DNA from: a bacterium
GTDB taxonomy: Bacteria; Electryoneota; Electryoneia; Electryoneales; Electryoneaceae
DNA length: 64,000 nt
Direction: 5' to 3'
Assembly (NCBI GenBank): GCA_963669175.1
Contig: OY769902.1
Location: forward strand, 3,776,001-3,840,000
Part shown: piece by piece, positions 1 to 64,000 of the stretch
Layout: the number at the start of each line of letters is the position of its first letter
How positions within the stretch are numbered: position 1 is the first letter of the stretch
The notes under the pieces: generated by a model
The model's input: the letters and a program-made list of their open reading frames with translations, nothing else
The model's database searches: none
What the model was told of the DNA's origin: nothing
Made by a program: the position numbers and the translations under genes

Positions 1-2092
1 GGAATCGAGGCAACGGTTTCACGACAATCTCCTCCATGCTTTCAACCGCATCGACTTTCGCCGCGAAAGTCTTTTCACCTGCACGAATGATCAGAATATT
101 CAGTGGCTTATGGCCATTCGTTTTTTCAATCGGATTGATATCACCATGAAACAGAACATCTTCCAGATAGACCAGGGGAATCAGAGTATCTCGCAGGCGC
201 AGCAGGCTGACACCTTGCACTTTGTTGATTCGTTCGTTGATCTCATGGGGGCGTATACGAACCAGCTCTTCAAGGTTGGCTTGTGGAAGAATGAATCGTT
301 GATCTCCGACACGTACCACAAGACCGGTAATGATAGCCAGCGTAAGGGGCAACATCAGTCCCATCCTGGTACCTTCACCAACCTGTGATTGAATATCTAC
401 CGTTCCACCAATCTGCTCGATATTGGTGATGACGACATCCATACCAACACCACGACCGCTGACGCTGGTGATTTTTTCGGCCGTTGAGAAACCCGGACGG
501 AAAATCAGACGAACCTTGTCAAGGTCGCTCATATTTCCCGCTTCATCTTCATCAATCAGACCTTTCTTGATTGCTGAAGCAGCGATTTTTTCCGGATCGA
601 TACCTTTCCCATCATCCACGATATCAATATGAACCTGTCCGCCTTCGTGGTAAGCTTCCAGCCTGATATGGCCTTGTCTTGGCTTGCCAAGCTTTTCGCG
701 TTCATCCGGTGATTCTATCGCATGATCGACAGAATTGCGGATCAGGTGGGTAAGCGGGTCAACCAGCGCTTCAATAATGGATTTATCCAGTTCAACTTCC
801 TCGCCGCTGGATGCCAGTACGATTTCCTTCTTGAATTGTTTGCTCAGGTCACGGACTACACGGGGGAATTTTCCGAACAGCAGGGAAACAGGCTGCATGC
901 GAAGATGCATAATCCGTTCCTGCATTTCACTGGTTACCCATGATATGCTCTGCAGGATTGGATTCAGCCCCTGAACTTCCTTTGCCAGGGGAAGCGTTGT
1001 CTGCAATAGCTGGTTTCGACTCAGCACCAGCTCACCGGCCAGATCGACCAGATCGTTCAGCAAACGAACACTGACACGCAGCTTTTCATCGGTCTGAACC
1101 TGTGCAATCTTTGCTGCTGGTTTCTTATCCTTTGTTTTTTCAGGCTTTTCTTTTTCATCGTCCTCTGCTTTCGCTGCCTGTGCCTGCTCTTCTGGTTTTT
1201 GTGTTTCCTGTTTCACTTTAGCCGACGCCGAAGTTGAAGCTGACTTCGCGTGTTTTTCCTGCTCTTTCTTAATCGCTTCCTTTAGTTTCCTGGAGTATTC
1301 TGAGATATCAACCCTGCTGATTGTTTCCTCTGGAAGTTCAAGCCCGACATTGGCCAAATCCGGATCAAGCACTGTGGCGAAAAGGAAAATCAGGACAGGG
1401 TCACTGCCAAAACAGGCTTCCAGACCAACCAGTGATGATTCGTCTATCCTGGATCCAATGATACGTCCAAGCTTGCCAATTTCAGCAAAGTAGTCTTCCA
1501 GGTTGTCGCCTTTTCCAGCCAATACCGACTGAATTCCAACCGTAACCTTATATAAATACTCCCCTGATCGTGCTACCTTTTTCAGCAACTCCTCATCAAG
1601 CTCAAATTCCTCTATCAATTCGGCAGCATTATCATCAGGCGCCGGTTCCTGTTCGGTTTTGGTAGCAGGTGTTTTCTCTTCCTGCTTCTTCCCGGACTTT
1701 TCGTCTTCGCCACCGTTACGAACTTTCTTTATTGCTTCAACTGCCTCCTCGATTTCAACCTCTTCTGATGAAGCCACGTCATTCACCATGGTATTCATCA
1801 GGTCAACACCATCAAGCAGTACGTCAATAACATCCTCAGTAATCTGCATTTTGCCTTCACGCATCAGCGAAAGCAAACTCTCCATTTCGTGACTGAGTGT
1901 ACTGATATTCTGGAAACCAAAAAAACCGGCAGCGCCTTTAATACTGTGAATCGCCCGAAAGATCCTGTTTACTACTTCCTTTTCAACCTCACCAAGGTGC
2001 TGTTCCATTTCGAGCAGGTCCGGCTCAACATTGGAAAGGTGCTGTTGCGCTTCCTCAATAAAACCGGCAATCAGTTCTTTATCGTCAATCAT
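1..2092 (-). CDS. cheA: Chemotaxis histidine kinase CheA (3' part runs off the window)
   Basis: Manual translation from ATG at 2092 gives MIDDKELIAGFIEEAQQHL...IFRAIHSIKGAAGFFG (Hpt domain), LRVSVRLLNDLVDLAGELVL, HLIRNSVDH (HATPase N-box), FSTAEKITSVSGRGVGMDVV and a CheW-like domain. It is missing from the ORF track because there is no stop inside the window. Confidence 0.95.
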   Translation of the reverse strand, partial: MIDDKELIAGFIEEAQQHLSNVEPDLLEMEQHLGEVEKEVVNRIFRAIHSIKGAAGFFGFQNISTLSHEMESLLSLMREGKMQITEDVIDVLLDGVDLMNTMVNDVASSEEVEIEEAVEAIKKVRNGGEDEKSGKKQEEKTPATKTEQEPAPDDNAAELIEEFELDEELLKKVARSGEYLYKVTVGIQSVLAGKGDNLEDYFAEIGKLGRIIGSRIDESSLVGLEACFGSDPVLIFLFATVLDPDLANVGLELPEETISRVDISEYSRKLKEAIKKEQEKHAKSASTSASAKVKQETQKPEEQAQAAKAEDDEKEKPEKTKDKKPAAKIAQVQTDEKLRVSVRLLNDLVDLAGELVLSRNQLLQTTLPLAKEVQGLNPILQSISWVTSEMQERIMHLRMQPVSLLFGKFPRVVRDLSKQFKKEIVLASSGEEVELDKSIIEALVDPLTHLIRNSVDHAIESPDEREKLGKPRQGHIRLEAYHEGGQVHIDIVDDGKGIDPEKIAASAIKKGLIDEDEAGNMSDLDKVRLIFRPGFSTAEKITSVSGRGVGMDVVITNIEQIGGTVDIQSQVGEGTRMGLMLPLTLAIITGLVVRVGDQRFILPQANLEELVRIRPHEINERINKVQGVSLLRLRDTLIPLVYLEDVLFHGDINPIEKTNGHKPLNILIIRAGEKTFAAKVDAVESMEEIVVKPLPRF

Positions 2093-2408
2093 TGGAATTC
2101 CCCTCCCCATTGATCAGAAAAAGCTTATGCATGCCCAGATTTTCGGTTAGTGAAACCATACTCTCACTCGAATTTACAATACTCGCAACACGTTCTTTTT
2201 CAAGTAGTTCCCTGGAAATACCCAGCAGGAGTATAGCGCCTTTTGCATCAATAGCATTCACTCCAGTGAAATCAATTTCAAGTGAATCCCATTTCCCAGG
2301 TTCTTCTTGCGCTTGTAAAAGAATATCATATACTTCATCTACAATAACCCCGGCCAGATCAGCTTCCGGACATACTGTCAATATTCCGTTTTCGATGTTG
2401 CTTTTCAT
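2085..2408 (-). CDS. STAS-domain (anti-sigma-factor antagonist-like) protein
   Basis: IDFTGVNAIDAKG resembles the STAS D-x-S-G motif; GGAGG RBS before ATG 2408; stop overlaps the cheA start (ATGATTGA). Confidence 0.75.
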   Translation of the reverse strand: MKSNIENGILTVCPEADLAGVIVDEVYDILLQAQEEPGKWDSLEIDFTGVNAIDAKGAILLLGISRELLEKERVASIVNSSESMVSLTENLGMHKLFLINGEGNSND

Positions 2409-2833
2409 GGTATTGACGCCTCCAATTCCTGCAGTCGGAATCCGTTGGGATTGTCCTTTAGACAAAATGATTTGTCTATTGTTGAGAACTCCGAATTATT
2501 AACCTTTTTTTCAACGTCACTTTGCAGTATTTGGTCAAGATAACCTCCTGTATAAAATGCTCCTACTGTGTTTTCCCCAAAAGTGTTGCTCATGGAAACA
2601 AATGCCTGCCCCCCTTTATCGTGCTTGCAGATCAGTCCATGAAAAGGGTATTTTGATGTTATACTGTTTCTTGAGAAATCATGACTGAAGACAAGCGTGA
2701 AGATTGTAGACAATTCATGATTATATCGTCCGAAAAACTATTGCTGAAACCGATTTTTAACTCAGCAAGATTACATGCATAGACCTGTCATCGAAGATTC
2801 TTGAACCGTTCATTCAACGTAAAGGGGGAATTG

Positions 2834-5800
2834 ATGAATCGACGGATACCAGTGTTTTTCTTCATATTGTTACTGCTTGCTACGTCAGCAGTAGCCGATT
2901 CTGAAATTCTCGGCACCTCCCGAGTACAGGAAACGGTAAACGGCATTCTGCAACAACGCATTCAAACCCTTGATCCCAGTGTCCCTGTTCAACCGATTCC
3001 TGACTTCTTCAACAACTTCGAACTGGATGAATACGGCGAAGAGTTGTGGTCTGATTCGGATCCCACCGGCATCATGAACTATATGGATATCAGTGATGAC
3101 GGTTCCATTATTGTGGTGGGGGTTTCTCTGAATAACGATCGTATGATCGTTTACGATGGCGAAACAGGCGATACTCTGTATCAGTTCACCAGTGATAACG
3201 AAGGCTTCGATGTTTGCATCTCAGGTAACGGGAACTATATCGGATGCACCAATTCCCGTTACTTTAACCTGCTCACTTCGGAATCCAACACTCCTGTCTG
3301 GACCTACGATGCAGGCGATGGCTATCGTTCCTATACAGCCGATATCAACTATGACGGCAGCCTGGTTGTTGTAGCCGGTTTGTCGCCTACAGGCGAAGAT
3401 TACTGGGTATCGGCGTTCAACAGCGAAAGCAACACACCGCTCTGGACCCAGACTTTTGATCCGTCCCTCACATCAGGCTGGTATGGCGTAACCATCTCCG
3501 GCGACGGTAGTATCGTTGCGGTGAACGGGAAGTACCATGCTTACCTGCTGGATACGGACGATGGTTCTGTCTTGTGGGATTTCGACACCAACAACACCGA
3601 ATCGCCTGTCCGGCTTTCGGATGATGGCAGTGTTGTGACAACCGGTTCACTCAGTGGCGGCCGGTTCCGTGTATTCAACTATGATCCCGGCCAGGAAACC
3701 TGGGTACTGCTTTGGGATTATGTTTTCACGGGCGGTACATCAAACTGGGTCAGCGCCACAGCCGTTTCAGCTGATGGCTCGACAGTCGCGGCGGGAAGCC
3801 TGACTTTCATGACCGGTGGCTATGGTGGACAGGTTGTTGTCTTTGACACCTATTCCGGCCCCACTCCACTGTGGACTCCGGTTGATATAGGCGACATGGT
3901 CGAAGGTCTCGCCATCAGCGAAGATGGCTATACCATCGCAGCCGCTTCCTGGGGGGATCTCAACAACGCTGAAAATGACGTTTGCGTGTTTGAGAAATAC
4001 AGCGGGGAAGCCTTCTTCGGGATGAATCATCCCGGTTCGGCCAATGGGCTTGCCATGACTCCCGATGGAACCCGCCTCATTACTGGCGGCAAAGCCGTTC
4101 ATAACCGGCAGATGGGCAACGGGGGCACATGCTACGCTATCCTCGCTGACCTGGAAGGTGGAACGATTAACGGAACCGTGACACTTTCTGGCGAAGTGGA
4201 TCATTCCGGTGTCATTGTTGAAACCGCGGATGGGCACCGTTCGACTCTGACAGATGAAGATGGAATGTTTACCCTGCACAATGTTCCGGCAGGCACGACT
4301 GAAGTCGTAGCCCGTAAACTGGGCTGGACAACCGCAACACAAACCATTGTAGTCAGCGATGGTCAGGTTGTAAACGGTGTGACATTCCAGTTATCCGGGG
4401 TTGATGATGCGCCGGAGAACCTGTCGGCAACCCAGGGCGACCTTACCAGCATCACCCTGACCTGGGATGCTGTAACTCTCATGGCGCAATGGCGTTCCGA
4501 ACAGGACAGGCTTTATGCAACTGGTGATGTAGAATTCATGGACATGAATCCTCTGACTTCACGCAGTATGCTGAATCCCGTACATGAGAACACGCCCCCC
4601 GAACTGGACGAGCTGGACGAAGCTGACTCCATCCGTGTCTGGCGCAGCGCTGTATCCGGCGGCCCCTATGTTCCGGTTACAACCATAGATGGTGATCTGA
4701 CTACGTATACCGATGAAACGGACCTCTTCCCCACACGTACCTACTACTACGTGGTCACAGCGGTTTTCGAAAACGGGGAGAGTGAATATTCAAATGAAGC
4801 GACCGGTTTTCTTGACGACAGCTATCTCATTTACAACGCCACCATCCCGGAAATGACTGCCGAGGTTACTTTTGATGGTGTCATCAGCAACGGTGAATGG
4901 GATGATGCGTTTCGTGTGGATATCTCGGATGTATTCGGCTACGATATTCCCAATGCACCGGAAACAGCCTACCTGATGATGAAATACGATGAAGAGAATG
5001 ATCTTCTTGTTATTGCCACAGAAGACTACTCGGCAAGCGAACTGGTGAATGGAGTCGGAGTAGGGTTCTATGTGGATGATGATGGCAATGGCGCATGGAC
5101 ACGAACCCGATCAGGTTCAGAGGGTAACTATTGGGCCTATTACTATACCACCGGCCCTTCACTTCGCTATCGTTCTTTGTCCGGTGCGCCATACAATTCA
5201 AGTCCATATTACACGTTTGAAGATCCGGACATCGGCTTCTCTGATGCTTCCGGGCATGTAACCTGCGAGTTTGCCATTCCCATGGGCTTCCGTGGAGAAT
5301 ACGAATTGGCGCTTTATGGTCCGGACCGGACTCCGGGAATTGGCGTATTCACCCTGAATGTGGAAGCAAATACTACCTTATTTACAGGTTGGTGGCCACA
5401 GAATATCGCGTCTATCGTTTCCAATCCTGAACAGTTTGCACCTTGCGTCATTGAAGCGGACTTGCTGGTGCCGCCCGCTGCACCAGCCGAAGTAGAGGTC
5501 AGCAGGATAAACGAGGGCGAGGCCGGAGTTGAGATCACATGGACCGATCCCATATACGGAATTGACGACCTCCCGCTTGATAACCTTGCAGGGATCGAAA
5601 TCTACCGCAACAATGAACACATGGCGACAGTGGACCCCGAGGTTCAATCTTATCAGGATCTGACCGGAAAATACGGCGGTTGGTTTGAGTACAGCGTTGC
5701 CGGATATGTTCTGGATGAAGAAAATGACCCATTTGAAGGCCCGACCTCGGCGGCAGTCGGAGCTTATAATGGTGAAGACCCGACAATTGAGGAGCTGGTT

Positions 5801-6589
5801 TACGACGATGGTTCTTACGAAACGTTTTATATCGTTGGCGGAACCGACCTGGACAACCAGTTTACTATACTCTATGACAGGCCAGCAGACGTGATAGATG
5901 AATACCTGGACCAGCAGGAATTGTATACGGTAACCCTGATGGTAAACAGCTCAAACCCGATTGGGATAGGGTTTGAAAACAACTATTTTGGTTACCCTAC
6001 TGAACTTGAGGCCGGTCCTTACTGGGTCACTCCGCCTGTGGCTCTTGAATGGTTCACGTTCCACTTCGCCGGTTCTGACAGGCCGATACTTGAATCCGAA
6101 CAGTTCTGGATCAGGCTGGAATGGGATTCCGATTCTCCAAGTTCCCCCGGAATCGCGACAGATACCAACGGTGAGATATACAACCGCTGCTATTGGTACA
6201 ACACAGACAATGGCTGGGTTGCTTTCACCGGCGGGAACTATATGGTGCGAGCTGGAGCCGGATGGTCAATTTTCCTTGAAGATGGAATCGAGGAAGAAAG
6301 CGCGGTAGTACATGAGTTCAACCTTGGCGCAAACTATCCCAATCCATTCAATCCGGAAACAGTAATTCCTTTCGAACTGGCAAACGCAGGTGATGCCAGG
6401 CTTGAAGTATTCAACACATTAGGCCAGAAAGTGGCGACACTGGTCCAAGGCGCCCAGCGAGCCGGACATCATGTTGCAATCTGGAAGGGGCACGATGATT
6501 TTGGTACGCAAGTCGCCAGCGGGATGTACCTTGTTCGCCTCTCATCCGGCAGTAAAACGGCAACAGAACGTATCCTGTTATTGAGGTAG
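2834..6589 (+). CDS. Large secreted modular protein: beta-propeller, carboxypeptidase-regulatory-like, FnIII, DOMON/CBM9-like, and C-terminal FlgD-Ig/T9SS-like sorting domain
   Basis: Signal peptide; repeated 'ISxDGS..V' blades; TDEDGMFTLHNVPAG; YYYVVTAV (FnIII); VTFDGVISNGEWDDA; C-terminal NYPNPFNPET...VASGMYLVRL. Confidence 0.85.
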   Translation: MNRRIPVFFFILLLLATSAVADSEILGTSRVQETVNGILQQRIQTLDPSVPVQPIPDFFNNFELDEYGEELWSDSDPTGIMNYMDISDDGSIIVVGVSLNNDRMIVYDGETGDTLYQFTSDNEGFDVCISGNGNYIGCTNSRYFNLLTSESNTPVWTYDAGDGYRSYTADINYDGSLVVVAGLSPTGEDYWVSAFNSESNTPLWTQTFDPSLTSGWYGVTISGDGSIVAVNGKYHAYLLDTDDGSVLWDFDTNNTESPVRLSDDGSVVTTGSLSGGRFRVFNYDPGQETWVLLWDYVFTGGTSNWVSATAVSADGSTVAAGSLTFMTGGYGGQVVVFDTYSGPTPLWTPVDIGDMVEGLAISEDGYTIAAASWGDLNNAENDVCVFEKYSGEAFFGMNHPGSANGLAMTPDGTRLITGGKAVHNRQMGNGGTCYAILADLEGGTINGTVTLSGEVDHSGVIVETADGHRSTLTDEDGMFTLHNVPAGTTEVVARKLGWTTATQTIVVSDGQVVNGVTFQLSGVDDAPENLSATQGDLTSITLTWDAVTLMAQWRSEQDRLYATGDVEFMDMNPLTSRSMLNPVHENTPPELDELDEADSIRVWRSAVSGGPYVPVTTIDGDLTTYTDETDLFPTRTYYYVVTAVFENGESEYSNEATGFLDDSYLIYNATIPEMTAEVTFDGVISNGEWDDAFRVDISDVFGYDIPNAPETAYLMMKYDEENDLLVIATEDYSASELVNGVGVGFYVDDDGNGAWTRTRSGSEGNYWAYYYTTGPSLRYRSLSGAPYNSSPYYTFEDPDIGFSDASGHVTCEFAIPMGFRGEYELALYGPDRTPGIGVFTLNVEANTTLFTGWWPQNIASIVSNPEQFAPCVIEADLLVPPAAPAEVEVSRINEGEAGVEITWTDPIYGIDDLPLDNLAGIEIYRNNEHMATVDPEVQSYQDLTGKYGGWFEYSVAGYVLDEENDPFEGPTSAAVGAYNGEDPTIEELVYDDGSYETFYIVGGTDLDNQFTILYDRPADVIDEYLDQQELYTVTLMVNSSNPIGIGFENNYFGYPTELEAGPYWVTPPVALEWFTFHFAGSDRPILESEQFWIRLEWDSDSPSSPGIATDTNGEIYNRCYWYNTDNGWVAFTGGNYMVRAGAGWSIFLEDGIEEESAVVHEFNLGANYPNPFNPETVIPFELANAGDARLEVFNTLGQKVATLVQGAQRAGHHVAIWKGHDDFGTQVASGMYLVRLSSGSKTATERILLLR

Positions 6590-6668
6590 AGCAACTTGCC
6601 TCATTAGAGGCTAACAACCTATATTGGGGCTTGGAGCGGTTGGTACTTGCATGAAGGAAGAGGCCGAG

Positions 6669-7544
6669 ATGAACAGAGCACGTTGGTCACTGCTGAGTTT
6701 GTTGGTAATCGTTGCTGCTGCTGCACTTTTCAGCGCAGGCTGCAATGAGCCAAACGAGTTCAACGCTGATGAGCTGTGGAAGTTGGAAGACTTCGCACAG
6801 AACTTTAATTACGCTGACAAAACCATCCAGATGATGAACACCTGGCGTACGGACATGGATTATGCCAAGAGCACGCTCGGCGCTGCCAATGGTGCGATTC
6901 CGTTTGATCAGGTTCTCCCCATCGGGTGGTCCGAGAACAGCGATCTGGCAGGTTGGTACCAGAGGAATTCCGCGGAAGCATATACGGAATACATTCGTTT
7001 CGACGAGAACCTCACTCCTCCGACTGACCTGTATCCGGTGAAAGTTGAGTACTACCGGTTTTCAGAATACACGCAGGAGTATTCGACGGGGACACTCGAC
7101 TATTCAACTGGCGATTCTGTCTCCCTGGCATACACCTACGACGGTGCAAATGTCAGCGCCCTTGAAGGTACCGCCTATTTCATGGATGTTGATGTCCTGT
7201 ACCAGACCAGCGGGACCAGTAGCGTAACCGGCGCTGGTATGTTCAATGCCTGGCAGGCCACTCTAAGCAACCTGTCTGCACAGGTTGGCAACCCGGCTGG
7301 TACGTATTCCATTGCGTACAACAGTTCTACCCAGCGTTCCGTAACCCGCATTGACATTATTTCTGATGCCGTGATTCTCCCGGTCAGAATTGATATCACC
7401 ATGCGTGCCAATTCTACCGGTGAAGCCAGCATTTACGTCAAGGGTGAACATCGCGCTGACATCAACTTCAGTGGTTACGACACAGAATATCACGGAACCG
7501 CCACATGGCGCGAAGGACACAGCACGGTTACCTATACCTTCTAA
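6669..7544 (+). CDS. Hypothetical lipoprotein
   Basis: Signal peptide ending in lipobox-like FSAGC; GAGG RBS; followed by a terminator. Confidence 0.75.
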   Translation: MNRARWSLLSLLVIVAAAALFSAGCNEPNEFNADELWKLEDFAQNFNYADKTIQMMNTWRTDMDYAKSTLGAANGAIPFDQVLPIGWSENSDLAGWYQRNSAEAYTEYIRFDENLTPPTDLYPVKVEYYRFSEYTQEYSTGTLDYSTGDSVSLAYTYDGANVSALEGTAYFMDVDVLYQTSGTSSVTGAGMFNAWQATLSNLSAQVGNPAGTYSIAYNSSTQRSVTRIDIISDAVILPVRIDITMRANSTGEASIYVKGEHRADINFSGYDTEYHGTATWREGHSTVTYTF

Positions 7545-7564
7545 ACACTTCTTGGAACGATATT

Positions 7565-7594
7565 ACCGGGACTGATATTCAGTCCCGGTTTTTT
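7565..7594 (+). terminator. Intrinsic terminator
   Basis: ACCGGGACTGA-tat-TCAGTCCCGGT followed by a T-run. Confidence 0.85.
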
Positions 7595-7694
7595 ATTCTA
7601 CAACGTACCATATAGATTCAAGTTAGAAACATCAGAGCAATATTTATTGTTAGACTCTGCTAACCAAAATCAGGGGTTCCCGGAGTACCAAGTT

Positions 7695-7723
7695 TTGATT
7701 CTGTAGGTATTTGTTCTTAACTT
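7695..7723 (+). promoter_or_regulatory. Putative sigma70 promoter
   Basis: TTGATT-N17-TAACTT upstream of the structured leader of the kor operon. Confidence 0.4.
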
Positions 7724-7955
7724 ACCGTTCACAAAGTGGGGCGAAAACTGCGAAGGCAGGCCCGTGATACTAAGCCATACAAACGAAGTGCTAAGACTTT
7801 CAAGCCGTTGACAAGGGATTCAATTCCTGCCCTGTTTCAACGGGCTTTTTTCGTTTTAGGGAGAACAAACTTACCGTTTTCACTTCGTTTGCATGGCCTT
7901 TTAAGTATTGAAATGCGGCATTTGTGATCCTGTTTTGTAGTATAGTCCGGAAATC

Positions 7956-7974
7956 CCTGATACCAGGTATCAGG
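7956..7974. promoter_or_regulatory. Palindromic operator candidate upstream of korD
   Basis: Perfect CCTGATACC-A-GGTATCAGG just downstream of a TATAGT (-10-like) hexamer at 7941-7946. Confidence 0.5.
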
Positions 7975-8041
7975 ATATGGGTAATGTTGTGGCCCAAAAG
8001 AGTAATTCTGTCACATACATCCCGAAGCAATGGGGAGTTGC

Positions 8042-8320
8042 ATGAGTGATCAGTATCCCCTGAAGGGGACAAGCAAGCGAAAAGGCATCACCATTGAGAT
8101 TGATGAGGTGATGTGCAAGGGATGCAATGTTTGCGTAGAAGTGTGTCCCGTTGACGCATTGGATATGGAAGGCATCGGCTCACGCTGGCAGGGATACCTT
8201 GCTGTCATCAAGGATATCGAAGCCTGCACCGGTTGCCTCCTGTGTGAACTGCAATGCCCGGATTTTGCGATTTCGGTCACAGTTCCGGACAAAAAGAAAA
8301 AAGCCGCGGCGGCAAAATAG
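8042..8320 (+). CDS. korD: 2-oxoacid:ferredoxin oxidoreductase delta subunit (2x[4Fe-4S])
   Basis: CKGCNVCVEVCP and CTGCLLCELQCPD motifs; first gene of the operon. Confidence 0.9.
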   Translation: MSDQYPLKGTSKRKGITIEIDEVMCKGCNVCVEVCPVDALDMEGIGSRWQGYLAVIKDIEACTGCLLCELQCPDFAISVTVPDKKKKAAAAK

Positions 8321-8329
8321 GGAGGTTAT

Positions 8330-9481
8330 GTGTATACCCACGACAAAGACGCAGACGTAAAGTTCTGGGCCGGGAACATCGTGGTGGCCGAGGCGGCTGT
8401 AGCAGCAGGATGTAACTTCTTCGGTGGTTACCCTATTACACCATCGTCAGAAGTTGCAGCTCATATGGCATACCTGCTGCCAAAGCACGGCGGTCACTTT
8501 ATCCAGATGGAAGATGAAATTGGTGCGATGGGATCTGTCATCGGCGCGTCGCTTGCCGGCGCCAAGGCAATGACAGCGACATCCGGTCCCGGTTTCAGCC
8601 TGAAACTCGAGAACATGGGTTTCGGGTATATGGTCGAAGCTCCATGCGTGATTGTCAATGTCATGCGTGGCGGCCCTTCCACGGGTTTGCCAACCCACCC
8701 TGCTCAAGCTGATGTGATGCAGGCGCGATGGGGAACCCATGGCGATCACTCCACCATCGCGATTGCACCTGCCTTTCACCAGGAAACGTACATGGAAACC
8801 ATCCGTGCGTTTAACCTGGCTGAACGGTTGCGTATGCCGGTGATCCTGCTGTTGGATGAAGTCCTCGGACACCTCAGTGAAGGTGTAGTGCCACCCAAGC
8901 CAGGCTCATTTGAGATCTGGGATCGTCCCAGGCCAAACCTGAAGAAGGGTGAAACGTATTATCCCTACGACACCACCAATGGTGACATTCCACCCTTCAT
9001 CCCCTATTTCGAGGGGCACAACTGGCACACGACCGGTTTGAATCATGATAAAACCGGATTCCCGACCACCGATCCAGCCACCGTTGATGCAGATGAGAGA
9101 CGGATGATCCGTAAGGTTCTGGATAACCGTGACATCATTGACAAGGTTGAATGGTTCATGGCGGATGATGCTGAGATAGGTGTTTTCAGTTTCGGCAGCA
9201 CCGCACGTGCGGCCATGGTTGCAGTAAAGCAAGCCCGTGAAAAAGGCATCAAAGCCGGTCTGATGCGACCGGTCACCATCTGGCCGTTCCCGAAAGACCA
9301 GGTTTACAAGTTTGCCAAGCAGGTCAAATCCATGGTTGTCGCAGAATTCAACCTTGGACAATTGGTCTACGAGGTCGAGCGTTCCGCGAAGTATGAATTG
9401 CCGGTAAAGCGTGTATTGAAGACCGGCGGCGTTCCGATCACACCGGCAGAAATCCTTCAAGGCATTGAGGAGGTGGCCTGA
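8330..9481 (+). CDS. korA: 2-oxoacid (2-oxoglutarate-type):ferredoxin oxidoreductase alpha subunit
   Basis: GYPITPSSE, QMEDEI, TATSGPGFSL, RGGPSTGLPT. Confidence 0.93.
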   Translation: MYTHDKDADVKFWAGNIVVAEAAVAAGCNFFGGYPITPSSEVAAHMAYLLPKHGGHFIQMEDEIGAMGSVIGASLAGAKAMTATSGPGFSLKLENMGFGYMVEAPCVIVNVMRGGPSTGLPTHPAQADVMQARWGTHGDHSTIAIAPAFHQETYMETIRAFNLAERLRMPVILLLDEVLGHLSEGVVPPKPGSFEIWDRPRPNLKKGETYYPYDTTNGDIPPFIPYFEGHNWHTTGLNHDKTGFPTTDPATVDADERRMIRKVLDNRDIIDKVEWFMADDAEIGVFSFGSTARAAMVAVKQAREKGIKAGLMRPVTIWPFPKDQVYKFAKQVKSMVVAEFNLGQLVYEVERSAKYELPVKRVLKTGGVPITPAEILQGIEEVA

Positions 9482-10302
9482 TGGCATTCGATTACTTTAA
9501 ATACTTGCGTAAAGAGAAGCTCCCGCACATGTGGTGCCCCGGATGCGGAATCGGAATCGTGTTGAAAGCGATGATCCGTGCATTTGATGACTTGCAGTGG
9601 GAGCCGGCCGATATCGCAGTCGTGTCAGGTATTGGATGTACCAGCCGCTCGCCGGGGTACCTCAACGCCAATACGCTTCACACTACACATGGTCGCGCTG
9701 CATCGTTTGCCACGGGCATCAAGATGCACCGCCCCGACAAGCATGTTGTCGTGATTTCCGGTGACGGCGATGCGTCGGCCATTGGCGGCAACCACTTGAT
9801 CCATGCCGCCAGGCGGAATATTGACCTGACCTACATCGTAAACAACAACAATATTTACGGTATGACTGGCGGTCAGTATTCCCCCACCACTCCCCTCGGC
9901 GCTAAAGCAGCGACAGCGCCTTACGGGAACCTGGAACCATCCTTCAACCTGGCAAGCCTTCTGATCGGTGCAGGTGCGACGTATGTGGCACGCGCTCATG
10001 TTGGCAACGGTCGCCAGATGTCCAAGCTGTTCCGTGATGGTTTCAACCATAAAGGCTTCTCTTTCATCGAGGTCGTCAGCAACTGCCACACCCAGTTCGG
10101 ACGTCGCAACCGGATGGCAGATCCCATGAACATGATCAAGTGGATCGGCGACCGTGCTACTCCACTAAAGAAGTGGGAATCGATGAACGAGGACGACAAG
10201 GCGATGAATTTCCCTGTCGGCGTGTTGCACCATGACAAGAATCAGCCGGAGTACACCGACACCTATGACGCCTTGATCGCCAAGCTCAAGCAAAGCGCAT
10301 AA
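9481..10302 (+). CDS. korB: 2-oxoacid:ferredoxin oxidoreductase beta subunit (TPP-binding)
   Basis: WCPGCG, SGIGC, HGRA, GDGD...NN..YGMTGGQYSPT. Confidence 0.93.
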   Translation: MAFDYFKYLRKEKLPHMWCPGCGIGIVLKAMIRAFDDLQWEPADIAVVSGIGCTSRSPGYLNANTLHTTHGRAASFATGIKMHRPDKHVVVISGDGDASAIGGNHLIHAARRNIDLTYIVNNNNIYGMTGGQYSPTTPLGAKAATAPYGNLEPSFNLASLLIGAGATYVARAHVGNGRQMSKLFRDGFNHKGFSFIEVVSNCHTQFGRRNRMADPMNMIKWIGDRATPLKKWESMNEDDKAMNFPVGVLHHDKNQPEYTDTYDALIAKLKQSA

Positions 10303-10317
10303 GGGGGAGTTAAGGAT

Positions 10318-10881
10318 ATGCATTACGAAACCCGCTTTTCCGCCGTGGGAGGCCAGGGAATCATCCTGGCGGGAACGATCATCGCGGATGCATCACACCT
10401 GCAAGGGCTTTATGCGGCCGGATCTCCGACCTACACTGCACAAGTGCGTGGTGGGCCTACAAAGGTAGACGTCGTCCTGGATAACGAGCCGATTCTATTT
10501 CCACGCGCTGCGAACATCAATTTCTTCCTGTCACTCGCGACAAGAAGCTACAACATGTTTGCCAAGGATCTGGAACCGGATGTGACAATCGTGATTGATC
10601 CGAACCTGACCACTGTCCCGGATGAACATCGCAAAAAGTATACTATCTATGATGTGCCGATCATTCAGCTTACCGCTGACAAGATGGGACGCATGGTGTA
10701 TACTTCTGCTGTGGCGCTGGGAACCTGGGTCGCTCTGGCGAACGTGATCGATGAAGAATTGATCCGTGCAGCGTTGAAACGTCGCGCGCCAAAAGGCACC
10801 GAGACGTATAACATGAAAGCGCTGTCTATCGGGATCGATTACATCAAAGAATTGCAGGATGCCGGAAAGGTGAAAGCCTGA
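10318..10881 (+). CDS. korC: 2-oxoacid:ferredoxin oxidoreductase gamma subunit
   Basis: GGQGIILAG and Y.AQVRGG; operon position. Confidence 0.9.
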   Translation: MHYETRFSAVGGQGIILAGTIIADASHLQGLYAAGSPTYTAQVRGGPTKVDVVLDNEPILFPRAANINFFLSLATRSYNMFAKDLEPDVTIVIDPNLTTVPDEHRKKYTIYDVPIIQLTADKMGRMVYTSAVALGTWVALANVIDEELIRAALKRRAPKGTETYNMKALSIGIDYIKELQDAGKVKA

Positions 10882-10908
10882 CCAGATTGATTTTCGACGA
10901 GATTTCCT

Positions 10909-10942
10909 GGAGCTGGCTCAAAAGATGGGTCAGCTCCTTTTT
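10909..10942 (+). terminator. Intrinsic terminator of the kor operon
   Basis: GGAGCTGGCTCA...TGGGTCAGCTCC followed by TTTTT. Confidence 0.75.
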
Positions 10943-11009
10943 CTTATTGACAGTCATGGCGCTTCTGTCAGGATATCACAATGTCAAACGTATTATCAAA
11001 GCCGAGTTC

Positions 11010-12098
11010 TTATTCTTCAGCATTCACTTCCATTGCATCATCATTGGTAGTATTCAAACTATCCACAAAAGCGCAGATCGCATGCCCGATAACTCGATAC
11101 GCTTGCGTGTTCCAGTGTGGATCGCCTTCAACATAGAATGAGGTTCCGTGTAACTCGTATTCCTTCTTGAAAACCTGCGACACATTGAGGAAATCGCAAT
11201 TATAACGCTCGCATGCATCCTTGAGAATTCTGTTCTCCAGTTCCAATTTCTCGGGATAATTATCACTATATGGCGTCCCTCCCGCCATGATTATAGTAGC
11301 GTCAGGATTCTCTTCACGCAGGGTTCTGACAAGGTAATCGCCTATCTTTTCCCTTAACTCGATATCCGATTGATTAATCGTTCCCGGATTAATGAAAGCA
11401 GCGTTTTCTTCTGCCTCTTTCTTTTCATTCGGATTGTTCAGAATGTTCAGACGGAATCGAGCATTCAGGTATAAATACCGCAGCATTGCAGAGTATTTGA
11501 CTGTTCTCTTCAATCTAGAATAGACAAAATCGCCGACAGTGCCTTCAACGACCTCACCATCATTGATACTGAATCTTTTGCGAAATGGGACTTTCTTGGT
11601 GCTCAGTTTCAAATGCCATGGCGCAGAGAAGAAAATAAAGATATCAGGCTCATACTTATCCCGGGCAAAACGTGAAACGGCAAGGTGTTCCGACGGGACA
11701 GAATTGGAAAAGGCAAAGTTGTACACTTCATACTGATCGCCAATGCACTCTTCCACAAAATAAGCAATCTGTTCATCGATATTGGAATAAAAGCCTTCTA
11801 TGAAGGAAGATCCAAAATAAGCGATGACCGGCTTCTCGCGTTGATCAGGTGTTTTATAGTCATGATGACTCAAGAAACCTTCGTTGTTGATTTCCCAGTA
11901 ATATCTTTCATGTGGAAGTCTGCCTGTGGTAAAATAGCCACTTACAATTTCAGACGTATCATAATGCAGGAAACCATAGTCCTTGTTCTGTTCTGTAATT
12001 GGAACCTCTGTTCCGGGTACCACAAAACGGAAGAACAACTCCCCTACGATGGCAAATCCAACCCAGAACAATACCGATCTGGCGATGAAAGTTTTCAT
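11010..12098 (-). CDS. Membrane-anchored SGNH-like hydrolase/acetyltransferase (partner of the MBOAT)
   Basis: N-terminal TM helix, FGSSF (GDS-like) and DPHWN (DxH) motifs; directly downstream of the MBOAT gene. Confidence 0.65.
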   Translation of the reverse strand: MKTFIARSVLFWVGFAIVGELFFRFVVPGTEVPITEQNKDYGFLHYDTSEIVSGYFTTGRLPHERYYWEINNEGFLSHHDYKTPDQREKPVIAYFGSSFIEGFYSNIDEQIAYFVEECIGDQYEVYNFAFSNSVPSEHLAVSRFARDKYEPDIFIFFSAPWHLKLSTKKVPFRKRFSINDGEVVEGTVGDFVYSRLKRTVKYSAMLRYLYLNARFRLNILNNPNEKKEAEENAAFINPGTINQSDIELREKIGDYLVRTLREENPDATIIMAGGTPYSDNYPEKLELENRILKDACERYNCDFLNVSQVFKKEYELHGTSFYVEGDPHWNTQAYRVIGHAICAFVDSLNTTNDDAMEVNAEE

Positions 12099-12107
12099 GG
12101 CATCCTC

Positions 12108-13541
12108 CTAGAATTGGAAATAGATGAATTGTTGCGACCCGAAATTACCGAACAGAAGGATGACCAGGATAATGCCGTAATAAATCCCCCATCGTAAAAA
12201 TACTGGTAGTTCCTCTATCTGTAATCCATGTTGTTTTTTCCGTTGGAACCATTCCGCGACCAGCAACAATACGCTGAAAAGGATATTTTGGTAATAGGGG
12301 GAATAATCAAGCCCCTGATAGGGAACCTGGAACATATGCCCGATATAGTTGAAGGCATGGGTTAGCGAGCTAGCCCTGAAGAATACCCACGCCAGCAAGG
12401 CCAGATGGAATGTCAGAATCAGGCTGAAGAAGTCACTGAGAGAGGGAAAAAAGCTGTTCTCCGCAATAGTCTTCGAGAATCGTTTCTGCTTGTCACGCAA
12501 CATGATCGGTATGTAATACAGGCCGTTCACCAATCCCCAGATCACAAAAGTCCAATTGGCGCCATGCCATAAACCGCTAACCGTGAAGGTGACAATGATA
12601 TTAAACGTCCTGCGCCAGCGTCCGACATAGCTGCCACCGAGCGGGATGTAGACATAGTCACGGAACCAGCTCGACAACGAGATGTGCCATCTTCGCCAAA
12701 ATTCAGCAATATCACGTGAGAAATAGGGATAGGCGAAGTTGCGCATCAGGGAGAAACCGAACAGTCTGGCGGTACCGATAGCAATATCCGAATACCCTGA
12801 GAAGTCGCAGTAAATCTGCAGCGCAAAGAAAAACACACCTATGTAGAGAGTTATACCATCAAGAGTTTGATAGTTGGTAAAAATTACATCAATATGAGAA
12901 GCCAGGTTATCCGCAATGACAATCTTCTTCAGATATCCCCAGAGCATCTGGCGCAGACCATCACGAGCTTTATCAATCTCAAATTTGCGTTTTACCAGAA
13001 ACTGCGGCAGCAGTGCAGAAGCACGTTCGATCGGTCCAGCGACAAGCTGGGGGAAAAAGCTGACAAAAGCGAAAAAGGCAACCACATCCTTTGTTGGCTC
13101 TATCTTCTTACGGTAGATGTCAATGGTGTAGCTGAGGGTCTGGAATGTATAAAAGCTGATACCTACGGGAAGAATAATATGTAATGCCGGTATGTTGGGA
13201 TTCATGCCGAGCATACGGATTACATCCGCAAAAGAATCAATGAAAAAGTTGAAATACTTGAAGAAACCAAGGATTCCAAGATTTGTAATCAAGCTTATGA
13301 TTAGTAGAATTTTACGTGAGTTTTGTTTTTCGGTTTGCGATAAACGTAAACCAACAACATAGTCAACAACTGAACTGAAGAAGATCAGGCCAAGAAATCG
13401 CCAATCCCACCAGCCATAGAAGATGTAACTGGCAACCAGCAGGAAAGCGTTCTGCAAACGGAGATTCCGGTTCACCAGGAACCAGTAAATCCCGAATGAC
13501 AGAATCAGGAAAATTGGAAATATCAGCGAGTTGAATAACAT
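12108..13541 (-). CDS. MBOAT O-acyltransferase (AlgI/DltB-like)
   Basis: LPVGISFYTFQ, FFPQLVAGPIER, DFSGYSDIAIG, FWRRWHISLSSWFRDYVYIPLGG, GLWHGANWTF. Confidence 0.93.
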   Translation of the reverse strand: MLFNSLIFPIFLILSFGIYWFLVNRNLRLQNAFLLVASYIFYGWWDWRFLGLIFFSSVVDYVVGLRLSQTEKQNSRKILLIISLITNLGILGFFKYFNFFIDSFADVIRMLGMNPNIPALHIILPVGISFYTFQTLSYTIDIYRKKIEPTKDVVAFFAFVSFFPQLVAGPIERASALLPQFLVKRKFEIDKARDGLRQMLWGYLKKIVIADNLASHIDVIFTNYQTLDGITLYIGVFFFALQIYCDFSGYSDIAIGTARLFGFSLMRNFAYPYFSRDIAEFWRRWHISLSSWFRDYVYIPLGGSYVGRWRRTFNIIVTFTVSGLWHGANWTFVIWGLVNGLYYIPIMLRDKQKRFSKTIAENSFFPSLSDFFSLILTFHLALLAWVFFRASSLTHAFNYIGHMFQVPYQGLDYSPYYQNILFSVLLLVAEWFQRKKQHGLQIEELPVFLRWGIYYGIILVILLFGNFGSQQFIYFQF

Positions 13542-13739
13542 GCTTTATCCTTATGACAGGATCAAAAACATCAAAGACCTACCGCTGTTCAGGAATAACG
13601 TAGCGTTTGAAAAACATCCGAGAGTATACACAATAATACCCGAAAATGATAATGTTACACGGGATTCTACAACATGAACCGGAGCAGGAAAGTGACAGGG
13701 CTTACATGAATACCGGTGAGATGCGTAAAAACCATCAAA

Positions 13740-14123
13740 TCAGGATGAAAACCCACGAAGCATAACGAAGCCGATACCGAACGCTGCAAGGCCACCAAGG
13801 TTCTGAATCGTCAGGTTCCCAAAGGCACGTAAATATTGACCTGATTGCATAAGCTGGCCGGTTTCCAGGATATACGTGGAGAATGTCGTGAATGCCCCCA
13901 TAAATCCGATCAGGATCATCATACGGGCGGTTCCATTGAGGACGGTGGATTTGTCAATAATCGCCAGCATCAGGCCCGCCAGGAAACAACCGGCCAGGTT
14001 CACCGCAAGAGTTCCCCAAGGAAAGGTGAGCCCCTCTATCCTGCCCACCAGCACTGTCAACCCATACCGTGCCAGTGTGCCCAGTCCGCCAGCCAGTACC
14101 AGCAAGAATAGCTTCTGCAACAT
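13740..14123 (-). CDS. crcB: Fluoride efflux channel Fluc/CrcB
   Basis: GGLGTLARY, FPWGTLAVN, GFMGAFTTFST. Confidence 0.93.
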   Translation of the reverse strand: MLQKLFLLVLAGGLGTLARYGLTVLVGRIEGLTFPWGTLAVNLAGCFLAGLMLAIIDKSTVLNGTARMMILIGFMGAFTTFSTYILETGQLMQSGQYLRAFGNLTIQNLGGLAAFGIGFVMLRGFSS

Positions 14124-14242
14124 CCGTCTGTATCCCGTGTTCGAAAATATTCGGCAAAGATAGACTATATTGCTGCCTGTGAGCAACCTGAAAAAGGAAT
14201 TTCGACTCCGTGAAAGAAAACCACTGAAGAAGCTTCCACCGG

Positions 14243-15691
14243 TCAGGACACTACTCTCCTGAGCCTCTTCACCGGAATGTTAAGCTGTTCGCGGTATTTC
14301 TGCACGGTGCGGCGTGCGATGGGGAAGCCGGCCTCGGCCATAAGGTCAGCAATTTTCTGGTCGGAAAGGGGTTTGGACTTGTTTTCCTGCTCGATGATTT
14401 CTTTCAGCTTGGCTTTGATTGTACGGGTAGCGACCTCTTCCCCGTCCGCTGTCTCCATACGGTCGTTGAAATAGTACTTGAGCTCAAACACGCCATAGGG
14501 TGTCTGTACATACTTGTCACGAGTAACACGGCTGATGGTCGAGATATCCATCTCAATCATGTCCGCGATATCCTGCAGAATCATCGGTTTCAGATCGATT
14601 TCCTTGCCGCTCCTGAACCAGTCATACTGGCGTTCCACGATCGCACGCATGGTACGGACCATTGTGGTGCGGCGCTGCATGATCGCATTGACAAACCAGC
14701 GAGCGCTTTCCGCTTTCTGGATCGCAAATTCACGCGCTTTCTTATCGCCGTCACTCTTGGACAGGATGAGCTTCTTCAGTTCGTCATTTATATAGAAACT
14801 GGGGATATTTCCGTCATTCAGGGTTACGATGAACTCATCCCCCACTTCTTCGACCACCAGGTCTGGGATGACATAGTTCATCTTTTCATCGATCACGCCT
14901 TCACCCGGCTTGGGATTCAGCTTGACAATACGGTCAAACGCTTCCTGAACCTCGATCAGTTCTATTCCCAACCCTGAAGCGATCGTTTCGTACCTGCGAT
15001 TGACAAATTCATCGTAATAATTTTCCAGAATTCTATAGGCGTTGGTGTCGGTCTCGTACAGGACTTCCAGTTGGATCATCAGGCATTCGCGCAGATCTCG
15101 TGCTGCGATTCCTGGCGGATCATACCGCTGGATGCGATAGAGAACTTCTTCAACCTCTTCTTCATCCACATGCGCAAGTTCTGCGATCAGTTCAACAGGC
15201 GCATCGAGGTAGCCACGCGTATCCAGGCTGCCAATGATGTACTCACCAATATGCACCTGCTGATCAGTCATACGATCAAGGCGAAGTTGTTCGGTTAAGC
15301 TGTCGGTAAGAGTTGTAACGTCTGCCTGCGGGATCTCTACGGGCTCAGTAATCTGGCGATTCGCCCGGTACTCCATTTGGTCGTCTTCATCATTGAGAAT
15401 AGTTTCCCAGTCGACATCTTCATCTTCCTTCTGGGATTCCTTGGCCTCAGCGTCCTCACCGTTCTTTTCAGCGTCAACGACTTCCTGGCTTGCAAGACGA
15501 TCGTCCGGGGCCTCCGTATCGAGGTGTTGTTCTTCCTCTTCCAACTCCTCCAGCAGTGGATTCTGTTCAAACTCCTGCTGGAATCGTTGTTCGAGCATGA
15601 TCAGGGGTAGCTGGATCAGTTCACTCCGCAGGATCTGCTGCGGCTGAAGTACCTGTTCCTGCTTTAAACGAATTTCCTGACGTAACAACAT
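14243..15691 (-). CDS. rpoN: RNA polymerase sigma-54 factor
   Basis: Gln-rich region I, STISRVT HTH, RpoN box ARRTVQKYRE. Confidence 0.97.
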   Translation of the reverse strand: MLLRQEIRLKQEQVLQPQQILRSELIQLPLIMLEQRFQQEFEQNPLLEELEEEEQHLDTEAPDDRLASQEVVDAEKNGEDAEAKESQKEDEDVDWETILNDEDDQMEYRANRQITEPVEIPQADVTTLTDSLTEQLRLDRMTDQQVHIGEYIIGSLDTRGYLDAPVELIAELAHVDEEEVEEVLYRIQRYDPPGIAARDLRECLMIQLEVLYETDTNAYRILENYYDEFVNRRYETIASGLGIELIEVQEAFDRIVKLNPKPGEGVIDEKMNYVIPDLVVEEVGDEFIVTLNDGNIPSFYINDELKKLILSKSDGDKKAREFAIQKAESARWFVNAIMQRRTTMVRTMRAIVERQYDWFRSGKEIDLKPMILQDIADMIEMDISTISRVTRDKYVQTPYGVFELKYYFNDRMETADGEEVATRTIKAKLKEIIEQENKSKPLSDQKIADLMAEAGFPIARRTVQKYREQLNIPVKRLRRVVS

Positions 15692-15851
15692 TGTCGAGTA
15701 CCAACTCCCGTTTCTATCGACCTCCTCGAGCCCCTCCCTGCGCCACCCCTAAACGTAGTGATCTGAAAGCGATTTTCCAATCCCCTCGAGTGCTTCAGAG
15801 CCTTCGCAGTGGGGTTTTAGAGACCGGACGACTCAACTTGAGATCAAGAAG

Positions 15852-15864
15852 AATCAACAACTTA
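15852..15864. promoter_or_regulatory. IHF-binding consensus match
   Basis: AATCAACAACTTA matches WATCAANNNNTTR exactly; lies in the lptB-rpoN spacer. Confidence 0.45.
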
Positions 15865-15898
15865 GTCGAAAGTCGCAAAAATGGTGAATGCGAACGGG

Positions 15899-15913
15899 GC
15901 AATCATTATGCCA
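15899..15913 (-). promoter_or_regulatory. Sigma-54 (-24/-12) promoter upstream of rpoN
   Basis: Minus strand reads TGGCAT-AATGA-TTGC with correct GG-N10-GC spacing. Confidence 0.7.
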
Positions 15914-15915
15914 GC

Positions 15916-16659
15916 CTAACGATTTAACTTGAATTTTTCGCCAAGATATAAGCGCCGCGCTTCCGGGTCGGATGCGAGGTGTTCGCTGGTTCCCGATTTC
16001 AGGATTCGGCCCTCATACAGGAGGTAGGCACGGTCTGTAATTTCCAGTGTTTCATGCACATTATGGTCTGTGATCAGTACACCGATACCGCGATCCTTCA
16101 ACCTCCTGACAATTTCCTGGATATCTGCAACGGCAATCGGGTCAACCCCGGCGAAGGGTTCGTCGAGGAGAATGAACTTGGGATCGGTGACCAGGGAACG
16201 CGCAATCTCCGTACGACGCCTTTCCCCACCGGACAAGTTATAGGCCTTGCTTTTTCGAATATGCGTGATCGACAATTCTTCCAGCAGACGCTCACACTTT
16301 TCCCGTCGCTGTGACCGGTTCAACGGCAGGGTTTCCAGAATCGCCATGAGGTTCTGCTCAACCGTCATCTTCCTGAAAATGGAAGCTTCCTGCGCCAGGT
16401 AGGCAATGCCCCTGCGGGCACGCTGATACATCCGTTTGCGGGTGATATCCTCCTCGTCCAGTTCAATTTTCCCTGAATTCGGCTGAATCAGGCCAACGAT
16501 CATATAAAAGGTGGTGGTTTTACCCGCGCCATTCGGCCCCAGCAATCCTACGATTTCTCCCTGGCTGACGCCGAGGGAAACATTGTTCACCACGGTACGC
16601 TTGCCATAGATTTTGATAAGGCTATTGCCCGACAATGTTGAAGAGATTGCTGGTTCCAC
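15916..16659 (-). CDS. lptB: LPS export ABC ATPase
   Basis: [42 protein letters not shown]. Confidence 0.96.
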
Positions 16660-16661
16660 GT

Positions 16662-17879
16662 TTACTTTTCCTTCCGTACTTTTTCCGCCAGTCTTGGAGG
16701 ATAGAATGTTCCTTCCGTACCACCGGAAACGTGTATCTCGTCCAGCGCGTTATTCTTAAAATACAGCACGATTCTGTCACCGCTGGTCTGGTTGGAGCCT
16801 TTATCCAACCCTGATTCGAAGATATGATAGGTAGCTCGCGCCTGTTCATCCGCTTGCATACGCGCCACCACACCATCTTCGAAATCCATGACAATACGCT
16901 GCCCGGTCATCAGGCTCCTGGGCGCGCCTTCGATGGTATCGGCGGCAGTGTAGGCTCGTGCATTCAGGATCACCACGACAGAATCCGGTTTGTCGCCATC
17001 CAGGTAAATCCAGATAGAATCCCCACGCGCTTCATCTCGTTCCCGCCAGACGACCGGCTCCTTGAACAACAAGGCCTTGCCCTCATCCGGGTAATAGAAC
17101 ATACGTCCACAATGACCACGCAGGTTGTCCCAGTTCAAATAGACAGAATCTCGCGCTTCTGCGATCCCGGCTTCTCCATTATACGCCATGAAACGGCTTT
17201 CTATCCGGGCGATCTCTTCACCGGTTGAATCAAGCTGGATCAGGACAGGTTCAACAGGCACTTCAGCCCTCTCCTGGGCGATCTCATAGATGCCTTCATC
17301 GCCAGTGAGAACAATATCGCGTCGCCAGTCTTCGATTCGCATGTCCTGGTAGACATGGGCAATATCATATTCCTGCAGGTATACGCCACGTTGTGTGGTC
17401 AGTTTGACAGAATCACGGTACATGACCACATTGCCGGTTGCTTCAGTACGCTGCTCGTTGATCTGGTAAATAACTTCATCCGCATCCAGGCGACGAAGCG
17501 GATCAATCATGATCACCTGGCCAATCAACCGCAATTTGTCAATCCGCTGCCAGTGAAACGCCTTGTCGCACCAGACTGTCATGGAATCCTGGATCAGCTT
17601 CACATCCCAGTCAAAGATGGTTACCAGCCCACTGCCACGATCTTCCTGTTTTACTTCACGCGCCCGCAGCAGTTTCACCGCGCCCAGGGTGCTGCGGCCA
17701 TAGCCTTTATAGATACCACGATCAGGATTGCGTGTTGTATCCGTATTCTGGGGATTCAGTACATTTTCGCTTCTGAATTTCTTTGTTCTCGTACCAACAT
17801 CAAATGGCCCCTGCGAAAGGGCAATACCGGCAAGCAGGAAGGAAGTAAGGATAGCGAATATGTTCAGACACCGTTTCAT
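16662..17879 (-). CDS. LptA/OstA-like beta-jellyroll periplasmic protein
   Basis: Signal peptide, repeated OstA-like strands ([18 protein letters not shown]); located between lptC and lptB. Confidence 0.75.
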
Positions 17880-18652
17880 TCCAGTGTATCCTTTTTCGTT
17901 GAATCCGGAACGGAATTGAAAGGATTCACCGGTACTCTGCCGGTTCTGATCGTATCCACATGTGTAGAATCCACCGCCAAGGCATCAATCTGTTCAGTTT
18001 GTGAACTGTCCGGTTGCTGTGGGGCTTGTGTTGCCGGCTTACGATCAGTTTCGAAGAATGGTGTAATCGATGCTCGTGGCGCCCCGTTCGACATATCACG
18101 TTCCACGCTTCGCCAGGTGACACCGGACGCATTGGTCAGCCTTCGCTGTTTCAAATCTTCCGTAGCAACCAGACCGTCCCCGTACAGCGTGTCTTCCTCA
18201 GTAATCAGTGTTACTGTCGTATCACTCCGAATCAGGTGATCGGCATCGGCCCATTGCAGACGTTCGGTGTAAAGTGTAAGCCCGGAGTCTGTTTCCACGA
18301 TCACATTGCTGAACGCTTCCATCTCTTTCCCGTTGCGGAGCACGGAGCCGGAATCGGCTGTAAGAACTGTGCCCGGGTATCCATCACGGTAAAAAGTGAT
18401 CTTGATTCCGCCGAAAAGGTCCGCACGGCTAACAACTTCATATCGATAAATAACCGGTGCAAACAGGACAAAGGTCGTGTCTGCATTCTTGGTATGGACA
18501 AGGGTTGCCTCCGTGAACTCCTGTGAGGGCAAGGAGTTACGCACATCCTGATCCGCCAGTTGCGGACCGGTATCAATGTCCGCGCATCCTGTCAGGCTCA
18601 GAATAGCCAACGGAAGCAGCAATAAAATGATATGTCTGGTATATCGAAGCAT
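17876..18652 (-). CDS. lptC: LPS export protein LptC (lipoprotein type)
   Basis: LTGC lipobox, LTADSG, LYTERLQW, IRSDTTV; position in the lpt cluster. Confidence 0.8.
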   Translation of the reverse strand: MLRYTRHIILLLLPLAILSLTGCADIDTGPQLADQDVRNSLPSQEFTEATLVHTKNADTTFVLFAPVIYRYEVVSRADLFGGIKITFYRDGYPGTVLTADSGSVLRNGKEMEAFSNVIVETDSGLTLYTERLQWADADHLIRSDTTVTLITEEDTLYGDGLVATEDLKQRRLTNASGVTWRSVERDMSNGAPRASITPFFETDRKPATQAPQQPDSSQTEQIDALAVDSTHVDTIRTGRVPVNPFNSVPDSTKKDTLE

Positions 18653-18671
18653 AGTACCTGTCAAAATACAA

Positions 18672-18733
18672 AAGCCGAACCCCCATGTACACCCATGGAG
18701 GTCCGGCAAAAAAATCGCTTATCGCGAGGCGAT
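18672..18733 (-). terminator. Tandem hairpins with U-tracts after the OMP gene
   Basis: Minus strand ATCGCCTCGCGATAAGCGAT-T7, then GCCGGACCTCCATGG...CATGGGGGTTCGGC-TTTT. Confidence 0.6.
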
Positions 18734-18735
18734 GT

Positions 18736-19311
18736 CTAGAAGTGGAAAACCTTCAGACCGACCATCAGACCCATCTGGTTGCCATCAACGGCGTCGCCAC
18801 CATCAGGTGTGAAGCTATCCATGTCATAATGGATCAAACCGTAGATGCCAACGTGCTCGTTCAGCGGTACATCATAGCCAACACCAAGCATCAGTCTTGT
18901 GAAGCTGTCGCTGCCATCGGTTGTACCATTGTCGAAGCTCATGGAATTGTAGAGATAGGACAGGTGGCCATAAGGATGGCCCGGGCCGAGTTCCAGCGGG
19001 AAATAGTAGTTCACGAACGGGCCAAGACCGAAAGTACCGTTCGAGACATCACCCTGGGAATGGGAAGAGAATTCCAACGAGGCACCTACAACCAAGCCGT
19101 CCATGATGAAGTAACCAAGATCAGGATGGATGGAGAAATCGGTTGAACCATCGCCATCGGTGTTTTCGTAATAATCACCACTGGTGGTCTTAAAACTGAA
19201 GCCACCGCCCAATTCCCACGAGCCCTTCATCAATGCATCCGGCATATCGCCGGCCATGGCGAAACCTGCCGCCATCATCACGCCGAGTACAACTGCTACG
19301 ATCTTCTTCAT
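18736..19311 (-). CDS. Outer-membrane beta-barrel protein
   Basis: GGAGG RBS, signal peptide MKKIVAVV...AMA, amphipathic strands, terminal Phe. Confidence 0.85.
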   Translation of the reverse strand: MKKIVAVVLGVMMAAGFAMAGDMPDALMKGSWELGGGFSFKTTSGDYYENTDGDGSTDFSIHPDLGYFIMDGLVVGASLEFSSHSQGDVSNGTFGLGPFVNYYFPLELGPGHPYGHLSYLYNSMSFDNGTTDGSDSFTRLMLGVGYDVPLNEHVGIYGLIHYDMDSFTPDGGDAVDGNQMGLMVGLKVFHF

Positions 19312-19585
19312 GTTTCCTCCTTGTGTTAACTCTGGGATTGTCCCAGTAACGCCCACATGTTCTTTACTGTTGTTACCTTCTGCTTTTCCGACTTGCCGCA
19401 AAGTGTACTATCTTCACTGCAGCAGTAAAGTGATCCAGATCAACAGTACACCACACCAAAAGTCTAAAAACACCAAACAACCACTATCTTCCACTACTCA
19501 ACTATAGAACTACATCCTACATTATTATAGACTATCAATCACTTTAACACCTTATCCTTATCAAACACCGCCAACAGTATTTCAT

Positions 19586-19618
19586 AATTCTTAATTCCTA
19601 ATTCCTAATTCCTAATTA
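19586..19618. repeat. Heptamer tandem repeat TAATTC(C/T)
   Basis: taattct taattcc taattcc taattcc taatt directly after the kdsC stop. Confidence 0.8.
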
Positions 19619-19620
19619 TC

Positions 19621-20181
19621 TTAAAGTCCTCCCCTTTCATCATGTTCAATCTTATACAATACATTCTCCCATTGTCCCTTGGCCTTCACGACAGCCTCAA
19701 CCACCTCCCGTACGACACCTTTCCCGCCCGTCACTTCGGTAATCGCATCCACCTCGGCAACCACATCCGTGTGACCATCGGCCGGAGCTACAGAGACACC
19801 CACCCGTCGCAACACAGGGAGGTCAAAAAGATCATCACCAATGTAGAGGGTTTTGTCTTCGGGGAGGCCGGTTTCTGCAAGTATCTCTTCATAGAACCCG
19901 ACTTTTTGAAAGTGGCCGCCTTTGATCAGGGTGATATTGAACTTCTCCAAGCGACGTTTGACCATATCCGCCACGTTCCCGGTCAGGCACCCCAGCTCGA
20001 TTCCGGCAACTCGAGCAAGCACAAAGCCAAATCCGTCCCGCATGGAAAATGCCTTGAACGCCATCCCTTCGCTATCGAAGTAGGCCGACCCATCTGTCAA
20101 GACACCATCCACATCGAAAATAAGAAGTTCTATGTTCGCCAGTCGATCCACTAAAGATGGATCGCTCACCCTCACTGGCAT
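19621..20181 (-). CDS. kdsC: KDO-8-phosphate phosphatase (HAD family)
   Basis: FDVDGVLTDG, RDGFG, YIGDDLFDLP, GGKGVVRE; AGGAGG RBS. Confidence 0.92.
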   Translation of the reverse strand: MPVRVSDPSLVDRLANIELLIFDVDGVLTDGSAYFDSEGMAFKAFSMRDGFGFVLARVAGIELGCLTGNVADMVKRRLEKFNITLIKGGHFQKVGFYEEILAETGLPEDKTLYIGDDLFDLPVLRRVGVSVAPADGHTDVVAEVDAITEVTGGKGVVREVVEAVVKAKGQWENVLYKIEHDERGGL

Positions 20182-20213
20182 CCTATCCCCTCCTTGGTCT
20201 GACAATTGCACAA

Positions 20214-20242
20214 AAGGTAAACACCCCGGTTCTATTCGTCAA
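20214..20242 (-). promoter_or_regulatory. Putative sigma70 promoter of kdsC
   Basis: TTGACG-N17-TACCTT on the minus strand. Confidence 0.55.
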
Positions 20243-20460
20243 GAGGGAAAGTGAAATTTTCAAAAGAATACTTCGCGTTGAAACGCACTAAACTATTGAG
20301 AGCATAGAAGTAAAATATCCAACGACTCGTAATGCGAAGTTATTTCTCCATCAAAACCTCTTAATTTCAAGAAAAAGAGGAACCTGCAAAATACTTGGCG
20401 ACTGCCAGATGAGCGGGGAAAGCTGTTATATTGACAGAGGAAAACGAGGACAGAAAGCAC

Positions 20461-21999
20461 ATGTCAGAACACGATACACACGACAACAAGACTCCCGGGA
20501 TGCCAAGGGTCGATCAACTGCAGAAAGATGTCGAACAGTTTTTGAAGGAAAAATATGGGGATGGTGTGGTGATGGCCCAGGTCGATTCACTCGGTAGTAA
20601 GGAGACCAGCGCTGACGCCAAAGAGGATGACGATCTGGGCATTAAATTCGACATGACGCCGGAACAGCTTGAACGCTATCTGCGTCAATATGTTATTCGC
20701 CAACATGATGCTCTTGAAGTACTTGCGACCAAAATCGCTACTCATTTTAACCGGATGCGCTGGGAACGTGAAGAGGGGAAAGACCTGCCACGTATCCCCG
20801 GTCAGATCAAACCTAATATCCTGATGATCGGCCCAACCGGTGTCGGGAAGACCTATATCGTGAAGCTGATTGCGGAGCGTCTCGGTGTTCCCTTTGTCAA
20901 AGGGGATGCAACCAAATTCAGTGAGACCGGGTATGTCGGCGGTGATGTGGAAGATCTGGTTCGTGACCTGGTGAAAGCCGCCAAGGGGAACCTGAAGGCT
21001 GCCGAGTATGGTATTGTATACATCGACGAGATTGACAAGATCGCAGCCAGCCATGGCCTGGCCGGACCGGATGTCAGCCGCACAGGAGTACAGCGTAATC
21101 TGCTGAAACTCATGGAAGAAACGGATGTCGATCTGCGTGTTCCCCACGATCTCGCCAGCCAGATGGAAGCCGTCATCGAAACCCAGCGAACAGGAAAAGC
21201 GCCAAGCAAAAAGGTCAATACACGCAATATCCTCTTTATTGTATCCGGCGCTTTCAGTGGGCTGGACAAGATCGTCGAAAAACGGCTTAACCGGAAAGCC
21301 ATCGGGTTCCGTGATGATGAGGATGCGACAAAACAGAACCCTGATGATATCCTAAAAGATGTCACAACGGAAGACTTGATCAAGTATGGGTTTGAATCCG
21401 AGTTTATCGGACGTCTGCCGGTTATTGCGCGCCTTGAAGAATTGGACGTGAACGGTCTTTTCGAGATCCTGACCAATCCTTACAACGCAGTGGTACAGGG
21501 TAAAATCAGGGACTTCGCCGCCTATTCCATCGGTTTGAGTTTCAGCGAAGAGGCATTGCGCCTAATCGCGGAGAAAGCCCATGCAGAAAAGACCGGGGCA
21601 AGAGGATTGACACGCGTGGTAGAACGTGCGTTAATCCCCTTTGAAAAACGTCTGCCCTCGACCTCGATCCGGAAACTGCATGTAACCGTAGACATGATCG
21701 GCAATCCTCGCCAGGTTTGTGAAGACATGATCTTCGGGCAGTCCATGGAAAATGCGGTGGAGACCTTCGAGGAAAAAACCGGGATCAAGCTGAACATCTC
21801 CCCCGCTGCCAAACGCTGGCTGCAGGAACATATGGAAGATGGGAAAACAGCCGGGGATGTGCTGCTGGAGAAGCTGGACGGGTACGAACACGGCTTCAAC
21901 CTGTTGAAGAAAAACAGCTTGCAGGTTACCGCGAAATTGCTGGAAAATCCGAAAGATTACCTGGAAGACCTGATTAAAAAGAGTTTTCAGAAGAAGTGA
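20461..21999 (+). CDS. clpX: ClpX-like AAA+ ATPase lacking the N-terminal Zn finger, with a C-terminal extension
   Basis: GPTGVGKT, DATKFSETGYVGGDVE, IDEIDKI, DVSRTGVQ, IGF loop, EFIGRLPV, TGARGL. Confidence 0.75.
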   Translation: MSEHDTHDNKTPGMPRVDQLQKDVEQFLKEKYGDGVVMAQVDSLGSKETSADAKEDDDLGIKFDMTPEQLERYLRQYVIRQHDALEVLATKIATHFNRMRWEREEGKDLPRIPGQIKPNILMIGPTGVGKTYIVKLIAERLGVPFVKGDATKFSETGYVGGDVEDLVRDLVKAAKGNLKAAEYGIVYIDEIDKIAASHGLAGPDVSRTGVQRNLLKLMEETDVDLRVPHDLASQMEAVIETQRTGKAPSKKVNTRNILFIVSGAFSGLDKIVEKRLNRKAIGFRDDEDATKQNPDDILKDVTTEDLIKYGFESEFIGRLPVIARLEELDVNGLFEILTNPYNAVVQGKIRDFAAYSIGLSFSEEALRLIAEKAHAEKTGARGLTRVVERALIPFEKRLPSTSIRKLHVTVDMIGNPRQVCEDMIFGQSMENAVETFEEKTGIKLNISPAAKRWLQEHMEDGKTAGDVLLEKLDGYEHGFNLLKKNSLQVTAKLLENPKDYLEDLIKKSFQKK

Positions 22000-22255
22000 T
22001 TTTTACACCGAAGGTGTTGGCTATACCCAGTTTCAATAAGCAGGCGAAAATGGGAAACGACACAGCAGAATGGTCCCAGGCAGGAAAATGTCGGGACAGC
22101 CACCTTTTCGCAACAGGCTTTCCAGAAATCAATAACTATAAACTTAAATAATAGATACTTGGCATACTTCAATATATTCGTAGGCGAAAAGTGTGGCAGT
22201 CCCCATTTTCTCTGGATGCGCACTCAGAAGAAGTGATCTCTACACCGAAGGTGTT
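21987..22255 (+). repeat. 32-bp direct repeat of the clpX 3' end flanking a REP doublet
   Basis: TCAGAAGAAGTGATttttACACCGAAGGTGTT at 21987-22018 and 22224-22255 (2 mismatches); inverted pair 22084-22111/22184-22210 lies between them. Confidence 0.85.
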
Positions 22256-22412
22256 ATAGAAAGATCTTCACCCCGGGTGCGCGCCAGAAAGACGGCACGT
22301 ACACGGTTGTGCTTCGCACACCACAAGCTTCGCTACGGTTCAAGCCTGGGATGACATGATGGAACATTTATTTTTGATCAACACTTTATTTTCAAAATGA
22401 GTTCCAATATCA

Positions 22413-22613
22413 TCATTTCCCATCCCCATCTTCCAACCTGCTTCCCAGGGATTCTTTTTTCTGCTTGATCTGTAAACGTCCCTTCAGACGGCAGGTACAA
22501 CACCTTTTCCCGTCAGGCTGTTGTCCGTCCGGCGCACACGTACATGTTTCCGGGTTGTGAGGACACCGGATGCATACCGGGTCCAAACTACCATCACTTC
22601 GCCTTTGCGGCAT
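22413..22613 (-). CDS. Possible small Cys-rich protein
   Basis: 66-aa ORF with 7 Cys (CxxC, CxC, CCxC) and an AAGGA-like RBS; no family recognised. Confidence 0.35.
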   Translation of the reverse strand: MPQRRSDGSLDPVCIRCPHNPETCTCAPDGQQPDGKRCCTCRLKGRLQIKQKKESLGSRLEDGDGK

Positions 22614-22808
22614 CTCTCATCCTTCTATCTATGTGGGAAACTGTTGGTAAAACTGTGATTTCCTGCTGCACATTACAACACAGCCATGTAGCATCCTGAG
22701 ACATTTTACCACCACATTAGATGCAATACAATTAAATCACAACATGTTAGTTACGGAATAGTTTTTGCGTTTTATTCGAAAACACACCAGTGTTCCAGGG
22801 AGTCGGAC

Positions 22809-25232
22809 ATGCTGAAAAACTTCTTCGTTGTAGCGTGGCGTCAGTTCTATCGTAACCTGTTCTATTCCAGCATCAACCTGCTGGGTTTCGCGATTGGCCT
22901 GGCTGTCTGTCTCATCATCTCGTTTTACGTGTATGATGAACTCAGCTTTGACCATCATTTCCAAGATAAACACCAGATTTACCGTCTACTCACGGTGGAT
23001 AATACCGCTTCCGCCAGTGGGAGAGTCTATGCCATTACCTCCGGGCTACTCTCTGAAGCTGCGGTAAATGAAATCCCGGAAGTTCTTTACGCTACCCGAC
23101 TCGGCGGCGGCGGTCAATTCCCGCTTCGACTGGCTGATATCGATTCCACAGCCGACCCGGAAGCGGTGGTACAATTACGGATTCTTACAGCCGACTCCTT
23201 CTTCTTTGATGTTTTTACCATGAATTGGATCTATGGAGATCCGACCACGGCTCTCCGTCGTCCGGGTAGTTATATCATCACCGAATCCAAATCACGTGAG
23301 ATATTCGGCGATATCAACCCGGTTGGAAAACCTGCCGTCACTCCGGGTAATCCGGACGGTCACATTGCGGGTGTGATTAAGGATCAGCCGGTAAACTCGC
23401 ATCTCCAGTTCGATGTCATCACACCATTGATCATCAATGAACAATTGGAAGTCTGGTGGCGTTCCTGGGATAACATCGCAGGATCAGCTTATTTCAAGCT
23501 GGTTGAAGGCGCTGATCCAAGGGAAGTTGAAGAGAAGCTCGAAAAAATCGGACACAGCAACGGCTTTGCGAAGGTGTTCATGCCACGCCTGCAAGCCCTC
23601 CTCGACATTCATCTTGGCTCGGCTGACTTCAAGTATGACTTTACCAATTTCAGCAAGAATGATCGTGTACGGATCTATGCGTTGGCGCTGGTTGCCATCC
23701 TGGTGCTGCTGATTGCCACGGTGAACTTTATCAACCTGTCAACAGCACGCGCCGCCAAGCGTGCGCGTGAAGTAGGTATGCGTAAAGTTGTCGGCGCGGA
23801 TCGTGTGCAGGTTGCGTGGCAGTTCCTTGGCGAATCGATCCTTATCACCCTGGTCGCCATGTTTATTGCCATGATCGCCGCAGAAATCGCACTGCCTGCA
23901 CTGAGTCCGCATGTGGGCAAGAATCTTTCTGTCGGTTTCCTGCATCGTCCCCTGCTATCCCTGGCCCTGTTTGGTGGTGCGGCTCTGGTCGGGCTTTTAT
24001 CAGGCGCTTATCCCGCACTTGTGCTTTCGGGTTTCCGCCCAATTGTAGTCCTGAAAGGCGATTTCAGGTTTGGCAGGCAAGGCGTTCTCCTTCGTCAATT
24101 CCTTGTTGTAGGTCAGTTTGCGATCACCATCGGTCTGATCCTGGTCGTGTTGTCTGTAATGGCGCAAATCCGTTATCTGCGTAATGTTGATATGGGCTAT
24201 ACCCGTGCGCAAGTATATGCTATCCCGACGTTTAACCAGGTAGTCGGTCCACATCGTGATGCCTTTGCGGACAAGCTTCTGACCTTGCCGGGTGTTGAAT
24301 CGCTGGGTAGTTCCTTCCAGTTACCGACATTTGGCGGTGATATGCTCCGCATTGAGTGCGTTCCTGAAGGGATGGACCGTGAAACCCAGGCGATCATGTT
24401 CAAGCAGGCGGTGATTGATCAGGACTTCTTCCCCACTTTACAGGGCGAAATCAGTGCTGGACGAAATTTCAGCAATGATTTTTCAGCCGATACAACAGAC
24501 GGCATCCTGATCAACGAGACCGCGGCGCGCACGATGGGTTGGGATGATCCGATAGGAAAACGACTGGACCTGATCCAGGTGGATACCAGTGTTGATCCAA
24601 AACGTGTTATCGGCGTTTTCAAGGACATCCATTTCGGCAACGCCCGTCAGGCAGAAGAACCGATGCTCATGCTTTACAACACTGAGCGCTGCGGTTGGCT
24701 GGTTGTTCGCATTCGTGGCGGAATGATTCCGGAAACAGTGCAACAGATCGAAGAATCCTTCCATGAGATGTTCCCGGATCTTGAGCAATTCAACGGTAAC
24801 TTCCTGGATGATTACTTCAATTTCCAGTTCCAGGGCGACCGTCAATTCGCGACCGCGATGTCGGTGTTTACCGGATTGGCAATCCTGATCGCCTGTCTTG
24901 GTTTGTTCGGACTGGCAGCCTATGCCGTGCAGCAACGCAGACGTGAAATCGCCATACGCAAAACCCTTGGCGCCGGTGAAAGCCGTCTCGTCTCCATGCT
25001 GGCGTTCGACTTTGTCAAATGGGTATTGCTGGCGAACCTGATCGCATGGCCTGTCGGGTATTATGCCGTCCAGAAATGGCTGGAGGCATTTATCTACCGG
25101 ATGCCGTTTTCTCCGTGGCCGTATCTGCTTTCAGGTGTCGGCGCCATGGTCATTGCCATGCTGACAGTATTGATTCAGTCCATACGTGCCAGTCGTACCA
25201 GTCCGGCAATGGTATTGCGCAGGGATTCCTGA
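22809..25232 (+). CDS. MacB/FtsX-family ABC transporter permease (duplicated architecture)
   Basis: NFINLSTARAAKRAREVGMRKVVGA and LGLFGLAAYAVQQRRREIAIRKTLGA. Confidence 0.92.
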   Translation: MLKNFFVVAWRQFYRNLFYSSINLLGFAIGLAVCLIISFYVYDELSFDHHFQDKHQIYRLLTVDNTASASGRVYAITSGLLSEAAVNEIPEVLYATRLGGGGQFPLRLADIDSTADPEAVVQLRILTADSFFFDVFTMNWIYGDPTTALRRPGSYIITESKSREIFGDINPVGKPAVTPGNPDGHIAGVIKDQPVNSHLQFDVITPLIINEQLEVWWRSWDNIAGSAYFKLVEGADPREVEEKLEKIGHSNGFAKVFMPRLQALLDIHLGSADFKYDFTNFSKNDRVRIYALALVAILVLLIATVNFINLSTARAAKRAREVGMRKVVGADRVQVAWQFLGESILITLVAMFIAMIAAEIALPALSPHVGKNLSVGFLHRPLLSLALFGGAALVGLLSGAYPALVLSGFRPIVVLKGDFRFGRQGVLLRQFLVVGQFAITIGLILVVLSVMAQIRYLRNVDMGYTRAQVYAIPTFNQVVGPHRDAFADKLLTLPGVESLGSSFQLPTFGGDMLRIECVPEGMDRETQAIMFKQAVIDQDFFPTLQGEISAGRNFSNDFSADTTDGILINETAARTMGWDDPIGKRLDLIQVDTSVDPKRVIGVFKDIHFGNARQAEEPMLMLYNTERCGWLVVRIRGGMIPETVQQIEESFHEMFPDLEQFNGNFLDDYFNFQFQGDRQFATAMSVFTGLAILIACLGLFGLAAYAVQQRRREIAIRKTLGAGESRLVSMLAFDFVKWVLLANLIAWPVGYYAVQKWLEAFIYRMPFSPWPYLLSGVGAMVIAMLTVLIQSIRASRTSPAMVLRRDS

Positions 25233-25250
25233 CAATATTTTGATTTTCGG

Positions 25251-25284
25251 AAAGGGGACTGACGCAATGCTGTCTGTCCCCTTT
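25251..25284. repeat. REP-like hairpin (AAAGGGGAC...GTCCCCTTT family)
   Basis: Same arm motif as the hairpins at 31959-32199 and 52598-52837. Confidence 0.6.
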
Positions 25285-25404
25285 TGCATACTTCCCGGCC
25301 AGGCATGGCCGGGCTACAATGTCGAACCAAACGATCTCCTCCAATTTGAATTCTTCCCGATTCTTCAGTACACTCCACTGTTCTACCAACCCAGTGGAGG
25401 AGCC

Positions 25405-27012
25405 ATGCGTTCGTTAATCCTGTCAGGAATCCTGATTCTATCCCTCATATTCGGAATACTGCCCGCCTTTGCTACGCCCGGCGATATATTACAGGCTTTT
25501 CCGCTGCCAACCGAACACGCAACCGGTCTGACCTATGACGGGAAACACTTCTGGGTAGCCGACCGTCTGACCGATTCCTTGTACGCCCTGAATCCGAAAA
25601 ACGGAGCGGTTGTCCGTCAACTTCCGTCGCCGGGGTTTATCCCACGCGGGCTGGCATGGGACGGCAAATACCTGTGGTGTGTGGATCAGAACGAACAACG
25701 CATCCTCCAGCTCGATACGAAAACCGGCGAGACCATTCACAGCGTGGAATCCCCAACATCCTCAATTCAGGGGATTACCTGGGATGACGGTACCCTGTGG
25801 ATCGTAGATGACCGTGCTGATGTCCTCTGCCAGATTTCACCCACTGATGGCACCACAATTGAAGAATTCCGCGCTCCGAACGGCCATTCCACGGGTTTGA
25901 CCATGTGGCGTGACTATCTGCTCTGTGGCGACCGTACCGAAAACCGTATCTACCTGATCGACCCAAAACATGATGGCGAAGTTATTTACAGCCTTCCCGC
26001 ACCGGGAGAATATGTTCGTGGTCTGACAACAATCAAGGAAACGCTCTGGGCGGTTGATTTCCAGACGGACAGCCTTTACGCCATCGAAGTGGAAGGCAAT
26101 GACTGGATACGTACATCGGATCGTCACCCCCTGGAACTCACCCTGATTCACGAGTTTATCAACTATGGTCCCGGTGACGTGACCAGCGCGGATATTCACA
26201 TCGCAGTACCTCGTACCCTGCCATCGCAAAATATCCTGGAAGGGCCGACATTTACCCCTGAACCCGACGAGATCATTGAGGACAACTGGCATCAGAAAGT
26301 CGCTGTTTTCCATCCCTCTTCTACGGACTTGTCGGAACGTACCCGCATACAAATGAGAGTCGCGGTGGAGTTAAGCGCCGTGGAATGGTATGTCCTGCCG
26401 GATAAGGTTGGCACATTGGACGAAATTCCCGGTGACATTGCAGACATGTACCTTGCTGATGGAGATAAATTCAGGATTCACGATCCCCGCATCCAAAACG
26501 CGGTACGTGAAGCGATTGGTGATGAGACCAATCCCTACTGGATGATGCGTGGGATTCACAAGTTTATCCGTGAACGCTTGCATTATGAGCTTTCCGGCGG
26601 TTGGAATGTGGCGCCACGCGTGCTGGAACGTGGCAACGGTTCCTGTAGCGAATACACCTTCGCGTTTATAGCGATGTGTCGTGCGGCGGGAATCCCGGCG
26701 AGGTATGTAGGGGCCGTAAGCAACCGTGGCGATGAAGCCTCCACAGATGATGTCTTCCATCGATGGAGCCAGGTTTATTTCCCCGGTTATGGCTGGATTC
26801 ATGTGGACCCGCAGGGCGGCGACAAGAGTAAGCCCGCGGATATCGCCGGCTTCATCGGCCACATCGCCAACCGGTACCTGATCACCACTGAAGGCGGTGG
26901 CGGTTCGAACCTGCTGGGCTGGAGTTATAACTACAATTCCAACTGGAAGGCCAAAGGTCCGGTGAAAGTGTATACGGAAGTCTTCGGTGAATGGCAACCT
27001 GTGGTTAAATAG
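25405..27012 (+). CDS. Secreted transglutaminase-like protein with N-terminal beta-propeller
   Basis: GGAGG RBS, signal peptide, GL(T/A)(Y/W)DG..LW repeats; catalytic triad motifs GSCSEY, FHRW, HVDP. Confidence 0.85.
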   Translation: MRSLILSGILILSLIFGILPAFATPGDILQAFPLPTEHATGLTYDGKHFWVADRLTDSLYALNPKNGAVVRQLPSPGFIPRGLAWDGKYLWCVDQNEQRILQLDTKTGETIHSVESPTSSIQGITWDDGTLWIVDDRADVLCQISPTDGTTIEEFRAPNGHSTGLTMWRDYLLCGDRTENRIYLIDPKHDGEVIYSLPAPGEYVRGLTTIKETLWAVDFQTDSLYAIEVEGNDWIRTSDRHPLELTLIHEFINYGPGDVTSADIHIAVPRTLPSQNILEGPTFTPEPDEIIEDNWHQKVAVFHPSSTDLSERTRIQMRVAVELSAVEWYVLPDKVGTLDEIPGDIADMYLADGDKFRIHDPRIQNAVREAIGDETNPYWMMRGIHKFIRERLHYELSGGWNVAPRVLERGNGSCSEYTFAFIAMCRAAGIPARYVGAVSNRGDEASTDDVFHRWSQVYFPGYGWIHVDPQGGDKSKPADIAGFIGHIANRYLITTEGGGGSNLLGWSYNYNSNWKAKGPVKVYTEVFGEWQPVVK

Positions 27013-27027
27013 TCCTGCTATATGGGA

Positions 27028-27070
27028 GAATTTACAGGATGAGAAGGATGGAAAGGATGAACAGGATGAA
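27028..27070 (+). repeat. GAATTTACAGGAT-(N3-AGGATG)n 9-mer repeat module, copy 1
   Basis: Related copies at 30326-30367 (+) and 35075-35116 (-). Confidence 0.75.
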
Positions 27071-27130
27071 CTGCTAAATGCTTAATTCTATTAAAGATTT
27101 TGTATTGCTTTAGATAGAAGTTTCAACACT

Positions 27131-27499
27131 ATTGGCCCCGACGGCTTGAAGCAAGCTGTAGCGAAGCGGAAGCTGCTGCCCGGCGGGGTTTATTTTAAAT
27201 GAATTAAAGGAGTTAGTCCGCTTTCTGTGTTTACTATTAGCAAGCTGGGTTTCTCTACTAATAAGTACAGATCGCCGCAAGAAGACACGTGCTTACCTGC
27301 ATGGCCCGATGCGCGTTATGCACGTTTTCCATTTAATAGACTGCGGGCTAGTTATCCGTTTCTGGGAAGCAGGAAAGACTTCCAAGCGCGTCGGGATTAG
27401 CTCCTTTACTACTGGTGGTATAACTCTCACGTTAGAATAAACCCCGCCGGGCAACGGCCTTCTCTTCGTTCCGGCACGTTTCAAGCCGGCGGGGCCAAT
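27131..27499. repeat. REPIN-like inverted pair of ~68-bp elements
   Basis: 27131-27198 (ATTGGCCCCG..GGCTTGAA...CCCGGCGGGGTTTATTTTAA) and inverted copy 27432-27499; third copy at 30479-30548. Confidence 0.8.
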
Positions 27500-27616
27500 T
27501 GATTCCCGACAGCAAGCAGTCGGGCCAAACGTCCGATTTATTTCAGGGGCCAATTGGTGTATTCATCCCTGATAGTATGGTCACAGTAGAAGGCTATACA
27601 GTACCTCTATCATCGA

Positions 27617-30142
27617 TCAGAATTCATACCGCACACCCAGAATCCAGAACTGTTCCATCTGGTGGTTTGTTTCCTTTTCGCCATTTTCCTTGTAGGAATA
27701 GCTGGCGACATTCTTCCAATCCAGCACATTCTGCATTTCCAGGTACAGGATCAGTGCGCTGCTGCCGAAATAATGCTTGTCATCGATACGGATATCCCAG
27801 CGTGAATAATCCGGGAAACGAGAACCGTTGTGTTCGCCGTTTTCCCAGTGCGCCTCGTAGATCGGGTCCGGCGAGTCCTGTCCTTCAGCGTACCATACCA
27901 TATCGGTATAGGGACGTCCGCTCATGTACCGGTAGCGTGTTGAAAAGGTGATCTCATCTCCATTCAACGGCAGCGCCCACAACCACCAGCCCCACGGTTT
28001 GTGCAGGAAGTTTCTGTACCCGGAATGCGTGATAAGCGCGGTCTTGTAGCCCAGCGTGCTGGACAGGACATGACGGTAATCGTAATCGGGTGAATAGGTT
28101 CCGTAAGCCGGGTCTTTCGCCTCCGATTCGCCGTAAGAATAACTCAGGGTGCCGTACCAGTTGGTGAACAGCTTTTGCTGGGCGAAGAACTCCACACCCC
28201 AGGCCTGCTTGGTCTTTTCGGTCAGCCAACGGTCACTTTGGAAACGATCATCCCCGGTCTGCACACGCACCACTTCCTCTTCTTCCACCAGCAGGTCGGT
28301 GTAATCCTTGAGATATCCTTCCAGGGAGAAAAACGAGGATTCACGTGGCTGGTAATTCACGCCAAAGATGTATTGATCCGCACGGCTGTAGGGCAATTCA
28401 CGATTCCATCTCCGTCCCGCTTCGTTCATATACACCGACTCGTCCTGCGACTGGAAATACACGCCATAAGCTGCGCTGACTGTCCAACGTGGCACAACTT
28501 CCCATACGACCGAAGCACGTGGTCCGATAGCGTTTTGATGAGCATAGTCGATGCCGTCATGACGCAGCCCGAGCGTCAACGCCACATGATGCATCGGTTT
28601 CCAGGTGTATTGCAGATAGCTGGCATATTTCAGTGCGTGTTCGGTAAGGTCTTCGCTATGATCATCGTAGTAGAAAGTGTCCGGATCAGTTCCAGCGTCA
28701 ACACCTAAATAATCATCGTTGTAAATGATGCTGTCGCCTTCAGCGAAATAAGTGTATTCATAAGTAACCGGTTTCAGGCTGAAGCCCGCAGCCCAGGTGT
28801 CCTGCCCAAAGGCTTTGCCGTTCCAGCGAAAATGAAACTGGTCGGCGATATCAGTACGTTGATGCTCCAGTTCACGATGGTGGTAAAAACCTCCGGCAGA
28901 TCGATCACGCATTTCATAGTATTCCCAGTGGGTATAGGCCACAGATCGAGCCAGAACGATATCCGTATACCCAGCACCCCACAGGCTGCGTAAACGAGCG
29001 CCATAAAAATGACGTTCTGTATTCAGTCGAAGGCCGTCATTATCCTCTTCATCCTCCATTTTCCGCAGGTCTTCATCGCTGGGGCTGTTCTCTACCACAT
29101 CATCGAGGTAGAGAGCGTTTACGGTCAACTTGTGACGTGGCGAAAGGTCATAGGTCACCTTGGCCTGGGTGCTCCAGTAATCCGGCCATGAACTGACTCC
29201 GGCGGCTTCTTCGGGCAACAGCTCGAGGTAGGCTTTTTTGATCGAAACCAGGAATGATCCCTGTTTCCCCGGCAACGGTCCCTCGGCGTACCCACCCGCG
29301 CCGGACATACCCAAGTCTACTTCTCCACCGAAGCGATCACGGTTGCCTTCTCGCATTTCCAAGTCAAGCACGCTGCTCATCCGGTCGCCATGTTTGGCTG
29401 AGAAACCGCCGGAAGCGAAGGTAACATCCTGTAGAAACTCCGTATTCAAGCCGTTGATCGGGCCACCACTCCCCTGCCCTTCGTTCCCGATGGTCAGGTG
29501 ATTGGTGTTATTCACTTCGATGCCGTCAATGATGGTCAGGTTTTCGTTGGGAGCGCCACCACGCACAATGATCGCGTTGTCATTATCATCCTGGGTTACC
29601 ACGCCCGGCAACCCCTGTAGCGTGCGTTGCACATCCTCCAACGCTCCCGGCGCACGTCGAACTTCTTCATAGCGCATGTTCCGCGAGGAAGTCGGCATAT
29701 CACTGGTAACAACTCGCTGCTTGTGTTTGGTGTAGGTAACTTCATCGCCCTGCAATACTGTGGGCTCGAGCAGGAAATCAACCGTTCGGATACGTCCCGG
29801 TGAAACTGCTACCTCTGTTATGAGATGTTCCCGATACCCCAACGCACCCGCTTTCAGATGGTACGTGCCAGCAGGTAAGAACTGGATAGTGAACAATCCG
29901 TCCAGGTCGGAAGCCGCGCCGCGTCCGGTTCCCACGACAATAATGTTCGCGGAGGGGATCGGTTCACGTGTTACCGCATTCAACACTCTTCCGGTTATTG
30001 TTCCTGTCTTTGCCTGCTCCTGGGCATGGGCGCCCTGCAACAGGGAAAACATCAGGATGAAGCCCCAAAATCGGTTCAGCTTTGTATAGACACGTTGGCT
30101 CGTGTTTTCAATCGTGCTCTGGCGAAACATGGTTTTCTCCAT
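27617..30142 (-). CDS. TonB-dependent receptor with N-terminal carboxypeptidase-regulatory-like domain
   Basis: GTITGRV...SDLDG.F.I, plug LPGVV...IVRGGAPNEN, GGFSAKHGDRMSSVLD, C-terminal GVRYEF. Start chosen at MEKTMF. Confidence 0.9.
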   Translation of the reverse strand: MEKTMFRQSTIENTSQRVYTKLNRFWGFILMFSLLQGAHAQEQAKTGTITGRVLNAVTREPIPSANIIVVGTGRGAASDLDGLFTIQFLPAGTYHLKAGALGYREHLITEVAVSPGRIRTVDFLLEPTVLQGDEVTYTKHKQRVVTSDMPTSSRNMRYEEVRRAPGALEDVQRTLQGLPGVVTQDDNDNAIIVRGGAPNENLTIIDGIEVNNTNHLTIGNEGQGSGGPINGLNTEFLQDVTFASGGFSAKHGDRMSSVLDLEMREGNRDRFGGEVDLGMSGAGGYAEGPLPGKQGSFLVSIKKAYLELLPEEAAGVSSWPDYWSTQAKVTYDLSPRHKLTVNALYLDDVVENSPSDEDLRKMEDEEDNDGLRLNTERHFYGARLRSLWGAGYTDIVLARSVAYTHWEYYEMRDRSAGGFYHHRELEHQRTDIADQFHFRWNGKAFGQDTWAAGFSLKPVTYEYTYFAEGDSIIYNDDYLGVDAGTDPDTFYYDDHSEDLTEHALKYASYLQYTWKPMHHVALTLGLRHDGIDYAHQNAIGPRASVVWEVVPRWTVSAAYGVYFQSQDESVYMNEAGRRWNRELPYSRADQYIFGVNYQPRESSFFSLEGYLKDYTDLLVEEEEVVRVQTGDDRFQSDRWLTEKTKQAWGVEFFAQQKLFTNWYGTLSYSYGESEAKDPAYGTYSPDYDYRHVLSSTLGYKTALITHSGYRNFLHKPWGWWLWALPLNGDEITFSTRYRYMSGRPYTDMVWYAEGQDSPDPIYEAHWENGEHNGSRFPDYSRWDIRIDDKHYFGSSALILYLEMQNVLDWKNVASYSYKENGEKETNHQMEQFWILGVRYEF

Positions 30143-30325
30143 CAATGATCTTCCAGAATTGAAAAAAGGTTCTCCGGTTGACTCCGGATGATGGAAGATC
30201 AGCGAAACGAAGATGTAAATCGCCCGGTCCCATCGGTCTGGACCTGTTCTTCGGGAGTCATGGACGTCCAAGAGGAAGGTCCGAATGCTCGGGAAGGTTG
30301 TTAATGAAGAGGTTAGGATATGCGT

Positions 30326-30548
30326 GAATTTACAGGATGTAAAGGATGTGAAGGATGAAAAGGATAACGGCGATACCTTGAGGAGCTGAATACACAAGAA
30401 TCCGTGGTTGGATAATGAATGACTCAGTCGCTGTTCAAGCTGTTTTGTTTCACGCAAAGGCGCAAAGAAAAGATATGTATTGGCCCCGCCGGCTTGAAGC
30501 ACGCTGTAGCGCAGCGGAAGCGGCTGCCCGGCGGTGGTCTATTCTAAC
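30326..30548 (+). repeat. AGGATG repeat module plus 70-bp REP element (second composite copy)
   Basis: Same order and orientation as 27028-27198. Confidence 0.75.
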
Positions 30549-30571
30549 TAGAGAAGAAAGTCCTTCAGTCT

Positions 30572-31780
30572 TCACCCAGCCATCCGTCGCTGATCCCTGT
30601 ACTGCGAGGGTGTCAGCCCGGTGAATTTCTTGAAGAGGGCGTTAAAAGAGGATTTGGAGTTAAAACCGGCATCGAACGCAATCGCCAACACCTTGAGATT
30701 CTGCTTCCCCTGATCGAGAAGATCCTGCTTGACCTGTTCGACACGATACCCATTGATAAAATCGAAGAAATTCAATCCAAGGCGCGTATTGATCACTTCG
30801 GACAGATTATGCGGGGTCACATCCAACTGCGATGCAAGTTGATCCAGCGTTAAAGCCGGATCACGATACGGACATTCCTGCTGCATGATGCGAAGCAAAT
30901 CCGCCTTGATTCCCTCGGCACGTTCCTCACTCAACCCTGATTTTTCATACTTGCGGCTTCTGGCATCCTCGGATTCAGTTTCCACATGGATTGACGGGAC
31001 TGCCGGTCTCGCTTCTTCAATCGCTCTTGCCAGTGAGAACGAGCTGCTTACCTCCGGTTTGCAAAAGACTTCCGATTTGTACAGGGCAAGGTATCCGATT
31101 GCGTAAACACTGCCCGCTGTCAGAAACGAGGTCAAGGCAAAGTTTGGTGAGATATGCAGGTCGAAAAGCAATAACGCATTTTCCGACGCAAAGAAACCCA
31201 GCGTGACTGCAATTGACAGCGTCATGTTCCTCAGCCACGCCATGCGGACTGACGCCGTATTCGAGAACACCCGCTTGATACGTTCCCTGTGACGTTTCAG
31301 CAATCTTAATGACGCAAATACATACACATAGACATACGAAATAATGAGCCAGTTGAAAGGAACAAATCCCTCCACCATGCCGCTGGTCCCTTTGGCACCC
31401 ACAAATCCGGACAGATCGCCGACACCGGTTAGTATGTGTACAAATAGCCCGATTTCGACGAGGACAAAAGGAGTGAGATGGACCAAGTCGCGGGAGGTCA
31501 CACGTTCCGGGAGAAATACCATGGCGCGGACATAGAAATACAGCAGTGGCCCTGTCAGAAAGGTACACCCCAGCAGCAGGATTCCCAGCACCGGGCTATG
31601 TTCATACCAGTTCAAATCCTCGGCAGTCATGTCCACCAGGATCAACGAAAACATCAGGATAAGTGTGGCGATGAAACGGTTGGCATAGAGATCACCGTGC
31701 TTATGGAGGATCAACACCCCCAGAAGTACTCCCTGCCCGGCAGCCACAAGCATGACTATTTGAAGAAAATGTATGGACAT
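30572..31780 (-). CDS. Membrane-bound AraC-family transcriptional regulator
   Basis: About 7 N-terminal TM helices; C-terminal YRDPALTL..LA...HNLSEVIN...GFNSKSSFN..FKK.TG.TPSQYR. Confidence 0.93.
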   Translation of the reverse strand: MSIHFLQIVMLVAAGQGVLLGVLILHKHGDLYANRFIATLILMFSLILVDMTAEDLNWYEHSPVLGILLLGCTFLTGPLLYFYVRAMVFLPERVTSRDLVHLTPFVLVEIGLFVHILTGVGDLSGFVGAKGTSGMVEGFVPFNWLIISYVYVYVFASLRLLKRHRERIKRVFSNTASVRMAWLRNMTLSIAVTLGFFASENALLLFDLHISPNFALTSFLTAGSVYAIGYLALYKSEVFCKPEVSSSFSLARAIEEARPAVPSIHVETESEDARSRKYEKSGLSEERAEGIKADLLRIMQQECPYRDPALTLDQLASQLDVTPHNLSEVINTRLGLNFFDFINGYRVEQVKQDLLDQGKQNLKVLAIAFDAGFNSKSSFNALFKKFTGLTPSQYRDQRRMAG

Positions 31781-31958
31781 GAATAGCGCTTCTATCTTGA
31801 TGAATATCTGGATTCAGTATAGGTGAATTTGGCTATACACTGCAATGGTTTCAGGAATTTCAAGGCGAGAATAAAGGAAAATATAGCGATTCCCATTATT
31901 AGTCCGTCATATGGCCATGTGCTATATCAGTGAAATGTCAACTGAATTGTTGGAATAA

Positions 31959-32199
31959 AGGATATGGAAAAAGGGGACTGCCTCCTTTCCCTGGGGTAAA
32001 GCCTTCCCGCTGTGAACATGGACCGGGAATGGTGGCTGTACCCTTTTTCTTGAGAGCAGGCAGGAATTACACGGAAAAGGGGACAGTTTCTTTTCCAAAA
32101 GCAAGGCGATAGAGTTCAGGTTATAGCGAGAGGAAAAGGATCCCGTCCCCTTTTCCCGGCAATCTCTATTGTGACGGAATAAAATCAAGAACAGCTATA
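31959..32199 (+). mobile_element. ~240-bp dispersed non-coding element made of four REP-like hairpins (copy 1)
   Basis: Aligns by eye over its full length with the reverse complement of 52598-52837 (AGGATATGGAAAAAGGGGAC ... CGGAATAAAATC.AGAACAG.TATA). Confidence 0.75.
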
Positions 32200-32232
32200 C
32201 TATCCTGATGGAAAACACTGACGCTAACTTTG

Positions 32233-32443
32233 ACATCCAAGTGTTTCCTTGCAACAACTCCAACATCTAAGTGTTTCCTGTCAACAACTCCAACATCCAA
32301 GTGTTTCCTTGCAACAACTCCAACATCCAAGTGTTTCCTTGCAACAACTCCAACATCCAAGTGTTTCCTGTCAACAACTCCAACATCCAAGTGTTTCCTG
32401 TCAACAACTCCAACATCCAAGTGTTTCCTTGCAACAACTCCAA
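32233..32443. repeat. 30-bp tandem repeat x7
   Basis: Unit ACATCCAAGTGTTTCCT(TG/GT)CAACAACTCCA; no unique spacers. Confidence 0.95.
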
Positions 32444-32452
32444 AGGAGTACC

Positions 32453-32603
32453 AATAAACTCTGGGCTTTTAACTCCATCTTCCACGCAAGAAAATAGCCA
32501 ATCAAAAGCATACTCTCCGTCGAAGTACGAATAAACTCTGGGTTTTTACCCCCGTCTTCCATGCAAGATAATAACCAAATAAAAGCATACTCTCCGTCGG
32601 AGT
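32453..32603. repeat. 77-bp imperfect direct repeat x2
   Basis: AATAAACTCTGGG...AAAAGCATACTCTCCGTCG.AGT starting at 32453 and 32530. Confidence 0.85.
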
Positions 32604-32638
32604 CCCCAAAAACATATTCGGTGTATAATGTGGATTAC

Positions 32639-32676
32639 AAAAAAACACCGCATGAACCTATCGGCTCATGCGGTGT
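32639..32676 (-). terminator. dnaK intrinsic terminator
   Basis: ACACCGCATGA...TCATGCGGTGT with an A-run on the + strand (U-tract on the - strand). Confidence 0.8.
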
Positions 32677-32748
32677 GATCTATCGAGAATCCGCGCTATT
32701 GAACTGACTCAAATGGATCAATCCAATAGACAACGGGACGTTGCGAGG

Positions 32749-34686
32749 TTATTTTTTCTCGTCTTCGTCGTCGATGACTTCGTAGTCAGCGGTTTCCACA
32801 TCGGGCTCGTCCTTGCCGGAGTCGTCGCCTGCCGCGCCTGCACCACCCATATTGTTGGGATCGAAACCTTCAGCGCCGGGCTGGCCGCCTGCGGCTTCAT
32901 ACATCTTGGTGGAAGCTTCGCTCCAGGCCTTCGCCAAGGATTCATCAGCCGCCTTGATCGCATCCAGATCAGTACCCTTCAACGCTGTTTCCAGCTTCTC
33001 GACCTCTTCCTCGATCTTCTGCTTGAATTCTGCCGGGATCTTGTCGCCCAGTTCTTCAAGCTGCTTACGTGTCTGGTGCGCCTTGGCATCCGCGGAATTG
33101 CGCGTGTCTACTTCGTCACGACGCTGCTTGTCTTCATCAGCATGTTTCTTGGCTTCAGATTTCATCGCCTCGATCTCGTCCTTGGTCAGGCCGGAAGACG
33201 CTTCAATCTTGATGCTCTGTTCCTTGCCGGTGGCCTTGTCCTTCGCGGAGACGGACAGGATGCCGTTGGCGTCAATATCAAAGCTGACTTCGATCTGCGG
33301 TACACCACGTGGCGCCGGCGGGATTCCGGTCAACTGGAAGCGTCCGATAGTCTTGTTATCGCCTGCCATGGGACGTTCGCCCTGCAGCACGTGGATATCA
33401 ACCGTGGTCTGGCTGTCAGACGCGGTTGAGAAGACTTCCTGCCGACGGGTCGGGATCGTGGTGTTCGCTTCAATCAAGCGGGTCATGACACCACCCAGGG
33501 TCTCGATACCCAAGGACAACGGGGTCACGTCCAGCAGGACCACATCCTGCACATCACCGGTCATGATACCGCCCTGAATCGCCGCGCCGATGGCGACAAC
33601 TTCGTCCGGGTTCACGCCCTTATGCGGTTTCCTGCCGAAGAACTTCTCGACCATTTCCTGGATCACGGGGATACGTGTCGAACCACCGACCAGGATAACT
33701 TCGTTGACATCGCCCGGCTTCATGCGCGCATCTTTGAGCGCCTTCTTGCAGGGTTCGATGGAACGCTGCACCAGGTCATCCACCATGGCCTCAAACTTGG
33801 CACGGCTCAAGGTCATGTCAAGGTGCTTCGGACCTTCCTGGGTCGCCGTGATAAACGGCAGGTTGATTTGGGTCTGTGTGCTGGAAGAAAGCTCGATCTT
33901 GGCCTTTTCAGCGGCTTCTTTCAAACGCTGCAACGCCATCTTGTCCTTCTTCAGGTCGATGCCGTTTTCCTTCTTGAACTCTTCGGCCAGCCAGTCGATG
34001 ATACGCTGGTCAAAGTCATCACCGCCCAAATGTGTGTCGCCATTGGTCGATTTTACTTCGAAAACACCATCACCGATATCGAGGATGGAGATATCAAAGG
34101 TACCGCCGCCAAGGTCATACACCGCGACCTTCTCATCTTTCTTCTTGTCCAGACCGTACGCCAACGCCGCCGCGGTCGGCTCGTTGATGATACGTTCTAC
34201 CTTCAGCCCGGCGATCTCACCGGCGTCCTTGGTTGCCTGACGCTGTGAATCGTTGAAGTATGCCGGAACCGTGATCACCGCGCTGGTGACCTTTTCGCCA
34301 AGATAATCTTCTGCAGACTGCTTCATCTTCTGCAGGACCATCGCGCTGATTTCTGGCGGGGTGTAACTCTTGTCATCTATTTTTACCTGCGCCAGTCCGT
34401 TGGAACCATTCATGACCTCATAAGGCACAGATTCAATTTCCGATCCTACTTCCTGCCGCTTCCGGCCCATGAACCGCTTGATCGAGAAAATGGTCTTCTC
34501 GGGGTTGGTGATCGCCTGACGTTTGGCGGGTGCGCCAACCAGACGTTCGCCGGACTTGGTAAAGGCTACGACGGATGGAGTTGTACGTGCGCCTTCTGCG
34601 TTCTGGATAACCGTAGGTTCGCCACCCTCCATCACTGCTACGCAGGAGTTGGTCGTGCCCAGGTCAATTCCAATTACCTTACCCAT
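32749..34686 (-). CDS. dnaK: Molecular chaperone DnaK (Hsp70)
   Basis: [52 protein letters not shown]. Confidence 0.99.
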
Positions 34687-34746
34687 GGTTGTTACCCTCA
34701 TGTATTTTTGTTCAAGTTTACGCGTTTTGACGTTCGCAAAAACGGT

Positions 34747-34763
34747 ATGCAAGGGGTGTGCCA
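34747..34763 (-). promoter_or_regulatory. Sigma-54 promoter of dnaK
   Basis: Minus strand TGGCAC-ACCCC-TTGCAT is a perfect -24/-12 consensus about 60 bp upstream of the ATG. Confidence 0.8.
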
Positions 34764-35074
34764 TGTTGGTTTATCAGCGTCGTTTCAAGGGATGGGATTG
34801 GAGGCGAAACTTCACAAGACGGAATTCACAAACCGCTAATTGGCGTTTATACTGGCGAGTATGGTTTTCTTACCCATGTACACGTCTGTGAGATTGCACA
34901 TTCAGGATGTTATTTGACCGCAATTTGTTATAAATCAGAAAAGCTGTCCTTACCAAACTACCTGCCATTCTTCTGCCATATTGACAGAAATACATTCTAT
35001 AATCTATTGTTTTGTTATGATTTACATTCATCTCCACAAAGAACCTGTCCAGTACTAATCCATAATACAGTTGT

Positions 35075-35116
35075 TTATCCTTGGCATCCTTCTCATCCTG
35101 TCTATCCTGTAAATTC
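35075..35116 (-). repeat. GAATTTACAGGAT 9-mer repeat module, copy 3
   Basis: Reverse complement reads GAATTTACAGGATAGACAGGATGAGAAGGATGCCAAGGATAA. Confidence 0.7.
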
Positions 35117-35145
35117 AATCGAGATAAAATTCAACTCGTAAAATC

Positions 35146-35748
35146 TCAGATTGTATCCAACAGGGATCTTGCAGCATCTACTCCCGGTGCATTCAGCCGA
35201 TCACGCATGGTATCAAGCAATTTGTTCAACATCTCCATATTCGCGCCAACCCGAAGTGAACCGCGCAAATGACTGTGTAATTGACGGGGACGTTGTTTGA
35301 CTGTCAAAACCGCAACATTAACCAGCTCACGTTCGCGTGTGTCCAGAATCCCACGTGACAACACCTTGCCATACCCTTCAACAATCATCCACCGTGCCAA
35401 CTCTGGTGTAGCGGCACGTGCATTCGCCTGCAACTTGCCTGATACATTGCCATAAATCTTCTGGTACAGTTCCCAACCTCGTTCCTGCCAGGTTTCCCAC
35501 TCGGCAAAGTCCCCTTCCTCCACAGGTTCCGGTGTGCCGGGCCAAACCTTCGCCAGCAGGACCATGCCCTCCAGCGCTGTCGGATACCCATCGAAGAGAT
35601 AAGTTTGCAGGATAGCTTCACGTATGGCCTCACGTTCAACTCCCGCATCACGCGACTCTGCAATGATTTTTTCCGCTTCACTATCCTGTTGCAGTACAAG
35701 TGCGGCAGCGAGAGTAGCAATCTGAATGGTATTGGTATCGGTAGACAT
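35146..35748 (-). CDS. Carboxymuconolactone decarboxylase/AhpD-like family protein
   Basis: EAILQTYLFDGYP, YGKVLSRGILDTRERELVNVAVL...QLHSHLRGSLRVG. Confidence 0.85.
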   Translation of the reverse strand: MSTDTNTIQIATLAAALVLQQDSEAEKIIAESRDAGVEREAIREAILQTYLFDGYPTALEGMVLLAKVWPGTPEPVEEGDFAEWETWQERGWELYQKIYGNVSGKLQANARAATPELARWMIVEGYGKVLSRGILDTRERELVNVAVLTVKQRPRQLHSHLRGSLRVGANMEMLNKLLDTMRDRLNAPGVDAARSLLDTI

Positions 35749-35935
35749 GGTTTCCTCTGTTTGTCGGCGTGAACCTACGTTTTTCCAATGGCATTTTCCA
35801 GTGTGAAGTATCATATTCTGGAGTTGGAGGTTCGTCTCGAAGAGCGCCGAGACGGCTGCGACCTGTTCTCGCCGGAGAGCGTCTTGTGGTTGAACCGCAA
35901 AGATATTCACCGGTGAGGTTCACTGGAAAGGCGCC

Positions 35936-36451
35936 ATGGATTTTGAACAGTTGGTAAAACCGGTCTACCCGGAACTGCTACGCTACGCTCGTGCGATGGC
36001 GGGCTCGGTTTCCGATGGGGATGATCTGCTGCAGACCGCCTTAATCAAGGGCTGGCGTGGACTGAAAAGCCTGCGTGATGAAGCCGGGTTCAAGGTCTGG
36101 ATGCTGCGAATCCTGCGGAACACCTACCGCAGCCAGAAACGAAAAAAGTGGCTGCGAAACCTGGTATCGCTGGAAGCTGTCGGTGACAAAGCGGCAGACA
36201 CATCGCTTCCCTTCGAAGAGAAGGAAGCTGTAAGGCTGGCTCTGCAGGGATTACCAGCTCAGCAACGGGAAGCGGTGGTGTTGTTCGAAGTTCTTGGGCT
36301 CAGTGTAAACGAAGTCGCATCCGTACAAAAGGCAAGTCCGTCCGCTGTAAAAAGCCGTCTGTCACGAGGACGCGCGAAATTGCGAGAACGGTACCTGGCA
36401 CTAACTGAAGAGGAGACTGGACATGAAGGAAAAATTGCCCAGGCAAGTTGA
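35936..36451 (+). CDS. ECF RNA polymerase sigma factor
   Basis: DDLLQ...FKVWMLRILRN (region 2); LPAQQREAVVL...VKSRLSRGRAKL (region 4). Confidence 0.92.
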   Translation: MDFEQLVKPVYPELLRYARAMAGSVSDGDDLLQTALIKGWRGLKSLRDEAGFKVWMLRILRNTYRSQKRKKWLRNLVSLEAVGDKAADTSLPFEEKEAVRLALQGLPAQQREAVVLFEVLGLSVNEVASVQKASPSAVKSRLSRGRAKLRERYLALTEEETGHEGKIAQAS

Positions 36452-37208
36452 GCGGGGACTCCAGGACCTCGCGACAGAAGAGCCGGAACCGTTTCACTAT
36501 GAGCGTACCATGACACGGGTAAAAGCGGCGGCCTCCAACTCGAGGAGAGAACGAACCATGAAGACCCTGATCAGTACAGCCGTAGGTTTCGGTGTTGTGG
36601 CCGCCATATTCCTGGCCCTGGTATTCATCCCGGCAACCTATACAGTAACGCTTGGAAGCATTGTAACCGTACAACTTCCTACTCTTGAAATCCCACAGGA
36701 TGAGATCCTTTCTGCTACAGCAGGCATTGAAGGGGTCACATCCAGCACAATCAGCATGACTAACGACCAGCTTCAGCTCAATTTCGCTTTTAACGGTGTT
36801 GAGAAAAAAGAAGCGGAGAAACGTATTCGTACTGCCATGACCGACCTGGTCAGCGATGTAAACTCCTTGACCATGACCTCTGACAACGTGACCGTGGAAG
36901 CGGGCGGCAACGCTCTTGCAGCCTTGACTGGCGGTCATATCACCATTAACGCTCGTGGCATGAATGACGAAGAAATTGAAGCCGCCATTGTTGCAGAGCT
37001 TCAAGCTCATCTTGGCGCTGGTGGCAGCTATTATGTGGATGTCAACAGCAATGAAAGCGGCGAGATGACAATTCAGATCGAAGCGACAGCCGGGCCAGGT
37101 GAAGACCTTCCGGAAGAGTTTCAAATCAATGTTGAAGCTGGTGATGTCCCGTCGAATGGGCAGCGTCGGGTCGAACGCCGGATCATACATGAAACAGAAG
37201 ATGAGTAA
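36423..37208 (+). CDS. Putative membrane-anchored anti-sigma factor
   Basis: Overlaps the sigma gene; short cytoplasmic N-terminus, one TM helix, acidic extracytoplasmic domain. Confidence 0.65.
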   Translation: MKEKLPRQVERGLQDLATEEPEPFHYERTMTRVKAAASNSRRERTMKTLISTAVGFGVVAAIFLALVFIPATYTVTLGSIVTVQLPTLEIPQDEILSATAGIEGVTSSTISMTNDQLQLNFAFNGVEKKEAEKRIRTAMTDLVSDVNSLTMTSDNVTVEAGGNALAALTGGHITINARGMNDEEIEAAIVAELQAHLGAGGSYYVDVNSNESGEMTIQIEATAGPGEDLPEEFQINVEAGDVPSNGQRRVERRIIHETEDE

Positions 37209-37236
37209 AGTCTTCCTTTAGACTCTCATCAACCGG

Positions 37237-37272
37237 AAAACGGGCGCTCACGCAAGTGAACGCCCGTTTTTT
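37237..37272. terminator. Bidirectional intrinsic terminator
   Basis: AAAACGGGCG.TCAC-gcaa-GTGA.CGCCCGTTTTTT between convergent genes. Confidence 0.85.
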
Positions 37273-37396
37273 CTTTACTGATCTTCCAAACCATGTCATC
37301 CCCGCCTTGTACGCCGAGGTGTATTGACCGGGAATCTCGTCATATTACTGGCGGAACCCAGCCGGACAGATGCCGAAAGGCGCACAAATGGCCGGG

Positions 37397-38284
37397 CTAC
37401 TTCTGCATCCAGTCCGCCGCCTTGACAGTACTCTTCATCAGCATGGCGACTGTCATGGGACCAACTCCGCCGGGAACCGGGGTGATATACGAAGCGCGTT
37501 CTTTCGCGACATTAAACTCGACATCTCCAACCAGGCGATACCCACGTTTCTTTGTAGCGTCTTCCACACGGTTCACGCCCACATCAATCACCACCGCCCC
37601 TTCCTTGATCCAGTCCCCTTTGACAAACTGAGGTGAACCGATGGCGGCAATCACGATATCTGCGGAACGAACCATCTCCGGCAGGTTCTGGGTACGGCTA
37701 TGGCAAATAGTAACCGTTGCATTAGCGCCTTTCGCTTTCTGTTTCAGGAGGAGCGCCATCGGAGTGCCGACAATATGGCTGCGACCGATAACCACCGCAT
37801 GCTTGCCCGAGGGATCGATGTTGTAGCGGTTCAGCAATTCCATGATACCCAACGGGGTACACGCGACAAAACGTGGCTGTTCCAGCGCCAGCAACCCGAC
37901 ATTGTACGGATGGAACCCGTCCACGTCCTTTTCCGGGCGAATAGCTCGAACGACTTCATCCTCATCAAGATGCTTCGGAACTGGCGATTGTACCAGGAGA
38001 CCGTGAAAACGGGTATCCTCGTTTATTTCGTTGACTCGCCTGAGTAGTTCTTCCTGCGTCGTGTCTTCCGGCATCTGCATTACGAGCGACAGAATTCCCA
38101 GCTCTTCACAGGCCTTCTGTTTCATACCGACATATACTTTGGATGCCGGATCGGATCCCACAAGAATCAACGCCAATCCTGGTTGATACCCATTGGCGAT
38201 CCGTTTCGCAACTTCTTCCTTCAGTTCCGCACGAAGATCTGCGGCGACCTGCTTCCCATCTATAATGTTTCCAAGAGTAGGCAT
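37397..38284 (-). CDS. folD: Methylenetetrahydrofolate dehydrogenase/cyclohydrolase
   Basis: [37 protein letters not shown]. Confidence 0.97.
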
Positions 38285-38285
38285 G

Positions 38286-39248
38286 TTACCTCCCGTTTTC
38301 CTGTTCCCGTGTTCCTTCAAATCCGGCCAGATAGGGTTGTGAATAGAGATAGAACACCATGTAGTCAAAAACCAGGTCCGGCCAGGGTAATGTGGGCGCT
38401 TTTATATAGCACCATTTTACAAGTTGATATAGATAGGGGTTCAGTAGCGCTCGTACAACAGCACGGCGAGCCTCCTTTTTTACCCCCTCCTGCCTGTCAA
38501 GAATAGAAAGTGTAAGTAAGTCCTTTATTTCCGGGTGCAGGGAAATCAACTTCGGGACAGTCATCTTCCCGTATTCCCTGTATCGCCCTTCTGCCTTCAG
38601 CCAGGTTATATCATGTGAATGCAACACCCAGGCACGAGGATCATAGTGTAAAGCCGCACCGGCCTTCTCGAACCGTATCCCCAGCTCGAGGTCTTCACCG
38701 CCCCACGATGAAATATCGGCGTTAAAACCACCGGTACGTTCCAGCAGCGAACGAGGCACAGCCGAGGTGCAGGTAGTGAAGTACTTTCCGGGCACACGTT
38801 CGCCGAAGTTATGCTTTGCAGCGCCACGTGTATGGTAGTATTTCAGATACGCAGTCAGGTTCATGTCCGGATGCGGTATCAGCCTGCCCACGATAACACC
38901 GCCACTTTCTCGAACCCCACGGACCAGGGTTTCAATCCATAACCGGTTCGCCTGGGTATCGGCATCCAGAAACCCGATGATGTCGCTTTTGGCTGCTTCG
39001 ATCCCACGGTTCCGTACCCTGGCCCGTCCCTCATGAGTCGGGGCTTGAATAAAATGAAGTCGAAACGGCAGACTCTCTGGTTTGGTCACCCACTCAGGCA
39101 AGGGCTTCGTACTGGCATCGTCAATGATGATCCACTCATACCTGTCTTCAGGCCATGATTGCACAACCAAGCTGTCCCGTAAACGAGTCAGGTTTTCCGA
39201 ATCGTTCCGGTGGGCTGTTACTATGCTTATGTCGTATGTTTTGGGCAT
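38286..39248 (-). CDS. Glycosyltransferase family 2
   Basis: [23 protein letters not shown]...WGGEDLELG. Confidence 0.9.
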
Positions 39249-39254
39249 CTTTGT

Positions 39255-39332
39255 AAGTTGGAAAGTTGAAAAGTTCTAAAGTTGTAAAGTTATAAAGTTG
39301 TAAAGTTGTAAAGTTGTAAAGTTGTAAAGTTG
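39255..39332. repeat. Octamer tandem repeat (AAAGTTGT)n
   Basis: About 9 degenerate copies directly upstream of the GT2 start codon. Confidence 0.85.
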
Positions 39333-39392
39333 ATCAATATAAAAACTCATCTACAGCCAAAGCACAACAAGCTCTATCCAAATCTTCTTTTC

Positions 39393-39463
39393 AATTCTTA
39401 ATTCTTAATTTTTAATTCTTAATTCCAGAGAAATTCCTAATTCCTAATTACTAATTCCTAATT
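39393..39463. repeat. Heptamer tandem repeats TAATTC(C/T)
   Basis: Two runs directly after the galT stop; same unit as 19586-19618. Confidence 0.8.
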
Positions 39464-39468
39464 AAGCA

Positions 39469-40497
39469 TCACACTTTCATTGCCTTCAAGTATTCCGCCG
39501 CCTGCTCCGGGGCCATGGGATTAATATACAGTCCGGTCCCCAGTTCGAAGCCGGCGTAACTGCCCAGGCGTGGCACAATTTCAATATGCCAGTGCCAGTC
39601 ATAGGGAACAGTTTTCCAGCGTGTTGGCTGTGGTTCAAAGGTTTCCATGTTGGGGCAATTGTGCAGCATCAGGTTGTATGGAGGATCTTCCAGGCCGATA
39701 GCCATTCTTTGCAGAGCTTCCTGCAATACTTCCGCCAGTTGCTGAAGGTCATCATAGCCGGTATTACGGTAGTCGCAAGAATGGTAACGTGGCATGACAG
39801 TCATCTCGAAGGGCGAACGGCTGGCGTATGGCACAAAGGCAATGAATCGGTCCCGTTCGACAACAATCCTGCGGTTTTCACGCAATTCCTGCTTCATGAT
39901 ATCGCAAAACAGGCAGCGTTCCTTGTCCTCGAAATATTTGCCCGCAGAATCCATTTCCACAGCTATCAATTGTGGCGTAATGGGTAATGCGACAATCTGC
40001 GAATGCGGATGGGACATGCTCGCCCCAGCACGGTTCCCATGATTCCGGAAGACAAGCACATAGCGGAAACGGCGATCGCGCATCAAGTCGATCAACCGTT
40101 CCCGCCATGCCTTCAACACATCCACCACCTGGCTGGTCGGCATGCTGGCAAAGTCATCCGTTGGGTTGGGTGACTCCACCACCAGTTCATGTGCGCCGAC
40201 ACCGTTCAAGCGGTCATATACCCCGATCCCCTCACGGTCCAGGCTTCCCTCGACCTTGAGTACCGGGTATTTATTGGGCATCACTCGTAGCGTCCAACCA
40301 GGCTGGTTCGGTTTACTGTTCTTATCCCGAACCGCGTAAATCTCCGGCATGGTCTCCCCTTCCCTGCCGGGCAGGAAAGGATTGTCATCGTCATTGATTT
40401 CAGGTTTGGCTTCAATGAAATCCGATGGTCGCCGGGTTCGTTGCGGTGCGATAATCACATACCGGCGCTGCACCGGGTCATGACGCATTTCGGGCAC
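39469..40497 (-). CDS. galT: Galactose-1-phosphate uridylyltransferase family protein
   Basis: NKYP, GASMSHPHSQ (HxH motif), CLFC, WHIEIVPR...GFELGTG. Confidence 0.9.
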   Translation of the reverse strand: MPEMRHDPVQRRYVIIAPQRTRRPSDFIEAKPEINDDDNPFLPGREGETMPEIYAVRDKNSKPNQPGWTLRVMPNKYPVLKVEGSLDREGIGVYDRLNGVGAHELVVESPNPTDDFASMPTSQVVDVLKAWRERLIDLMRDRRFRYVLVFRNHGNRAGASMSHPHSQIVALPITPQLIAVEMDSAGKYFEDKERCLFCDIMKQELRENRRIVVERDRFIAFVPYASRSPFEMTVMPRYHSCDYRNTGYDDLQQLAEVLQEALQRMAIGLEDPPYNLMLHNCPNMETFEPQPTRWKTVPYDWHWHIEIVPRLGSYAGFELGTGLYINPMAPEQAAEYLKAMKV

Positions 40498-40509
40498 GAT
40501 ACCCCCTTG

Positions 40510-42231
40510 TTACGCCCAGTTTTTCGGCTCCACATCCTTGAACAGGACATCACGTTCGCAGATCGCGCTATACCGTTCCTGCTCTTCTTCAGTCAATTCC
40601 TGGTTACTGGCCAGCTTTTCGACAACCGTCGCAACCAAATCGAAGTCTCGAACATGCTGAGTGAACCGAAGTTCTGCGTAATCCTGTGCCGCAACAGTGC
40701 TGATCAGGAACTGCCAGTCGCTGGATTCCATCAGCAGGAGCTCACGTGCAAGCTGCTGCATCGCATGGTACAGATCACCATAGCTGTCGCTGTATTTACG
40801 GGCGAACTCAGTCATCTTCTTTTCGCAGCGGTAGATTTCCGGCCAGGTCCACTTGGTGTTGTCGTTGTACCAGATATAGTGGAAACCACCCTCGCCCCAG
40901 GAACCTTCCGGAAGCTGAACCACCGGCGCCTGATCCGGAGCAACCATGATCTCACTTCCGGTCGAAGCAGTCAGATTTGGGGAATCGTCGACTTGAGCAA
41001 GCACTTTCTCCAGCCAGCGCGGCCCTTCAAACCACCAATGTCCGAACAGTTCCGTATCAAACGGGCTCATAACCATTCGGTCTGTAGACGGAATGCTGTC
41101 CGATTCCTTCAGCACTGTTGTCAGCAGATTGACGTAATGGTCAGCGTTTTCCTGCAAGCGCTTTTCCACCGAATTCACGCTGTACAGTTCTTTTTCGCCC
41201 AGATCGGCAGAGGCTTTTGTTACACGCCAGTAACGATGCCCGCCCGGGAAATGCTTCTTGTGGAAATCCAGGTAATTGCCATCACCGGGATAACCGTATT
41301 CACCGGACCAGACCTGGAGGCTGGTTTTGGGATCACGGGTCAGAATACCGACCGGTTCTCCGCCAAGTGTTGTATCTGCCAGCCAGTACGGACGGTACGG
41401 GGTTTTCTCAACCTCTTCGTCACGCACCTGTTCTTTCATCCCGGTTTCGGCCTGTTCCCAGAGCTGACGCAAGCCTTCAAAACGATTGAGGTACACACCC
41501 AACGCCTTGCCGCCCTTCAGCAGGTGAGTATCCACGATGAAATAACGGATGCCGTATTTCTTCAGATACTGTTCAACACCGGTACGGTCAAAGCCATCAC
41601 TTTCATCCCCTTCCGGCGGAATCCAGTGATAACCGGGACGATACGCACATTCCGGCAGCCAGATACCCTTGGGATCACGTCCGAAATGTTTGCGGTAGGT
41701 CTCAACACCGACCTTGATCTGCGCCTCTACCGCTTCATCCGTCCCCAGAAGGGGCAGGTAGCCATGAGTCGCTGCACAGGTGATGATCTCAATCGCGCCG
41801 TCATCCTGCAACTTGCGGAAAGCTTGCACGATATCCTGGTTCAATTCACCACGGAAGTCTTCTTCGACTCCACGATACCAGTCAATCCAGAAACGCGCGG
41901 TCTCGGCCATCTCGGTTTCTTCACGTTCCTCGAAGTCCGCCAGGTCTGTTTCCGCCGCACGACGTTTCATCTCGAGATAATCAAGGAATTCTGCCTTGAA
42001 AGTATCGTCAGAAAGCTGCTCTGCCAGTACCGGAGTAATACCGATGGTGACAGCTATCTTCCGCCCTTCGTCATTCAGCTTTTTGAACACACGCCAAAGC
42101 GGGATATAAGTCTCGGCTGCTGCTTCTGAAAGCCAGACCATACCATGCGGCCAGCGTCCATGTGAAAGGACATACGGCAAATGCGAGTGCAATACAAAAG
42201 TAAACCGTCCAAGCGATTGGTTATCGCTCAT
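40510..42231 (-). CDS. GH57 family 1,4-alpha-glucan branching enzyme-like protein
   Basis: LHSHLPYV, ETYIPL, THGYLPL, GIWLPECAY, FDTELFGHWWFEG, SSDWQF. Confidence 0.92.
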   Translation of the reverse strand: MSDNQSLGRFTFVLHSHLPYVLSHGRWPHGMVWLSEAAAETYIPLWRVFKKLNDEGRKIAVTIGITPVLAEQLSDDTFKAEFLDYLEMKRRAAETDLADFEEREETEMAETARFWIDWYRGVEEDFRGELNQDIVQAFRKLQDDGAIEIITCAATHGYLPLLGTDEAVEAQIKVGVETYRKHFGRDPKGIWLPECAYRPGYHWIPPEGDESDGFDRTGVEQYLKKYGIRYFIVDTHLLKGGKALGVYLNRFEGLRQLWEQAETGMKEQVRDEEVEKTPYRPYWLADTTLGGEPVGILTRDPKTSLQVWSGEYGYPGDGNYLDFHKKHFPGGHRYWRVTKASADLGEKELYSVNSVEKRLQENADHYVNLLTTVLKESDSIPSTDRMVMSPFDTELFGHWWFEGPRWLEKVLAQVDDSPNLTASTGSEIMVAPDQAPVVQLPEGSWGEGGFHYIWYNDNTKWTWPEIYRCEKKMTEFARKYSDSYGDLYHAMQQLARELLLMESSDWQFLISTVAAQDYAELRFTQHVRDFDLVATVVEKLASNQELTEEEQERYSAICERDVLFKDVEPKNWA

Positions 42232-42318
42232 TTTCTTCTCCAATGAGTTAAAACTGCAGGATTCCCAGTCACGTCAAATCTGGAAACCTGTGCTTCTCTT
42301 ACCTGTTCAATGCTGTTC

Positions 42319-42384
42319 GTGTCAGGTCACAACCCGCTTCGCGTGCCAAGACCTGACACAACGCCAGAGAAGACCTGACACAAC
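42319..42384. repeat. REP-like hairpin GTGTCAGGTC...GACCTGACAC with duplicated right arm
   Basis: CAGGTCACAAC/AAGACCTG motifs shared with the MITE interior at 60839-61088. Confidence 0.6.
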
Positions 42385-42405
42385 GGATATCGAGCTGCGA
42401 GTTTA

Positions 42406-42751
42406 GTTCCGTCATGTCTTGCGTGCATGGTTTTCGCACGTGTGACATATCCAGGTTCCGTCATGTCTTGCGTGCGTGGTTTTCGCACGTGTGACATATC
42501 CAGGTTCCGTCATGTCTTGCGTGCGTGGTTTTCGCACGTGTGACATATCCAGGTTCCGTCATGTCTTGCGTGCGTGGTTTTCGCACGTGTGACATATCCA
42601 GGTTCCGTCATGTCTTGCGTGCGTGGTTTTCGCACGTGTGACATATCCAGGTTCCGTCATGTCTTGCGTGCGTGGTTTTCGCACGTGTGACATATCCAGG
42701 TTCCGTCATGTCTTGCGTGCGTGGTTTTCGCACGTGTGACATGACGGGAAC
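42406..42751. repeat. 49-bp hairpin-unit tandem repeat x7 closed by a terminal inverted repeat
   Basis: Unit GTTCCGTCATGTCTTGCGTGCGTGGTTTTCGCACGTGTGACATATCCAG at 42406+49n; the last unit ends GACATGACGGGAAC. Confidence 0.95.
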
Positions 42752-42860
42752 AACAACAAGCAACCCAAAACTGGAAAGAACAGCATAACTCCCGATGCAA
42801 TCATGCTATCGGGTGCGACAACATAGGTGTAGTACCTATCGAATCCAAGTTAATAATGTA

Positions 42861-43745
42861 TTAAGCTCGCACTAACAGAGAAAGGTCAAGTGGAATAATT
42901 GAATGAGTAAGAGCGCCAAGCGAGATCCGATCCACTCCGGTCTCTGCGTAAATTCGGATATTGGCCAGCGTAATCCCGCCGGACGCTTCCAGCGCACAAG
43001 CGCCGTCAGTTATCTCCACCGCCTGCTTCATCAAGTCAGGCGTAAAATTATCTAACAGGATACGTTCCGGTTGTTCTTTCAACGCTTCTTTCAGTTCGTC
43101 CAGGTTCTCCACTTCGATTTCAATAGGAACATCTTTATCCCAGCTCTTCTTGAATTCTGTACGCCAGACTTTGGCAGCCTGCAGCGCCTCACGAATCCCA
43201 CCGGCAGATTCAATGTGATTTTCCTTGATCAGGATTTCATCATACAGGCCCAACCGATGGTTCTTCGCGCCGCCCATACGAACCGCGTATTTTTCAGCCA
43301 ATCGCCATCCCGGTGTGGTTTTGCGTGTTTCAAACACACAGGCTTTAGTACCCTTGACCAGTTCAATAGCTTGTGCAGCCATGGTTGCCACACCGCAGAG
43401 CCGGGCTAATCCGTTGATAGCAGTGCGTTCTGATATCAGAATTCCCGTCAGCGATCCCATAACCGTGGCAATAACCTGCCCCTTTGTGACATGATCGCCA
43501 TCCTGAACGGTAAACTCCCATTTAACAGGTGGATTTACTTTCCTGCCACATTCAACCGCCCAATCGATTCCGGCAATCACTCCATCCTGCTTGGCGACCA
43601 GTTCCGCCTTGCCTTCCAGTTCCGGCGACATGGTTGCCTGACAGGTGATATCACCACGATTGCCCAGATCTTCAGCTATCGCCTCTTCCACATGACGATT
43701 CAGCCAGAATGGCCCTACAGCTTCTCGCAGACTATTTGGTCTCAC
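42861..43745 (-). CDS. nadC: Nicotinate-nucleotide pyrophosphorylase (quinolinate PRTase)
   Basis: TRKTTPG, NHRLGLYD, IKENH, EIEVE, LLDNF, EASGGIT. Confidence 0.96.
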   Translation of the reverse strand: MRPNSLREAVGPFWLNRHVEEAIAEDLGNRGDITCQATMSPELEGKAELVAKQDGVIAGIDWAVECGRKVNPPVKWEFTVQDGDHVTKGQVIATVMGSLTGILISERTAINGLARLCGVATMAAQAIELVKGTKACVFETRKTTPGWRLAEKYAVRMGGAKNHRLGLYDEILIKENHIESAGGIREALQAAKVWRTEFKKSWDKDVPIEIEVENLDELKEALKEQPERILLDNFTPDLMKQAVEITDGACALEASGGITLANIRIYAETGVDRISLGALTHSIIPLDLSLLVRA

Positions 43746-43990
43746 TTTTTACTCCTTCGGCCGGAACCGATCTCCCATATCGAATAATGCCACTGCTCCA
43801 GGCTTCGCAATCCACGTTCAATCATCCAATCCGAATAGCGCACCATAATCCGGTATTTCCACTTCCGGCCCGTTTTATTGTATACGTTCCATCCCTGCTT
43901 CAGGTATGGTAACCGCTTGTATTCAAGCATTACTCGCCTGCTGACGCCATTGAAAAGCCGCGACATCCCTTTTCGCATCAACGGGTCCAT
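43742..43990 (-). CDS. Small basic hypothetical protein
   Basis: 82 aa; start overlaps the TPR gene stop (TAATG) and stop overlaps the nadC start (GTGA). Confidence 0.65.
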   Translation of the reverse strand: MDPLMRKGMSRLFNGVSRRVMLEYKRLPYLKQGWNVYNKTGRKWKYRIMVRYSDWMIERGLRSLEQWHYSIWEIGSGRRSKK

Positions 43991-46900
43991 TATTCACGTT
44001 CCTGCAAAGATGCCGCAATCCGGTCAACCTGCTCCTGGGCTTTACGTCCGAACGGACTCCCCAATCCTTCCCGGGTTACGATCTGACGATACAATTCCAT
44101 GGCCCGTTCAGGTTGATCCAGACGCTCATAACACCGTCCGGCATTGTACAATGCAGTAATCGCCCATTGCAGTTTTGTCGGTTTGCCCAGGTATTTAACC
44201 TTCAAATATTCAATTATCGCTTCCGCATAACGTCCCTGTTTCTCCAGCGCCTCTCCGATGAAGAACTGGCAGGCAGCCTCGTTTTCTACATCCGCATAGA
44301 CGATAAGTTCCTTGTACAGGTCTACAGCGGCTTCATATTGCTCCGTGCCGACATAGAACTGTCCCAACTGCATTTTCATCTCGAATACGTCATCCGCATT
44401 CGGATAAAGCTCGAGATATGCCAGCGCTACCTTCAACGCTCCGGCGTAAAACCCGGCCGCTTTGTACGCCTGTATCTGGTTACGCAGAACAGTCGGCCAG
44501 AGCGATTTACTGGTCTCATCTGCCAGAACACGTTCGTATGCAGTAATGCCGTCCGTCATGTTACCATTCTCAATGAAATAATTCCCCAGCGTCAGGTATA
44601 CCTGCCCCATTACCGGATGTTCCGGGTAACGGTCCGGCATTGACGTAAGGATATCCAGTCCTTCCTCGAACAGGTTCCTCGTCAGGTAGTCACGCCCCAA
44701 CTCATAACGCGCATAAGGTGTCCAGGTTGAACGGGCGTATTTTTCAATCACACGCTCATAGGCGCGTTGTGCTTCCGGCCAGCTCTTCAGCCTTGTGTAC
44801 CAGCGTCCACGCTCCAGCCAGAACCGCGCCTCGGCGTTCTCCCAGTCTGGGCGATCCTTGTACTTGCGCTCCAAGCGGGCGATCTCCCCTTCCGTGCGGC
44901 TGGATTGTCCACTACGGTACAGACAGACCACCGAAAGCTGGTCATAGGCGAAGATTGAATCCGTGTCTATATCAATACTTGCTGCTTTTTGCGCTGTTTC
45001 ACGCGCCAGGTCGTATTCTCCACTGGCGAACTGGATTCCGGTAAGTCTTCTATGGGCAATAATGCGCGAGTTCAGCTCGGTTTCTTCACCCAGCATACGG
45101 CGGTACAAGTCCGCGGCCTGATCATACTTGCCACGATCCATGTAAATGTTCGCCAGGTTGAGCCGCGCTTCATTCACATAGTCGCCATCTGGATTGGTAG
45201 TCAGGTAACGACGGTAATACACCTCAGCCTTATCAGCAGCGTCCTGCCCTTCAAATGACTTTGCCAGCCAGAAATCCTGCGTACCGGATTCTTCGCCAAG
45301 GATAATCAGGCCCGGATTTCCGGGATCAAATGTGCTCATCGAGTGTTCCAGCGCCCATTTGCTTGCGTTGTAACGTCCCTCCTGAACCAGCAATTCCGCT
45401 TCGAGCAGATCCAGTTCTTCGACCAGAGGATGATACCATGCGATTCGGCGAACCTGGTCCATCAGCTCAATACGTTCTTCTGTTGTCAGCCCATCATTAC
45501 GGATCAGTTTTTCCATCGCTTCGATTTTCAACGGTCCTTCAGCACGATCCGCGACCTGACGAAGCGCTTCCTGTGAGGTTGTAGCATCACCTTTTTCACG
45601 CGCCAGTTTGGCCGAAAGAAGGAGGGCTTCATCGGCTTCTTTCGAATAGGGCCAGCGTTCCAGCAACGTATCGATATATAACTGCGCGACATCGGATGTA
45701 GAAACCGTATCTCCATCAGCAGGCACAGCATAGGCTTTCGCCAGGTTCAGGTATACTGCGGAAGCCTGCCAGGGCTGGACATGAGCGTCGAGATAGTCGC
45801 TCCATGCCTTCCGGTTGTAGGAGATTCGCTGGTCAAGCGGCAAAGTCAAAGCACGAAGCTGTATCAGTTCGTATTCGTATTGGAGTTTTGCACCGTTATC
45901 TGCCTTCATCTCCTTGATGACAGGTTCAAGCTGCCGTGCGATACGCGAAGCCATCTCCATCACAGCCTGACTTGTATCCTGATCGGTAACCACATTCAAC
46001 TGTACCGCTTTCCACTTGTTCCAACGGCTGACAATGACACGCGCCAGCATAACCGTAGCACGATCACGGATAGACTTGTCACATTCCTTGTCGTCCAGAA
46101 GTTTCCGCAGTTCACGCTCCGCCTCGTCATAACGCTTGAATTCTTCCAGGTATACTTGCGCGAGATCAAGCGTGAATTCGCAGGGATCGTACTTTGTGGG
46201 TACACGCGCCAGCAAGTCCGCGAGCGCCAGATGCGGTTCATCCGTCTGGATCACATGATCAGTCAGGTATTCACTGCGAGCCGATGCGAAAGGCGAATAG
46301 GGGCTGAATGGGAACACCTGGGCGAACTGATCATAGGCTGCACGTGCCAGTTTCAGTTGTCCAGTGACGGTCAATGCCCCGGCACGCAACAACGCGGCAT
46401 CATCAACACGCCGACTCCAGGGATAGCGCACCAGCAACGACTCCGCCAGTGAGATGCTCATGGTTGGATCAATACCACCATAGCTGTACAGGGCAAGATA
46501 CAGTGCTTCCGCACGCGCCAATGTGTCCGCAAAGGTCTCTTCTGCTGTCAGATACAGCTTGGGATCACCGCTCAATGCCGCCTCCCGCCACAACGCAGCG
46601 TCCCTGAAAGCGGCTGTATCAGTGTTCATAACAGCCATATACATGGAGACCGCATCACGATCCCGTTGCAGCATCTCCAGCGCAAGCCCTTTACGGAAAA
46701 GCACTGCCGAGGATTCGCCGTCTGTTACCGTTTCGTATTCCTTAAGCGCATCAGAGTATTTGCCGGCCATGAAACGAGCATCACCCAACGACAGATGAAT
46801 CGCGTCTTTAGCTGCCGGGTCTGTTGCAGTCAACAGGGCTTTTTGCAGCAGGCTGTCCGCGGAACGCACCTGCTCGCTTTGAAGCATGCGATGGGCGATG

Positions 46901-47667
46901 AAAGTCAGCGCTTCCCCGACATAGGAAGATTTCGGCTGTTTCGCCAATACTTCACGCCAGGTTTTCTCCGCGCCTGCGGTATCGTTAATCGCATTCTGCC
47001 AACGTGCTTTTAACGCCAACGCCCGGGCCACAACGTCGTCATCCTGGGCGTTTTCGCTGATATGCCGGGCTTCGGCAATCGCAAGGTCATATTCTTCACG
47101 TCCTGCCAGCACTTCCGCCCATAACAGACGGGCGTCCAACAACCTGGGAAAATCCTTGTACTGGTTGATAATCAACTGGATTGGCGTTTCAGCATCAGCC
47201 CAGCGTTCATCTTCCACATATATCTGAGCCGCCTGTAACAACGCTGCGGGGGTTTCCGGGGCAGATGGATAAAAAATGGTGAAACGGCGAAGTGCTCTTG
47301 CCTGACGGTCCCGGTCACCAAGCTGCGCGTAACAATCGGCCACTCGGAACAACGCTTCCTTCCCGCGTTTGTTGTCCGGATAACGCGCATGCAGCAACTG
47401 AAACGCTTCCTGGGCTTCTTCGTATTTGCCGTCAGCGAACAGCGCTTCCCCCAGCAACAAGGACGCTTCTACACGATGCGGGCTGTCCGGGAAAGCTGCG
47501 ACGTAGTTCTCCATCGCTTCTGCTGCAAGGTCGTATAAACCGTCTTCGTACAGCTTTTTCGCATATACGAAATCCGACTCGGACCTTGCCCGTTGCGCAC
47601 CTGCCGGACCTGCCAGCATGAATCCCAGAATGACCGTACACAGTAGAAATGCCGATAGCCGTCGCAT
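43990..47667 (-). CDS. Large exported TPR-repeat protein
   Basis: Signal peptide; many BamD/CpoB-like 'YP.S...A' TPR repeats. Confidence 0.88.
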   Translation of the reverse strand: MRRLSAFLLCTVILGFMLAGPAGAQRARSESDFVYAKKLYEDGLYDLAAEAMENYVAAFPDSPHRVEASLLLGEALFADGKYEEAQEAFQLLHARYPDNKRGKEALFRVADCYAQLGDRDRQARALRRFTIFYPSAPETPAALLQAAQIYVEDERWADAETPIQLIINQYKDFPRLLDARLLWAEVLAGREEYDLAIAEARHISENAQDDDVVARALALKARWQNAINDTAGAEKTWREVLAKQPKSSYVGEALTFIAHRMLQSEQVRSADSLLQKALLTATDPAAKDAIHLSLGDARFMAGKYSDALKEYETVTDGESSAVLFRKGLALEMLQRDRDAVSMYMAVMNTDTAAFRDAALWREAALSGDPKLYLTAEETFADTLARAEALYLALYSYGGIDPTMSISLAESLLVRYPWSRRVDDAALLRAGALTVTGQLKLARAAYDQFAQVFPFSPYSPFASARSEYLTDHVIQTDEPHLALADLLARVPTKYDPCEFTLDLAQVYLEEFKRYDEAERELRKLLDDKECDKSIRDRATVMLARVIVSRWNKWKAVQLNVVTDQDTSQAVMEMASRIARQLEPVIKEMKADNGAKLQYEYELIQLRALTLPLDQRISYNRKAWSDYLDAHVQPWQASAVYLNLAKAYAVPADGDTVSTSDVAQLYIDTLLERWPYSKEADEALLLSAKLAREKGDATTSQEALRQVADRAEGPLKIEAMEKLIRNDGLTTEERIELMDQVRRIAWYHPLVEELDLLEAELLVQEGRYNASKWALEHSMSTFDPGNPGLIILGEESGTQDFWLAKSFEGQDAADKAEVYYRRYLTTNPDGDYVNEARLNLANIYMDRGKYDQAADLYRRMLGEETELNSRIIAHRRLTGIQFASGEYDLARETAQKAASIDIDTDSIFAYDQLSVVCLYRSGQSSRTEGEIARLERKYKDRPDWENAEARFWLERGRWYTRLKSWPEAQRAYERVIEKYARSTWTPYARYELGRDYLTRNLFEEGLDILTSMPDRYPEHPVMGQVYLTLGNYFIENGNMTDGITAYERVLADETSKSLWPTVLRNQIQAYKAAGFYAGALKVALAYLELYPNADDVFEMKMQLGQFYVGTEQYEAAVDLYKELIVYADVENEAACQFFIGEALEKQGRYAEAIIEYLKVKYLGKPTKLQWAITALYNAGRCYERLDQPERAMELYRQIVTREGLGSPFGRKAQEQVDRIAASLQERE

Positions 47668-47676
47668 TCCCGCCCC

Positions 47677-49953
47677 CTAATCCTTTACAGGCCTAAGACG
47701 CGCCCTGCTCTGCAACAGGGTTCGTTCATCACCGCCTTCAAACTCAACAACAACTTTGATATCGCCCTTAAATCGCTGCATACTCAGCACAATTCCCTTG
47801 CCCAGGGTCTCATGCATAACCAGCTCTCCGGCATGAATCGCAGGAATCTCTTCAGGCGGCGCCTGCGGTTGTCTTCGAGGCGCCGGAACAGCTTGACGTT
47901 CACGAGTGACACGCGTTCGTGTAACTGTCGTGTTAGATCTCGAAGCGCTGTTCCGATCGCTGTACTTCACCTCATTTCGAAACGCCGATGTCCCGAAAAG
48001 AGATCCCTGGAAACTGCTGGATATCGTGCTTTCCCGTTCGCAAGCGCCGTCAGGGATTTCCTTCAGAAACTTGCTGGCACTGGCCAGAACCGGCTGTCCC
48101 CATTTCCTGCGTTGTGCAGCATGGGTCAGGACAAGCTCTTCCATCGACCGTGTTACCGCGACATAGAACAGCCTGCGTTCTTCATCCGTATCCTTGGGAC
48201 TGTCCGACCATTCGATTTCCAACGGAAACATCTTGTCTTCCAGCCCGGTTACGAACACCAGCGGGAACTCCAGCCCTTTGGCTGCGTGGACAGTCATCAA
48301 ACGAACACTGTCTTCGTCCGGGTTGTATTTGTCCAGATCTGTCGCCAGCGCCGCCTGTTCAAGATATTCCGCAAGTGTAGTACCACCGTTCTGTTCAAAT
48401 TCTGCCATGCTGGAAATCAACGCTTCGATGTTCTCCATACGGGTCTCGCCGACAAACTTCTCCGCCTGCAACCTTGCGAGGTAACCGGATTCTTCCAGTA
48501 CACGTTGCGCCCATTTTGAAATCGGTTCCGTTTCCAGCAATTTGCGCCAGTTTTCTATTTGTGCAGCGAACTTCTTGCAGACATTCGCCCCGCGTGTAGA
48601 CAATCCTTCCAGCATATCCGATATCTCCATCGCCTTGGTGATGGATTCGTCATGCTCACGCGCCCAATCGATCAGCGTTTCCAGCGTCCGGTCACCAATT
48701 CCGCGCGGAGGTTCGGCGATGATACGACGTAGCGCCACCTCGTCACGCGGGTTCATGCATAACTTGAAGTAACTGATCGCATCTTTTACTTCTTTCCGCT
48801 CATAGAAGGCCAACGCGCCGATCACCTGGTAGGGAATTCGTTTGGATCGCAGCACATCTTCAAACAATCGCGACTGCCCGTTGGTACGGTACAGGATAGC
48901 GATATCGGAATAGCTGCGTTTATTGCTGCTGATGGCAAGTTTGATTTTATCAGCGACTGTTGCGGCTTCATCGGTATCAGTGGCGACCTCGATCACCACC
49001 GGCTTCATTCCGCCCTTCTTTTCGGTCCAGAGCCGTTTCTCTTCACGTTTGCTGCTGCGTGCTACTACTGCATGCGCCAGATCGAGAATCGCCTGCGTAC
49101 TGCGGTAATTCTGCTCCAGCCTGAACACCTTGGCGCCGGGAAAAGCATTGCGGAACTGGAAGATGTTCTCCACACGCGCACCACGCCAACTGTAAATGGA
49201 CTGATCATCATCACCAACGACAAACAGGTTCGGATGTGGACCGGCCAGCAATTTCACCAGCTCAAACTGCGCCATGTTGGTGTCTTGGTATTCGTCTACA
49301 TGAATATATTTCCAACGACTTGACCAGTTATTCAGGATCATGGGATGCTGCCGGAACAATCGAAGCGGCCTGACCAGCAAATCATCAAAGTCCATGGCGG
49401 CATGGTTGACCAGTCGCTTTTCGTATTCCGCGTACACTTTGGCAACCAGTTTATCGTAATCTGATTGCGCCACCTCCTGGGCCTGCGCCGGGGTTACCAG
49501 TTCGTTCTTCAAACGACTGATCGCTGTTTTTACGGATTTCGGCTTGATATTCTCTTCACCGATTTCCTTCATGATCATCCTGATCAACCGATCAGAATCT
49601 GCACTGTCAAATACAGAAAAATCTTTAGGATAGCCCAACGCTTCGGTTTCACGTTTCAGGAGACGAAGAAATGTCGAGTGAAACGTACCAGCGGCAACTG
49701 CATCACCACCGGGGACCATCTGGTGCACACGTTCCTTGAGCTCGTTTGCAGCCTTGTTGGTAAAGGTCATTGCCAGGATCTGCCACGGTTTGGCCAGTCC
49801 CTGGTTGATGATATGCGCTACTCGGTGCACCAGCACTCGTGTTTTACCACTACCCGCCCCGGCCAGCACCAGCACCGGACCTTCTGTCGTTTCTACTGCC
49901 ACTCGTTGGGCATCGTTCAGCCCGGCAATGGGATCAAGTTGAAGGATATTCAA
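47677..49953 (-). CDS. uvrD: ATP-dependent DNA helicase UvrD/PcrA
   Basis: AGAGSGKT, TFTNKAA, VDEYQD, GDDDQSIY, QNYRS, TVHAAKGLEF, EERRLFYVA. Confidence 0.96.
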   Translation of the reverse strand: MNILQLDPIAGLNDAQRVAVETTEGPVLVLAGAGSGKTRVLVHRVAHIINQGLAKPWQILAMTFTNKAANELKERVHQMVPGGDAVAAGTFHSTFLRLLKRETEALGYPKDFSVFDSADSDRLIRMIMKEIGEENIKPKSVKTAISRLKNELVTPAQAQEVAQSDYDKLVAKVYAEYEKRLVNHAAMDFDDLLVRPLRLFRQHPMILNNWSSRWKYIHVDEYQDTNMAQFELVKLLAGPHPNLFVVGDDDQSIYSWRGARVENIFQFRNAFPGAKVFRLEQNYRSTQAILDLAHAVVARSSKREEKRLWTEKKGGMKPVVIEVATDTDEAATVADKIKLAISSNKRSYSDIAILYRTNGQSRLFEDVLRSKRIPYQVIGALAFYERKEVKDAISYFKLCMNPRDEVALRRIIAEPPRGIGDRTLETLIDWAREHDESITKAMEISDMLEGLSTRGANVCKKFAAQIENWRKLLETEPISKWAQRVLEESGYLARLQAEKFVGETRMENIEALISSMAEFEQNGGTTLAEYLEQAALATDLDKYNPDEDSVRLMTVHAAKGLEFPLVFVTGLEDKMFPLEIEWSDSPKDTDEERRLFYVAVTRSMEELVLTHAAQRRKWGQPVLASASKFLKEIPDGACERESTISSSFQGSLFGTSAFRNEVKYSDRNSASRSNTTVTRTRVTRERQAVPAPRRQPQAPPEEIPAIHAGELVMHETLGKGIVLSMQRFKGDIKVVVEFEGGDERTLLQSRARLRPVKD

Positions 49954-51041
49954 TTGGAATTCCGTTGGCTTCGTTGTTCACGTGTAACTTGACGCCGCAC
50001 TTCATCGAATTTCGCTTTCGCGGCGTTATGCTCACGCAAGGTTGTTGAAAATGTATGGCTACCATCGCCCTTGGCTACCATGTATATCCATGGGCTGTCC
50101 GAGGGATGCAGCGCTGCCTTCAATGCGGCCAATCCGGGGTTGTTTATCGGTCCCGGTGGCAGGCCGCTGTATTTGTACGTGTTGTACGGAGAATCAATCT
50201 CAAGGTCTTTGTTCAGCAATCTGCGTGGTTCCGGCAACAGGAACTGAACCGTAGGACAGGCCTGTAACTTCATCCCTTTGCGCAGACGATTGTGATACAG
50301 GGCGGCAGCATCCGGCGCTTCCTCATCCTGCATCACTTCTCCCTGCACAATGCTGGCAAGAATCACAATCCCCTGAAGGCCGTGTTTATGTTCTTGCGCT
50401 TCCTTCCACCAGCTATCCCCAACCTGCGCTTTAAAGGTATTCACCATTGTGGTTACAACTTCTTCCGCCGACATGCCATAGGGGAACAGATACGTTTCCG
50501 GGAAAAGGAAGCCTTCCAGCGTTTTGCCTTCCACAGCAAGCGATTCAGCCAGTTTCTCTGAGTTGACTGCGTCCATAAACGCAGCGCTGTCGATGATATC
50601 ATTGTTGGCCAGTTCACGTGCGATCTGACGCGCGGTCCAGCCTTCCGGAATCGTGACTTTCGCAGTAGCAACCTGCCCTGTGGTCAGGATATCAGCGATT
50701 TTCGCCATGGAGGCGCTGCGTGGAATATCATAAATCCCGAACTTGAGATCGTTGGTCTTGCCACGAACTTTCAAGTGATAGACAAAACGTCGTGAACTGT
50801 TGATCAGGCTACTGGCTTTCAGGTCACGCGCAACCTGCCATGCACCTGCGCCGCGTTCAACAACAATCCGTGCTTCCCCTTCCACATGCTTGTCGCTTGG
50901 TTCCCCGGCGAGATAAATAAACATCCAGACACCAATAGCAACCAGCAACGCCAGAGCAAGCATAGCCGCACCCAGAACCAGCGGTGCGTATACACCGGAT
51001 CTGCCAACCTTCAGCCAACTGTTATCGGTTTTCGGGATCAT
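49950..51041 (-). CDS. mltG: Endolytic transglycosylase MltG (YceG)
   Basis: VTIPEG, LEGFLFPETY, ASIVQGE, SPYNTYKYSGLPPGPINNPG. Confidence 0.94.
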   Translation of the reverse strand: MIPKTDNSWLKVGRSGVYAPLVLGAAMLALALLVAIGVWMFIYLAGEPSDKHVEGEARIVVERGAGAWQVARDLKASSLINSSRRFVYHLKVRGKTNDLKFGIYDIPRSASMAKIADILTTGQVATAKVTIPEGWTARQIARELANNDIIDSAAFMDAVNSEKLAESLAVEGKTLEGFLFPETYLFPYGMSAEEVVTTMVNTFKAQVGDSWWKEAQEHKHGLQGIVILASIVQGEVMQDEEAPDAAALYHNRLRKGMKLQACPTVQFLLPEPRRLLNKDLEIDSPYNTYKYSGLPPGPINNPGLAALKAALHPSDSPWIYMVAKGDGSHTFSTTLREHNAAKAKFDEVRRQVTREQRSQRNSN

Positions 51042-51889
51042 CGTCGAGCAACTCCAGCAAGGATGTTGTGTATGGTTTCGTCTTCCTGAATGGTTTCATC
51101 CACCCAATGTACGTTGCACCGGATTTCCGGTTCCCCACCGGAAAAACTGATCTTCAGTTCCAGCAGGTCCATGCCGTCAATTCCCGGACGCTGTACCGGC
51201 ACCCCCAGCAACGTATCCGGTTGTGGCGAAGTCATCTGCGATCCGCCTGCCAGGATCAGATCAGGATGTGGTAATCGTTGAAGCAACGGCATGAGTGAAT
51301 CATCCGGGACATGCGTAATCCAGAGCGATAAATCGACATTTCCTGCTTTCATACTGTTTTGCTGTTTTGGAGACAACTCTGAATAGCCCCATGCGTCGCT
51401 GAATGCAGCCACTTGCACCACGTAGTCACCATGTGTCAGGTAAACCGGCCCGGTCTGTCCCTGCCATTGCTTCTGCTTCTGCAGTCTCGCCTCTGCCCAT
51501 AATCCCTTGTCGCCTTCTCCGGGAAGAACAAGATCATAACACAGGCTGTCCAGCGCGGCGACAATTGCAGGATAGGAAGTCGCGGGCGTCAACGGATCAA
51601 CGATGCCACCCAACTCCAGCCGAATCGTATGCGATCCTACCGAGAGGCTGTCGAATAACGTCTTCCTCTTCGCCAACCCACCCAAGGGACCAAGTTCACA
51701 GTCACAGGGCTGAATCATCCCGTTTGAATTGCCTGTGACCAGTACTTGTATTCCGGTGAAAACACTTTCCGCACCAGCTTTTCCATCCTGTTTCGGGCCT
51801 GAGCATCCGAACACCAGCAGCATCCCCAACAGGCAAAAAGCTGTGTTTAATATGAAATTTCGAGCCAGTTTATCACCTGAATTAATCAC
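51038..51889 (-). CDS. Lipoprotein, degenerate 5'-nucleotidase/UshA-like fold with CxC motif
   Basis: VFGC lipobox; GNSNGMIQPCDC...LGGLAKRKT; DLILAG. Confidence 0.6.
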   Translation of the reverse strand: MINSGDKLARNFILNTAFCLLGMLLVFGCSGPKQDGKAGAESVFTGIQVLVTGNSNGMIQPCDCELGPLGGLAKRKTLFDSLSVGSHTIRLELGGIVDPLTPATSYPAIVAALDSLCYDLVLPGEGDKGLWAEARLQKQKQWQGQTGPVYLTHGDYVVQVAAFSDAWGYSELSPKQQNSMKAGNVDLSLWITHVPDDSLMPLLQRLPHPDLILAGGSQMTSPQPDTLLGVPVQRPGIDGMDLLELKISFSGGEPEIRCNVHWVDETIQEDETIHNILAGVARR

Positions 51890-51890
51890 G

Positions 51891-52406
51891 CTATAACGCC
51901 TCCAACCTCATGCGTAACTGGAACATATCATGGAACCAGAACAGGCTGGAATCTTCACCCGGTCGCATCTCACCCAAAACATCACGTGCGCGGGTTTTCC
52001 AATAGGACGAATAAATACCAAGAATACGATCATTATGACGCCGCATCATAGCATAGGAAGTTGCGATCTCAGCCATTGTACCGCTTCTGCCCGGCAACGC
52101 AATCGCAACCGGGATTCGAAGCAGATGCGCCATCCTGTCCAGGTAATCTTCACAAACCTTGTATTCCTGAATCCAGGGATTCGGTTTACGCACTTCAACT
52201 GGCTCGTGCAGGAACCCAAAGGATGAGCCGCCGGCATCAACTGCGCCTTTACAGGCAGCAGCCATCGCGCCTCCATATCCCCCGGTCACAACCTGAAAAC
52301 CCAGCTCAGCCAACAAGGCGCCAACATCGAACCCCAATTCCCAGTTGATCCCGCCTTCATCCCAATCCGCACCACCAAACACGGCGACCTGCTTTGCACC
52401 GGACAT
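51891..52406 (-). CDS. LOG/SLOG-family Rossmann-fold protein
   Basis: VAVFGG, TGGYGGAM, LPGRSGTMAE (PGGxGTxxE-like). Confidence 0.85.
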   Translation of the reverse strand: MSGAKQVAVFGGADWDEGGINWELGFDVGALLAELGFQVVTGGYGGAMAAACKGAVDAGGSSFGFLHEPVEVRKPNPWIQEYKVCEDYLDRMAHLLRIPVAIALPGRSGTMAEIATSYAMMRRHNDRILGIYSSYWKTRARDVLGEMRPGEDSSLFWFHDMFQLRMRLEAL

Positions 52407-52597
52407 TTCTATCCCCCCAACCTTGTATCTCGTTCCTAAATGATCTTGTCTTTAGTACGACATTTCTCGGAAATCCTGACCGTTTTTAAATGGCGCAGCC
52501 TTTCCATGCGCCCAACACCTGTCAGTTTTAACAGAAATTTTCGCTGATTGATATCTTTCCATAGATTTCTATTTCGTTGATATCTTCCAACGATTTC

Positions 52598-52837
52598 TAT
52601 AACTGTTCTCGATTTTATTCCGACATAATAGAGATTACCGTGAAAAGGGGACGGGATCCTTTTCCTCGCACGCATTCAGAATACGCTTGCAACATTCATG
52701 GAAAAGGAAACTGTCCCCTTTTCCGTGTGATTCCTGCCCGCTCGCATGAAAAAGGGTACAGCCACCTTTCCCTAACCATATACGCATCGGACCACTTGAT
52801 TCCAGGGAAAGGAAACTGTCCCCTTTTTCCATATCCT
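52598..52837 (-). mobile_element. ~240-bp REP-cluster element (copy 2)
   Basis: Reverse-complement homolog of 31959-32199; flanked by an identical 30-mer at 52571-52600 and 52905-52934. Confidence 0.75.
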
Positions 52838-52904
52838 CTTTCCGTATCACCAATAGATCGCTCGTTGGATACTATCATGACGATTTATTTTCAAGAGTAG
52901 CTAT

Positions 52905-53025
52905 ATTTCGTTGATATCTTCCAACGATTTCTATCTCGTTGATATCTATCAAAGATTTCTATCTCATTGATATCTATCAAAGATTTCTATCTCATTGATA
53001 TCTATCAAAGATTTCTATCTCGTTG
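52905..53025. repeat. 28-bp tandem repeat (~4 copies, plus copies at 52547-52600)
   Basis: Unit CTATCTC(A/G)TTGATATCTATCAAAGATTT. Confidence 0.85.
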
Positions 53026-53027
53026 TT

Positions 53028-53236
53028 TTAGCAGGCTTTAGCCTGCTCCTCTTAGCCCCCGGCTTCAGCCGGGGGGAAGCGGCAATAATCATATAGAGCG
53101 CCCTTCAGGGTGCTTTCCTGATAAGTACTCCCAATACCACCCCATACAAGCACGCTAAAGCGCGCTCATATATTTTGTTATACCCATTCACCCGGCTAAA
53201 GCCGGGTGCTAAGAGGAGCCTGCTGAAGCAGGCTAA
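53028..53236. repeat. REPIN-like nested inverted repeat (CCCGGCTT.AGCCGGG family)
   Basis: Arms 53028-53078 and 53187-53236 are near reverse complements; inner hairpins GAGCGCCCTTCAGGGTGCTT and AAGCACGCTAAAGCGCGCTC. Confidence 0.85.
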
Positions 53237-53272
53237 CGGCTTTCAATTCAACAAAGAATCTCGTGAATTATC

Positions 53273-53398
53273 ATACTATATACTGACTTTATTTAATTTC
53301 CAAGTTAATTTCTACACTATATACTGGCCTATTTTATTTCCAGATTGATTTCTATACTACATACTGGCTTTATTTAATTTCCAGGTTAATTTCTATAC
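53273..53398 (-). repeat. Triplicated 40-41-bp 3' end of the saccharopine dehydrogenase gene
   Basis: Units 53273-53313, 53314-53353 and 53354-53394 each read (I/V)EINLEIK* on the minus strand. Confidence 0.9.
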
Positions 53399-54521
53399 CA
53401 CGCTTTAACAGCGAGGCCACCATATTGTCCGTGTCAACCGAGCGTTCCTGATACAACACGCCACGTTCCTGCAAACGACCGTCAAGAATCATATGCAGGA
53501 TGATTGTACCCGGCCAGGCCGTGCAGCGTTGCATCGAAGTGAAACCGTCCTCTTCGTCCATGTAGTCAACCATGGTGTATATAGCGCGCGCCATTTTGTT
53601 GTCCTTCTTCCCCACCACGGTAACCCGCATCAGGGTGACATCCGGCGCATTGTGCGGCAAAGAATTTGTCAGCATGGCTTCAAACACTTCACGCGGCACA
53701 ACATCGCGTCCGTTGATGTTGACAACCTCTTCCGACCGGAACCCTATATCAAACGCGAAAGTGATCAGCCTGGAATGACCAGGATAACGAAGCGTCTTGC
53801 AATCCAGCGTCTTTAACTGATCCCCGAATGTCTGGGGCAAGGTAGAGACACCACCTGACGTGTAAAAAGCTTCGTACTGACGTCCTTCAAAATCAAGTAT
53901 TTCCAGTCCGGTCAAGGATGGCTTGGTTGTAACAATGCCGTTCTCGATAACCACGCTGGGTTCGAGGTATTCATTGGTCAGCCCACGTACGCTGAACAGC
54001 AGCGAATAATTCAGCGGCGGAATCGGTTCCTGCGGTAGTCCTCCAACACGAATATTCGCGGCATGTGCTGTATCCAACTTGCTGATCCCCCCGGCAACAA
54101 GAATCCCGGCTAATCCTGGGGTCAATCCTGTATCCGGTACGATGGCGACCCCTGCTTCCTTCGCCTGGACATCAAGCTTATGCTGATTGTCCACAACTGT
54201 ATGGTTCCCACCATAATCGATGGCATTACAGTGTTCAGCAATGGCCCACTCTGTAAGTTGCTCGTTCAGCGCGTAATCAGCCGCGAACACGGCCCCATCA
54301 GCTTCACGTAGCAGTTCCCTGACTTTCGTTTCATCAGTGCAACTTACCTGAATTGTATGCGATTCATCCAGCTCCAGTTTTTCCCGCGCTATTGTCAGTG
54401 ATTCCGCCGAGGCATCCGCGATTTTCACCTCGTATCCATCTTTTCGCAGAAAATCCCAGGCCGCCGACATCCCCTGGCGTCCGCCGCCAAGCACAATAAC
54501 CTTCTTCAATGACTGAGCCAT
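53370..54521 (-). CDS. Saccharopine dehydrogenase / lysine 6-dehydrogenase family protein
   Basis: VLGGGRQG, DTGLTPG, VGGLPQ.P.PPLNY, GLTNEY, EAFYTSGG, KTLRYPGH. Confidence 0.88.
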   Translation of the reverse strand: MAQSLKKVIVLGGGRQGMSAAWDFLRKDGYEVKIADASAESLTIAREKLELDESHTIQVSCTDETKVRELLREADGAVFAADYALNEQLTEWAIAEHCNAIDYGGNHTVVDNQHKLDVQAKEAGVAIVPDTGLTPGLAGILVAGGISKLDTAHAANIRVGGLPQEPIPPLNYSLLFSVRGLTNEYLEPSVVIENGIVTTKPSLTGLEILDFEGRQYEAFYTSGGVSTLPQTFGDQLKTLDCKTLRYPGHSRLITFAFDIGFRSEEVVNINGRDVVPREVFEAMLTNSLPHNAPDVTLMRVTVVGKKDNKMARAIYTMVDYMDEEDGFTSMQRCTAWPGTIILHMILDGRLQERGVLYQERSVDTDNMVASLLKRGIEINLEIK

Positions 54522-54721
54522 GCGTACCTCTCCCTTGCAGTTTCCCCAATCTTTGAAAGTAGGCAACACAGCCCACAGGAACAATGCTGACACGAAAAAA
54601 CACTACGCGAGATAAGGCTTTCACTTCTCCGTTTATTCTATAAAATACAACAAAATAAGGCTACCTCCGAAGAAGCAGCCATGATTTAAAAGGATGTGCT
54701 GGAAGTGTTATCCGGTTTTAT

Positions 54722-56035
54722 TCAAGCCGTCTGAATGTTCAGCAGAAAACGCCAAACTGGTATTACTGTAATTCCCCCTTCCTCGACTTCGATTGTTTCT
54801 TCTTCGCTTCTTGTGACAATTATACCGGATGTGAGCCTTAGCTCGTTCATCGCTTCCCGCATTGACTTGATTTCACGTTCTCGAGTTCCAGAATCAACCA
54901 ATGACTCGCAAACCTGTACCAGAAGATGGTTCTGGCCTTTCACCGGTACGATAAAATCAATCTCGCGACCATGCTTTGTCTTGTAATAATAAATATTTGG
55001 ATAATGCTGACGCAAAGCTACAAACACCAGGTTTTCCAAGAGATGCCCAGAGTTCACCAAAATCCCGGACGACACCGATGTTACCAGGGCATGATCAATA
55101 CAGTAAATCTTCTTTGGATTTGTATTGCTTCGTGCCATGGACGCATCGAAAATGCGCACAGTGAAAAGGAAATAAGCATCTTCAAGCCATTCCAGGTAAT
55201 CCGACACAGAAGCCTTGGGGACACTATGTCCAAGTGATTTCAGGTAGCCGGTCAATCGGTTCACTGAATAGAGCGATGCACAATTGTCAAGCAGCCAGTG
55301 TGCCAGATCAGATACTGCTTTAGGATGCGAAATGTCATGGCGTTCTATCAAATCCCTCAACAGGATGGTTTGAAAATATTCCTGATACACTTTAATCCTG
55401 AGGTTCCTGTTCAGGTTACGCACCTCAGGAAAACCACCGGTCTCCCAGAATTCCGCAAAAGATTTCTGTACCAGTAAACGCTGTTTCGAAGATAATGTCC
55501 CGTGGTAATCAACACCTTTCCAATCCAGATATTCCTTAAAAGAAAAGGGGAATATTTCCCATGATAAAGCTCGCCCCCGCATCTGCGTTGCAATCTCTTT
55601 CGAGAGCATATGTGCAGATGAGCCTGTCAAATAGACTTCACATATTTCAGTCCGCAGAAGACGATCAACAAACGATTCCCATCCATTCACCGCCTGGATT
55701 TCATCGAAGAAACAATACACCGTTTCAGAATTTTTCTTCTCCGGGTATAGTGAATAATAAGCTTCTGATATCAAATTCAAGCCCTCATGACGAAGGGTAT
55801 GCAGGCGATCATCGAAGAAGTTGATATACAGAATATTCTCATGCGCGACTCCATTAGCCAGCAGTTGTTCGATCACCTGGAATAGATACGTTGATTTGCC
55901 ACTTCTTCGCACACCAATACAGACAGAAGCTTTGCCCTGGATCGTTTCAATATGCAGATGTCGTGGCACACCTGTTTCACGGTGTGCTTCGTGAAAATCC
56001 AGGATTATGGATTTGATTGTCTCGATCACTACCAC
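54722..56035 (-). CDS. AAA+ ATPase with DUF4143-like C-terminal domain
   Basis: GVRRSGKST, FFDEIQ, LTGSS, GGFPE, KKIYCID, LENLV, REIDF, QVC. Confidence 0.88.
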   Translation of the reverse strand: MVVIETIKSIILDFHEAHRETGVPRHLHIETIQGKASVCIGVRRSGKSTYLFQVIEQLLANGVAHENILYINFFDDRLHTLRHEGLNLISEAYYSLYPEKKNSETVYCFFDEIQAVNGWESFVDRLLRTEICEVYLTGSSAHMLSKEIATQMRGRALSWEIFPFSFKEYLDWKGVDYHGTLSSKQRLLVQKSFAEFWETGGFPEVRNLNRNLRIKVYQEYFQTILLRDLIERHDISHPKAVSDLAHWLLDNCASLYSVNRLTGYLKSLGHSVPKASVSDYLEWLEDAYFLFTVRIFDASMARSNTNPKKIYCIDHALVTSVSSGILVNSGHLLENLVFVALRQHYPNIYYYKTKHGREIDFIVPVKGQNHLLVQVCESLVDSGTREREIKSMREAMNELRLTSGIIVTRSEEETIEVEEGGITVIPVWRFLLNIQTA

Positions 56036-56157
56036 CTCCGGACAAATATTTTTCCAGAAACACGATCAACCGGTAATAAATATAGCCAGTTCACCCCCAA
56101 GATGCAAGCGATCCTGAAAGGAAACGATGTTCTAATCCTTTACTATAATTCGCAGTA

Positions 56158-56188
56158 ACAAAAGAACCGGCAAAAGCATTGCCGGTTC
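56158..56188 (-). terminator. Terminator after trxB
   Basis: GAACCGGCAA-aagca-TTGCCGGTTC with an A-rich flank. Confidence 0.6.
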
Positions 56189-56217
56189 CCGATATGACAA
56201 CAGGTTTAGTAGAAAAT

Positions 56218-57204
56218 CTACTCAGCGCTCTCCATCCAGCGTTCACATTCGATAGCAGCCATACAACCGGTTCCGGCTGCTGTGATCGCCTGACGGTATA
56301 CCTTGTCACGAACATCACCGGCAGCAAAGACGCCTTCGATCTTTGTTTTTGAGGTGCCTGGCTCCACGATCAGGTAGCCGGTTTCATCCAGTTCCAACTG
56401 ACCTTCAAACAGGGTTGTATTCGGTGTGTGCCCGATTGCAATGAACAGGCCACGAACCGGAAGCTCGGAAAACTCGTTGGTTTTGACATTCTTCAGCTTG
56501 AGGGCTTGTACGCCATCTTCACGTGTGCCCATGACTTCTTCCACCACGGAGTCCCATACGAACTCAATCTTGGGATTCTCCAACCCCTTCTGCTGCATGA
56601 TCTTGGAAGCGCGCAGTTCATTGCGGCGATGAATCAGGTATACCTTGGTAGCAAAGCGTGTCAGGAATGTGGCTTCTTCCAAAGCAGTATCTCCACCGCC
56701 AACCACGGCAATATCCAGATCCTTGAAAAAAGCGCCATCACAGGTAGCGCAGGCCGACACACCGAAGCCCTTGAAATCGGCTTCTCCCGGTACGTTCAGG
56801 TAACGTGCCGTGGCGCCGGTAGCGATGATGACACTATCAGCCAGAATCTCTTCATCTTCTACCCACAGCTTGAACGGACGACCATGGGTCAGGTCCACTT
56901 TGGTCACATCCTCCTGGCGCAGTTCTGCGCCAAAACGCTCAGCCTGCTTGCGCATCTGGTCCATCAAGTCGGGTCCGGTGACACCTTCCGGGAATCCCGG
57001 GAAGTTTTCCACATCCGTCGTGATCATAAGCTGACCACCAGCGGCATAACCTTCCATAACCAGCACGTTCAGATCAGCGCGTGCGGTGTAAATCGCGGAT
57101 GTCAAGCCGGCCGGTCCGCTTCCGATAATTACGACCTGGTAATGCTTGGTACCATTGTCAGAAGTCTTTTTCGTGCCTGAATCGATGTTTACGTTGATGT
57201 CCAT
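56218..57204 (-). CDS. trxB: Thioredoxin reductase
   Basis: GSGPAG, GGQL, VSACATCDG, GGGDTA, HRR, AAGDV, RQAITAAG. Confidence 0.97.
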   Translation of the reverse strand: MDINVNIDSGTKKTSDNGTKHYQVVIIGSGPAGLTSAIYTARADLNVLVMEGYAAGGQLMITTDVENFPGFPEGVTGPDLMDQMRKQAERFGAELRQEDVTKVDLTHGRPFKLWVEDEEILADSVIIATGATARYLNVPGEADFKGFGVSACATCDGAFFKDLDIAVVGGGDTALEEATFLTRFATKVYLIHRRNELRASKIMQQKGLENPKIEFVWDSVVEEVMGTREDGVQALKLKNVKTNEFSELPVRGLFIAIGHTPNTTLFEGQLELDETGYLIVEPGTSKTKIEGVFAAGDVRDKVYRQAITAAGTGCMAAIECERWMESAE

Positions 57205-57225
57205 CTACTCCCCCATTATGTCGGG

Positions 57226-57957
57226 TTATCGTTTATGTTCTGTTTCCGCAGAATGTAACAGTGCGAGGGCAACTGGAACAGCAGTTTCGGTTCTGAGCCT
57301 GCGTGGACCGAGCGAAATTGGTGTCCAGTTTTGATCTTTCAGGAAAGCGATTTCATCCTCGTGAAAACCACCTTCCGGCCCGATGATCAAAGCAATTTCG
57401 CTTCCTTCCTGAATTGCCACAGGTTCATCTCCTTCAGGATCGCAGTAGAAACGATATGCCGTGTCAGCTTTTTCGATGCACCAGGACAACAATGGTTGCT
57501 CGTCATGAATGGCTGGCACGAGCCCACGTGCTGTCTGTTTGGCAGCATTCAGAGCACGTTTCTCTGTTTTTTCCGCACGCTGGCGTGACCAGGACGCGAC
57601 ATTATGGCGCATGACCAGAGGTGTGACATCATATACCCCGGTCTGCACTGCCTGGTCAACGGCGTCCATGAACTTGTCCGCCTTGAGCACCCCGAGTCCC
57701 AGGGAGATTTTGAGCGTTGGTTCTCCCCATCGTTCGAGATGCTCTTTCAATGAACAAAGCGCTTCCGTCTTTGACGCAGCAGAATCGAAAACCGCATTCC
57801 AGGCCGATCCCATCCCATCAATCAGGATCAACTGGTCACCGGGAGTTGCCCGACGCACACGTAGCAAATGATGCGCTTCTTCATCACGCACCACCGCACG
57901 CGCCTCTACCGGATCAACGTCTTCCGGTTGTACTCTGTATACTTCGATCTGTGCCAT
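57226..57957 (-). CDS. rsmE: 16S rRNA m3U1498 methyltransferase
   Basis: HHLLRVRR, IGPEGGF, LGPRRLRTETA. Confidence 0.93.
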   Translation of the reverse strand: MAQIEVYRVQPEDVDPVEARAVVRDEEAHHLLRVRRATPGDQLILIDGMGSAWNAVFDSAASKTEALCSLKEHLERWGEPTLKISLGLGVLKADKFMDAVDQAVQTGVYDVTPLVMRHNVASWSRQRAEKTEKRALNAAKQTARGLVPAIHDEQPLLSWCIEKADTAYRFYCDPEGDEPVAIQEGSEIALIIGPEGGFHEDEIAFLKDQNWTPISLGPRRLRTETAVPVALALLHSAETEHKR

Positions 57958-58058
57958 GCAGCAAAGATAGAATGAGTAATAACGTGATGCTATTCGAAGG
58001 ACTCAAATTTTCCCTCCGGGCGCTTTTCCCCTTCCTGCCCATTGAATGTGAAATATTC

Positions 58059-58087
58059 TTGCAAATTGCTCTCATTTCCACTAGTTT
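58059..58087 (+). promoter_or_regulatory. Putative sigma70 promoter
   Basis: TTGCAA-N17-TAGTTT upstream of the peptidase gene. Confidence 0.5.
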
Positions 58088-58191
58088 GGAAGATTCGGGT
58101 ATTCAATACATACAACATTCGCTGCACTGGTTTAACACCTTTCCAGTGCGACGGTTAAAGCGTTTTGTTTCGCCAGTCAGGAGGACATATC

Positions 58192-59808
58192 GTGATAGGG
58201 AATCAGGAAGCTGAAAACGCTCTCCGAGCTATTCTGGAAGAACGAGACAAAGAAATTGAGCCACTTCGTATAGCTTGCAACGAGGCAGAATGGCAAGCAT
58301 TGATGACTGGTGCAGAAGCAGATTTCAATGCGTTTGAGGAAGCGGAACGCACCCTCAAGTTGAAGATGGGAAACCGTGAACTGCTGGAAGAATTGAGTAA
58401 ACGGTTGAGCGATCCGGGTGTTCAGGATCATATGGTTCGCCGTTGGGCTCATCTTCAGCGTCTGGAAATGGTCCCGAACTGCCTGGAAGAAGAAGTCCTC
58501 GCCGACTTGATCAGCCGTCAGAAAAAGATCGAAGCCAAGGTCAATAATTTCCGTCCGCAAGTGTCTGGTGAAACAGTTACCATGAACCAGATCAAGGACA
58601 TTCTTCGCAACAGCAAGGACATGGGATTGCGTCATGAGACCTGGGAAGCCAGCAAAGAAATCGGCCCCATGATCAACGAAGAGCTGATCGAACTGATCAA
58701 GGCTCGTAACCTGGCCGCTCGTTCCATTGGTTTTCCTGATCACTACCGCATGTGTCTTGAACTGCAGGAAATCGATGAAGCCCGCCTGTTCAGCTCCCTC
58801 GGTTGGTTTGCGACCTTGAGTGAAGATGAATTTCGTCGCATGAAGGCCAAGCTGGACCGTCAGATGGCGGATCATTTCGATATCGATGTGACTGATCTTG
58901 AGCCTTGGCATTATTCTGATCCGTTTTTCCAGGAAGCGCCGGGTGTTGTCGCAGCAGATAGCGATGAAGTCTTTGGTCAGCAGGAGACATTGCGTTGGAC
59001 CAAGCGCTATTTCAAGAATATCGGGCTGCCCATCGACAACATCTTCGAGAAGGGCGATTACGAAGAACGCGCGGGCAAGTACCCCCACGCTCTTTGCCAG
59101 GTTATTGACCGGAAGAGCGATGTTCGCGTCCTGTTGAACGCCAAGAACGACACCTACTGGGCAGATACTTCGCTGCATGAATTCGGCCATGCGGTATATG
59201 AACTTCATTACGACAAATCCCTTCCGTTCACATTGCGTCAACCGGCGCATACAAGTGTTACGGAAGCCGTAGCGATGTTCTTCGGACGTTTGGCGCGAGA
59301 ACCCGAATGGCTGGCGATGATGTTCCGCCTGAAAGGTGAAACACTACGCAAGCTGTACCAGCCGATGAAGGAATGGCAACGCATGGAACGTGCGATCCTC
59401 GGCCGCTGGATCCTGGTGATGTCGCACTTCGAACGTGGTCTGTATCGTGATCCTGACCAGGATCAGCAGACACGCTGGTGGGATCTGGTGGAACGCTTCC
59501 AACTTATCCGCCCGCCGATGGGACGCAGTGATAAGGCAGATTGGGCAGCAAAAGTTCATATCGCTATCGCACCCGTGTATTACCACAACTATCTGTTGGG
59601 CGAGTGGATGGCCAGTCAGTTCCACTATTCCCTGATCAAAGACTTGAATCCGGAAGACCCTATCTGGGTGAACATGCCTCAGTTAGGCGAATGGTTCAAG
59701 GAGAAGATCTTCAAGCACGGATCTCTTTGGCACTTCAACGAGTTGATTCGTAACGTGACCGGGCATGCAGCTCGTCCGGATGAATTCGCTAACCAGTACT
59801 TGAGATAA
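58192..59808 (+). CDS. M3/M2-like (gluzincin) zinc metallopeptidase
   Basis: AGGAGG RBS plus GTG; LHEFGH...TEAVAM; HIAIAPVYYHNY. Confidence 0.88.
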   Translation: MIGNQEAENALRAILEERDKEIEPLRIACNEAEWQALMTGAEADFNAFEEAERTLKLKMGNRELLEELSKRLSDPGVQDHMVRRWAHLQRLEMVPNCLEEEVLADLISRQKKIEAKVNNFRPQVSGETVTMNQIKDILRNSKDMGLRHETWEASKEIGPMINEELIELIKARNLAARSIGFPDHYRMCLELQEIDEARLFSSLGWFATLSEDEFRRMKAKLDRQMADHFDIDVTDLEPWHYSDPFFQEAPGVVAADSDEVFGQQETLRWTKRYFKNIGLPIDNIFEKGDYEERAGKYPHALCQVIDRKSDVRVLLNAKNDTYWADTSLHEFGHAVYELHYDKSLPFTLRQPAHTSVTEAVAMFFGRLAREPEWLAMMFRLKGETLRKLYQPMKEWQRMERAILGRWILVMSHFERGLYRDPDQDQQTRWWDLVERFQLIRPPMGRSDKADWAAKVHIAIAPVYYHNYLLGEWMASQFHYSLIKDLNPEDPIWVNMPQLGEWFKEKIFKHGSLWHFNELIRNVTGHAARPDEFANQYLR

Positions 59809-59809
59809 T

Positions 59810-60457
59810 ATGCAGATCGAAGCAATTCGAGTCGGAAGTTTGGAAACGAACGCACTCGTTGTCTATGACAGCGAGTGCGCTGTTATTGTAGATCCCGGTG
59901 ACGAGCCAAACCGATTTATCCACTTCCTGAATCAACGTCACCTGTCCCTGAAAGCGATTTTGCTCACTCACGGACACGGCGACCATATCGGCGCGGTGAA
60001 GGAGCTTCGTAATCACTTTGCCGATGCGGAAGTCGTGTGTCACCCGGATGACGCGCCCATGCTCACCGACCCCATGAAGAACCTGACGGCATTGATGGGA
60101 CAAAGCATCACTGCCGGAAAAGCGGACAAGCTGGTGAATGATGGCGATACGTTGACCTATGGTTCGATGTCCTTCAAGGTGATGCATGTACCGGGCCACA
60201 CACCCGGTCATATTGTTTTCCTGATCGAGAATCACCTGCTGGCGGGCGATACGCTGTTTGCCGGTGGTGTGGGACGATGGGATCTGCCGGGTGGCAATGG
60301 TAGAGTCCTGTTCGAGGCGATACAGGAAAAGCTGATGACGCTTCCTGACAATGTAAAAGTCTGGCCTGGGCATGGCGCAACAACAACCATCGGATTCGAA
60401 CGCCAGAACAATCCCTATCTGGAACCAGGATTTAATCCGGACATGATTGGGTTGTGA
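59810..60457 (+). CDS. MBL-fold metallo-hydrolase (glyoxalase II-like)
   Basis: THGHGDHIG, PGHTPG, GDTLF, PGHG. Confidence 0.93.
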   Translation: MQIEAIRVGSLETNALVVYDSECAVIVDPGDEPNRFIHFLNQRHLSLKAILLTHGHGDHIGAVKELRNHFADAEVVCHPDDAPMLTDPMKNLTALMGQSITAGKADKLVNDGDTLTYGSMSFKVMHVPGHTPGHIVFLIENHLLAGDTLFAGGVGRWDLPGGNGRVLFEAIQEKLMTLPDNVKVWPGHGATTTIGFERQNNPYLEPGFNPDMIGL

Positions 60458-60549
60458 ACATTTAATCATCCATAGCTACGACATTTAAAGGGTTGATTCG
60501 ACAATAGAATCAACCTTTTTTTAGTGTTGGAGACTGATTTCTGGCACTT

Positions 60550-60655
60550 CCACAGGATACTGATACCTCCAAGGGATACTGATACCTCCAAGGGATACTG
60601 ATACCTCCACAGGATACTGATACCTCCAAGGGATACTGATACCTCCAAGGGATAC
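60550..60655. repeat. 19-bp tandem repeat (~5.5 copies)
   Basis: Unit CC(AAG/ACA)GGATACTGATACCT; variant order BAABAA. Confidence 0.9.
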
Positions 60656-61360
60656 AACTCCGCAGTAGTTGGATAAGTGAGCCCCGGGTACGTGCCGTCT
60701 GTTTGGCACGCACCCAGGGTACAGTATTATCCAGTATTCTTACTCCGAAGGAGTTGGATAGAGTTCTCCCATCTATAGTTGGTTGCATAAATAATGGCTG
60801 CTCACAAGAATTTGTGCATACTTTCGAAGAGCACGTTTCGTCAGGTCTTGATGTGATGCCTTTTTCTTGTTCTTCTCCGCAATTTCAAACACCTGTCCGA
60901 CTTCACAGCTGCTATTTCGCATGATAGATGGTCATCAGGCATCACGTTGTGACCTGACGACAGCGAGAGTGCTGATACCGGTGGCAGGTCACAACGCGAC
61001 AATAACAGGACGCGAGGTGGTTTCAGTATCATCGTGCATCCAGGAAAACATAGCGAAAGCTGAAAACGGAAAGTCGCGTCAAGACCTGCCACAACATTGC
61101 CCGGATGCACAAATTCTTGTGAGGAACCTAAATAATGTTGCATTGGACAGTAAAACTTCGAGATCCCCGGTTGATCCCCGTCTACAACCTTCGGGGAGGA
61201 GATGACATGATGCGACATTTTTTCTGATGATCGCTTAATCAGCGTCTTCAAGCTTCTATCCAACTCTTTCAGAGTTGATTTCCTCTAAACATCAAACCCA
61301 AGGTAGGAGTCAAACTGACGACTCCTACCCTGGGCTCACTTATCTAACTCCTTCGGAGTA
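60656..61360. repeat. REPIN-like outer inverted repeat (ACTCCGAAGGAGTT family)
   Basis: 60656-60690 pairs with 61326-61360; 60742-60762 pairs with 61255-61275. Confidence 0.85.
60796..61128. mobile_element. 333-bp MITE (non-autonomous IS derivative)
   Basis: 24-bp TIRs GGCTGCTCACAAGAATTTGTGCAT and ATGCACAAATTCTTGTGAGGAACC (inner 19 bp perfect); 8-bp TSD TAAATAAT at 60788-60795 and 61129-61136. Confidence 0.85.
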
Positions 61361-61388
61361 TTAACAACTACTATAGCAGACTGTGTGG

Positions 61389-61471
61389 ACTCCTTTGGCA
61401 CAACAACAAATGTACGCTGATTACTTGAACTCCTTTGGCACAACAACAATTGTTTGCCACCTGCTACTTCA
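61389..61471. repeat. ~40-bp direct duplication reaching the purC stop codon
   Basis: ACTCCTTTGGCACAACAACAA at 61389 and 61429. Confidence 0.75.
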
Positions 61472-62381
61472 GAATCGCCTCAGCAATTTCCGGTCCAGCG
61501 ATACGGGAGAAAATGGTGACATAGGCGTGTGAAGTCATCGCCAGTACATCTTCCGGAAGTTTCGGCCCCGGAGGAGTTTTATCCCAGCCGCTCTCTTCCA
61601 GGAAATTCCGAACGATCTGCTTGTCAAAACTCGGCGGCTCCTGTCCGGCTTCAACCTGGTCCGCAGGCCAGAAGCGGCTGCTGTCCGGGGTGAGAACTTC
61701 GTCGATCAGGACAATCTCACCATCCAGCAGTCCAAACTCAAACTTGGTATCGGCGATGATGATGCCCTTGTCAAACGCGTAATCGGCCGCCTGGGTGTAG
61801 ATCTTCAGGGAAAGCTCTTCCAGCTTCTTCGCGTTTTCTTCACCGATGATTTCTGCAGCCTGTTCAACCGAGATATTCTCGTCATGGCCTTCAGTGGCTT
61901 TGGTCGAGGGGGTGAAGATCGGCTGCGGTAATTTCTGCGCTTTCTGCATCCCTTCGGGAAGCTTGTGACCGCAGACTGCCCCTGTCTTCATGTAATCCTT
62001 GTAACCAGAACCGGCAAGATAGCCACGAACAATACATTCTACAGGGAAAACTTCCGCCTTCTTCATCAACACACTGCGTCCGGTCAGGTCCAGTTTCTCT
62101 TCGTCTGACAATCCTGCCAATGCAGGCAAATCACCGGCAACATGATCTTCGATAAGAGCGTTCTTGACCGTCTCACCGAAGAAGCCAAACCAGAACAGGC
62201 TCATCAGGTTCAGGACTTTCCCCTTGTTGGGAATCGGGTCCGGCAGGATGACATCAAACGCGCTCAGACGGTCGGTTGTGACGATCAACAGCGTATCTTC
62301 ATCCACTTCAAACATCTCACGGACTTTCCCTGAGTTGATTTTCTTCAGGGGCAGGTCCAACGTATGCAAAGTATTACTCAT
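61464..62381 (-). CDS. purC: SAICAR synthase
   Basis: GKVREM, TDRLSAFDV, ECIVRGYLAGSG, FTPSTK, ADTKFEFG, DEVLTPDSSRFW, SFDKQ. Confidence 0.97.
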   Translation of the reverse strand: MSNTLHTLDLPLKKINSGKVREMFEVDEDTLLIVTTDRLSAFDVILPDPIPNKGKVLNLMSLFWFGFFGETVKNALIEDHVAGDLPALAGLSDEEKLDLTGRSVLMKKAEVFPVECIVRGYLAGSGYKDYMKTGAVCGHKLPEGMQKAQKLPQPIFTPSTKATEGHDENISVEQAAEIIGEENAKKLEELSLKIYTQAADYAFDKGIIIADTKFEFGLLDGEIVLIDEVLTPDSSRFWPADQVEAGQEPPSFDKQIVRNFLEESGWDKTPPGPKLPEDVLAMTSHAYVTIFSRIAGPEIAEAILK

Positions 62382-62421
62382 GGGTTTCCTCGTATGCTTG
62401 GGATTCTCGTTTCGATGCAGG

Positions 62422-62450
62422 AAAGTACACCTCCACCCTTTTTCCCGCAA
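62422..62450 (-). promoter_or_regulatory. Putative sigma70 promoter of purC
   Basis: TTGCGG-N17-TACTTT on the minus strand, about 40 bp before the ATG. Confidence 0.5.
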
Positions 62451-62660
62451 GCGTATCATCTCGGTTGCGAGATTTCCGGGAGGGGCAACCCGGTGCGAAT
62501 GGAATGCTCTTTCCTCATAAATCCCGAGCCGCTCTTTGGCTGAAACAGTAACGGTAGATATGGATGCCTTTGCTTGCTGTGCAGAAGTGGAAATGTGATA
62601 ATTCCAGCGACTCGGGCCATCCGATCAACAAGCGTATTATCAAGGGCAAAAGATAAACAG

Positions 62661-62879
62661 GTCCGTGTGGCCCGGCGTGCTTGCACCCGGGCAGAGTAAG
62701 GCTGACGATCTATATCGACGAGGCGTGCTACAGAAAGCTACATGGCCAAAGAGATAGAGAGAATGTGTATTGAGTTCACAGCGCCCGGGTGCAAGCACAC
62801 CGGGCCACACAGACTGTATTCACACGACAGACTGTATTCACACGACAGACTGTATTCACCACACAGACTGTATTCACAC
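62661..62879. repeat. REP doublet plus adjacent 18-bp tandem repeat x4
   Basis: 62661-62692 and 62783-62814 are reverse complements (30/32); CAGACTGTATTCAC(ACGA) at 62810, 62828, 62846, 62864. Confidence 0.85.
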
Positions 62880-62952
62880 TATTGCCTCGGTCACAATAAT
62901 TGAGTGCATCTCGTTGCATCTACAGAGCCTTATCGAAATATTATTGGGAACA

Positions 62953-62981
62953 TTGCCCGAGCCGAGTGTGTGCATTACTTT
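62953..62981 (+). promoter_or_regulatory. Putative sigma70 promoter of thrS
   Basis: TTGCCC-N17-TACTTT. Confidence 0.5.
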
Positions 62982-63015
62982 GCGGGATTCAGATTTGCAT
63001 AAAAGGAGTAGACTG

Positions 63016-64000
63016 ATGTCACTGAAACTGAAGTTCGAAGACGGCCATGAGGCAGAAGTCGCTGAAGGCGTGAAGCCGGAAGACCTGCTGGAAGAGGCCG
63101 GTGTGTCAAAAAAGAAAGCTGTTGCTGCAAAGCTTAACGGCCAGATCATAGATATCAATCGTCCGATCACTACCGACGGCACGATTGAGTTTATCCGGAA
63201 AGGTAAAGATGCGGACGCACTGCACGTCCTCCGCCACACGACTTCCCATGTCATGGCCCAGGCTGTGATGCGTCTGTTTGACGATGTGGAATTCGCCATC
63301 GGTCCGACCATCGAGGATGGTTTTTATTACGATTTTGATCTCCCGCATGTGCTGTCACCGGAAGATTTCGAGGCGATTGAAGCGGAAATGCGCAAGATCA
63401 TCGCGGCCGATTATCCGGTGGTACGTAAAGAGGTCACCGAAGAAGAAGCCAACGAGATTTTCGGACAGCAGAAAGCCACATTCAAACGCGAACTGCTTTC
63501 CGGTTTGGAAGGCCAGACCATCAGTTTCTACGAACAGGATGACTTCATTGACCTGTGTCGCGGACCGCACCTGACCAGCACCGGCCAGATTCCCGCATTC
63601 AAGCTGTTGACCGTGGCAGGCGCGTACTGGCGTGGTAAAGAGACCAACCCGATGCTGCAACGTATTTACGGTACAGCATTCTTCTCGGAAAAGGATCTTA
63701 AATCCTATCTGAACCAGTTAGAAGAAGCCCGGAAACGAGACCATCGCAAGATCGGCCAGGCGCTTGACCTGTTCAGTTTCCAGGCGGAGGGTCCGGGCTT
63801 TGTGTTCTGGCATCCGAACGGAACCATCATATTTGAAGAACTGCTACGTTTCATGCGGGAGAAGCTGTTCGAATACAATTATGAAGAGATCCGGACCCCG
63901 GAAGTCCTGGCAAAGGAACTCTGGCTGGAGAGCGGTCACTGGGATCATTACCGTGAGAACATGTACTTCACCGAAATCGACGAGAAGGAATACGCCCTGA
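63016..64000 (+). CDS. thrS: Threonine--tRNA ligase (5' part; runs off the window)
   Basis: AAGGAG RBS; manual translation gives MSLKLKFEDG...LRHTTSHVMAQA...GPTIEDGFYYDF...DLCRGPH...AGAYWRG...LQRIYG...RDHRKIG. Confidence 0.97.
   Translation, partial: MSLKLKFEDGHEAEVAEGVKPEDLLEEAGVSKKKAVAAKLNGQIIDINRPITTDGTIEFIRKGKDADALHVLRHTTSHVMAQAVMRLFDDVEFAIGPTIEDGFYYDFDLPHVLSPEDFEAIEAEMRKIIAADYPVVRKEVTEEEANEIFGQQKATFKRELLSGLEGQTISFYEQDDFIDLCRGPHLTSTGQIPAFKLLTVAGAYWRGKETNPMLQRIYGTAFFSEKDLKSYLNQLEEARKRDHRKIGQALDLFSFQAEGPGFVFWHPNGTIIFEELLRFMREKLFEYNYEEIRTPEVLAKELWLESGHWDHYRENMYFTEIDEKEYAL

Follow-up and report, generated by a model that had tools for sequence, protein, structure and literature searches.

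The locus lies in a window of 64,000 nucleotides, the whole stretch of DNA that was analysed, from a bacterium of the family Electryoneaceae (contig OY769902.1, genome positions 3776001-3840000 of the forward strand; other coordinates are those of the window unless marked as genome positions). A saccharopine-dehydrogenase-like gene on the minus strand, taken from the list of open reading frames (ORFs) and carrying the Pfam domains Sacchrp_dh_NADP and Sacchrp_dh_C, ends in ...KRGIEINLEIK*, and its last codons recur twice downstream of its stop. Some sources name homologues of this gene lysine 6-dehydrogenase. The features of the locus are the following:

51891-52406, minus strand: downstream SLOG/LOG-like gene.
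52601-52903, no strand assigned: block of a dispersed three-hairpin repeat, 'hp3' (136 loci), which splits the 28-nt array.
52904-53025, no strand assigned: 28-nt tandem array, 4.4 copies, 93% matches, abutting the other end of the REPIN-like element.
53022-53252, no strand assigned: REPIN-like element, made of two inverted 46-nt arms of short G+C-rich hairpins, present at 78 genome loci and lying 20 nt from the 41-nt array.
53263-53275, minus strand: stretch after U3, agreeing with a unit start at 9 of 13 positions; it is either the 0.1 extra copy counted by Tandem Repeats Finder (TRF) or a short homology that seeded slippage.
53276-53316, minus strand: U3, 41 nt, spare copy with I>V (ATA>GTA), the silent change CTG>TTG and two flank substitutions.
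53317-53356, minus strand: U2, 40 nt, spare copy with four silent differences in 27 tail bases, a 1-nt deletion past the stop and one flank substitution.
53357-53397, minus strand: U1, 41 nt, working gene end, comprising codons 400-407, the stop TAA (53370-53372) and 13 nt of flank.
53370-54593, minus strand: saccharopine-dehydrogenase-like gene.

The three gene ends form one array at 53273-53398, to which TRF assigns a period of 41, 3.1 copies and 82% matches. The units stand head to tail with start-to-start spacings of 41 and 40, and each consists, on the minus strand, of a T, eight codons, a stop codon and 12-13 nt of flank; this flank, which is the gene's own, is all that separates the copies, and nothing foreign lies between them. 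U1 reads ATA GAA ATT AAC CTG GAA ATT AAA TAA (IEINLEIK*). U2 reads ATA GAA ATC AAT CTG GAA ATA AAA TAG and encodes the same peptide, all four changes being silent when TAA>TAG is counted, while U3 reads GTA GAA ATT AAC TTG GAA ATT AAA TAA (VEINLEIK*), with one silent change and the I>V replacement in its first codon. The preliminary description had reported three gene-end copies that differ mostly at silent sites, next to an inverted repeat, and TRF together with reading of the sequence bears it out in every detail.

Outside the tail, too, the units vary, by the 1-nt deletion of U2, by a G/A site and, in U3, by a C/T site. Compared in pairs, the units differ at 4 (U1-U3), 6 (U1-U2) and 8 (U2-U3) positions, the middle unit U2 being the outlier. 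U3 is 81 nt from U1 and hence in the frame of the gene, but a TAG intervenes (direct-repeat family D5: 45 nt, 91%, spacing 81). The agreement of 9 of 13 positions between the unit start and the sequence after U3 was read by eye. A blastn-short search with the 41-nt unit found no other copy in the 5.45-Mb genome. On the best reading, U1 is the working end, while U2 and U3 lie as spares in the 3' untranslated region and are not translated.

The SLOG/LOG-like gene starts 963 nt past the dehydrogenase stop, versus ~30 nt in the same-genus genome. This 963-nt spacer contains the 41-nt array, the REPIN-like element, the 28-nt array and a block of a third dispersed hairpin repeat. The arms of the REPIN-like element (53028-53073 and 53191-53236) are 85% complementary and 117 nt apart. 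Further 28-nt units lie at 52542-52600, and the hp3 block is flanked by identical 31-mers at 52570-52600 and 52904-52934; it is absent from a metagenomic relative, whose contig from sequencing run X1 skips 52564-52925. A common origin of the 28-nt and 41-nt units, which share ATAGAAATC, was rejected, their alignment being no better than that of shuffled sequences (fractions reaching the score 0.35, 0.05 and 0.75).

Within the dehydrogenase-like protein, the Sacchrp_dh_C domain stops in the Pfam match at residue 399 of 407, exactly where the repeated tail starts. The same-genus orthologue ends in KRGIDIHLAMK*, and an ...RGIRI..[VT]EK* ending is found in three of nine other family members read, the length after RG being equal. 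These endings mark the eight-residue tail as ancestral to the gene, so that it was the gene end that gave rise to the repeat. Across ten aligned family members the last invariant columns are R398 and G399, beyond which only I402 is nearly invariant, and four of the eight tail residues differ from those of the congener, against 25% over the whole protein. By these comparisons no other part of the protein is as poorly conserved as the tail, which is weakly constrained. Valine occupies its first position in 4 of 10 relatives read.

The preliminary description had suggested asking whether the codons of the second and third copies occur as the in-gene allele of relatives; none was found in the family genomes, database proteins and metagenome contigs searched. 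Neither the U2 nor the U3 codons form the in-gene end in any of the 10 family relatives examined, nor do they occur in the gene among 23 database proteins at E <= 1e-100. In a search of 5.8 billion proteins the nearest relative was 75% identical, and no closer relatives were found by protein scan of metagenome contigs and of genome contigs; the profile scan of genome contigs returned only 11 family-level metagenome-assembled genomes, at 53-74% identity, one of them labelled Calditrichaeota.

The base composition of the working tail is unusual. Its GC content of 18.5% is the lowest of 400 in-frame 27-nt stretches of the gene (gene GC 51.5%), and of the 6303 ORF tails of the genome just 23 have a GC content that low. 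The congener has G+C-rich codons in the corresponding tail, and the break in composition falls exactly at the unit border. The low GC fits either an A+T-rich, slippage-prone founder sequence or a past exchange between array and gene.

The array genuinely exists in the organism. Runs X2 and X3, which come from one sample with a single-organism label, each yield one 7367-nt Logan contig over 53212-53900 with 0 differences, so the chimeric assembly that the preliminary description had named as a possible refutation finds no support in them. These runs are perhaps the source data of the genome, and they therefore speak for reproducibility with another assembler rather than for independence. The longest exact stretch common to two units is 16 nt, and since this is shorter than the Logan word length of 31 the assembly graph is unambiguous. 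In the marine-metagenome run X1, a 2448-nt contig of a relative aligns without gaps to 53330-53900 with 72 differences (~87% identity) and spans the gene, U1 and then the coding part of U2. As this contig is continuous from the gene through U1 into U2, the duplication predates the split from that relative. The U1 flank of the relative carries the U3 state at 53367, and its tail has one silent change at 53376; the X1 alignments apparently list differences only beyond ~37 letters from the piece ends. Two X1 contigs end their alignment at 53280 and 53330, followed by 70 and 59 unaligned letters.

The REPIN-like element gave 145 blastn matches in the genome, which merge into 78 dispersed loci. Matches to Y1_Tnp at genome positions 1503099-1503437 and 5361261-5361596 each have inverted copies of the arms within ~45-75 nt, and these arm-flanked Y1 (IS200-like) transposase genes have the classical REP-RAYT layout. 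Arrays at the borders of the element were defined as TRF arrays outside the element with a period of 15-48 and at least 1.9 copies. Such an array lies within 120 nt of 30 of the 78 loci and within 40 nt of 27 of them, and most abut the element ends. For five other dispersed families the counts within 40 nt were 9/136, 5/89, 4/43, 4/49 and 11/78, and for random 200-nt segments starting in non-ORF DNA 106/3000 (3.5%). The rate at the REPIN-like loci is ~tenfold the background and ~four times the pooled rate of the other repeat families (Fisher p = 1.5e-8 for the excess over those families). The family is thus strongly and specifically associated with adjacent local arrays. Units without any other match in the genome make up 26 of the 34 border arrays, and units differ between loci; being locus-specific, they therefore arose in place rather than being imported. 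Both arrays of the dehydrogenase locus belong to the border set, the 28-nt array abutting the left end of the element and the 41-nt array lying 20 nt from its right end. The border list also includes a REPIN-like locus at genome positions 894486-894706, with an array at 894819-894893.

Identity of the REPIN-like element with the Ssn / NTS hairpin was rejected, since the published motif (HGTCWY...), as given in the portion of PMC11893778 available to us, differs. Hairpins of the Ssn / NTS family are seen elsewhere in the genome, for example around genome position 2718429.

We somewhat favour the reading that the array arose by local tandem amplification, at the REPIN border, of a 41-nt stretch that happened to span a stop codon. 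It would then be one of many short, locus-specific tandem arrays bordering copies of one REPIN-like, RAYT-associated hairpin element. The REPIN border may promote duplication through stalling of replication at the hairpins or nicking by the Y1 transposase, followed by slippage, and the silent pattern would reflect a small sample together with an in-gene copy able to take silent changes only. We presume that the REPIN border promotes the duplications, rather than that REPINs prefer to land beside arrays, although the causation may run the other way. Several features fit this amplification less well. The array is separated from the REPIN by a 20-nt gap and the in-gene unit is the one farthest from it, the outlying position of the middle unit U2 is not predicted by simple serial duplication, and the A+T-rich working tail hints at exchange between array and gene. 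The silent differences, considered below, are a further difficulty.

Minisatellites and other tandem duplications arise by slipped-strand mispairing or unequal crossing-over. The array resembles a minisatellite in its head-to-tail units, constant period, partial extra unit and a possible weak border homology (9/13 positions); it differs in that it spans a stop codon, adjoins a REPIN family that is enriched in arrays and shows a nominal excess of silent differences.

In Pseudomonas fluorescens SBW25, 16 REPIN clusters with tandem repetition that includes flanking sequence are described in the portion of Bertels and Rainey (2011; PMC3116915) available to us. Within the limits of that text, the likeness lies in REPINs accompanied by a RAYT-type Y1 transposase and in local tandem repetition that takes in flank; at one locus of the present genome, a duplicated NifU_N gene end, the unit likewise consists of gene end plus REP hairpin. 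At the dehydrogenase locus, by contrast, and at 26 of the 34 border arrays, the unit is flanking host DNA alone and the REPIN stands outside it. A narrow search of the REPIN/RAYT literature, in the text available, found no description of arrays of flanking host DNA alone at REPIN ends. The association suggests that host DNA, gene termini and untranslated regions among it, is duplicated locally under the action of REPIN ends or the Y1 transposase; in that case the genes beside these repeats would be reshaped in a manner not met in that narrow search of partly available sources. The triplicated gene end itself is a small structure and probably harmless.

Five of the six coding differences are silent, and the sixth is the conservative I>V. 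The 27 tail bases allow 81 single changes; silent among them are 10 of the 27 transitions and 6 of the 54 transversions, 16 in all. If the spares decayed freely, the probability that all four changes of U2 are silent would be 0.0015-0.0115, and that of at least five silent among six 0.0015-0.016, computed for transition weights of 1-10. Under a mixed null, in which the in-gene copy also changes but accepts silent changes only, the expected silent share is 0.33-0.49 and the corresponding probabilities are 0.012-0.059 and 0.017-0.10. U3 agrees with U1 at all four coding differences between U1 and U2; because parsimony for this reason puts those changes on the spare U2, the stricter, free-copy null is favoured, which weighs against REPIN-border amplification (p = 0.0015-0.016). 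However, U1 and U3 may share a recent higher-order origin of 81 nt or have undergone gene conversion, which would remove the parsimony argument. The silent excess is suggestive but not decisive, being only nominally significant (p from 0.0015 to 0.10 by null).

Two further observations bear on what the silent differences can mean. Between U1 and U2 the tail has diverged at 4 of 27 sites and the other sites at 2 of 14 (Fisher p = 1.0); undirected decay predicts such equality, whereas an old allele with 4 of its ~5-8 silent sites changed does not. With so little conservation of the tail, true alleles that had diverged should show residue differences as well, and as the tail is weakly constrained, differences confined to silent sites are not strongly predicted by a model of an old working allele either. 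The locus is a worked caution: about one third to one half of the differences are expected to be silent merely from selection on the working copy, and with so poorly conserved a tail the silent pattern alone is therefore no proof of former function.

The preliminary description had also suggested a genome-wide count of duplicated gene ends. Eight TRF arrays in the 5.45-Mb genome have a period of at least 18 and run across the stop of an ORF no shorter than 150 codons. A separate search, in which the stop of each ORF of that length and the 27 bases before it were sought within 800 nt downstream at a minimum of 22 of 30 matches, matched 33 ORFs, versus 1 for a reversed-query control. Rows were dropped before the silent count by eye, with Pfam for 10 ORFs, as follows (genome positions): a CRISPR-like array (626678, 627049); ORFs composed of repeats, dispersed or tandem (530605, 550281, 2208831, 2243265, 2718429, 4245400, 5360897, 5394444); paralogue tails preceded by a long open frame (52051, 52513, 287276, 4391121, 4391739); and low-complexity or weak matches (632688, 803739, 804323, 1030242, 1307246, 2058692, 2059236, 4396836, 5234394). 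Besides the dehydrogenase locus, eight others in real genes by Pfam were retained: a T9SS-tail protein, NifU_N, DUF5131, Y1_Tnp, a HAD hydrolase, an ABC transporter, a histidine kinase and Omp85. A wider set (ORFs of at least 90 codons, a codon-usage filter, 1500 nt downstream) gave no convincing new locus, and its filter lost the Y1_Tnp locus.

Differences are present at seven of the eight retained loci and amount to 21 silent against 10 non-silent, or 21 against 15, depending on where the edge of homology is drawn; counts for the T9SS and DUF5131 loci, as for the dehydrogenase U2 and U3, come from gapless comparison. The silent excess is clear against free decay (p <= 2e-5, expected share 0.25) and borderline against the mixed null (p = 0.012-0.094, expected share 0.46). 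The genome-wide count thus gave the silent bias that had been anticipated, at seven other loci, but continued selection on one of the copies would by itself account for most of it (share 0.33-0.49), and it therefore does not show that each copy was a working end. Among these loci, the duplicated DUF5131 gene end adjoins the same REPIN-like family as the dehydrogenase locus. The family stands beside 2 of the 9 gene-end duplicates, whereas it lies within 200 nt of only 25 of 6303 ORF stops (p = 6e-4).

The alternative that survives best, which we hold to be unlikely but well worth considering, is that the spare units are or were working ends, either as alleles of diverged strains brought in by homologous recombination in which one join was misaligned or illegitimate, or as units that cycle into the gene by unequal recombination inside the array. 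In the cycling version, the spares would be kept under indirect purifying selection in a very large population. The silent excess (4/4 in U2, 5/6 in total; p = 0.0015-0.016 against free decay) favours such ends, and an outlying U2 between two similar units is what stacked alleles of different origin would give. Either spare, if swapped in, keeps the frame intact (IEINLEIK* or VEINLEIK*), the valine being the one already found at that position in relatives. The array-like composition of the working tail, the U3 state at 53367 in the U1 flank of the ~13% diverged X1 relative, and the silent lean of the other gene-end duplicates point in the same direction; the last of these, borderline above the mixed null, also counts against simple amplification at the REPIN border. 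On the other side, the U2 flank is no more diverged than its tail (2/14 versus 4/27), unlike what an old allele would show. Real alleles should differ in residues, as four of eight do in the congener, and the U2 and U3 codons are absent from the gene in the 10 family genomes, the 23 database proteins and the metagenome contigs. Under the mixed null the excess falls to p = 0.017-0.10. The preliminary description had held that each copy once served as the functional 3' end. What stands of this is the silent excess, much of which selection on one copy would produce, and the idea of spares that were once, or still are, competent as working ends, freed of any integration mechanism, keeps only a tentative place beside the favoured one.

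A combination of the two readings is more speculative, and we give it a rather small chance: REPIN borders would act as local amplifiers of spare gene ends, contraction of the array would move spares into the gene and so place them under indirect purifying selection, and the tail would have been rebuilt from array DNA. If this were true, an array-derived working tail would explain the GC content of 18.5%, and stacked silent gene ends beside hairpins would represent one general, undescribed process instead of integrase scars or chance.

It is improbable, in our view, that the array works in cis, as DNA or as 3' untranslated RNA, through GAAATNAA, which stands in it six times on one strand, twice per unit, and would be recognised by a regulator or an RNA-binding protein. 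In that case the positions that vary would be unread N positions and not silent codon positions. GAAAT.AA does occur six times on one strand of the array and not at all on the other, two of the four U2 changes hit the N of GAAATNAA and a third the base that follows the motif, and the neighbouring 28-nt units also begin with ATAGAAATC and carry a 6-2-6 palindrome. However, GAAATNAA was defined after the data had been seen, and the 28-nt and 41-nt units show no significant homology (p = 0.05-0.75). The array has no predicted RNA structure (z = +0.70, with 153 of 200 shuffles folding equally well or better), no Rfam match (eight weak matches, E <= 1, lie elsewhere in 52300-53500, all below the gathering score) and no terminator, and its promoter-like sites number 4 versus 2.3 +/- 1.7 in shuffles. 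The same-genus genome has no such spacer.

Less probable still is serial site-specific integration, in which each incoming element brings a replacement gene end on its attP site, as e14 does at icd, and the bodies of the elements are later lost; in outline this was the mechanism that the preliminary description had put forward, and it is close to refuted. Its precedent is prophage e14 of Escherichia coli K-12, which, in the portions of PMC6379469 and PMC13626634 available to us, supplies the icd 3' end while a 163-bp icd' / icdC fragment is left over at its other end, its excision producing synonymous changes in icd. As far as those portions extend, the likeness is a spare gene 3' end downstream of the working one, with mostly silent differences, as here; the difference is that the e14 copies are the attL and attR sites around a 15-kb element with an integrase, whereas the present units are adjacent and periodic, carry their own flank and have no integrase near. 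Phage_integrase (PF00589) has 10 matches in the genome and none in the window, in agreement with the earlier remark that no integrase is visible at the locus; the nearest, at genome positions 3498220 and 4568692, are ~330 kb and ~740 kb away. All units have the same start and end points with 12-13 nt of own flank between them and no insert, so that three exact deletions of element bodies would be needed. No viral contig carries the unit pattern (0 stretches), and its 28 stretches in metagenome contigs are chance ones, all unrelated by tblastn and context and none beside the gene. The genome as a whole also has no match to reverse transcriptase (PF00078), and because of this a diversity-generating retroelement was excluded; the changes (T>C, C>T, T>A, A>G, A>G, C>T) are not confined to the adenines of one copy.

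Hardly credible at all is an assembly artefact, in which co-occurring strain haplotypes of one gene end were stitched in series: no evidence for it was found, and it is opposed by the zero-difference 7367-nt contigs of X2 and X3 (possibly source data of the genome), by a longest common exact stretch of 16 nt that is below the Logan word length of 31, and by the gapless alignment of the diverged X1 relative from the gene through U1 into U2.

For restriction-modification units in Helicobacter, insertion accompanied by a long duplication of the target has been reported, and elements standing between long direct target copies occur elsewhere in the present genome. The 41-nt array differs in that no element lies between its three units. 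The footprint of an excised element of this kind was also rejected, since the two sides of the REPIN carry different arrays rather than a single duplicated target, and since long flanking repeats (28-98 nt) were found at only 4 of 60 full-length MITE copies, versus 0 of 60 controls. At the HAD gene end ~110 nt are duplicated around a MITE.

The composition of the working end of the saccharopine-dehydrogenase-like gene sets it apart from the rest of the reading frame: GC content falls to 18.5% in its last 27 bases (window 53370-53396), the minimum among the gene's 400 in-frame windows, and just 23 of the genome's 6303 ORF tails reach so low a value. The drop in GC content coincides exactly with the repeat border.

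On the far side of the neighbouring REPIN-like element, which it directly abuts, lies a second tandem array, interrupted by a dispersed repeat:

Window 52542-52600 and 52904-53025: tandem array of a 28-nt unit, 4.4 copies and about 2 further ones
Window 52601-52903: dispersed three-hairpin repeat block, 303 nt, 136 loci in the genome

The 28-nt unit was found at this locus only, and every unit contains the 6-2-6 palindrome TTGATA-TC-TATCAA, which looks like the operator of a dimeric DNA-binding protein. Identical 31-mers occur on both sides of the three-hairpin block that splits the array. In the diverged relative present in the marine-metagenome run X1, contig alignment revealed that 52564-52925 is missing, and the insertion of the block is therefore recent. 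The run X1 alignments list fewer differences than they count, and the outermost listed difference lies exactly 38 letters from the piece end at five ends (both pieces of record 1, and the low end of record 7). The list seems to leave out differences close to piece ends, and short pieces are thus readable only to a limited extent.

Each of the two Y1 transposase genes that lie between REP arms of this REPIN family also has long tandem arrays beyond these arms. One gene has arrays of 16 nt x 8.2 and of 43 nt x 5.8, and the other gene has arrays of 31 nt x 14.2 and of 22 nt x 8.3:

G000 (whole-genome coordinates) 1502365-1503841 and 5360617-5361956: loci of the two REP-flanked Y1 transposase genes, outside the window

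The genome-wide search for ORF tails recurring downstream yielded other duplicated gene ends:

L073:204-604 (G000 1916182-1916582): Y1_Tnp (RAYT-like) gene end, triplicated, period 142, 95% matches
L071:366-720 (G000 5148996-5149350): NifU_N gene end, tandem duplicate, period 177
L072:80-403 (G000 3158281-3158604): DUF5131 gene end, second copy 108 nt downstream
L074:1-700 (G000 1140425-1141124): HAD hydrolase gene end, about 110 nt, again 422 nt downstream

The Y1_Tnp repeat carries the last 37 codons of the gene and flank, and its copies show a single coding difference in all, which is silent. The NifU_N unit consists of the last 34 codons and 75 nt of flank with a REP hairpin; of the codon differences between its copies, 7 are silent and 5 non-silent, and the flanks differ at 6 of 72 positions. 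The DUF5131 duplicate comprises 33 coding nt and flank, with an expanded TCATTTA heptamer between the copies; downstream of the duplicate follows a REPIN of the same family as that at the studied locus. The HAD gene-end repeats surround a truncated copy of a MITE that has terminal inverted repeats and 60 full-length copies in the genome; direct flank repeats of 28-98 nt were found at 4 of these 60 copies, compared to 0 of 60 controls.

Among the spurious ORF tails returned by the same search was a CRISPR-like array outside the window (G000 about 626000-627900), in which TTCATCCCCACGGGTGTGGGGAATAC is repeated about every 61 nt, in at least 14 copies.
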